Source of the DNA: a plasmid | Sequence record: NZ_CP121825.1 | Strand: one strand, 5' to 3' | Length of the DNA stretch: 7,980 bases | In this document: in pieces, positions 1-7,980 of the stretch | How positions within the stretch are numbered: position 1 is the stretch's first letter | How the letters are laid out: every line of letters starts with the position of its first letter | Position numbers and translations under genes: made by a program | The notes under the pieces: generated by a model | The model's database searches: none | Told to the model about the DNA's origin: nothing | The model's input: the letters and a program-made list of their open reading frames with translations, nothing else

Positions 1-6
1 AAAAGT

Positions 7-34
7 GGTGCGCATAACGCCTTTTATGTTCAAT
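7..34. other. dif-like XerC/XerD recombination site. XerC arm GGTGCGCATAA, central CGCCTT, XerD arm TTATGTTCAAT.
   Basis: The XerC arm is identical to the E. coli dif XerC arm. The right arm differs from the dif XerD arm TTATGTTAAAT by one base. The spacing is 11-6-11. A second copy lies 4983 bp downstream in the same orientation. Confidence 0.75.
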
Positions 35-472
35 TGCCGATTTCACATGGCAAAACGGCCACTCCGTCAGGATGCGGCCGCCTGTATCGCGTTTTGGGGC
101 GTTTTGACACACAAGACAGGGCGTTTATCGCCTGAAAGTTTGCAACGCTTCTGGGGCGGTTTTAGGGCTGGATCCTGCGTGGTATGGTTTCAGCGCGTTT
201 TAACAGCCTATCGAGCATTAGCCTCGGCTGCCCTCCGAGCGTGTCCAGCGAACTCCTTCGGGGCCGCCAGGTTGATTTCCTGAAGCGGAAGGGCTGAGGC
301 TTCGCCATTAGTAATAGGGGAGGGACTTGTCTCACTGCGTTGTTGAGCGAAGTCCATCAAGGTGGGGGCAGTGGTCCCGCTCTGTGGAGATCAGTGCAGC
401 ACTCCTGAACGGGAGCGACTAGCGCAGTCTGTCGCGCCCCGTTCGGGAGGTGGCAAGCGCAGCGCGGCAGCC

Positions 473-715
473 TTAACGGCTGCTGAGATCCACCTCGATG
501 CGGCGAAAACCGATGGTGTGCGCCGTGTTCACCCCGGCATCGATGGTCTTAAAGACCCGCCACCCTCCGCGCTGGCGTTCCAGCACTTCCGTTTCTGCAT
601 TGCGGCCAAACTTCACCAGGTGAAGATGGTAGCCGGCACCCATCGGGGTCGGGGCGATCACCGCCTTGGCAAATCCCCCTTGTTCAAATACCCACTTCGC
701 CTTGATCTCTTCCAT
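473..715 (-). CDS. Conserved hypothetical small protein of 80 aa (MEEIKAKWVFEQGGFAKAVIAPTPMGAGYHLHLVKFGRNAE...).
   Basis: Complete ORF. All 7 nucleotide substitutions against copy 2 within the shared frame are synonymous (GCC/GCT, GTG/GTT, GGG/GGC, GGT/GGG, AAG/AAA, AGC/AGT, CTC/CTA). That argues for real coding on the minus strand. No confident family assignment. Confidence 0.7.
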   Translation of the reverse strand: MEEIKAKWVFEQGGFAKAVIAPTPMGAGYHLHLVKFGRNAETEVLERQRGGWRVFKTIDAGVNTAHTIGFRRIEVDLSSR

Positions 716-729
716 ATCAAAAACCTATT

Positions 730-797
730 TTGATGGTTCGTATCTGCGTTATGACACCAACACAGCCAAACATCAAATTATAATTACGAACCATCAA
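730..797. promoter_or_regulatory. Inverted repeat with 13-bp arms (TTGATGGTTCGTA ... TACGAACCATCAA) and a 42-bp AT-rich spacer. It lies upstream of the minus-strand 80-aa gene.
   Basis: Perfect arms in copy 1. Copy 2 (5650-5717) carries two compensatory arm changes (G:C to A:T at two paired positions), so the pairing is preserved. Confidence 0.6.
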
Positions 798-823
798 ATT
801 CTTATTTTGATTGGCGTTACTCA

Positions 824-960
824 GGTTCGTAGAACCGCACTCGGGTTTCAAAGGGGCGCCCCTTTGGCACGCCGATAGGATGCAGGCACGCCGACGGTAC
901 AAACGCAGTTTGTATACGCTCGGTCTCGTGCCTGTATACAGTCGGTGTCGTGCCTGTCTG
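824..960. repeat. Dense cluster of short palindromes and direct repeats. GGTTCgtaGAACC is at 824-836. The 18-bp perfect palindrome CAAAGGGGCGCCCCTTTG is at 849-866. TACAAACgcaGTTTGTA is at 898-914. The direct repeat GGCACGCCGA occurs twice. CGGTnTCGTGCCTGT occurs twice at 921-957.
   Basis: Seen directly in the sequence and conserved in copy 2 at 5744-5880. Cis-acting site cluster that looks like an origin or att site. Confidence 0.6.
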
Positions 961-981
961 CACTAACACCGCAACCACTAG

Positions 982-1080
982 ACCTACAGAATACCTACCG
1001 TTTACCTACAGAATCCCTACTGTCTACCTACGGCCTGCCTACTGTTTGCCTACAGAACACCTACGGAATACCTACAGAAT
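982..1080 (+). repeat. Nine contiguous 11-bp direct repeats (consensus aCCTACaGaat).
   Basis: Units at 982, 993, 1004, 1015, 1026, 1037, 1048, 1059 and 1070. The invariant core CCTAC recurs once per helical turn. Absent from element 2. Confidence 0.85.
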
Positions 1081-1110
1081 GGAGAGCAAAACTGATGACA
1101 GGTGGCGAGG

Positions 1111-1181
1111 CCACAAAAAGACCCACAAAATAACCCACACACACCAAGCGACCCACACATTGCCCCACAAAAAGACCCACA
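1111..1181 (+). repeat. Six copies of (C)CCACA spaced 12-18 bp apart.
   Basis: CCACA or CCCACA at 1111, 1122, 1134, 1152, 1164 and 1176. Element 2 has only a single CCTACA and ACCCACA at the equivalent place. Confidence 0.7.
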
Positions 1182-1196
1182 GAATCGGATACCAAA

Positions 1197-1409
1197 TTGA
1201 TGAATCAAAAAACGAATTTGAAGAGCATTCCTGAGGAGCAGTTCAGCCCGTACCGAGCCGCTGACTACCTAACGACCCCAGCGGAGATTGCCGCCTACAT
1301 CGAGGTCGCCAAGGAGGAAAACGATCCGGCCCTTCTCGCTGCCGTCATGGAGGACATCCGCCAAATCGAGACGGTGCAACATGCCAGCAAAACGCGAATC
1401 CTGCCTTAG
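1197..1409 (+). CDS. Small protein of 70 aa resembling the N-terminal domain of HigA-family addiction-module antidote proteins (..AADYLTTPAEIAAYIEVAKEENDPALLAAVMEDI..). No helix-turn-helix domain.
   Basis: The motif pattern DYL..PE.IAAYL.A..E.DPAL is typical of that family. In the conserved 3' half, 7 of 8 substitutions against copy 2 are synonymous. Confidence 0.6.
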   Translation: MMNQKTNLKSIPEEQFSPYRAADYLTTPAEIAAYIEVAKEENDPALLAAVMEDIRQIETVQHASKTRILP

Positions 1410-1442
1410 CCATAGAGCAACCATGAATTTCGTACGTACGAA
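1394..1442. repeat. 49-bp direct-repeat unit R1 (GCGAATCCTGCC...AATTTCGTACGTACGAA) containing the perfect 14-bp palindrome TTCGTACGTACGAA (1429-1442).
   Basis: Repeated at 1577-1616 with the palindrome at 1603-1616. The same pair occurs in element 2 (palindromes at 6833-6846 and 7006-7019). Confidence 0.8.
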
Positions 1443-1458
1443 GAAAAGGGGGCACACA

Positions 1459-1641
1459 GTGACATATCAGAGGCTGACGAAACAAGAACTCACCGAGCTA
1501 CGGGAGGAAATGAGGGCCGCCGGAGAATGGGCTAAAACCGTCTTGGAACAAGAGCGGCGGCAGCCGGTACCAAATTGCGAATCCTGCCCTAGCACCTCAA
1601 ATTTCGTACGTACGAAAAAACCAACCCCGCTCCGTGGATAA
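1459..1641 (+). CDS. Hypothetical 60-aa protein with a GTG start (VTYQRLTKQELTELREEMRAAGEWAKTVLEQERRQ...).
   Basis: Strong Shine-Dalgarno AAAGGGGG 6 nt upstream. Present in both elements (6862-7044). Its N-terminal half is conserved, mostly through synonymous or conservative changes. Confidence 0.45.
   Translation: MTYQRLTKQELTELREEMRAAGEWAKTVLEQERRQPVPNCESCPSTSNFVRTKKPTPLRG
1577..1616. repeat. Direct-repeat unit R2 with the second TTCGTACGTACGAA palindrome.
   Basis: See R1. Confidence 0.8.
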
Positions 1642-2382
1642 GCCCTACTGCCCACAGGCCAAAAACACGGCCTGATGGACAGCCCTTCGGGAACGGGCTT
1701 AACCACCTCGCCAAGATCCTCTCTCGATTATGAAGAGCTCAAAGACAACGGCCTAAAGGCCGCGCGAAAAAGGATGTCGCAGAGCTCCCCGGTCAGCAGG
1801 CTCTCCTATCTTTCCGCTGCGCTTCAAGATAGGAGAGCCCTCCTGCTTGGCTACGTTAAAAATGACGTAGTTACACAAGATAGACTCGCCTTGCTCCGGA
1901 CTATCGAGACCGCTTGCGGCAGCTCCCTCTCACGCGCTCCAGAGACACACCCCGTCCTTGCTGCATCTGCTTTAGTCCCCGCCTGATGGCCAGACTGCCT
2001 CGCCGTTTTTTAAGAGCTGGCCGTGGTTGGTTCCCCGTTACGCTCTGCTTGCAAATGCCCCAGGGTTGCGAGTCCTGGGAGGCTGTGATGCGCGATCGCA
2101 CGCTGGGCAGTATGTGAGATTTCCCCGTTCTGCCCGACCAACCACACCCACTCACGGCAACAAACTCATGCTTCCAATCCGTGCGGGTACGACAAAGCGC
2201 CAAAGGTGGTGGCCTTTGGTAACGGGCGTAGAGAGAGGGAATGCTTGATTGATGGGCGCCAAGGAGGCTAAACTTATTAGGCTTTTAGGTGACTGCTTCC
2301 CTCTACGGAGCCGTTACCAGGTGAAGTCGGTTCCCCAACTGACTACACCTTCGAACAAACCACCTTGCCGGGTGGTTTTTTT
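1642..2382 (+). ncRNA. Candidate large structured non-coding RNA of about 740 nt, copy 1.
   Basis: No ORF is conserved between the copies (the 103-aa ORF is broken by a stop in copy 2). There are many GC-rich hairpins: GGCCtaaaGGCC, CTCTCCTAT...ATAGGAGAG and CCAAAGG..CCTTTGG. Compensatory substitutions between the copies occur at 2061-2080 (CCAGG/CCTGG against CCACG/CGTGG) and in the helix 2234-2309 (AGAGGGAA/TTCCCTCT against GCGGGAA/TTCCCGC). It ends in an intrinsic terminator. Confidence 0.5.
2357..2382 (+). terminator. Rho-independent terminator: AAACCACCttgccgGGTGGTTTTTTT.
   Basis: A stem of 6-8 bp with a 6-nt loop, followed by a 7-T run. Confidence 0.8.
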
Positions 2383-2481
2383 CGTTTCTGGCGAACAGAA
2401 CAGATCGGGCTGGTAAGGTTCAACCGAGTACTTTCCGAGATCAGCCACGCAACTGGGGAACATATCCAAGCGCATGTGCTG

Positions 2482-2715
2482 ATGACTCGTACCAATCCTA
2501 GCCGCAAGAATTTTGCGGCTATCAGCGATGAACTAACAAGGCTGCCGCACCTCACCATGATGACCTCCAAGTTGAGCCGACGGGCAGACTGGGCCAACCA
2601 GATGGAGTCCGGCTTGGGAGTAACGGAGAGAGCAGCAACTCGCAGCAGCGCAGCGGGAATGGAGGCGAAAGCATTAGCGGAAGAAGTGCGGGAAAAACTT
2701 GCCTCGCTCGCTTAA
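2482..2715 (+). CDS. Hypothetical 77-aa protein (MTRTNPSRKNFAAISDELTRLPHL...). It lies in a 245-bp segment present only in element 1.
   Basis: ORF with an internal ATG. Only the last 20 codons or so are retained in element 2. No family recognised. Confidence 0.25.
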   Translation: MTRTNPSRKNFAAISDELTRLPHLTMMTSKLSRRADWANQMESGLGVTERAATRSSAAGMEAKALAEEVREKLASLA

Positions 2716-2734
2716 TGATATTAATTTAATATCA
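2716..2734. promoter_or_regulatory. 19-bp perfect palindrome TGATATTAAtTTAATATCA. It lies 25 bp upstream of the small ribbon-helix-helix-like gene and is a likely operator overlapping its promoter.
   Basis: Conserved exactly at 7872-7890 in element 2. Confidence 0.6.
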
Positions 2735-2758
2735 AATAGATACGAAAGAGATATTAAA

Positions 2759-2999
2759 ATGGCAAGAAAACTAATCAATCTGGATGACCTTGGCGCAGGA
2801 GCCCCCCCTCAAAGAGGTGGTAGCGGCGACTGGCAGCAGAGGGAAGATCCCCACCAAGGCCAAGAATATCCAGAACATGCCGTTGGAGTTTTTTACACGC
2901 CACGCGGCGTTGAGGGAAAAGGGCAATACCAGCTTGCTATTCACTCCGTACATCATCGAAGCAGTCCGCAAAGCACTGGAAGAAGACGAACAGAGCTAA
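2759..2999 (+). pseudogene. Small protein of about 79 aa with a ribbon-helix-helix-like C-terminus (...KIPTKAKNIQNMPLEFFTRHAALREKGNTSLLFTPYIIEAVRKALEEDEQS). It is frameshifted at the 7-C run 2802-2808.
   Basis: Element 2 (7916 onwards) has 6 C and reads straight through from ATG into the ..LKEVV.. frame. Element 1 needs a -1 correction at the C-run to join ATG 2759 to the 2784-2999 frame. Confidence 0.5.
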
Positions 3000-3044
3000 C
3001 AATAGCATCACAGGCCATACCCACCAGTGGGCATGACCTCAACG

Positions 3045-3078
3045 ATAAGGGGCATCCGTTTAACGCAACGCCCCTTAT
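3045..3078. terminator. Hairpin ATAAGGGGC-(16 nt)-GCCCCTTAT between the convergent small gene and the methyltransferase gene. No clear U-run on either strand.
   Basis: A perfect 9-bp stem seen in the sequence. Possible bidirectional terminator, weak. Confidence 0.3.
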
Positions 3079-3121
3079 CTGCACTCAATTCACACTACAA
3101 TTTTGCTTTAAAGATAGATAG

Positions 3122-4186
3122 TCACACCGACTCAGATTGCATCGCAGGCGTCATATCTTGCGAGGCCAAGTTTTGGCACAAATTACAATCCAACGACACC
3201 GTGTCTCCATTCATAATCCGATTGTAAATGCTCAATACATCCTCGTCAGAGACCCCCTTATCTAGGAAGCGAAATGCGGAGGCTGCGACATACTCAGGCT
3301 GCATTTCAAATGAAATCCACTTTCGAGACTCTTTCTCAGCAACCATCCCTGTTGTGTTCGAACCGCCAAAAATGTCTACAACAAGATCACCTGGCTCGGT
3401 CAACATTCTAATAAAAAACTCAGGCAACTTTGCTGGAAATCTAGCTGGGTGGGCCTTAACCCCCACAATTTTGCAACCAGCTTGATACTGCCCATTTGAC
3501 TCAGAGTTTGGTATTTGCAGCAAATTAGGAGGAATTGCCCCTCCATTGTCATTTGCAAATGACTTCCCTATGTCATGACCGGAAGGTCTAACTTTTGGAG
3601 TATAAAATTTATCTGGATCCTCCAACAGTTTTTTCATGCGATCACTATATGGAGCCAAAACTTTAGTTATATCTGATTTTGGCCATTCCGTTTTGCTGAA
3701 CCACCAAACAGTATTAACAGCATCTTTAACCCGGATTTTTCTTTTATTAACCCACTCGATTGGGCTTGGTAGCTTAGAAGGATTAAACCAATAGAAATCT
3801 TCCGCCAAGAAGAAACCCACTTCATCAATCATCCTAATCAAAACCCTAAAGTTATATAGACTTCTTGCTGGCACCCCTTTCATATAGGCACCACCAAAAT
3901 CAACAACAAAACTACCGTCAGGCTTTAACTTTTTAAAAACCACTTTTGCAAAAGATAAAAACCAATCCACGTATTCATGCTGCTCTAAATTTCCATATTC
4001 TTTTTTCCGCTGCAACGCAAACGGAGGGCTGGTCATAACCAAGCTAACGCTCTCGTCCTGAAGAGACTCAAGAAGTTCCAGCGAGTCACCAATGTAAACA
4101 GCCCCGTTACTTGTTGTATAGGCAGGACAAATATCACTTTTCAACATCTTGTTGCTACTCATAGTCTGTAGATTCAAAGTCTTCAC
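3122..4186 (-). CDS. pvuIIM: Beta-class amino-DNA methyltransferase of the M.PvuII type (probably N4-cytosine), 354 aa.
   Basis: Motif IV TSPPF lies near the N-terminus and motif I DIFGGSNTTG near the C-terminus, which is beta-class order. GTG start at 4186 with in-frame ATGs at codons 9 and 14, which parallels the two-start arrangement of M.PvuII. It is divergently arranged with the C and R genes. Confidence 0.9.
   Translation of the reverse strand: MKTLNLQTMSSNKMLKSDICPAYTTSNGAVYIGDSLELLESLQDESVSLVMTSPPFALQRKKEYGNLEQHEYVDWFLSFAKVVFKKLKPDGSFVVDFGGAYMKGVPARSLYNFRVLIRMIDEVGFFLAEDFYWFNPSKLPSPIEWVNKRKIRVKDAVNTVWWFSKTEWPKSDITKVLAPYSDRMKKLLEDPDKFYTPKVRPSGHDIGKSFANDNGGAIPPNLLQIPNSESNGQYQAGCKIVGVKAHPARFPAKLPEFFIRMLTEPGDLVVDIFGGSNTTGMVAEKESRKWISFEMQPEYVAASAFRFLDKGVSDEDVLSIYNRIMNGDTVSLDCNLCQNLASQDMTPAMQSESV
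4156..4181. promoter_or_regulatory. Tandem C-boxes: tACTcatAGTC-TGTA-GATTcaaAGTC. Predicted binding site for the C protein and an activator/operator for the leaderless C-R transcript.
   Basis: Matches the GACT-n3-AGTC half-site pattern with a TGTA centre. It sits 24 bp upstream of the C-gene ATG and inside the N-terminal codons of the methyltransferase gene, as in PvuII. Confidence 0.6.
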
Positions 4187-4204
4187 GCGCTCATTATCTC
4201 GCGT

Positions 4205-4434
4205 ATGACAAAGAATAGAAACCCCTTATCCGCCAGAAAAATACTAGCCCACAACCTCAAAGAAAAGCGGGGGGGGAGCTAGGCCTATCACAAGAAGCTT
4301 TAGCTGACATGGCTGGGCTCCATAGAACTTATGTTGGTTCAGTAGAACGAGCAGAAAGAAACATATCCATAGATAACATTGAACGCCTAGCAAAAGCGCT
4401 CAATGTTCATCCATCATCTCTACTAATGGAATAG
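4205..4434 (+). pseudogene. pvuIIC: Controller (C) protein gene of the XRE helix-turn-helix family. It is frameshifted in the 8-G run 4269-4276.
   Basis: The first frame gives MTKNRNPLSARKILAHNLKEKRGG. The second gives LGLSQEALADMAGLHRTYVGSVERAERNISIDNIERLAKALNV. Joined, they make a typical 76-aa C protein. Nine G would be in frame. Confidence 0.8.
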
Positions 4435-4439
4435 AAGTA

Positions 4440-4920
4440 ATGTCTCATAACGATTTTGAAAAATTAAAAAAAACTATGGCCAAACATCCAGGAATACCAA
4501 GAGCTGGCAACTAAACACGGCATAAAGGATATATTTCAAGATAACGGAGGAAAACTTCTTCAGGTAATTTTAATAACGAACCTACAGGTTCTAAGCGGTA
4601 GGGAGGGTAATGATGCAGTTGATATTAATGGACAGGAGTACGAACTAAAGTCAATCAATATCGATCTAACAAAGGGCTTCTCTACTCATCATCACATGAA
4701 CCCTACAATCATTGCAAAGTACAGAAAGGTTCCATGGATATTTGCCATATACAAAAACATTGAACTCCAGGAGATATATCAGTTGGAGCCAGGTGATTTG
4801 GAATGTTACTATTCCAAGTGGGAGCAAAAATGGCATGAAGATGGAGGGAAGGACATTAACAACCCCAAAATCCCTGTTAGTTTTGTAATAGAAGTCGGAA
4901 AAAAAATATACCCTCAGTGA
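4440..4920 (+). pseudogene. pvuIIR: Restriction endonuclease gene homologous to R.PvuII, about 159 aa. It is frameshifted in the 8-A run 4466-4473.
   Basis: After the frameshift the translation is ..[81 protein letters not shown]. It shows high identity to R.PvuII as I recall it, including the catalytic D..E.K. Seven A would be in frame. The gene starts 5 bp after the C-gene stop. Confidence 0.9.
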
Positions 4921-4989
4921 CTTATAATCGCCAAGGATGGTTCGATTTCTTTACTGCGAGCCAAAAAGTCAACCCGTAACACTAAAAGT

Positions 4990-5017
4990 GGTGCGCATAA
5001 CGCCTTTTATGTTAAAC
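4990..5017. other. Second dif-like XerC/XerD site. GGTGCGCATAA-CGCCTT-TTATGTTAAAC.
   Basis: Same XerC arm and central region as site 1. The XerD arm has one mismatch to the canonical dif arm. It marks the start of the second repeated element. Confidence 0.75.
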
Positions 5018-5391
5018 CACGACTTTTAGCGGCTAAAACGGGGCACAGGCGGCAAACAGGCCGCCTGTATCGCGTTTTGGGGCGTTTCGACACACAAGGC
5101 AGGGCATTTGCAGCCTGAAAGTTTGCAACGCTTCTGAGGCGTTTTTAGGGGCGGAGCCTGCGGGGTATGGTTTTAGCCCGTTTTAGCGGCCTATCGCGCA
5201 TTAGTCTCGGTTGCCCTCCGAGCGTGTCCGACGGACGCCTGCGGGGGCCAATAGGTGAAGCAAAACGGAGTCCATCAATGGTGGGGCCAGCGGCCCCACC
5301 CTGTGGAGATCAGGGCAACACTCCCAAACGGGAGCGACTAGCGCAGTCTGTCGCGCTTCGTTCGGGAGTCGGCAAGCGCAGCGCGGCAGCC

Positions 5392-5635
5392 TTAACGACT
5401 GCTTAGATCCACCTCGATGCGGCGAAAACCGATGGTGTGCGCCGTGTTAACCCCAGCATCGATGGTCTTAAAGACCCGCCAGCCTCCGCGCTGGCGTTCC
5501 AGCACTTCCGTTTCTGCATTGCGGCCAAACTTCACCAGGTGAAGATGGTAGCCGGCCCCCATCGGGGTCGGGGCGATCACCGCTTTGGCAAAGCCCCCCT
5601 TGTTCAAATACCCACTTCGCCTTGATCTCTTCCAT
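5392..5635 (-). pseudogene. Second copy of the 80-aa gene. The N-terminus is frameshifted by one extra nucleotide at a C-run (6 C at 5594-5599 against 5 C in copy 1).
   Basis: The C-terminal 62 aa are identical to copy 1. The frame breaks at the homopolymer. Confidence 0.6.
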
Positions 5636-5994
5636 ATCAAAAACCTGTTTTGATGATTCATATCTACGTTATGACACCAACGCAGCTAAACATCAAATTA
5701 TAATTATGAATAATCAAATTCTAATTTTGATTGGTATTACTCAGGTTCGTAGAACCGCACTCGGGTTTCAAAGGGGGCGACCCTTTGGCACGCCGATAGG
5801 ATGCAGGCACGCCGACGGTACAAACGCAGTTTGTATACGTTCGGTCTCGTGCCTGTATACAGTCGGTGTCGTGCCTGTCTGTTTCTTCAATTTCTGTATG
5901 CACCTACAAAAAACCCACATAAAGGAAGCATAAAGAAGGCGATAGGGAATCAATTGGGGTGCATTTAGAAACCATTAAGGTCATATAAAACCTA

Positions 5995-6011
5995 CAGATA
6001 GATACTATCTG
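5995..6011. promoter_or_regulatory. 17-bp palindrome CAGATAGatACTATCTG upstream of the 176-aa ORF.
   Basis: Perfect 7-bp arms. The direct repeat GCATTCT occurs twice just downstream. Confidence 0.4.
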
Positions 6012-6062
6012 GGTAGCATTCTGGTACATTGGTGGGCATTCTCACTGAAAAATGACGCCGCC

Positions 6063-6593
6063 ATGCTGCCGAAACCAAGCAATAAATTCATTCCAAAGAT
6101 CGAGTCATACCTCCACCAAGGGGAGGTATCAAAACCCAAGGCAAAAGTAATCGCCCACGTCTATCCAGAAGTGGAGACGATGATCGAACAAGGCTTTTCC
6201 CTTACTCAAATCGTGGCGGCCATCAATGCGAACGATGTGGGCTTTACCATCACACTTGCCACCTTCAAAAACACCCTGCATAGGCTGCGCAAGCGCCAGA
6301 TTCAACAAGCACCGACACCGAAGAACATCACACAGCCAGCCCGTAACGCATTCCGCGAGAGGCCAAAAAAGATTCAGCACGATAACAATCCTGATCTTGA
6401 TGCGCTGCTAGATAGGCTGGGAGCTGAAGCGGGAACCTTGGCTGACTACTTAAAGGTGTGTTTCAACTCGGAATCTATCGCCAACAGGGCCATAGAGGCT
6501 GGGGTATCCATAGAGGAAATTAGGTCATGGGAATGCCCGAACCAGATCCGGCTTGGCACAAGGTTAAGCCACTTCATTAGAAGTGCATCATAA
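6063..6593 (+). CDS. Hypothetical 176-aa protein unique to element 2, with a possible helix-turn-helix segment (GFSLTQIVAAINANDVGFTITLATFKNTLHRLRKRQ).
   Basis: Long ORF occupying the slot where element 1 has the iterons. There is no clear Shine-Dalgarno at ATG 6063, and an alternative start exists near 6181 after GGAG. No confident family assignment. Confidence 0.45.
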   Translation: MLPKPSNKFIPKIESYLHQGEVSKPKAKVIAHVYPEVETMIEQGFSLTQIVAAINANDVGFTITLATFKNTLHRLRKRQIQQAPTPKNITQPARNAFRERPKKIQHDNNPDLDALLDRLGAEAGTLADYLKVCFNSESIANRAIEAGVSIEEIRSWECPNQIRLGTRLSHFIRSAS

Positions 6594-6603
6594 AGGTAAA
6601 GTG

Positions 6604-6813
6604 ATGAGTCAAAATTTAAATTTGATTGCTACGGGGAAAGAGCAATTCAGCCGATACCATGTTGCCGACTACCTGACGAACCGTGCAGACGTCTCGGCCT
6701 ACCTCAAAGCCGCCAAGGAAGAGAACGATCCGGCCCTCCTCGCTGCCGTCATGGAAGACATCCGCCAAATAGAAGCGGTGCAACATGCCAGCAAAACGCG
6801 AATCCTGCCATAG
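6604..6813 (+). CDS. Second copy of the HigA-N-like small protein. Its N-terminal half is divergent, and there is an alternative upstream ATG at 6583.
   Basis: AAGGTAAAG Shine-Dalgarno before ATG 6604. The C-terminal 35 aa are identical to copy 1, while the N-terminal half is only about 50% identical. Confidence 0.6.
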   Translation: MSQNLNLIATGKEQFSRYHVADYLTNRADVSAYLKAAKEENDPALLAAVMEDIRQIEAVQHASKTRILP

Positions 6814-6861
6814 CCATAGAGCAGCCATGAATTTCGTACGTACGAAGAAAAGAGGCACCCA

Positions 6862-7044
6862 GTGACATATCAGAAGCTGACGAAACAAGAACTCACCGAG
6901 CTACTGGAGGAAATGAGGGCGGCCGGAGAATGGGCTAAAGCCGTTTTGGAACAAGAGCGGCGGCAAACGCTAGCACATTGCGAATCCTGCACTAGCACCT
7001 CAAATTTCGTACGTACGAAAAAACCAACCCAGCTCCGTGGATAA
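6862..7044 (+). CDS. Second copy of the 60-aa GTG-start ORF.
   Basis: AAGAGG Shine-Dalgarno upstream. Same frame and length as the element-1 copy. Confidence 0.45.
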   Translation: MTYQKLTKQELTELLEEMRAAGEWAKAVLEQERRQTLAHCESCTSTSNFVRTKKPTQLRG

Positions 7045-7784
7045 GCCCTACTGCCCACAGGCCAAACACACGGCCTGATGGACAGCCCTTCGGGAACGGG
7101 CTTAACCACCTCGCCAAGATCCTCTCTCGATGATGAAGAGAGCAAAAACAACGGCCTAAAGGCCGTGCAAAAAAAGATGTCGCAAAGCTCCCCAGTTAGC
7201 CGGCTCTCCTATCGTTCCGCTGCGCTTCAAGATAGGAGAGCCCTCCTGCTTGGCTACGTTAAAAATGACGTAGTTACACAAGATTGACTCGCCTTGCTCC
7301 GGACTATCGAGACTGCTTGCGGCAGCTCCCTCTCACGCGCTCCAGAGACACACCCCGTCCTTGCTGCATCTGCTTTAGTCCCCGCCTGATGGCCAGACTG
7401 CCGCGCCGTTTTTTAAGAGCTGGCCGTGGTTGGTTCCCCGTTACGCTCTGCTTGCAAATGCCCCACGGTTGCGAATCGTGGGCGGCAGTGGTGCGCGATC
7501 GCACGCTGGGCAGTATGTGAGATTTCCCCGTTCTGCCCGACCAACCACACCCACAAACGGCAACAAACTCATGCTTCCAATCCGTGCGGGTACGACAAAG
7601 CGCCAAAGGTGGTGGCCTTCGGTAACGGGTCGAGTTGCGGGAAAAGCTTGATTGAATGGCCGAATGGCCGCTAAACTGATTAGGACTTTTGGTAGCTGCT
7701 TCCCGCACGGAGCCGTTACCAGGTGAAGTCGGTTCCCCAACTGACAACACCTTCGAAGAAACCGCCCTGCAAGGCGGTTTTTTC
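7045..7784 (+). ncRNA. Candidate large structured RNA, copy 2.
   Basis: Homologous to 1642-2382, with compensatory changes in three helices. Confidence 0.5.
7758..7784 (+). terminator. Rho-independent terminator, copy 2: AAACCGCCctgcaaGGCGGTTTTTT.
   Basis: The stem is preserved by a compensatory A:T to G:C change relative to copy 1. Confidence 0.8.
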
Positions 7785-7915
7785 GTTTCTGGTGCAACTG
7801 CAGCAGCGCAGCGGGAATGGAGGCGAAAGCATTAGCGGAAGAAGTGCGGGAAAAACTTGTTGCTCGCTTAATGATATTAATTTAATATCAAAATAGATAC
7901 GAAAGAGATATTAAA

Positions 7916-7980
7916 ATGGAAGAAAAAACCGCTAATCAATCTGATGACCTTGGCGCAGGAGCCCCCCTCAAAGAGGTGGT
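7916..7980 (+). CDS. Start of the second copy of the small ribbon-helix-helix-like protein (MEEKTANQSDDLGAGAPLKEVV...). It is truncated by the end of the window.
   Basis: In frame through the 6-C run. The same operator palindrome lies upstream. Confidence 0.45.
   Translation, partial: MEEKTANQSDDLGAGAPLKEV

Follow-up and report, generated by a model that had tools for sequence, protein, structure and literature searches.

A probable cointegrate of two ColE1-type plasmids with direct Xer sites and a PvuII-type restriction-modification cargo

The window analysed here is the whole 7,980-nt stretch taken from plasmid record NZ_CP121825.1. It carries two Xer (pdif-like) sites of the 11-6-11 form on the plus strand, both in C/D orientation: site 1 at 7-34 (GGTGCGCATAA CGCCTT TTATGTTCAAT) and site 2 at 4990-5017 (GGTGCGCATAA CGCCTT TTATGTTAAAC). 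The two share the XerC arm and spacer and form a direct repeat with a spacing of 4983 bp, which confirms the positions and strand in the original prediction. None of 200 dinucleotide-preserving shuffles yielded a match to the sites. The arm assignment also held for both sites: the XerC arm is identical to that of E. coli dif and each XerD arm is one base off. The XerD arm of site 2 (TTATGTTAAAC) is the same as that of psi. On the XerD side, site 1 is flanked by a common backbone type (R1) shared by 32 other sites, and site 2 by a second type (R0) found at 31 sites. An imperfect dyad at 35-58 (TGCCGATTTCACATGGCAAAACGG, a TTTT-N8-AAAA type motif) adjoins the XerD arm of site 1. Dyads of this type accompany most CGCCTT sites; the dyad covariation is weak (the observed score was reached by 6 of 500 shuffles).

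Each site opens a homologous backbone of about 3 kb, as had been proposed and as alignment of the two units confirmed. The homology begins at 1 and 4984 and continues with indels to the end of the window, in segments of 78 to 100% identity with long blocks of 85 to 95%; one 60-nt stretch (2642-2701 and 7800-7859) is identical. Inserts at 264-360, 961-1235 and 2386-2641 are found only in unit 1 and an insert at 5882-6639 only in unit 2. Both units encode a full-length RNAI (Rfam RF00106) on the plus strand, at 2281-2385 in unit 1 (54.7 bits; terminator hairpin and T-run at 2357-2378) and at 7684-7786 in unit 2 (57.8 bits). Both scores exceed the RF00106 gathering score of 47, so each unit is assigned as a ColE1-type replicon. 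In the alignment of the two RNAs, loops I and III differ and loop II is identical. By analogy with ColE1, the RNAII primer of unit 1 would run leftwards on the minus strand to about 1800-1850, and the origin is likewise placed by ColE1 biology; a consensus scan for the RNAII promoter found no promoter-like site. ColE1-type replication requires no plasmid-encoded initiator. Pfam and NCBIfam searches of the window proteins detected no Rep, integrase or transposase gene. The original prediction that such genes are absent is thus correct for protein genes, but it overlooked the RNA-based replicon, and its premise that the elements have no replication function was wrong because this type of replication does without an initiator of its own. 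By its sequence, each unit is an autonomous, RNA-primed ColE1-type plasmid replicon with no need of a Rep protein.

The remaining genes of the units are small. A conserved 80-aa ORF on the minus strand of unit 1 (473-715; WP_042469152-like, named RepB in some records) is adjoined by an inverted repeat (716-811). It gave no significant family match (the ParC-like match has 17 bits, with 95 required). An 80-aa ORF is also found in unit 2 (5392-5634, minus strand), together with a 176-aa ORF (6063-6593). Unit 1 alone carries plus-strand repeat arrays at 983-1185, with nine 11-bp repeats (CCTACNGNNNN, 983-1080) and four 12-bp repeats (CCCACA..., 1111-1185), possibly a protein-binding array. A 70-aa ORF (1197-1409, plus strand) has a homolog in unit 2 (76-aa ORF, 6583-6813); the ORF shows weak similarity to HI1420-type antidote proteins, and the matches fall under the curated cut-offs. 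A remnant partition locus (2400-2999, plus strand) consists of a parA 3' end (to 2715), matched only by the C-terminal part of the NCBIfam ParA_partition profile, and a small parG-like gene (2759-2999) whose reading frame is broken in a C-run near 2802. In related plasmids parA is intact and is accompanied by a small gene.

A third, degenerate Xer-like site, overlooked in the original prediction, was found on the minus strand at 3058-3085 (D/C orientation; minus-strand read AGTGCAGATAA GGGGCG TTGCGTTAAAC). Three conserved positions of the family consensus are mismatched in it; 0.0175 matches this good are expected per window by chance. It is akin to the GGGGGCG class, represented by 41 sites, and might be a relic without activity. 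Homology to related loci L005 and L001 extends up to the outer end of its XerC arm and stops there, exactly at the cargo edge opposite site 2. With this inverted site at the far cargo edge, the layout reads C/D, replicon, D/C, cargo, C/D, replicon. Replicon module 1 (35-3057, ColE1-type backbone) is thus a D module with XerD arms at both ends, and the cargo (3086-4989) is a C module with an XerC arm on either side. Replicon module 2 (5018-7980), homologous to unit 1, runs to the window end, which falls inside its parG-like gene; the window reaches neither the point where the circle closes nor the DNA to the left of site 1.

The cargo is a PvuII-type restriction-modification system with 75% nucleotide identity to that of Proteus vulgaris plasmid pPvu1. 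It comprises an M.PvuII-like N4/N6 DNA methyltransferase gene (3122-4162, minus strand; Pfam PF01555, E = 9e-48), a C.PvuII-like HTH controller gene (4205-4434, plus strand; its pPvu1 counterpart is annotated as an HTH regulator) and a PvuII-like endonuclease gene (4440-4920, plus strand), the 3' part of which (4696-4920) matches Pfam PF09225 (E = 8e-29). Both plus-strand genes have a homopolymer frameshift, the controller gene in eight consecutive G (4269-4276) and the endonuclease gene in eight consecutive A (4466-4473). The cargo module had no match in the related plasmid loci. A monomer plasmid with PvuII cargo was also sought and none was found, so the parent plasmids cannot be reconstructed.

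Matches to the backbone were found in 175 Aeromonas plasmid records, and replicon module 1 is homologous to unit 2 and to Aeromonas plasmids L001-L009. The plasmid to which the window belongs is most likely an Aeromonas one. Full-length RNAI above the gathering score was also detected in related loci, in 15 of 18 by one scan and in 7 of 12 by another. Complete sequences were retrieved for nine plasmids, of which one is 24 kb long and the other eight 4.3 to 7.1 kb. All nine carry a single site of this kind, with variable cargo on its XerC side (qnrS2, XcyI or type I restriction-modification, toxin-antitoxin genes). The site core was found on eight genome contigs, all of 15 kb or less, and on 90 metagenome contigs (lengths were listed for 80, those being 13.8 kb or less). 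It was absent from viral contigs, and wherever length was reported from large contigs.

Comparison of 110 sites sharing the core revealed 57 types of flank on the XerC side and 10 on the XerD side. The left flank carries with it the outer 3 nt of the XerC arm, and the right flank likewise the outer 4 nt of the XerD arm; 10 of 19 recurrent left flanks pair with at least two right flanks. Since the arm ends move with their own flanks and the flank pairings are mixed, the breakpoints fall within the 21-bp core. The XerC-side DNA is variable up to the arm, with no conserved accessory region there. The related loci contain 205 Xer-like sites within 635 kb against about 1.4 expected by chance, and adjacent sites form 59 inverted and 29 direct pairs. 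A 368-bp module with a CGCCTT site at one end and a GGGGGCG site at the other is present in 11 loci at a median identity of 99.5%, and the DNA beyond both of its ends is unrelated among them. Plasmid pAsa10 (L118) has both site classes.

We consider it probable that the window is a cointegrate of two distinct ColE1-type plasmids, formed or resolvable by XerCD. It consists of two different RNAI/RNAII-primed backbones placed head to tail, each starting at the XerD side of a core-only site; the first backbone ends at the degenerate inverted site, with the PvuII-type cargo between there and site 2 and the XerC arms facing the cargo. Host XerC and XerD would have recombined sites with the identical CGCCTT spacer on two co-resident plasmids, and the cointegrate could be resolved again through its two direct sites, which in a homodimer would serve as the multimer-resolution site. 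The cargo might reach a new backbone by recombination at a second site or by homologous exchange within the 85-95% identical backbones. We infer that XerCD catalyses the exchange and that the fusion is present in the cell and not in the assembly alone. That Xer sites mediate both the formation and the resolution of plasmid cointegrates is already known (PMC6764390, PMC7399989), and fusion at such sites is a known route by which plasmids join, part and exchange cargo.

The original prediction had interpreted the units as tandem IMEX-like elements placed by XerCD at a chromosomal dif, comparable to CTX/RS1/TLC arrays. The direct sites, the dif-close arms and the lack of a recombinase gene in the window agree with it, and the published A. 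hydrophila dif agrees with the sites in the 8 inner positions of the XerC arm and in 10 of 11 positions of the XerD arm. It is nevertheless very improbable: RNAI is encoded in each unit, the units are organised identically to free circular plasmids of 4-7 kb, many of which carry this backbone in Aeromonas, the site core is confined to small contigs where lengths are known and is missing from viral ones, and the CGCCTT spacer agrees with the central region of the A. hydrophila dif (TGTATA) in just 2 of 6 bases, a point against productive strand exchange with dif. The absence of phage genes from the window, noted earlier and upheld here, also speaks against it. The idea that the elements borrow the host XerCD survives without its IMEX part, as the window encodes no recombinase and the sites behave like real XerCD-type crossover points in the comparative data. 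In-situ tandem duplication of a plasmid segment followed by divergence would equally give two homologous blocks of about 3 kb in direct orientation, yet we regard it as extremely unlikely. In the ori/RNAI region the units share 92.0% identity with each other, against 98.9% between unit 2 and L001 and 97.1% between unit 1 and L055; the R1 and R0 flanks moreover represent two separate widespread lineages. Judged by these identities, units 1 and 2 are of distinct ancestry, and a simple segmental duplication is ruled out unless outside gene conversion is invoked.

An assembly artefact, in which two related plasmids of the same cell were merged through shared repeats, either in silico or in a chimeric read, is a more serious concern but still unlikely. 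Three homopolymer frameshifts within about 2.2 kb (endonuclease, controller and parG-like genes) suggest error-prone reads, and "complete" Aeromonas plasmids in PLSDB include non-integer self-concatemers, so a chimeric join is possible. In addition, many metagenome contigs break about 55 nt or less from the site, making it an assembly-graph branch point. On the other side, the units are 5-15% apart and have their own inserts, which excludes a self-concatemer, and two-replicon fusions do occur in Aeromonas, as indicated by the two RNAI genes of the complete 30-kb plasmid pAER-f133. A repeat-driven misjoin would more likely fall in longer identical stretches such as the 60-nt one, and the join lies outside these, at the 30-bp Xer site. 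Alternatively, the sites could be of the cer/psi type that only resolves dimers, with accessory sequences barring fusion, and the tandem would have arisen by homologous recombination of the backbones. ColE1-type plasmids usually have cer-like sites (PMC2731167), and backbones that are 85-95% identical over kilobases suffice for a RecA-dependent crossover; for this molecule, a single homologous crossover of two plasmids would likewise produce a fusion that has its two sites in direct repeat. We hold this to be improbable since the XerC side, where cer/psi accessory sequences are located, is variable up to the arm and the breakpoints of relatives lie within the core.

As a probable XerCD-type cointegrate, the window most resembles those built from Acinetobacter Rep_3/OrfX dif modules (PMC13141974, Xiao and Hall, 2026; see also Blackwell and Hall, 2017; Balalovski and Grainge, 2020), which have a similar layout. 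There, too, core-only 11-6-11 sites without accessory sequences alternate in orientation, restriction-modification or toxin-antitoxin cargo lies between inverted sites, the backbone itself is flanked by two sites, modules occur in unrelated contexts, and two-backbone cointegrates have direct sites with identical spacers. The Acinetobacter backbone, however, is a Rep_3/iteron C module, whereas that of the window is a ColE1-type D module with XerD arms inward. The window family also differs in its occurrence in Aeromonas, its arms close to enterobacterial dif, its common 7-bp-spacer class (GGGGGCG) and its many monomers with a single recognisable site, the second cargo-edge site of the window being degenerate. 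The sites cer (ColE1), psi (pSC101) and mwr (pJHCMW1) are likewise host-XerCD sites of small multicopy plasmids, including ColE1-type ones, and are in direct repeat when dimeric. They need about 160-180 bp of conserved XerC-side accessory DNA plus PepA and ArgR or ArcA, whereas at sites of the window type the XerC side is variable up to the arm; the spacer is 6 bp in the window sites, dif and psi and 8 bp in cer.

IMEX (CTXphi, RS1, TLC, VGJphi, gonococcal genetic island) also rely on XerCD, with no recombinase of their own, and direct dif-like sites bound their tandem units. They integrate at chromosomal dif with spacer homology, while the window units are free-plasmid replicons with a spacer unlike that of Aeromonas dif and a site core found in no chromosomal or phage context. 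The small Aeromonas ColE1-type plasmids (pAsa2, pAsa7, pAsaXII, pAsa10 and qnrS2 plasmids) share genus and replicon type with the window but are monomers, in contrast to its two-replicon fusion; a 2017 paper on small Aeromonas plasmids (PMC5736529) does not mention Xer sites (0 occurrences). Enterobacterial ColE1-like plasmids (qnrB19 plasmids, Tran et al., 2012; pECL18/pKPN2, Zakharova et al., 2002; pPvu1) are similarly small with restriction-modification cargo at an Xer site, and undergo Xer/oriT recombination, with cointegrate formation and resolution proposed as the exchange route (PMC8683028, PMC6764390). No oriT or relaxase was found in the window. The window lineage differs from these plasmids in belonging to the Aeromonas rep_cluster_2022 and in having sites free of cer-type accessory DNA.

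Two 28-bp Xer sites of the 11-6-11 type lie on the same strand of the window, 4983 bp apart, as the original prediction had placed them: site 1 (7-34, + strand, GGTGCGCATAA CGCCTT TTATGTTCAAT) and site 2 (4990-5017, + strand, GGTGCGCATAA CGCCTT TTATGTTAAAC). Their XerC arms are identical and so are their spacers (CGCCTT). In a scan of the window for the arms of E. coli dif (any 6-bp spacer, up to three mismatches) these were the only two matches, and 200 dinucleotide-preserving shuffles of the window gave none. The six nucleotides visible to the left of site 1 (AAAAGT) are repeated to the left of site 2 and also correspond to a common left-flank type (CAGCCAAAAAGT) found in pAsa10 and other plasmids. 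The homologous backbones predicted behind the sites are likewise present. Homology between the two units runs from positions 1 and 4984 to the end of the window in blocks of 85-95% identity, with inserts specific to unit 1 (264-360, 961-1235 and 2386-2641) and to unit 2 (5882-6639); unit 2 has no counterpart of 3086-4989. We consider the window most likely to be a cointegrate in which two ColE1-type plasmids are linked through pdif-like sites and a restriction-modification (R-M) cargo module lies between inverted sites.

Each unit carries its own replicon. A full-length match to RNAI (Rfam RF00106, gathering score 47) was found at 2281-2385 in unit 1 (54.7 bits) and at 7684-7786 in unit 2 (57.8 bits). 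The three stem-loops and the terminator of a ColE1-type antisense RNAI are present, the terminator hairpin and T-run being located at 2357-2378. Loop II is common to the two RNAs, and loops I and III differ. In ColE1-type replicons RNAI acts as antisense regulator; such replicons have no initiator gene and are primed through the RNAII transcript by host enzymes, with RNase H processing and a Pol I-dependent origin. RNAII of unit 1 would run on the minus strand from about 2390 to about 1800; a consensus promoter scan of the window gave no sites for RNAII or RNAI. The original prediction had noted that integrase, transposase and replication-initiator genes are missing. As a statement about genes this holds, since no ORF of the window matched a Rep, integrase or transposase family in Pfam or NCBIfam, in keeping with a ColE1-type plasmid that encodes no initiator. 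It overlooked the RNA-primed replicon in each unit because replicons of this type have no initiator gene to be seen. An 80-aa ORF labeled 'RepB' in some records was considered as an initiator and rejected; it has no match to a replication family and only a sub-threshold ParC-like match.

In PLSDB, 175 Aeromonas plasmid records share the backbone at about 90-94% identity, and the close matches are mostly circular plasmids of 4-7 kb typed 'rep_cluster_2022'. RNAI scored above threshold in 15 of 18 related loci in one scan and in 7 of 12 in another. Small ColE1-type plasmids have been described in A. salmonicida (Attéré et al., 2017, PMC5736529). All nine related plasmids fetched in full have exactly one site like those of the window, with the spacer CGCCTT in eight and CGCCCA in one, and the DNA on the XerC side varies among them. 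The 21-bp core GCGCATAACGCCTTTTATGTT occurs in eight contigs of a 185,579-species genome collection (all 15 kb or less, six from Aeromonas) and in 90 metagenome contigs, of which the 80 with listed lengths are all 13.8 kb or less. Sites with CGCCTT and GGGGGCG spacers were also seen on plasmids that carry the repBA pseudoknot (RF01089) and no RNAI (loci L015, L017, L048, L070 and L090), and therefore the sites are not tied to one replicon type.

To locate the exchange points, 110 sites sharing the core were oriented and 40 nt on each side were clustered. On the XerC side the flanks fell into 57 types, on the XerD side into 10. The outer 3 nt of the XerC arm (e.g., TCT, GAT, AAT) always track the left flank, and the outer 4 nt of the XerD arm track the right flank (e.g., CAAG and AAAT go with different flank types). 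Among the 19 left-flank types seen more than once, 10 are joined to at least two different right-flank types. Since left and right flanks are mixed while each arm end stays with its own flank, the breakpoints fall inside the invariant core. Judged from these alignments, such breakpoints are the product expected of site-specific exchange and not of random illegitimate or homologous events. The sites have an XerC arm, a 6-8 bp spacer and an XerD arm, as cer/psi-type sites do. Next to the XerC arm, multimer-resolution sites of the cer/psi type also have some 160-180 bp of conserved accessory DNA, and they depend on PepA plus ArgR or ArcA and serve resolution only. No such accessory DNA was found; the 110 sites have 57 unrelated XerC-side flank types and homology ends at the outer edge of the arm, so the site does not belong to the classical cer/psi type. 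Distinct XerC and XerD arms with a short spacer and no accessory DNA are the marks of pdif sites on plasmids, and the window site should accordingly show core-only dif/pdif-like behavior, acting within and between molecules. An imperfect dyad (TTTT-N8-AAAA) lies beside the XerD arm at 35-58 and 5018-5041. In most CGCCTT sites it starts 2 bp past that arm, and its GC-rich outer positions sometimes vary on both sides. The dyad could be a binding site for an XerD-side accessory factor. Its pairing (72.6%) is near that of shuffles (69.9%) and its covariation is weak, so that a role as structured accessory element was given no weight.

The strict scan for further dif-like sites in the window returned only sites 1 and 2, and a looser scan added a third at 3058-3085 (- strand, AGTGCAGATAA GGGGCG TTGCGTTAAAC). 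This site is degenerate, with three mismatches to the family consensus NNTGCGYATAA-N6/7-TTAYGTTMAAN. At the level used (up to three mismatches) 0.0175 hits are expected per random window, and 0.22 at up to four. It was assigned to a second class with 41 members in the relatives (NNTGCGYATAA GGGGGCG TTACGTTAAAT), in which, as in the CGCCTT class, the XerC side is variable and the XerD side constant. The third site sits between a parG-like gene and the cargo, and homology to two related plasmid loci (L005 and L001) ends at the outer edge of its XerC arm. The window thus reads as a C/D site, a replicon as D module (XerD arms inward), a D/C site (3058-3085), the R-M system as C module (XerC arms inward), a C/D site (4990) and the second replicon. 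An alternating pattern of C and D modules has been defined for Acinetobacter dif modules (PMC13141974); the window shows the same alternation between inverted sites, although its middle site is degenerate. In the same work a cointegrate is marked by directly oriented sites with identical spacers (PMC13141974), and the two direct sites of the window share the spacer CGCCTT. The related loci contain 205 Xer-like sites in 635 kb, compared with about 1.4 expected. At least two sites are present in 51 related loci, where neighboring pairs are inverted in 59 cases and direct in 29. Module reuse in different contexts with the sites as ends was found at the family level, both as recurrent XerC-side flanks on several backbones and as a 368-bp D module that extends from a CGCCTT site to a GGGGGCG site. 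In 11 loci the interior of this module is 99.5% identical (median) and the DNA just outside both ends is unrelated (25-28% identity). It carries a 270-bp ORF (WP_039062313.1) and is found at L016 4146-4569, L036 2800-3223, L118 (pAsa10) 9561-9984 and eight other loci. Sites of the GGGGGCG class coincide in part with a terminator-like hairpin (GGGCGT...ACGCCC, then TTTTT) whose loop is the XerD arm (e.g., L021 8428-8456), and they may also serve to end transcription at the module edge.

The cargo at 3086-4989 is a PvuII-type R-M system with 75% DNA identity to that of pPvu1 of Proteus vulgaris. It consists of a methyltransferase gene (3122-4162, - strand; PF01555, E = 9e-48), a controller gene (4205-4434) and an endonuclease gene (4440-4920; PF09225, E = 8e-29 over the 3' part). 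The methylase gene is intact, unlike the controller gene, which is broken by a homopolymer indel in G8 (4269-4276), and the endonuclease gene, which is broken in A8 (4466-4473). The parG-like gene (2759-2999) is broken in a C-run (~2802). The frameshifts in these three genes are either errors of error-prone reads or marks of pseudogenes; for the R-M genes, with the methylase intact, the choice is between read errors and a system decaying to a solitary methylase. No second copy of this R-M module was found in another plasmid context, and look-ups of the exact protein sequences of the methylase (with either of two start codons) and of the 176-aa ORF of unit 2 gave no record. In the A. baumannii plasmid plas3_LRB (L121, CP121373) a PvuII-like R-M system with 72% identity to that of the window (99-3774) lies between a pair of Acinetobacter pdif sites in direct orientation, and the spacer of one of the pair, CGCCCA, was scored as one base from the Aeromonas spacers CGCCTT/CGCCCA.

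The original prediction took the units for IMEX-like elements integrated at the chromosomal dif in the manner of CTX/RS1/TLC arrays. The units do encode no recombinase of their own, and borrowing of the host Xer system is the one part of that interpretation that found support. The window has no chromosomal flank, in the genome and metagenome collections the core occurs only on small contigs (15 kb or less where reported), and the same backbone exists as free circular plasmids. No contig of the viral collection carries the core, and a phage or IMEX context was rejected. The predicted chromosomal dif of A. hydrophila ATCC 7966 is ACCGCGCATAA TGTATA TTATGTTAAAT (Carnoy and Roten, 2009, PMC2731167). 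Compared with it, taking Aeromonas as the inferred host of the window, the central region CGCCTT is identical at two of six positions, one of three on each side. The inner 8 nt of the plasmid XerC arm are identical to this dif and the XerD arm agrees at 10 of 11 positions, and the plasmid arms therefore fit the host recombinases. By sequence comparison, neither the confinement of the core to small contigs nor the mismatch of CGCCTT with TGTATA fits integration at dif. Direct dif-like repeats bounding gene-poor units are not necessarily IMEX elements, and RNA-primed replicons escape any search for Rep genes.

Two homologous units in tandem could also have arisen by duplication in situ. This was ruled out, since in every segment each unit is nearer to independent database plasmids than to the other unit. 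The ori/RNAI segment of unit 1 has 97.1% identity to the related locus L055 and that of unit 2 has 98.9% identity to L001, compared with 92.0% between the units. A fusion of two lineages is therefore indicated. That two-replicon fusions exist in Aeromonas follows from pAER-f133, a complete 30-kb plasmid with two RNAI genes. We regard the distinct ancestry of the units as firmly established, together with the sites, the replicons, the family membership and the crossover signature. The main doubt against a cointegrate is an assembly chimera, a less likely alternative. The homopolymer errors suggest noisy reads, no monomer with the PvuII cargo beside a CGCCTT site was found among 120 loci and in PLSDB, and several deposited Aeromonas plasmids are self-concatemers. 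'Complete' Aeromonas plasmids of this kind in PLSDB (L020, L114, L116, L117 and L022) consist of non-integer tandem repeats of a 5.6-12.4 kb unit and are most likely long-read assembly concatemers rather than real dimers.

In the proposed mechanism, the arms would be bound by host XerC and XerD, and strand exchange would take place in the 6-bp spacer. Because the spacers are identical, fusion of two plasmids and resolution of the product could both occur; the same reaction would return a homodimer to monomers. Multicopy ColE1-type plasmids need monomers to be inherited stably. The cargo would come to lie on a new backbone after a second exchange, either at a different Xer site or through homologous recombination in the similar backbones. 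The parental sites would be expected to show swapped flank combinations, the crossover falling within GCGCATAA-CGCCTT-TTATGTT. Precedents exist for Xer sites on ColE1-type plasmids, for cointegrates formed through Xer recombination, for dif modules and for R-M cargo next to a Xer site (PMC6764390, PMC7399989, PMC8683028, PMC13141974). In the searchable literature we found no description of pdif-like modules in Aeromonas plasmids; earlier reports are possible, and the pdifFinder survey lay outside this search. Cargo in the pool of small Aeromonas plasmids includes qnrS2, tet(A), R-M and toxin-antitoxin genes, and the pool is a source of fragments in Klebsiella plasmids. Its cargo and backbones appear to be shuffled at host-Xer sites in much the manner of Acinetobacter plasmids. 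More tentatively, small plasmids of the ColE1 type in Aeromonas and in related bacteria from freshwater and wastewater might run a full dif-module system of their own, with several core-only spacer classes (CGCCTT, 7-bp GGGGGCG, TCGCTT, TGACACG and TCGCCA), alternating C and D modules, the RNA-primed replicon as a D module and the window as a captured cointegrate intermediate of module exchange. If confirmed, the shuffling at host-Xer sites would extend Xer-driven module exchange to more hosts and replicons than are now known and offer a ColE1-based, E. coli-tractable system for recombination studies on core-only sites.

Several minor features of the backbone were noted. Nine tandem 11-bp repeats (CCTAC + 6 nt, at helical-turn spacing; 983-1080) and four 12-bp CCCACA-type repeats (1111-1185) are found in unit 1 only, upstream of a 70-aa ORF; the corresponding place in unit 2 is taken by a 176-aa ORF that belongs to no known family. 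The two repeat sets could form a protein-binding array, either centromere-like or an operator. A perfect 14-bp palindrome (TTCGTACGTACGAA; chance expectation, none) occurs twice per unit about 175 bp apart (1429-1442 and 1603-1616; 6833-6846 and 7006-7019), each copy within a direct repeat of about 50 bp, and the repeats bracket a 60-aa ORF. Unit 1 but not unit 2 has a 69-bp stretch (279-347) with 91% identity to the 3' end of a truncated 'replication protein' pseudogene, which adjoins a klcA-type antirestriction gene in hundreds of Klebsiella/E. coli KPC-type plasmids; the match in E. coli genomes is limited to a fragment of 69 bp. In the K. quasipneumoniae plasmid pmS1O1-GES24 (L120), which has its own Rop-type ColE1 replicon, about 2 kb of Aeromonas backbone (4001-6021) is embedded between ISKpn21 copies. 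The 80-aa ORF is part of the embedded segment, and a type I-like R-M pair lies next to it. Just past the replicon, this plasmid (6272-6343) and the related locus L008 (1879-1950) have a tRNA-like sequence (Rfam tRNA, 58.5 bits), and both carry a type I-like R-M pair.

Follow-up and report, generated by a model that had tools for sequence, protein, structure and literature searches.

A putative orphan stbS-like repeat array beside an oriT-like region on small ColE1-type plasmids of Aeromonas

StbA/stbS is a poorly understood, NTPase-free system of plasmid segregation and conjugation control that is known mainly from the IncW plasmid R388. Its cis-acting site, stbS, consists of two sets, each with five 9-bp repeats that are spaced by 2 bp, and the resulting 11-bp cycle puts StbA on one face of the helix (bioRxiv 10.1101/2022.04.29.490116). 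StbA is the sole plasmid protein needed for segregation of R388; it represses several promoters and, together with StbB, controls conjugation, and the authors of that study likewise compare stbS with parC/ParR (bioRxiv 10.1101/2022.04.29.490116). When supplied in trans, StbA stabilises an R388 derivative that lacks stbABC but keeps the repeats, and the layout mobC←oriT→stbA→stbB has been reported for R388 as well as for MOBP6/IncI2 plasmids (PMC3098194).

Here we describe two arrays of short direct repeats in a 7,980-nt stretch of plasmid DNA (sequence record NZ_CP121825.1; hereafter the window). As in stbS of R388 and the stbAB(C) loci of MOBF11, MOBP11 and MOBP6 plasmids, direct repeats with an 11-bp cycle are arranged in two sets beside an oriT, which in the window is an oriT-like region. 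The arrays differ from R388 stbS in their motif (CCTAC-N-G and CCCACA here, TTGCATCAT in R388), in their numbers (nine plus six units instead of five plus five, the second set with a period of ∼12 bp) and in their context, the unit that carries them, element 1, being a small ColE1-type replicon without stbA, stbB or a relaxase gene in cis. With parC of R1 and pB171 they share 11-bp iterons, two blocks and one-turn spacing, and they could likewise support an unbroken coat of protein along a single DNA face. Unlike these centromeres, they do not flank a par promoter, they are not accompanied by ParM or ParR, and their candidate binder has a predicted helix-turn-helix (HTH) rather than a ribbon-helix-helix (RHH) domain. 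The type III system tubC/TubR and the single-protein system pSK1 par also involve an HTH protein on two sets of direct repeats upstream of its own gene (summarised in bioRxiv 10.1101/2022.04.29.490116); unlike in those systems, there is no TubZ or Par-like gene here, and no sequence relation was detected. An oriT homologue without relaxase genes, finally, recalls the orphan oriT sites on ‘non-mobilisable’ plasmids that rely on a helper relaxosome, but here it is paired with orphan regulator or centromere arrays. The literature that we searched contained no description of these arrays, nor of an orphan oriT-like region combined with orphan regulator or centromere arrays. While the StbA/stbS kind of system is known, ColE1-type plasmids that keep a stbS-like array beside an orphan oriT, without stbA, seem to present a new form of it.

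By megablast, the window falls among small Aeromonas plasmids, with an identity of ∼93%. The following features define its architecture.

7–33 and 4990–5016: dif/cer-like Xer core, GGTGCGCATAA-CGCCTT-TTATGTT, at the start of each half
2281–2385, plus strand: RNAI of element 1 (Rfam RF00106)
7684–7786: RNAI, copy of element 2 (Rfam RF00106)
2395–2999: RHH-like, ParG-like gene and parA remnant, element 1

The RNAI of a ColE1-type replicon is thus complete in both halves (54.7 and 57.8 bits; gathering score, 47), and it was the only family found by the Rfam scan of the window, which placed no RNA element within the array. The halves align in BLAST over four segments (1–263 with 4984–5246, 348–960 with 5266–5881, 1236–2391 with 6640–7792 and 2635–2821 with 7794–7980). 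Taken together, the duplicated RNAI, this alignment and the Xer core that opens each half indicate that the window is composed of two related ColE1-type Aeromonas plasmid units, head to tail, which meet at the Xer sites. The joined window could represent a heterodimer or an assembly concatenation. Large differences between the two elements are confined to the array slot and to a cargo of PvuII-like restriction-modification genes plus the C-terminal remnant of parA, both of which are present in element 1 only; the ParG-like gene is found in both. In the slot, positions 961–1235 of element 1 are replaced by 5882–6639 of element 2, which include a 176-aa open reading frame (ORF). An earlier, sequence-only reading of this DNA had suggested such a swapped module, and the comparison of the halves bears this out. 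The right edge of the swapped segment lies 36 nt inside the gene that follows the arrays.

The slot of element 1 and its surroundings are organised as follows.

473–715, minus strand: gene for an 80-aa ‘putative RepB’, left neighbour of the arrays
716–811: ATCAAA/TTTGAT-rich inverted repeats, separating the 80-aa gene from the oriT-like region
815–964, plus strand: oriT-like region with AGGTTCGTAGAACCGCAC, the GC-rich palindrome CAAAGGGGCGCCCCTTTG and two copies of GGCACGCCGA
982–1080, plus strand: array 1, nine 11-bp iterons in a single orientation, consensus N-C-C-T-A-C-N-G-W-W-N
1081–1110, plus strand: non-repetitive spacer between the arrays, ∼30 bp, GGAGAGCAAAACTGATGACAGGTGGCGAGG
1111–1186, plus strand: array 2, six CCCACA-type units
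1197 or 1200 to 1409, plus strand: gene for a 70-aa HigA-N-like protein, matching the HI1420-downstream HigA-type antidote family in its N-terminal half only

In array 1, of which ACCTACAGAAT represents three of the nine units, the nine CCTAC cores are spaced by exactly 11 bp, with starts from 983 to 1071 and cores spanning 983–1075. The pattern CCTAC-N6-CCTAC-N6-CCTAC was matched seven times in the window, versus not once in 200 shuffles, and Tandem Repeats Finder reported a period of 11 bp with 9.0 copies for 982–1080, a 22-bp super-period scoring higher. The nine iterons at an exact 11-bp period that the sequence-only reading had described are hence confirmed. Its count of six CCCACA motifs in array 2 is correct for five exact copies (starting at 1122, 1134, 1152, 1164 and 1176), while the sixth, at 1111, is the near-copy GCCACA; the irregular spacing it had noted is indeed seen, the cores being 11, 12, 18, 12 and 12 bp apart. 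Array 2 ends 11–14 bp 5′ of the start codon of the HigA-N-like gene, and the coordinates agree with the claimed position of both arrays between this gene and the divergent 80-aa gene. They are likewise, as claimed, confined to element 1; element 2 contains only isolated motifs (CCTAC at 5903 and 5991, CCCACA at 5914), of which the pair at 5903 and 5914 is 11 bp apart. A scan of positions 700–1700 for promoters and terminators gave no match and placed no promoter for the 70-aa gene. With the one-helical-turn phasing, the general notion of a centromere-like or iterated regulator-site array appears to hold. The model of an R1 parC site bound by a ribbon-helix-helix ParR, which had been offered as an example, is unsupported, as no ParM or ParR was found among the ORFs of the window or its relatives in Pfam and NCBIfam scans and record annotations. 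A DnaA-box cluster was considered and rejected by eye, the CCCACA units fitting TTATCCACA poorly, and accessory sequences for Xer recombination were rejected with the arrays lying ∼950 bp from the Xer core.

Rep-dependent origins typically contain tandem iterons, and in some records the 80-aa gene is annotated as ‘plasmid replication protein RepB’. Conceivably, a Rep protein could then control replication through the arrays, in the manner of iteron-type theta replicons. However, Rep iterons typically measure 17–22 bp, against 11 bp for the units here, and element 2 and many relatives lack the array yet replicate. Moreover, both elements contain a complete ColE1-type RNAI above the gathering score, and replication therefore does not depend on the iterons. 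Experimental support for the function of the 80-aa protein as a Rep is absent (PMC8683028), and we consider this explanation highly improbable.

The oriT-like region includes 2.5 copies of a 22-bp repeat, TGTATACNNTCGGTNTCGTGCC, and its elements can also be given as CCCTTTGGCAC and 22-bp TGTATACNNTCGGTGTCGTGCC repeats. Over 815–964 it aligns, in long invariant blocks, with the mobC–stbA intergenic region of four conjugative/MOBP plasmids, which is the place of oriT in such MOBP/IncI2 plasmids:

plasmid pAcaBE3 of Aeromonas caviae
a MOBP contig
IncI2 plasmid pChi7122-3
a Citrobacter plasmid

In the same four plasmids, ∼8–12 short direct repeats with a period of ∼11 bp come next, followed by a homologue of the 176-aa ORF of element 2. 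Array 1, which sits just right of the oriT-like region, thus occupies the stbS position. Element 1 and its relatives are typed as non-mobilizable, yet they keep the oriT-like region without relaxase genes.

By BLAST, three ColE1-type plasmids of Enterobacterales were found to carry a module in which nine ACCTACAGAAT-type units, clustered as 2 + 3 + 4, follow the oriT-like region:

Citrobacter, NZ_CP099085
Citrobacter, NZ_CP099223
Enterobacter, NC_004936

NZ_CP099085 carries a Rop gene and a sequence that we take to be the ColE1 bom region; none of the Aeromonas backbone proteins (80-aa, HigA-N-like or 60-aa) and no StbA was found in it. Because this plasmid has both the oriT-like region and the array without the backbone proteins, the array appears to travel with the oriT-like region and not with any protein encoded in cis. 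The Citrobacter-type module was essentially absent from complete E. coli genomes, with one partial oriT match. A search of genome contigs with the pattern CCTAC-N6 ×4 gave >120 unrelated matches (Bacteroidales MAGs, Pseudomonas and others), with no Aeromonas among the matches listed, and the pattern is too unspecific for genome-wide use.

These findings bear on the idea that the arrays are a centromere or operator for a backbone protein encoded in cis, be it the 80-aa, HigA-N-like or 60-aa protein, or ParG-like together with ParA. The location of the arrays between the 80-aa and 70-aa genes, with array 2 abutting the start codon of the latter, would suit this idea, as would a faint NCBIfam match of the 80-aa protein to a partition-associated ParC (E 0.003, far below the cut-off) and the presence of the parA remnant and ParG-like gene at 2395–2999. 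The low-confidence model of the 80-aa protein (pLDDT 62) had no fold or sequence relatives in the PDB, and the 70-aa protein matches only the N-terminal half of the HigA-type antidote, lacking its HTH. Against the idea, array-less relatives, element 2 among them, have unchanged 80-aa, HigA-N-like and 60-aa genes, and these genes are missing from the Citrobacter plasmid with the oriT-like region and CCTAC array. The same applies to the Citrobacter/Enterobacter module at large, which makes the 80-aa, 60-aa and RHH-like products proposed as binders by the sequence-only reading unlikely ones. The ParA/ParG-like genes vary independently of the array and have upstream repeats of their own, ACCAAATRAAYAT; a type Ib ParA/ParG centromere was rejected on these grounds, with parA reduced to a C-terminal remnant. 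Furthermore, the operator-like motif of the backbone is ATCAAA/TTTGAT, which recurs at 1203–1221 and is separate from CCTAC. Altogether, a backbone protein as the cognate binder is very unlikely.

The array was found by BLAST in ∼17 plasmids, nearly all of them ColE1-type plasmids of Aeromonas. Arrays were taken from 14 sequences, and a logo was built from 83 units of 10 distinct arrays. Positions C2, C3, A5 and C6 were invariant, T4 was replaced by C in seven units, and position 8 was G in 68; the other positions were nearly free. When the arrays of the window and pAV7K were compared in register, none of 40 core positions differed, versus 28 of 48 non-core positions (Fisher p 2e-10). The copy number of the iterons ranged from 6 to 10, always in whole 11-bp units, and array 2 changed by gain or loss of 12-bp units. 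Comparing copy number across strains had been proposed as a check on a neutral microsatellite, and the invariant cores together with the whole-unit changes are unlike such a sequence. The cores are apparently under selection, as expected of a short recognition core presented once per helical turn.

It could nevertheless be argued that the array has no present function, and that what persists after the loss of stbA by deletion is a decaying remnant or a microsatellite prone to slippage. Slippage is indeed evident, with three identical TACCTACTGCA units in relative L003 and the gain of a 12-bp unit in L124; stbA is missing from every array-bearing plasmid, and an apparent 5′ stub of a stbA gene lies between arrays in the relatives with the long type of array. 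A relic would, however, hardly combine invariant cores with inter-core positions that differ by 58% between lineages, nor keep its period exactly. Moreover, the array, with 8–10 units, is longer than any type I operator (2–3 units, see below), and the module is conserved in the distant Citrobacter and Enterobacter plasmids. Loss of function is therefore an explanation that we regard as quite unlikely.

The slot of element 2 contains two features.

5892–6017, plus strand: operator-like motifs, upstream of the stbA-like gene
6063–6593, plus strand: gene for the 176-aa StbA-like protein, type I, in the same slot as the arrays

The best PDB match of the 176-aa ORF in phmmer was StbA of R388 (7pc1; E 0.0016, residues 29–78 aligned to StbA 22–69). 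Against the NCBIfam model StbA_2, the ORF gave an E-value of 0.02 and 15.5 bits, compared with a cut-off of 100, and its IncI2 homologues reached 1e-4, also below the curated cut-off. A family profile of mixed subtypes matched 7pc1 more weakly (E 0.1), an effect that the combination of divergent subtypes probably explains. Foldseek with the full-length model (pLDDT 69) retrieved no significant match from the PDB. In the AlphaFold model, a disordered linker joins an N-terminal helical domain to a conserved helical domain at the C-terminus, and through the phmmer alignment the helices of the N-terminal domain coincide with α1–3 of StbA. The IncI2/MOBP homologues are 33% identical to the ORF over residues 21–174. 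In IncI2 pChi7122-3 and the MOBP contig, StbB directly follows the homologue (218 bits against a cut-off of 200), and the IncI2 homologues are arranged as mobC←oriT→stbA-like→stbB, as in R388. In the window, the 176-aa gene adjoins the oriT-like region in the absence of stbB and mobC. The ORF thus seems to encode a distant StbA homologue with a predicted N-terminal HTH, a view supported by synteny although family membership is unproven. Like R388 StbA, it would belong to a family of binders in which the N-terminal HTH domain is conserved and the rest varies; the slot ORF's C-terminal domain is, however, conserved, in contrast to the C-terminus of R388 StbA. We consider the 176-aa protein a candidate trans-acting binder of array 1.

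Upstream of its gene, positions 5892–5925 read TTCTGTATG-c-ACCTACAAAAA-ACCCACATAAA, with CCTAC and CCCAC 11 bp apart, and an imperfect palindrome, AAACCTACAGATAGATACTATCTGGGTAGC, is located at 5988–6017. Better-preserved versions of these motifs are present in relatives L134–L136, L143 and L144. The StbA-like genes in the slot of Aeromonas ColE1-type plasmids share a C-terminal domain and differ in the N-terminal domain, and the sequences preceding them, and those preceding homologues elsewhere, can be listed by subtype.

Type I (element 2, L134–L136, L143, L144): two to three CCTAC/CCCAC units at 11 bp, plus inverted copies
Type II (L137, L138, L145): GRCACAAA arrays (GRCACA)
Type III (L139, NZ_CP091141): ten CCCACA/CCTACA units directly 5′ of the gene
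pAcaBE3: GGACACA-type repeats
IncI2: ACATAGCA
Pseudomonas: TAGACA

CCYAC was found on the gene strand upstream of seven of the seven type I/III genes, versus none of the seven genes of other subtypes. An 18-mer, CCCACAAAAAGACCCACA, is common to array 2 and the type III array of NZ_CP091141, where shuffles gave a maximum of 12. In L003, iterons one to three of the long-type array show 82% identity to the trio of operator units in L143, CCCTACAGATT CCCTACAAAAA CCCTACACATA. Together with the two to three phased CCTAC units of type I stbA genes, this agrees with the suggestion of the earlier reading that the array is an expansion. A 10-mer shared by array 1 and the type I operators is unexceptional in A/C-rich sequence, with shuffles reaching 10–12, and we therefore place weight on the presence or absence of phased CCYAC and on the 18-mer. 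The repeat motif appears to track the StbA subtype, across few independent lineages.

Although related repeat arrays do precede stbA in stbA-bearing relatives, a long array and an intact gene were not found together. In a local tblastn table of 13 array-bearing and six stbA-bearing plasmids, no StbA-like ORF was detected in any of the former and no long CCTAC array in any of the latter; nor was a type I gene with a long CCTAC array in cis found among the relatives. The 80-aa, HigA-N-like and 60-aa genes were present in all 13 plus six plasmids. ParA/ParG-like genes occurred in some of each class; most array-bearing plasmids lacked them, and they were found in array-less plasmids. The window is the sole case in which an array and a stbA-like gene are joined, and here assembly concatenation is possible. 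Of 15 PLSDB records of Aeromonas that contain a stbA-like gene, not one came from a strain having an array-only plasmid, so that a regular supply in trans is not demonstrated by co-residence.

Since the array-bearing plasmids lack stbA, their arrays would be orphan cis sites that need StbA from elsewhere. By a small margin over even odds, we favour the view that array 1 and array 2 form an orphan stbS-like site next to an oriT-like region, which works with a StbA-family protein supplied in trans. The arrays would be clusters of predicted sites, one per helical turn, for the HTH domain of this family. Array 1 (CCTAC-N-G, 11 bp) may be read by a type I StbA-like protein, by comparison with the operator units of element 2, and array 2 (CCCACA, ∼12 bp) by one of type III. 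The source of StbA could be element 2, located 5 kb away on the same contig, and elsewhere a co-resident plasmid or conjugative helper. We infer that StbA would coat the array along one face of the DNA, and that the plasmid may gain StbA-dependent positioning or stability, a coupling of its orphan oriT to the Stb/relaxosome machinery of a helper, or both; alternatively, the array may titrate the StbA of a helper or competitor. The need for active segregation is weakened by the usually multicopy state of ColE1-type plasmids.

The most serious rival to this proposal is a regulator of the host that recognises direct repeats of 11 bp. In this case the iterons would be bound by a host or otherwise unrelated DNA-binding protein, for example an OmpR/PhoB-type response regulator, and the likeness to StbA operators would be coincidental or secondary. 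Several families of regulators typically use direct repeats at 11 bp, and the winged-helix response regulators of the OmpR/PhoB type recognise direct repeats 10–11 bp apart. A chromosomal binder would easily explain that the array plasmids span Aeromonas and Enterobacterales and that array-only plasmids are found in many strains without a recorded stbA plasmid. Nine plus six tandem sites would, however, be unusual for the operator of a response regulator. Such a regulator would also leave unexplained that the motif precedes type I and III stbA genes and not those of other subtypes, and that the array occupies the stbS position beside oriT. We therefore judge a host regulator to be rather unlikely.

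If the stbS-like reading is correct, StbA-like proteins with swappable DNA specificity and matching 11-bp arrays would be common next to MOBP/IncI2-type oriTs, and small ‘non-mobilisable’ plasmids of Aeromonas (with qnrS2, GES or restriction-modification cargo) and of Citrobacter/Enterobacter would carry the cis half only. They would offer a testable case of a plasmid relying on the partition or transfer regulator of another, as well as a natural panel of protein-subtype and repeat pairs for the reading of DNA by StbA. In addition, a family of 176-aa ‘hypothetical proteins’ would gain a function.

The relatives with the long type of array stack a GRCACA array, the CCTAC array and a CCCACA array, as if to cover several StbA subtypes. 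After their GRCACA array comes an apparent 5′ stub of a stbA gene of type II. Conceivably, the orphan oriT-like region and the stacked StbA-type arrays, with two to three specificities but no stbA, stbB or relaxase, could constitute a dedicated hitch-hiking device of small ColE1-type plasmids that captures any available StbA; this extension of the stbS-like reading is speculative, and we put it forward with considerable doubt. By such capture, the plasmid might gain nucleoid positioning and stability, and its oriT might be coupled to the StbB and T4SS of the helper. Arrays present in multiple copies might also titrate the StbA of the helper and so de-repress its conjugation. For R388, a 50-fold increase in transfer upon deletion of stbA is reported (PMC3098194). 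In the long-type relatives, the spacer between the CCTAC and CCCACA arrays carries an insertion of ∼50 bp.

Within the window, both junctions between the plasmid-like units coincide exactly with a dif/cer-like Xer core:

7-33, dif/cer-like Xer core, GGTGCGCATAA-CGCCTT-TTATGTT
4990-5016, dif/cer-like Xer core, second copy

The contig therefore looks like either a heterodimer, in which two different ColE1-type plasmids are fused at their Xer sites, or two co-resident plasmids that were concatenated during assembly. Frameshifts break four genes in the window, each of them precisely at a homopolymer run:

2802-2808, run of C7, ParG-like gene
4269-4276, run of G8, C.PvuII-like gene
4466-4473, run of A8, R.PvuII-like gene
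5594-5599, run of C6, 80-aa gene, copy in element 2

These four are likely to be long-read homopolymer errors and not real pseudogenes, and single-base indel detail in the contig should therefore be read with caution. The ParG-like gene follows what is left of a parA gene:

2395-2715, C-terminal remnant of a small ParA
2759-2999, ParG-like 80-aa gene

The remnant shares 96% identity with the second half of ParA from the array-bearing relative pAV7K. In element 2 it has been wholly deleted, and the sequence from 7794 on follows RNAI directly.

Two sets of repeated motifs were found in the window:

716-811, ATCAAA/TTTGAT-rich inverted repeats in front of the 80-aa gene
1203-1221, palindrome TTGATGAATCAA, matching these repeats, at the 5′ end of the 70-aa gene
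1411-1445 and 1585-1620, motif GCGAATCCTGCC-TAGC...AATTTCGTACGTACGAA, element 1
6815-6850 and 6988-7023, the same motif, element 2

With the matching palindrome TTGATGAATCAA, the ATCAAA/TTTGAT repeats form a pair that flanks the entire oriT-like region together with the arrays. A backbone regulator probably uses this pair as its operator. The GCGAATCCTGCC-TAGC...AATTTCGTACGTACGAA motif is present twice in each element, with one copy after the 70-aa gene and the other within the 3′-terminal part of the 60-aa gene, and encloses a perfect palindrome, TTCGTACGTACGAA (1429-1442 and 1603-1616). This has the appearance of a paired site, with the arrays on one side and the replication origin on the other.

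The 70-aa gene itself is kept beside the origin in all relatives:

1197-1409, 70-aa protein gene, element 1
6583/6604-6813, 70-aa protein gene, element 2

Its product matches the HI1420-downstream HigA-type antidote family in the N-terminal half only, at profile positions 2-46 of 89; the HTH half is missing. One possibility is that it represents a stand-alone toxin-neutralising domain. In the StbA-like ORF of element 2, residues ∼126-171 (window 6438-6575) share 48% identity with proteins annotated as 'TraK family' on ∼40-kb Klebsiella plasmids, a match that hints at a link to relaxosome accessory proteins.

Between its Xer site and its 80-aa gene, pAerXV (NZ_MT094143) carries a further nine-unit array with an 11-bp period (TGTCCCACTTC TGTCTCACTTC TGTCCCGGTTT TGTACCGCTTC and so on). 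Read as its reverse complement, GGGACAGAAG / GGTACAAAA, this array is similar to the GRCACA-type units of type II. Its plasmid position and orientation are both different. Furthermore, two different oriT-like regions adjoin each other on one ColE1-type plasmid of Citrobacter (NZ_CP099085):

within 2095-2440, MOBP/IncI2-like region, with CCTAC iterons
within 2095-2440, second region, which we take to be the classical ColE1 bom sequence, GGGGTATCGGGGCGCAGCCATGAC

Follow-up and report, generated by a model that had tools for sequence, protein, structure and literature searches.

A structured plasmid block present in two diverged copies is very probably an origin of ColE1-type, RNA-primed theta replication

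Introduction

The mechanism of ColE1-type plasmid replication has been summarised previously (PMC11012335, PMC5935869). In ColE1-family origins, oriV is followed by a single-strand initiation site and by terH, and rom is absent from many members of the family (PMC5935869). Within Aeromonas, pAsa2 of A. salmonicida is a ColE1-type plasmid (PMC5736529), and a survey of Aeromonadales has found three-stem-loop origins of the ColE1 type there (PMC8683028). In ColE1 itself (NC_001371.1), the +1 of the preprimer, RNA II, lies at 641 and the antisense regulator, RNA I, is encoded at 645-749 on the opposite strand.

We analysed a stretch of plasmid DNA of 7980 bases, hereafter the window, which is made up of two related modules (roughly 1-2830 and 4984-7980) with a PvuII-like restriction-modification (R-M) cassette sitting between them. 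A block at 1642-2382 (copy A) and its counterpart at 7045-7783 (copy B) share ~95% identity, with the differences clustering at 2060-2090, 2230-2310 and 2360-2375; over 1236-2391 the identity of the two origins is 91%, i.e. they are a diverged pair. The block had originally been predicted, from the sequence of the two copies, to be a large structured RNA of about 740 nt. We conclude with high confidence that it is instead the origin of a ColE1-type, RNA-primed theta plasmid, present in two copies in the window. As RNA I/RNA II control of this type is textbook antisense-regulated, RNA-primed replication, and the Aeromonas lineage is already represented in papers and databases, the discovery value is small; the value lies in the annotation of plasmid DNA that has two diverged ColE1-type origins around a PvuII-like R-M cassette.

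The locus resembles ColE1 and pMB1 in its three-stem-loop RNA I with a terminator, antisense to the 5' end of RNA II. It also resembles ColE1 in the location of the RNA I promoter in the loop of stem IV, with the same -35/18 nt/-10 layout, in the switch from stem-loop 3 (SL3) to stem IV, and in the presence of a GGTCGGGC-GAACGGGG block and a G-rich origin-proximal block. It differs from ColE1 in the inner helix of stem IV, in the sequences of the loops, in a perfect 12-bp hairpin inserted at the predicted origin, in the length of RNA II (~578 nt compared with 555 nt) and in the deletion of the native RNA II promoter from both window copies. For rom/rop, a tblastn search of the window with ColE1 Rop gave no match at E <= 10.

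Plasmid records matching the block number 2356. Coverage is at least 80% in 48 of them, almost all of which are small Aeromonas plasmids with 89-96% identity, and ~2000 enterobacterial ColE1-like plasmids match the RNA I/RNA II overlap. One of the small Aeromonas relatives, pTM18-3, has been published as ColE1-like; together with pAsa2 and its derivatives and qnrS2 plasmids such as pVA6, it shares with the window an 80-aa 'RepB' ORF and the small ORFs of the flanking backbone. The small Aeromonas plasmids have a single origin with an intact RNA II promoter beside parG/parA or other genes, whereas the window has two diverged origins, both promoter-deleted, flanking the PvuII-like R-M cassette. 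An Aeromonas hydrophila plasmid (NZ_CP121797.1, 10266 bp) was considered as a natural two-origin comparator and set aside as uninformative, as it looks like a head-to-tail duplicate; a unit of ~5.1-5.6 kb appears to be doubled, with identical protein accessions annotated twice, probably through an error of assembly or because the plasmid is truly dimeric.

Results and Discussion

RNA I and its promoter

The original prediction had recognised no RNA family in the block. A scan against Rfam, however, identified RNA I (RF00106) above the gathering score of 47 in both copies, at 2281-2385 on the + strand in copy A (54.7 bits, E = 3.8e-8) and at 7684-7786 on the + strand in copy B (57.8 bits), each match extending over model positions 1-102 of 102. 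ColE1, used as a control, scored 73.8 bits with RNA I at 645-749 on the − strand. The MFE folds of RNA I from both copies consist of three stem-loops, and a terminator scan showed that the third (2357-2378), together with the T-run that follows, is an intrinsic terminator. The stem of this terminator had been noted earlier (CCACC/GGTGG in copy A and CCGCC/GGCGG in copy B) and both the stem and the T-run are found here; the terminator is real (2357-2385), but it ends the 105-nt RNA I and not a transcript of 740 nt. We take RNA I to be an antisense copy-number regulator of ~105 nt. A likeness to group II intron domain V had also been suggested, and it did not survive the Rfam scan, in which RNA I was the sole family matched at E <= 1 anywhere in the window; the two motifs concerned, GGAGCCG and CGGTTCC, fall in two different stem-loops of RNA I.

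The RNA I promoter of copy A is located at 2245-2274 on the + strand, with a -35 element TTGATT at 2245-2250, an 18-nt spacer and a -10 element TAAACT at 2269-2274, and RNA I starts ~7 nt downstream of the latter. The promoter of copy B, TTGATT-18-TAAACT at 7648-7677 (+), was read from the sequence and the conserved columns. In an alignment of 16 sequences, TTGATT and TAAACT stand out as conserved islands within ~60 nt that are otherwise divergent, and it is these divergent nucleotides, enclosed by a long-range helix, that carry the predicted RNA I promoter. The layout is the same as that of the ColE1 RNA I promoter, TTGAAG-18-TACACT. A generic sigma-70 scan of 1500-2600 returned no promoter, with a threshold that is too strict even for the conserved RNA I promoter.

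The RNA I species of the two copies are identical in loop 2 and differ in loop 1 (CCCUCUA in copy A versus CCCGCA in copy B) and in loop 3 (UUGCCGG versus CUGCAA). In stem 1, GGUGAC and GGUAGC each pair with GUUACC via G-U wobbles, which in the RNA II sense would be A-C mismatches. Owing to this wobble asymmetry, the SL3 of RNA II may be weaker than its RNA I counterpart.

The RNA II preprimer

With both of its ends predicted, the RNA II preprimer would occupy 1811-2389 on the − strand in copy A (~575-578 nt) and 7214-7790 on the − strand in copy B. The +1 was placed at ~2389 (−) by transferring the offset between RNA I and RNA II in ColE1, and also on the basis of the promoters of homologues, which show a geometry of -10 plus 7 nt; their − strand promoters, such as TTGACG-18-TAACCT or TTGATC...TAACCT, end 7 nt upstream of the A in CCAGAAACG. 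Aligned globally with the 555-nt ColE1 RNA II, the − strand from 2389 to 1811 showed 68.3% identity over aligned letters and scored 205, compared with 61 ± 14 in shuffles (z ~10). The blocks common to both include the RNA I overlap, GGTCGGGC(A/T)GAACGGGG, GAGGGAGCT and the origin-proximal CAGG(A/G)GGGC...CCTAT, the last of which lies at 1845-1829 in the window.

Within RNA II, the GGTCGGGCAGAACGGGG block at 2123-2139 (−) aligns with nt 275-292 of ColE1 RNA II (GGTCGGGCTGAACGGGG) and shows no variation across the 16 aligned sequences. The G-rich ColE1 segment that it matches is presumably the one implicated in persistent hybrid formation. RNA II also contains a 6-bp hairpin at 2059-2079 (−), CCCAGG/9-nt loop/CCUGGG. 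At 2376-2382 (RNA II nt 8-14), seven consecutive A (T on the + strand) are found in copy A, versus six in 15 of the 15 other aligned sequences, which may be another homopolymer length error, like those considered below for the R-M genes.

The assignment of the preprimer to the − strand follows from the orientation of RNA I, from the homology to full-length ColE1 RNA II and from the positions of the promoters in homologues. It also follows from stem IV, one partner of which (2234-2241) precedes the start of RNA I and is thus outside that transcript. The MFE z-scores favour neither strand (-1.8 for − and -2.9 for +). In the − strand sense, stem IV has more G-U than A-C (6 sites versus 3, 44 cells versus 15), a weak signal that is confounded by MAFFT misalignment.

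The same observations bear on the reading in which 1642-2382 is a single structured non-coding RNA of ~740 nt, transcribed from the + strand and ending at the terminator. Every Watson-Crick helix is possible on both strands, folding of the + strand compares no less favourably with shuffles, and the + strand has no terminator-like site from 1641, where the upstream + strand ORFs end, to 2357, which makes read-through conceivable. The terminator, however, is that of RNA I and has a conserved promoter 110 nt upstream, whereas the sigma-70 scan gave no + strand promoter near 1642; the − strand is homologous to ColE1 RNA II over its whole length, the promoters of homologues are on the − strand at 2390 and beyond, stem IV and the SL3 switch are features of RNA II, and the balance of G-U and A-C cells in stem IV leans towards a − strand transcript. 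We therefore consider a 740-nt + strand RNA very improbable. What stands of the original prediction is that the block is structured, non-coding and covarying; the strand and the ends were wrong, and the known family was missed.

It had also been stated that no reading frame survives between the two copies, which is not strictly correct, since a 73-codon ORF with a TTG start is open in both (2027-2248 = 7430-7651), and several stop-free frames persist in homologues. This could be taken to suggest that the block encodes a small protein, but the ORF has no coding signature. The codon differences between its copies are non-synonymous in 11 cases and synonymous in 4, the variable columns are distributed as 20/22/16 by codon position, and gaps fall within the range of the ORF in some homologues. 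It has no NCBIfam match and does not resemble the ORF that is annotated in the ColE1 origin, and both strands are open simultaneously, as expected of conserved G+C-rich DNA. A coding function is, in our judgement, hardly credible.

Stem IV and the fold switch

In the ColE1-type RNA II on the − strand, the folds of nascent transcripts and of homologues delimit a stem IV domain at 2218-2318, with an outer helix at 2318-2311/2225-2218 (GGUAACGG with CCGUUACC) and an inner helix at 2304-2297/2241-2234 (AGAGGGAA with UUCCCUCU). The inner helix is the long-range helix of the original prediction, AGAGGGAA (2234-2241) with TTCCCTCT (2297-2304) as against GCGGGAA/TTCCCGC in copy B, and it is confirmed here. 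In a series of folds computed at increasing length, we found that nascent RNA II of 105 nt forms three stem-loops in copy A, copy B and ColE1, and that at lengths of at least ~175-200 nt SL1 and SL2 are kept and SL3 is replaced by stem IV, again in all three. We take this to be the classical change of conformation in ColE1 RNA II, with its "alpha-beta" pairing (stem IV), reportedly described by Masukata and Tomizawa in 1986.

A closed stem IV was obtained for all 12 distinct homologue sequences folded, including those of two enterobacterial ColE1-like plasmids, although the inner helix exists in at least six sequence versions, namely AGAGGGAA/UUCCCUCU, GCGGGAA/UUCCCGC, GAGCAGGAA/UUCCUGCUC, UGUGCGAGA/UCUCGCACA, GGAGGAG/CUCCUCC and GCAGAGCG/CGCUCUGC. 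Cognate arms form Watson-Crick runs of 7-10 bp, whereas non-cognate arms form runs of 4-6 bp, with the exception of two sequences that have one helix type in common.

Covariation and conserved hairpins

Covariation was assessed in an alignment of 16 sequences, comprising both window copies, 13 Aeromonas plasmid homologues and pAsa2. Over the entire tested structure, 17 pairs show double changes, compared with 7.7 ± 1.6 when columns are shuffled (17 being reached in 0 of 500 shuffles) and 3-10 in slid controls. The hairpin at 2059-2064/2074-2079, CCCAGG/CCTGGG in copy A and CCCACG/CGTGGG in copy B, had been put forward as the first of the covarying helices; it is 100% paired in the 16 sequences, with two covarying pairs (AU in 13 and UA in 3; CG in 10 and GC in 6), and a third version, CCCTGG/CCAGGG, is found in three homologues. 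In the terminator stem, one pair is GC in 11 sequences, AU in 4 and CG in 1.

Two further perfect hairpins had been described as conserved, and both are present. The hairpin at 1801-1812/1826-1837 is near-invariant in the 16 sequences, copy B alone differing in one pair, and its near-invariance indicates sequence constraint only and carries no covariation information. The GGCC-taaa-GGCC hairpin at 1749-1762 is variable, being 94% paired with G-U variants across the alignment, and it is deleted in one homologue (L009).

The origin-proximal core and the DNA downstream

The origin-proximal core (1801-1845, −) consists of CAGGAGGGC (1845-1837) followed by the perfect 12-bp hairpin 1801-1812/1826-1837. 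It is near-invariant in the 16 sequences, pAsa2 included, while its flanks diverge, and CAGGAGGGC aligns with CAGGGGGGCGGAGCCTATGGAAA of ColE1 (nt ~530-555). From this alignment alone, which crosses two insertions relative to ColE1, the RNA-to-DNA switch (ColE1 nt 555) would map to ~1811-1830, and the exact point is uncertain because the 12-bp hairpin located there is itself an insertion compared with ColE1. The RNase H/Pol I switch would lie within the core at 1801-1845.

By the same placement, 1642-1810 would be DNA downstream of the origin, beyond the RNA-to-DNA switch. In this region, the terminator scan detected, on the − strand, CGGCC-TTTA-GGCCG (1749-1762) with a T-rich tract behind it, a terminator-like hairpin that would stop read-through of unprocessed RNA II. 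A second hairpin at 1648-1681 (−), with the core CAGGCC/GGCCTG, has a DNA fold z of -2.0, and its stem is swapped for CAGGGG/CCCCTG with another loop in three homologues (L013, L014 and L002). We propose it as a candidate single-strand initiation (primosome assembly) site of the displaced strand; it has no sequence homology with the ColE1 ssi. A putative DnaA box, CGTGGATAA at 1633-1641 (+), immediately beyond the edge of the block, was read from the sequence and matches TGTGGATAA in 8 of 9 positions. In ColE1, TGTGGATAA occurs downstream of the origin, but oriented oppositely to the DnaA-like box in the window.

Proposed mechanism

By analogy with ColE1, RNA II would be transcribed on the − strand from ~2389 leftwards for ~575 nt. 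Its 5' end would first fold into three stem-loops and, past ~170 nt, SL3 would give way to stem IV (2218-2318). In the stem IV conformer, the transcript would stay hybridised with its template near 1811-1845, RNase H would cut RNA II and DNA polymerase I would then extend the cut RNA into the leading strand, while 1642-1800 would provide functions at the DNA level, namely hairpins for lagging-strand priming and the DnaA-like box. RNA I, made from its own promoter in the stem IV loop, is complementary throughout to the first ~105 nt of RNA II, and its loops would kiss RNA II and thereby block the productive fold.

Copies A and B differ in loops 1 and 3 of RNA I and in the stem IV inner helix, and changes in the RNA I loops and stem IV are of the kind known to alter incompatibility specificity. 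The presence of two RNA I species that differ in two of three loops is relevant to incompatibility, and may bear on the compatibility of both copies.

Loss of the RNA II promoter from both copies

In 13 of 13 Aeromonas homologues, an RNA II promoter is found at the expected distance on the − strand, for example TTGACG-18-TAACCT-7-A. Beyond the RNA I terminator, this promoter is absent from both window copies and parA sequence is found instead. The homology among the plasmids ends within ~10 nt upstream of the RNA II +1, and both copies are joined to parA-internal or parA 3' sequence 2-11 nt from the +1. In copy A, the deletion junction (2391-2395) is followed by a 3' remnant of parA (2391-2715, +; parA match from 2395); relative to pAV7K, 544 bp are absent, made up of the 5' half of parA and the RNA II promoter, with a CTGT microhomology at the junction. 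Still more is missing from copy B, 7792-7797 being joined directly to the parA 3' end. Neither junction was found in the plasmid, genome and metagenome collections (searched by exact match in the case of genome_contigs and metagenome_contigs).

A promoter scan of the − strand over 2380-4300 gave no replacement for the RNA II promoter. The nearest promoter-like sequence of copy A, TTGAAC-15/17-TGTTCT/TTCTGT, is unconvincing as a sigma-70 promoter, and upstream of copy B there is only a TGnTGCAGT-like element. With the promoter missing, expression of RNA II in the window is putative; loss of the promoter lowers the likelihood that the origins are functional as they stand, but not that they descend from a ColE1-type origin.

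The two copies could accordingly be of ColE1 type by descent and inactive remnants here, with the replicon being maintained by just one of them or by an origin elsewhere than in the window. This would agree with the joining of both copies to parA so close to the +1, without the -35 and -10 of the 13 homologues, with the lack of any promoter-like site on the − strand at 2380-3120, with junctions that are unique among the collections searched, and with the homopolymer frameshifts in the neighbouring R-M genes, which are regional defects or sequencing errors. Yet over their other ~750 bp both copies are intact and match the homologues in degree of conservation, which extends to the RNA I promoter, stem IV and the origin hairpin; long-dead remnants would not be expected to look like this. 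Weak promoters at the junctions are also possible, given that the consensus scan missed the RNA I promoter too, and RNA II can run from heterologous or read-through promoters. We regard inactive remnants as unlikely.

With a ColE1-type origin as the preferred reading, the separate promoter-removing deletions might mark a recombination-prone RNA II start, or the origins might be fired by read-through or cryptic transcription. We think this quite improbable, and the same low estimate covers the related possibility of a long antisense RNA over all of RNA II, produced by + strand read-through from the upstream small ORFs. The recombination-prone and read-through readings hold if the junctions are real and not assembly artefacts. 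The deleted promoters bear, in addition, on whether the cointegrate replicates from the window origins.

Other features of the window

The PvuII-like cassette consists of a methyltransferase gene (3122-4186, −; PF01555), a C-protein HTH gene (4205-4434) and an endonuclease gene (4440-4920; PF09225). Frameshifts disrupt the C gene at a G8 run (4268-4275) and the R gene at an A8 run (~4462-4470), so that both are either pseudogenes or affected by long-read homopolymer errors. Given these frameshifts, sequencing or assembly error is a live possibility for fine details of the window.

Two arrays of repeats are present in copy A only, ~ten 11-nt periodic repeats like ACCTACAGAAT at 971-1091 and four 12-nt repeats like GACCCACAAAAA at 1111-1193, and in sequence they look like iterons or a partition site. 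The copy B counterpart of 971-1193 is different DNA (5882-6639), in which a 176-aa ORF (6063-6593) has no family match.

A perfect 14-nt palindrome, TTCGTACGTACGAA, occurs twice in each copy, at 1429-1442 and 1604-1617 and at 6833-6846 and 7007-7020. The palindromes flank a 60-aa ORF (1459-1641) and come after a 70-aa ORF with a weak match to an addiction-module antidote; they are possibly operator sites.

The 80-aa ORF mentioned above (473-715, −, and 5392-5661, −) goes under the RefSeq name 'plasmid replication protein RepB' where it occurs in homologous plasmids. Pfam gave no match for it, and there is only a weak match to NCBIfam ParC (partition-associated), and on these comparisons a role in replication looks unsupported. 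Beside this ORF, at 716-811, lies an A+T-rich region with 27-nt inverted repeats.

Follow-up and report, generated by a model that had tools for sequence, protein, structure and literature searches.

In the PvuII restriction-modification (R-M) system, carried by the Proteus vulgaris plasmid pPvu1 (NC_002632.1), a leaderless transcript activated by the controller protein C has been described (PMC2175313), and the wild-type C-box sequence used here for comparison was taken from the same paper. Small ColE1-type plasmids that bear Type II R-M genes beside cer/Xer sites and swap segments at those sites are cited in PMC8683028, among them pECL18 and pKPN2 (Zakharova 2002) as well as the qnrB19 plasmids (Tran 2012). 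We analysed a stretch of 7,980 nucleotides from the plasmid record NZ_CP121825.1, referred to as the window, in which positions 3086-4989 very probably represent a PvuII-family, C-protein-controlled Type IIP R-M cassette, carried as cargo on a small Aeromonas-type ColE1 (RNAI/RNAII) replicon. This degree of confidence applies to the best explanation as a whole, that is, the identity of the cassette, its state as sequenced and its ColE1 plasmid setting.

Identity and regulatory region of the cassette

The features of the cassette are as follows:

3122..4186, minus strand: M gene, M.PvuII-like, N4-cytosine (beta) class, 354 aa from GTG
4019..4030, minus strand: codons of the SPPF catalytic motif, M residues 53-56
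4156..4181, plus strand: C-boxes (operators OL and OR), TACTCATAGTCTGTAGATTCAAAGTC, 26/26 positions identical to wild-type PvuII
4192..4197, plus strand: CATTAT, probable -10 hexamer lying 7 nt before the C ATG, conserved in and collinear with pPvu1
4205..4434, plus strand: C (controller) gene, interrupted, ATG at 4205 and stop at 4432-4434
4269..4276, plus strand: G8 homopolymer breaking the C frame
4440..4920, plus strand: R (endonuclease) gene, interrupted, ATG at 4440 and stop at 4918-4920
4466..4473, plus strand: A8 homopolymer breaking the R frame

The first-pass annotation had described a complete PvuII-type module in this place. Every component that it named was found where it had been located, far beyond chance, and M is oriented divergently to C and R as in PvuII. 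The assignment of the three products to the PvuII family was borne out by homology to M.PvuII, to C.BclI and C.AhdI, and to R.PvuII, in the case of C and R after repair of their frames. The word complete was not borne out, as C and R are frameshifted in the sequence and only M is intact. The cassette is collinear with pPvu1 at 75% DNA identity, and its GC content is 40.8%, against 53.2% in the remaining window. From the conserved residues, its target is predicted to be CAGCTG, with m4C methylation. The avoidance of CAGCTG was considered as evidence and set aside, with 0 sites observed in the window against 2.4 +/- 1.6 expected, which is not significant. Scans of species-representative genomes and metagenomes returned many PvuII-family loci, none of them closer than 87-92% in M, and the module had no match in complete E. 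coli genomes.

The M product matches M.PvuII (PDB 1BOO) at E = 8e-196 and the Pfam family N6_N4_Mtase with 163 bits, and it is 87% identical to the pPvu1 product over 332 aa. The long form starts at the GTG of 4186-4184, with further in-frame ATGs at 4162-4160 and 4147-4145. Starting from the ATG at 4147-4145 gives a 341-aa form equal to WP_281441142.1, a product that is named for Aeromonas veronii and was found exactly in 19 public contigs. Searches for exact copies of the 354-aa and 346-aa forms of M, of the 74-aa R fragment, of the 41-aa C fragment and of a 176-aa ORF of element 2 gave no match. The alignment upheld the proposal of two in-frame M starts at the PvuII positions (GTG 4186 and ATG 4147, 13 codons apart); the PvuII starts are likewise separated by 13 codons.

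The C-boxes fit the pattern GACT-N3-AGTC-N4-GACT-N3-AGTC, with two pairs upstream of C, and their spacer is TGTA, the one that is paired with an HRTY recognition helix. They lie, as had been proposed, within the N-terminal codons of M (codons 2-11 of the long frame), in a fully conserved block, compared with 75% identity to pPvu1 in the rest of the module. The idea of a leaderless C gene is likewise consistent with the conserved CATTAT 7 nt before the C ATG, which would be compatible with a leaderless transcript. A scan of positions 2900-5100 for promoters and terminators gave fewer matches than shuffled sequences.

By analogy with PvuII, from which the regulatory mechanism is inferred, M would be made immediately from its own promoters, while a weak C-independent promoter would allow C to accumulate slowly. 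Dimers of C bound to the left C-box pair would then turn on the strong leaderless C-R transcript. Because the slow build-up of C would switch on C-R late, the nuclease would arrive only after the host DNA had been methylated; at high C concentration the right C-box pair would be occupied as well and expression would be limited. Such a plasmid-borne cassette would restrict phage and foreign DNA. R-M systems can also stabilise their carrier through post-segregational killing.

Frameshifts in the C and R genes

As sequenced, the first frame of C comprises 25 codons and ends at the stop 4280-4282, and the remainder (ELGLSQEALADMAGLHRTY...LLME) is found in another frame. The run of eight G residues responsible for the break is G6 in all ten near-identical public contigs and reads CGAGGCGAG in pPvu1. 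Only after repair of G8 to G6 does a 75-aa C protein with the motif LHRTY appear, matching C.BclI (1.5e-14) and C.AhdI (6.9e-13) and sharing 72% identity with C.PvuII. Similarly, the first frame of R has 24 codons and stops at 4512-4514, with the remainder (LWPNIQEYQ...KIYPQ) in another frame, and the A8 run occupies 7 nt in the relatives (A7 in contig L010, AAAACAA in the others). Only upon repair of A8 to A7 is a 159-aa R obtained, which matches R.PvuII over its full length (7.6e-81, 77% identity) and the Pfam family Endonuc-PvuII with 221 bits. In the repaired R, 14 of 14 checked positions are conserved, including D58, E68, K70, H83-H85, N140 and N141; the positions were picked as what we take to be the catalytic (D58, E68, K70) and recognition (H84, H85, N140, N141) residues.

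The ten public contigs with an identical M protein are 98.4-98.9% identical in DNA to the window over 2394-4968. All ten have an intact C, and six an intact R. Most of these contigs differ from the window by indels at just three places, the frameshifting homopolymers C7, G8 and A8, of which C7 interrupts a parG-like gene of the backbone; L010, L013 and L014 have one or two further single-base indels each. Among the 37 testable runs of at least 5 bases, 6 are longer in the window, none is shorter and 31 are unchanged. The extra bases also affect two unrelated genes, and one of the longer runs breaks a conserved 80-aa ORF of the second of the two repeated elements of the window. Given the in-frame lengths in the near-identical contigs and the one-sided homopolymer insertions throughout the window, the C and R frameshifts are probably a base-calling or assembly artefact, which on these sequence comparisons is likelier than real inactivation. 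The change of two bases from G6 to G8 is not the commonest type of sequencing error and counts against an artefact, as does the fact that 31 of the 37 homopolymers are unchanged.

If the frameshifts were real, the R-M system of the cassette would have decayed: C and R would both be dead, leaving M as an orphan methyltransferase. We regard this as a serious but lesser possibility. M is intact, and its seven substitutions relative to the near-identical public copies (a hand count from the alignment) are all read as silent, since the 341-aa products are identical. A different R frameshift is present in L013 and L014, which come from two different sequencing runs, so that R has indeed been lost elsewhere in this lineage; the truly deleted parA and the frameshifted parG of the first element fit a decaying replicon, and several PvuII-family loci elsewhere have partial R matches only. 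Against real decay, all ten homopolymer length differences relative to the relatives are insertions, including those in non-coding runs and in unrelated genes of both elements, whereas natural slippage should yield deletions too. Furthermore, a hand count gives 6 silent and 3 replacement substitutions between R and its relatives, which is unlike a long-dead gene. We rejected, as the main reading, phase variation or programmed frameshifting of the G and A runs, because the in-frame lengths are fixed in 10 of 10 near-identical copies and similar insertions occur in unrelated genes.

Under real decay, the orphan M would still protect host and plasmid from the PvuII-type nucleases of competing plasmids. 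The frameshifts in C and R are a reason not to annotate the module as functional on the basis of this sequence, and the pattern of extra homopolymer bases means that any pseudogene call from this record needs confirmation at the level of the reads. The locus adds another PvuII isoschizomer-type system, which matters little beyond cataloguing.

Plasmid backbone, cargo slot and Xer sites

The following features lie outside the cassette:

7..34, plus strand: Xer core of element 1, same orientation as the core at 4990
2281..2385, plus strand: RNAI gene of the element 1 replicon, Rfam RF00106, 54.7 bits (gathering score 47)
2395..2715, plus strand: 3' remnant of parA, the first ~315 nt and the promoter missing, fused to the end of RNAI
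2759..2999, plus strand: small parG-like gene, frameshifted by the C7 run at 2802-2808
3058..3085, minus strand: degenerate third Xer-like site, AGTGCAGATAA-GGGGCG-TTGCGTTAAAC, inverted, 36 nt beyond the M stop
4990..5017, plus strand: Xer (dif-like) core, GGTGCGCATAA-CGCCTT-TTATGTTAAAC, 69 nt after the R stop
7684..7786, plus strand: RNAI gene of the element 2 replicon, Rfam RF00106, 57.8 bits (gathering score 47)

The backbone matches 1374 plasmid records, the best of which are Aeromonas plasmids of 4-10 kb at 90-94% identity; the sibling plasmids compared are complete circular plasmids and also contain the RF00106 match. The deletion in parA was deduced from the alignment to L001, L003 and L008, and contigs with the same R-M module encode a full 211-aa ParA. 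At the C7 run of the parG-like gene, every relative and element 2 of the window itself have C6. The repeats had been taken for dif-associated, integrated elements, a view that we do not retain: they carry RNAI above the gathering score and resemble autonomous plasmids. From the RNAI genes and the 90-94% identity to autonomous plasmids it follows that the repeats are ColE1-type backbones and the dif-like sites their Xer sites. The window very probably unites two related plasmid backbones, linked head to tail through their Xer sites, either as a heterodimeric cointegrate or as part of a multi-replicon plasmid.

We considered it improbable that the window is instead a tandem array integrated by XerCD at a chromosomal dif (IMEX-like), with the R-M genes as cargo of its first element. 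Such an array would account for the two directly repeated dif-like cores, with 6-bp centres and arms that depart from those of E. coli dif at a single position, and for the several genes that appear decayed, as integration might cause; in addition, the R-M segment is absent from the plasmid collection, though NCBI nr lists the M protein for Aeromonas veronii. However, each unit has its own RNAI/ColE1-type replicon and matches, from end to end, numerous autonomous plasmids that are circular and 4-10 kb in size, the window is devoid of chromosomal sequence and starts and ends inside repeated units, and plasmid records with two Xer sites or several copies of the backbone exist.

Within the joined backbones, the cassette lies directly before the next dif-like site, as had been noticed at first reading, the core being at 4990-5017. 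Its XerC arm is nearest to R, and it has one mismatch to the E. coli dif arms, where none would be expected in shuffled sequences; the core and its flank are 95% identical to small Aeromonas plasmids. The suggestion that the cassette occupies a variable cargo slot was checked in related plasmids, the slot of element 2 extending past the end of the window, and held: the cassette sits between the replication/partition region and the Xer site, and in L002, L005, L006, L007 and L180 this place is taken by another R-M system or by HicAB. The siblings carry there an XcyI-type R-M system, a set of C, an unknown gene and a Dam-class methyltransferase, a methyltransferase and nuclease pair, or HicAB. 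Small Aeromonas ColE1 plasmids thus use the region beside the Xer site as a swap-in slot for R-M and addiction genes.

The cassette could itself be an Xer-bounded mobile module like an Acinetobacter dif module, whose inverted sites at 3058-3085 and 4990-5017 let XerCD move or exchange the R-M genes, but we hold this to be rather unlikely. The left site matches the family consensus at 17 of 22 arm positions, a value reached by 0 of 200 shuffles, and stands at the exact left border; similarity to the parAG-carrying sibling plasmids ends at 3091, the point of this site. It is nevertheless degenerate, and its counterparts in L003 and L008 are more so. The equivalent place is followed by a different cargo in each of L001/L003, L008 and the window, and L010 splits from the window right after a XerC-type arm. 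In L011-L018, on the other hand, the right breakpoint is not inside the core but falls at 4968, 21 nt ahead of it. In pPvu1, in L186-L188 and in the window, which share only 75-77% DNA identity, R is followed at a distance of 21-69 nt by a Xer core of the same orientation, and four Xer-like sites were found in 1.85 Mb of PvuII-family loci, all of them within ~200 nt of the R end or inside R. Against mobility of the cassette alone, parG, M, C and R are linked in all ten near-identical contigs, so that the left site has not been observed as a junction.

That three diverged lineages have a Xer core linked to the R end, together with a relic inverted site at the other border, hints that Xer recombination may move such cassettes. 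The broader proposal that the PvuII-type cassette, the XcyI-type R-M system, the Dam-class set, HicAB and a ParA-like gene are all exchangeable Xer-bounded modules is less probable still. If it were true, shuffling in the style of XerCD dif modules would extend beyond Acinetobacter to Aeromonas ColE1-type plasmids, and the head-to-tail pair of unlike backbones would be a captured intermediate, an Xer-mediated cointegrate. A literature search for dif modules in Aeromonas gave nothing specific.

Comparison with known systems

With the Acinetobacter dif modules (PMC6449649) the window shares 28-bp XerC/XerD-type sites with 6-bp centres, and the module likewise resembles a discrete cassette, with inversely oriented candidate sites at its ends, that occurs in differing plasmid contexts. 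It differs in genus and replicon type, its left site is degenerate, the breakpoints are not all at the sites and its mobility is putative. The pECL18/pKPN2 and qnrB19 plasmids cited in PMC8683028 are also small RNAI-regulated replicons with accessory genes beside the Xer site, for which evolution through Xer-site recombination was proposed; their hosts and R-M systems are different, and the window has two non-identical backbones that meet head to tail through Xer sites in direct repeat.

Closer relatives are the modules on small plasmids of Aeromonas and Raoultella in public data (90% cluster around WP_281441142.1, with WP_103422759.1 and WP_068979543.1; contigs of 4.6-10 kb). Their M is identical or at least 90% identical to that of the window and a Xer core is located downstream of R. 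Unlike the window, they have open C (75 aa) and R (157-159 aa) frames, and some copies are on plasmids with a Mob_Pre relaxase, not on the parAG/RNAI backbone.

Compared with pPvu1, the proteins of the window are 87% (M), 72% (C) and 77% (R) identical and the DNA 75%. The upstream M start is GTG in the window and ATG in pPvu1, the window M is 18 aa longer at its C-terminus, and C and R, frameshifted in the window copy, are separated by 5 nt without overlap. The backbone is of the Aeromonas rep_cluster_2022 type without rop or mob. In other respects the two loci agree: the three genes are the same and have the same order and orientation, identical C-boxes lie in the N-terminal codons of M, the spacing of C-boxes, -10 hexamer and C start is the same, and the 14 checked R positions are all the same. 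Both carriers belong to the ColE1 family (Rop and MobC are annotated in pPvu1). Reportedly, Naderer et al. in 2002 placed the PvuII genes beside a cer site. In both loci R is closely followed by a Xer core of the same orientation, 21 nt after pvuIIR in pPvu1 and 69 nt after R in the window.

Gene Layout and Relation to PvuII

The region 3050-5200 was read directly and through an ORF table. A single long ORF was found for the methyltransferase (M), while the plus strand yielded short ORFs only for the controller (C) and endonuclease (R) genes, which were resolved by three-frame translation:

3122-4186, minus strand: M gene, 354 aa from GTG
4205 (ATG) to 4280-4282 (stop, after 25 codons), plus strand: start of C gene
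4269-4276, plus strand: G8 run, C frame break
4440 (ATG) to 4512-4514 (stop, after 24 codons), plus strand: start of R gene
4466-4473, plus strand: A8 run, R frame break

The remainder of C (ELGLSQEALADMAGLHRTYVGSVERAERNISIDNIERLAKALNVHPSSLLME) lies in a different frame and ends at 4434, as does that of R (LWPNIQEYQ...KIYPQ), which ends at 4920. In silico, a change of G8 to G6 (or G9) restores a 75-aa C and a change of A8 to A7 restores a 159-aa R. The module had been described as complete in the first-pass annotation, which is unsupported as sequenced since the C and R frames are each interrupted at a homopolymer. Its anatomical description as a PvuII-type module was right, because the identities of M, R, and C, the C-boxes, and the collinearity with pPvu1, the Proteus vulgaris plasmid carrying the PvuII system, all match their PvuII counterparts.

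The M protein matches the M.PvuII structure (1BOO) with E = 8e-196 across 314 residues, is 87% identical to the M encoded by pPvu1, and harbors a Pfam N6_N4_Mtase domain with the SPPF motif at aa 53-56. The repaired R aligns with R.PvuII over its full length (E = 7.6e-81, 77% identity) and matches Pfam Endonuc-PvuII with 221 bits. The same residue as in R.PvuII was found at 14 of the 14 positions checked, including D58, E68, K70, S81, T82, H83-H85, N140, and N141, which were chosen as the catalytic and recognition residues of the enzyme. Among controller proteins, the repaired C matches C.BclI and C.AhdI, and its identity to C.PvuII is 72%. The entire cassette is collinear with that of pPvu1 at 75% DNA identity.

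The C-boxes (4156-4181, TACTCATAGTCTGTAGATTCAAAGTC) equal those of wild-type PvuII at 26 of 26 positions. The wild-type boxes follow the pattern GACT-N3-AGTC-N4-GACT-N3-AGTC except that half-box 1A reads TACT and half-box 2A reads GATT, and their TGTA spacer pairs with the HRTY helix (PMC2175313). The distance from the C-boxes to the C start is identical to that in pPvu1 and a CATTAT hexamer is located 7 nt 5' of the C ATG; this arrangement is compatible with a leaderless transcript activated by C, as has been described in the PvuII system. In alignment, the 13-codon extension at the N-terminus of M.PvuII spans from GTG 4186 to ATG 4147, and its two ends are the translation starts of PvuII. 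No CAGCTG site was found in the whole window, against 2.4 +/- 1.6 expected from shuffles, a difference that is not significant.

Homopolymer Lengths and Copies in Public Data

The 341-aa form of M (WP_281441142.1, Aeromonas veronii) has an exact match in 19 Logan contigs. Over window 2394-4968, ten of these (L010-L019) reach 98.4-98.9% identity. Most of these ten show indels relative to the window at three homopolymers only, with one or two extra single-base indels each in L010, L013, and L014. The three runs are in the parG-like gene (2802-2808, C7 in the window versus C6), in C (4269-4276, G8 versus G6), and in R (4466-4473, A8 versus 7 nt). C is open (75 aa) and the C-boxes are exact in all ten contigs. 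The end of R is reached in eight: six harbor an open 159-aa R, the C-terminus is altered in L010, and L013 carries a frameshift of its own. Of the two contigs ending within R, L014 carries the L013 frameshift and L015 is open up to its end. The frameshift in L013 and L014 (Logan SRR32022315 and SRR32022226) is an A4 to A3 change at the equivalent of ~4545-4548, with C and M intact. R-minus variants of the module appear to circulate, because these two different runs carry the same other R frameshift.

Every homopolymer of at least 5 bases in the window was compared with relatives. Among 37 testable runs, 31 were equal, 6 were longer in the window, and none was shorter; T7 2376, A8 4466, and A7 7169 were also longer according to the indel listing. 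Runs 1-2 bases longer than in all close relatives are located at 1448-1452, 2376-2382, 2802-2808, 4269-4276, 4466-4473, 5243-5247, 5594-5599, 5773-5777, and 7169-7175. One of them interrupts a conserved gene in one of the two repeated units (elements 1 and 2) of the window:

5392-5661, minus strand: 80-aa conserved ORF of element 2, frameshifted by C6 at 5594-5599 (C5 in 8 of 8 compared plasmids)
473-715: 80-aa conserved ORF of element 1, intact, equivalent to the gene for WP_042469152.1 that many sibling plasmids have in their annotation

The homopolymer insertions are all one-directional and spread across both elements, in coding and non-coding DNA alike, so we lean towards a systematic base-calling or polishing artefact as the source of the C and R frameshifts. 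Replication slippage does not fit a pattern in which the excess is purely insertions. Several points nevertheless favor genuine frameshifts: the separate R frameshift is common to two different runs, the 5' half of parA is truly deleted from element 1, and a +2 change (G6 to G8) is unusual as an error. If real, the C and R frameshifts would be recent. Counted by eye from the alignment listing against near-identical copies, the 7 substitutions in M are all silent, since the protein products are identical, and those in R are 6 silent and 3 replacement. Any pseudogene call from NZ_CP121825.1 needs read-level support.

Plasmid Backbones and the Cargo Slot

1-4983: element 1
From 4984: element 2
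7-34 and 4990-5017: dif-like (Xer) cores, each with a 6-bp centre and with arms that differ from those of E. coli dif by 1 mismatch
2281-2385: RNAI of element 1 (Rfam, above gathering score)
7684-7786: RNAI of element 2 (Rfam, above gathering score)
2395-2715: parA remnant of element 1, 5'-truncated, joined to the RNAI end at ~2392-2395
7794-7880: parA of element 2, deleted almost entirely

Many complete circular Aeromonas plasmids of 4-10 kb (rep_cluster_2022) share 90-94% identity with the backbone blocks. This identity and the RNAI matches indicate that the repeated elements, previously framed as dif-associated, are ColE1-type plasmid replicons and that the dif-like cores are therefore their Xer sites. 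Since there are two RNAI genes, the window holds two such replicons, in tandem and in the same orientation, with an Xer core before each. Their shared blocks are 5-15% divergent, which rules out an assembly duplication of one plasmid. The window is made of two related backbones, head-to-tail, and looks like a heterodimeric plasmid cointegrate; other plasmid records with two Xer sites or multiple backbone copies exist. In L010 (Logan ERR12019700), the RNAI region adjoining the R-M/parAG unit matches element 2 (7600-7793) at 100% identity and not element 1, suggesting that the two backbones recombined with each other. A full-length 211-aa ParA is present in contigs with the same R-M module. Element 1 carries iteron-like repeats: an 11-bp unit (ACCTACAGAAT) occurs nine times in tandem at 982-1080, and a 12-bp unit (CCACAAAAAGAC) about five times at 1111-1181. 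Element 2 is without them and has in the equivalent place a 176-aa ORF (6063-6593), for which a Pfam search gave no match.

Similarity to the siblings runs from the RNAI end through the parA remnant and the parG-like gene to 3091 and resumes at 4984-4991; the R-M cassette occupies the gap, with a GC content of 40.8% versus 53.2% elsewhere in the window. The slot, taken to extend from RNAI to the Xer core, was inspected in sibling plasmids.

Slot contents in sibling plasmids
p17ISAe and pAerXV: XcyI-type R-M pair
L006: C-like HTH, 243-aa protein, D12-class methyltransferase
L007: methyltransferase-like protein and annotated nuclease
L005: HicAB
L001/L003: parAG, then a ParA-like 345-aa gene
L008: parAG, then HTH and a 295-aa gene

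The alternative R-M systems and HicAB support the proposed variable slot with defence cargo, now read as part of a plasmid backbone. In L007 (pAER-e58e, NZ_CP026410.1, 6.8 kb), a tRNA-Gln(UUG) gene (1879-1953), found by Rfam (58.5 bits) and ARAGORN, adjoins the R-M pair.

Xer-Like Sites at the Cassette Borders and Known Systems

In pPvu1, an Xer-like core (GGTTCCGATAA-GACCCA-TTATGTTAAAC) is located 21 nt 3' of pvuIIR, in the same orientation as in the window. A second Aeromonas lineage (M at least 90% identical as protein, 77% DNA identity, Mob_Pre relaxase) is collinear with the window over a stretch that starts within M and takes in R, the Xer core, and its flank, and a cer-like core is also close to R in two metagenomic contigs with RNAI. 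Genomes and metagenomes gave 160 PvuII-family loci, mostly chromosomal, with R present in 136 and C in 134. These loci (1.85 Mb) contain only 4 Xer-like sites, all inside R or within ~200 nt of its end. The left cassette border carries another site:

3058-3085, minus strand: third Xer-like site, degenerate and inverted, 17/22 arm matches (0/200 shuffles reach 17)

It is located exactly where similarity to parAG-carrying plasmids stops and is possibly a relic module boundary. The evidence for Xer-driven mobility of the cassette is mixed: L010 departs from the window directly after a XerC-type arm, but L011-L018 depart at 4968, short of the core, into another plasmid backbone, and the left site is further degraded in L003 and L008.

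The PvuII system with its C-box circuit is already known, as are ColE1-type carriers of such systems, for example, pPvu1. It is likewise known that accessory and R-M genes can lie next to cer/Xer sites, where exchange has been proposed (references 46 and 47 of PMC8683028). Public Aeromonas and Raoultella data already hold near-identical and related copies of the module. With the third, inverted site at the left border, the layout of the window is like that of dif modules as defined in PMC6449649. The only lead of some value is that the cassette is repeatedly associated with an Xer site, taken together with the possible relic inverted site.

Follow-up and report, generated by a model that had tools for sequence, protein, structure and literature searches.

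The window, by which we mean the whole stretch of DNA analysed here, is the entire 7,980-nt record of a ColE1-type plasmid of Aeromonas veronii, and its proteins are represented in RefSeq by entries WP_281441138.1 to WP_281441143.1. It contains two copies of a backbone of the Aeromonas small-plasmid type (positions 1-2393 and 4983-7793), which have diverged to 82 to 94% identity, depending on the segment. Each copy carries a ColE1-type replicon with an RNAI match on the plus strand, at 2281-2385 in copy 1 and at 7684-7786 in copy 2; the T-run of the copy 1 RNAI terminator (2376-2382) has seven T residues here versus six in relatives. Between the two backbone copies lie, in this order, a 3′ remnant of parA (2394-2715, plus strand, about 107 of 211 codons), a parG-like open reading frame (ORF), and a restriction-modification (R-M) cassette, the latter with a G+C content of 41% versus 53 to 55% in the backbone.

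The cassette consists of three genes. The methyltransferase gene M (3122-4186, minus strand) is open, encodes a product that matches the N4/N6 DNA methyltransferase family (PF01555, E = 1e-47) and is 87% identical to M.PvuII, and is transcribed divergently from the C and R genes. Exact-protein look-ups found the 341-aa form of this protein (3122-4147) on 19 other contigs, whereas the same look-ups with the 354-aa form (GTG start) and the 346-aa form (ATG start) returned no match. The controller gene C (4205-4434, plus strand, ATG at 4205) and the endonuclease gene R (4440-4920, plus strand, ATG at 4440) are both frameshifted as written. Read with six G residues in its G tract, C encodes a 75-aa protein with an HTH_3 match (E = 4e-17) and 72% identity to C.PvuII. 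Read with seven A residues in its A tract, R encodes a product of 159 aa. This protein aligns to positions 2-155 of the 155-position PF09225 profile (E = 7e-66), is 77% identical to R.PvuII and 97 to 99% identical to the intact proteins P0141-P0146, and retains in the alignment the R.PvuII segments NDAVD, YELK, STHHH, and DINNPKIP. A C-box operator, TACTcatAGTCtgtaGATTcaaAGTC (4156-4181, no strand assigned), sits between the divergent M and C starts, overlapping them, and agrees with the wild-type PvuII C-boxes at 26 of 26 positions (PMC2175313). The first-pass annotation, which was made from the sequence alone, had described a type II R-M system made up of C and R genes and an M that is intact, and the PF01555, PF09225, HTH_3, and C-box matches bear this description out. 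Judged by these similarities, the cassette belongs to the PvuII family of C-controlled type II R-M systems, and its recognition sequence is presumably CAGCTG, with m4C as the presumed modification; the window has no CAGCTG site versus 2.4 expected, a difference that is not significant.

The closest known system is the C-controlled Type IIP system (pvuIIM, pvuIIC, pvuIIR) of the Proteus plasmid pPvu1, likewise a small ColE1-type plasmid, in which M also diverges from C followed by R. In addition to the identical operator, the levels of protein identity given above (87% for M, 72% for C, 77% for R) tie the two cassettes together. They differ in that the C protein of the window has 75 aa rather than 84 and its gene does not overlap R (C stop codon at 4432-4434, R start codon at 4440), in that the backbone belongs to an Aeromonas plasmid family, and in the frameshifts that C and R contain as written. 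In PLSDB, there is no close copy of the cassette and only pPvu1 matches it, at 75%; a scan of genome_contigs found no relatives of R closer than 77%. Much closer are the sister cassettes from Aeromonas (contigs L107-L133, with C protein P0294, R proteins P0141-P0146, and M protein WP_281441142.1), which share 97 to 99% DNA identity with the window over 2.6 kb, the identical 341-aa M, a C that is identical after removal of two G residues, and the neighboring parA and parG-like genes. These cassettes have G6 or GTGGGG in C, A7 or an interrupted A tract in R, C6 in the parG-like gene, and a complete parA; the window alone departs from this pattern, with G8, A8, and C7 and with parA truncated.

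The two tracts of interest lie on the plus strand at 4269-4276 (eight G, in C) and 4466-4473 (eight A, in R). The G8 tract shifts the frame of C past codon 22, so that its ORF ends after 25 codons (MTKNRNPLSARKILAHNLKEKRGGS followed by a stop); the A8 tract ends the ORF of R after 24 codons. As written, the reading frames of the endonuclease and of its controller are thus both closed; seven A residues would restore R, and either six or nine G residues would restore C. That both tracts are present, that each breaks its gene, and that M is intact had been noted in the first-pass annotation and is confirmed in the sequence. That annotation had further put each gene off by a single nucleotide, with nine G and seven A as the intact lengths, which is right for R; C is off by two, with six G in its relatives. 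It had also pointed out two other tract-length differences between the repeat copies: C7 at 2802-2808 versus C6 at 7962-7967, and C6 at 5594-5599 versus C5 at 675-679. The lengths are as described, but the differences are not neutral, each of them breaking an ORF. The C7 run (plus strand) is one longer than the C6 of 16 to 18 relatives and disrupts the 79-aa parG-like ORF (2759-2999), which is intact with C6 in the relatives. The C6 run at 5594-5599 (G6 on the coding strand, which is the minus strand) is one longer than the five of 9 to 13 relatives and of backbone copy 1, and it disrupts copy 2 of a conserved 80-aa ORF (5392-5635). Copy 1 of that ORF (473-715, minus strand) is intact, and its exact protein occurs in 2,757 index blocks.

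Homopolymers of this length are in themselves unremarkable. A single G8 run is observed in the window versus 0.34 expected, a count reached in 44 of 200 shuffles, and two A8 runs versus 1.49 expected, reached in 80 of 200 shuffles. Runs of eight are therefore not above chance, and what significance they have comes only from the comparison with relatives. The second A8 run is near the 3′ end of R (4899-4906, plus strand); its length is shared by 19 relatives, and correcting the tract at 4466-4473 puts it in frame. In one contig, L124, this run is A7, which alters the last few residues of R and yields a 161-aa product; this is the only run-length polymorphism found among the relatives.

Relatives were gathered with the intact M and the repaired R as baits and then by exact-protein look-ups; they are mostly short-read Logan assemblies from different samples. 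The main comparison covered window positions 2394-4968 (2.6 kb) and 17 nonredundant contigs that are 97 to 99% identical to it. The G site has six positions in 20 of 20 related contigs and in pPvu1, reading GGGGGG in most of them and GTGGGG, GGGGAG, GGGGAA, GGGGCA, or GAGGCG in the others. The A site is A7 in four relatives, the closest ones, and is interrupted (AAAACAA or AAAAAAC) in the rest. G8 and A8 are expansions that are private to one contig, from G6 to G8 and from A7 to A8. The C protein read with six G is identical to the database protein P0294, which is encoded on 10 other contigs, whereas the protein read with nine G is absent from a collection of about 15 billion proteins; nine G was rejected as the true C allele on these grounds. 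A pattern scan of metagenome_contigs and viral_contigs that let the G tract vary in length matched nothing, and the window comes from neither collection. Programmed ribosomal frameshifting in R at A AAA AAA C was also considered and rejected, since a +1 shift would be needed and this heptamer promotes a −1 shift, and since the relatives encode R in a single frame.

Compared with the 17 contigs, the window has only three indels in 2394-4968, namely +1 C, +2 G, and +1 A, and each of them breaks a separate gene. No other contig on record has the ORFs (89, 74, and 71 aa) that these frameshifts create. RefSeq treats two frameshift products as ordinary hypothetical proteins, a 129-aa fragment of R (WP_281441143.1; 4531-4920, with a nonstandard start) and a 71-aa fragment of the parG-like protein (WP_281441141.1; 2784-2999), and does not label either of them as a frameshifted pseudogene.

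In a broader comparison, every run of at least three bases was set against its modal length in relatives, about 350 runs in all. All of the differences were expansions, with no contractions, and the odds of a difference grew with run length and were highest in G/C runs. Among G/C runs, expansion was seen in both of those with a modal length of 6, in one of four with a modal length of 5, and in 2 of 40 with a modal length of 4. For A/T runs, the corresponding counts were one of one at length 7, none of one at length 8, and 1 of 10 at length 6. An A6-to-A7 change at 7169-7175 was scored against two more distant relatives, and the 6-nt A/T runs for which close relatives are available have the correct length. 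Genes that have escaped expansion are M and copy 1 of the 80-aa ORF, with C5, T6, and A6 runs, and a 176-aa ORF with an A6 run.

The branch leading to the window carries 13 substitutions and 3 indel events, versus 118 and 4 in the tree of the relatives (Poisson P = 0.01). Its private substitutions (at 2499, 2728, 2766, 3042, 3173, 3470, 3758, 3928, 3968, 4437, 4450, 4482, and 4746) comprise 12 transitions and 1 transversion, versus 75:39 among the relatives (Fisher P = 0.06). All five that fall in M are synonymous; those in R are two synonymous and one nonsynonymous, with no other indels. Beyond the two tracts, neither C nor R bears marks of decay; C once repaired is identical to a natural protein, and nonsense changes are absent. 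A separate R lesion is found in the short-read contigs L127 and L128, which come from different samples. Both carry a −1 change in R at the equivalent of window positions 4546-4548 (GGAGGAAAAC to GGGGGAAGC) with C and M intact, a state that suggests natural restriction loss within this plasmid lineage.

The first-pass annotation had raised the prospect that C and R are phase-variable. Under that proposal, the two tracts are contingency loci in which slipped-strand mispairing toggles C and R, so that restriction switches on and off while M stays on. Some properties of the tracts would suit it: runs of eight are at the lower edge of the lengths that slip appreciably, a single step would restore each frame (G8 to G9, which adds one Gly, and A8 to A7), and the A7 state of the 3′ run in L124 points to some run-length variation in the lineage. 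However, the G and A tracts show no length variation across 17 to 20 near-identical relatives from many samples, with the G site fixed at six positions and the A site at seven or interrupted. The functional state has merely six G or seven A, and other bases interrupt the tracts in most relatives (GTGGGG, GGGGAG, AAAACAA, and AAAAAAC), so that they are not conserved as tracts. The 9-G product that a one-step switch of C would make is the one absent from the protein collection, both tracts would have to be in frame at the same time, and the same kind of expansion in the parG-like and 80-aa genes argues against a design specific to the R-M system. In the phase-variable R-M systems of Haemophilus, Neisseria, and Helicobacter, a homopolymer (poly-G or poly-C) in an R-M gene likewise sets the frame. 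Unlike those tracts, the ones in the window are short, interrupted in relatives, and invariant; phase-variable tracts in Type I hsdS and Type III mod genes are longer, are conserved as tracts, and are polymorphic among strains. Phase variation is not supported by these data, and we consider it very improbable. We assign an equally slim chance to its most elaborate form, a contingency switch with two locks on a mobile plasmid, in which hypermutable tracts in the activator and in the endonuclease would be mixed in length within the multicopy population, possibly with low-level R made by transcriptional slippage.

Transcriptional slippage on long A/T runs does occur in bacteria, and it offers a further way to keep R alive: the frameshifts would be real and partly bypassed, RNA polymerase slippage on A8 giving some transcripts with seven A and hence an attenuated system. 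The R frame would indeed be regained if the transcript lost one A. Against this, C is broken too, in a G run that would need −2 or +1, and C is required for activation of the CR promoter; eight A residues are few for efficient slippage; and the relatives encode R directly in one frame. We consider such a bypass less probable still than phase variation.

What remains are the two fall-back explanations of the first-pass annotation, a homopolymer sequencing error and an inactivated system with a solitary M, both of which survive the comparison. The observations that either has to account for are that the expansions are private, confined to homopolymers, unidirectional, and located in four unrelated ORFs, and that their removal restores natural or near-natural proteins. 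From these we tentatively infer a technical rather than a biological cause, and we give an even chance to an error in homopolymer length that arose in sequencing or assembly, which makes it our leading explanation by a narrow margin. G8 and A8 are best read as members of a series of homopolymer expansions across the contig, which disrupts two unrelated genes as well, and not as a built-in switch. Given a technical cause, the real plasmid would carry an intact, ordinary PvuII-family C-controlled R-M cassette. In favor of such an error are the three expansions as the only indels in 2394-4968, each in a separate gene, and the fourth private +1 (5594-5599) in a gene whose first copy is intact; the uniform direction of all length differences among about 350 comparable runs; and the excess of indels on the window branch, 3:13 versus 4:118. 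To these can be added the lack of any other sign of decay, the repaired C being an exact natural protein, and the fact that the frameshift-made ORFs are known from this contig alone, with no second assembly having the alleles. Base rates point the same way, since a small plasmid with four real frameshifts is a much rarer thing than an error-prone assembly.

The finer features of the expansions fit less well with this explanation. Errors of the Nanopore, Ion Torrent, PacBio, and 454 platforms are similarly confined to homopolymers, shift the frames of several unrelated genes, and appear in a single assembly. However, under-calls predominate among the consensus errors published for Nanopore, Ion Torrent, and PacBio RS II (PMC12007338, PMC12046094, PMC4687164), and the Nanopore and Ion Torrent papers among these three describe A/T runs as the most affected. 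In the window, all of the differences would be over-calls, G/C runs are the most affected, one run of six has gained two bases, and the longest A run, the A8 at 4899-4906, is correct; this profile does not match those published for these three platforms. The remaining sequence appears to be error-free, with the five private substitutions in M all synonymous. The contig is absent from PLSDB and yet has proteins in RefSeq, which suggests a draft whole-genome shotgun (WGS) contig; draft WGS assemblies are mostly from Illumina data (by the share given in PMC12046094 together with our own estimate), in which such errors are rare. Furthermore, the four broken genes are all plausibly dispensable, and L127 and L128 contain an independent R frameshift in short-read contigs. 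Taken by itself, the error signature favors real mutation.

Real mutation, in the form of genuine replication-slippage changes that have become fixed and have left a solitary M on a decaying two-replicon plasmid, is accordingly a serious competitor, to which we give somewhat less than an even chance. On this account, C would have been lost through G6 to G7 to G8 or in one +2 slip and R through A7 to A8, and the parG-like gene, having lost its partner with parA, and the redundant copy of the 80-aa gene would have decayed likewise. Loss of C would abolish C-dependent activation of the CR promoter, and M would stay under selection as an N4-cytosine methyltransferase. Passage through a host deficient in mismatch repair may have produced the changes. 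The pattern of expansions only, with a bias to G/C runs, a +2 step, and a correct A8, fits slippage in vivo better than it fits platform errors. The predominance of transitions (12:1 versus 75:39, Fisher P = 0.06) goes in the direction expected under mismatch-repair deficiency, and together with the G/C-run expansions it resembles a mismatch-repair-deficient spectrum. Purifying selection on M is consistent with this account (5 of 5 private changes synonymous, exact protein on 19 contigs), as are the truncation of parA in both units, which plausibly left parG free to decay, the duplication of the 80-aa gene, and the independent loss of R with retention of M in L127 and L128.

The known regulation of PvuII systems also agrees with it. 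Transcription of C and R starts from a promoter that C.PvuII-type proteins activate (PMC2175313), and a frameshift in pvuIIC reduces pvuIIR expression by transcriptional polarity (PMC2997769). If real, G8 alone would thus silence restriction; A8 would separately truncate R at codon 24, and the divergently transcribed M would keep methylating. Since both lesions are private to this contig, the C− R− state would be recent. The case for genuine slippage is weakened by the four or five independent steps in unrelated genes that it requires alongside just 13 substitutions per 2.6 kb, every one of these steps being an insertion, by the lack of nonsense changes and nonhomopolymer indels in C and R, and by the fact that no second assembly reproduces any of the alleles; the argument that the broken genes are dispensable is post hoc. 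Known solitary methyltransferases that result from decay of R similarly combine a broken R with an M that is intact and under purifying selection. The window differs from them in that decay of its C and R has gone no further and that no second assembly confirms the lesions.

Either of the two leading explanations is of a known kind, homopolymer assembly error or decay of a restriction gene, and the tracts themselves carry little biological weight. The natural tract lengths are now set from many independent assemblies, at six G in C, seven A in R, six C in the parG-like gene, and five C in the 80-aa gene. Should the changes be real, the window would provide a clean natural C− R− M+ cassette of the PvuII family, and the plasmid might bear a mutator footprint of transitions and G/C-run expansions.

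Some observations concern the history of the cassette and of the plasmid. The M protein clusters at 90% identity or higher with the M proteins of contigs L094-L103, in which the adjoining C-R DNA is only about 78% identical to that of the window, a hint that PvuII-family cassettes on Aeromonas plasmids are mosaics whose M and C-R halves have been exchanged. The parA gene is cut short in both units of the record, to 2394-2715 in one and 7794-7916 in the other. The left junction is shared by both units and lies directly past the RNAI terminator (L110 position 197/198); the right junctions are unlike, at L110 positions 740 and 981. For the first remnant, the junction at 2393/2394 corresponds to L110 position 740, and the sister contigs have a complete parA. 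This arrangement suggests a hot spot of recombination or cargo exchange beside the replicon.

With its two diverged ColE1-type replicons, the record looks like a heterodimer or cointegrate of related small plasmids. Its ends match internal sequence: positions 1-30 are the same as 4983-5012, and 7943-7980 resemble 2784-2821, both ends of the record sitting exactly on homology boundaries. The record may close as a circle, in which case unit B lacks the R-M cassette, or it may be an assembly path that stopped at a repeat. The proposal that the 7980-to-1 junction is a microhomology deletion was dropped, as neither GTGGT copy is missing. An error-laden second pass over a single plasmid was ruled out as the source of backbone copy 2, given that the copies differ mainly by substitutions. 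The two copies also resemble different natural relatives, positions 7597-7793 being 100% identical to L110 and positions 2194-2391 only 83.5%.

Finally, the backbone contains several repeated elements. A 14-nt palindrome, TTCGTACGTACGAA, occurs twice in each copy (1429-1442 and 1603-1616; 6833-6846 and 7006-7019) versus a chance expectation of none, and in each copy the pair flanks a short ORF with a GTG start (MTYQ...); the palindrome may be a protein-binding site. Iteron-like tandem repeats are found at 982-1080 and 1111-1181 in copy 1 and at 911-964 and 5832-5878. They are built from an 11/22-nt unit, ACCTACAGAAT, in 9 copies and a 12-nt unit, CCACAAAAAGAC, in about 5 copies, both of them in backbone copy 1 only, and from a 22-nt unit, TGTATAC..GGTCTCGTGCC, that is present in both backbone copies.
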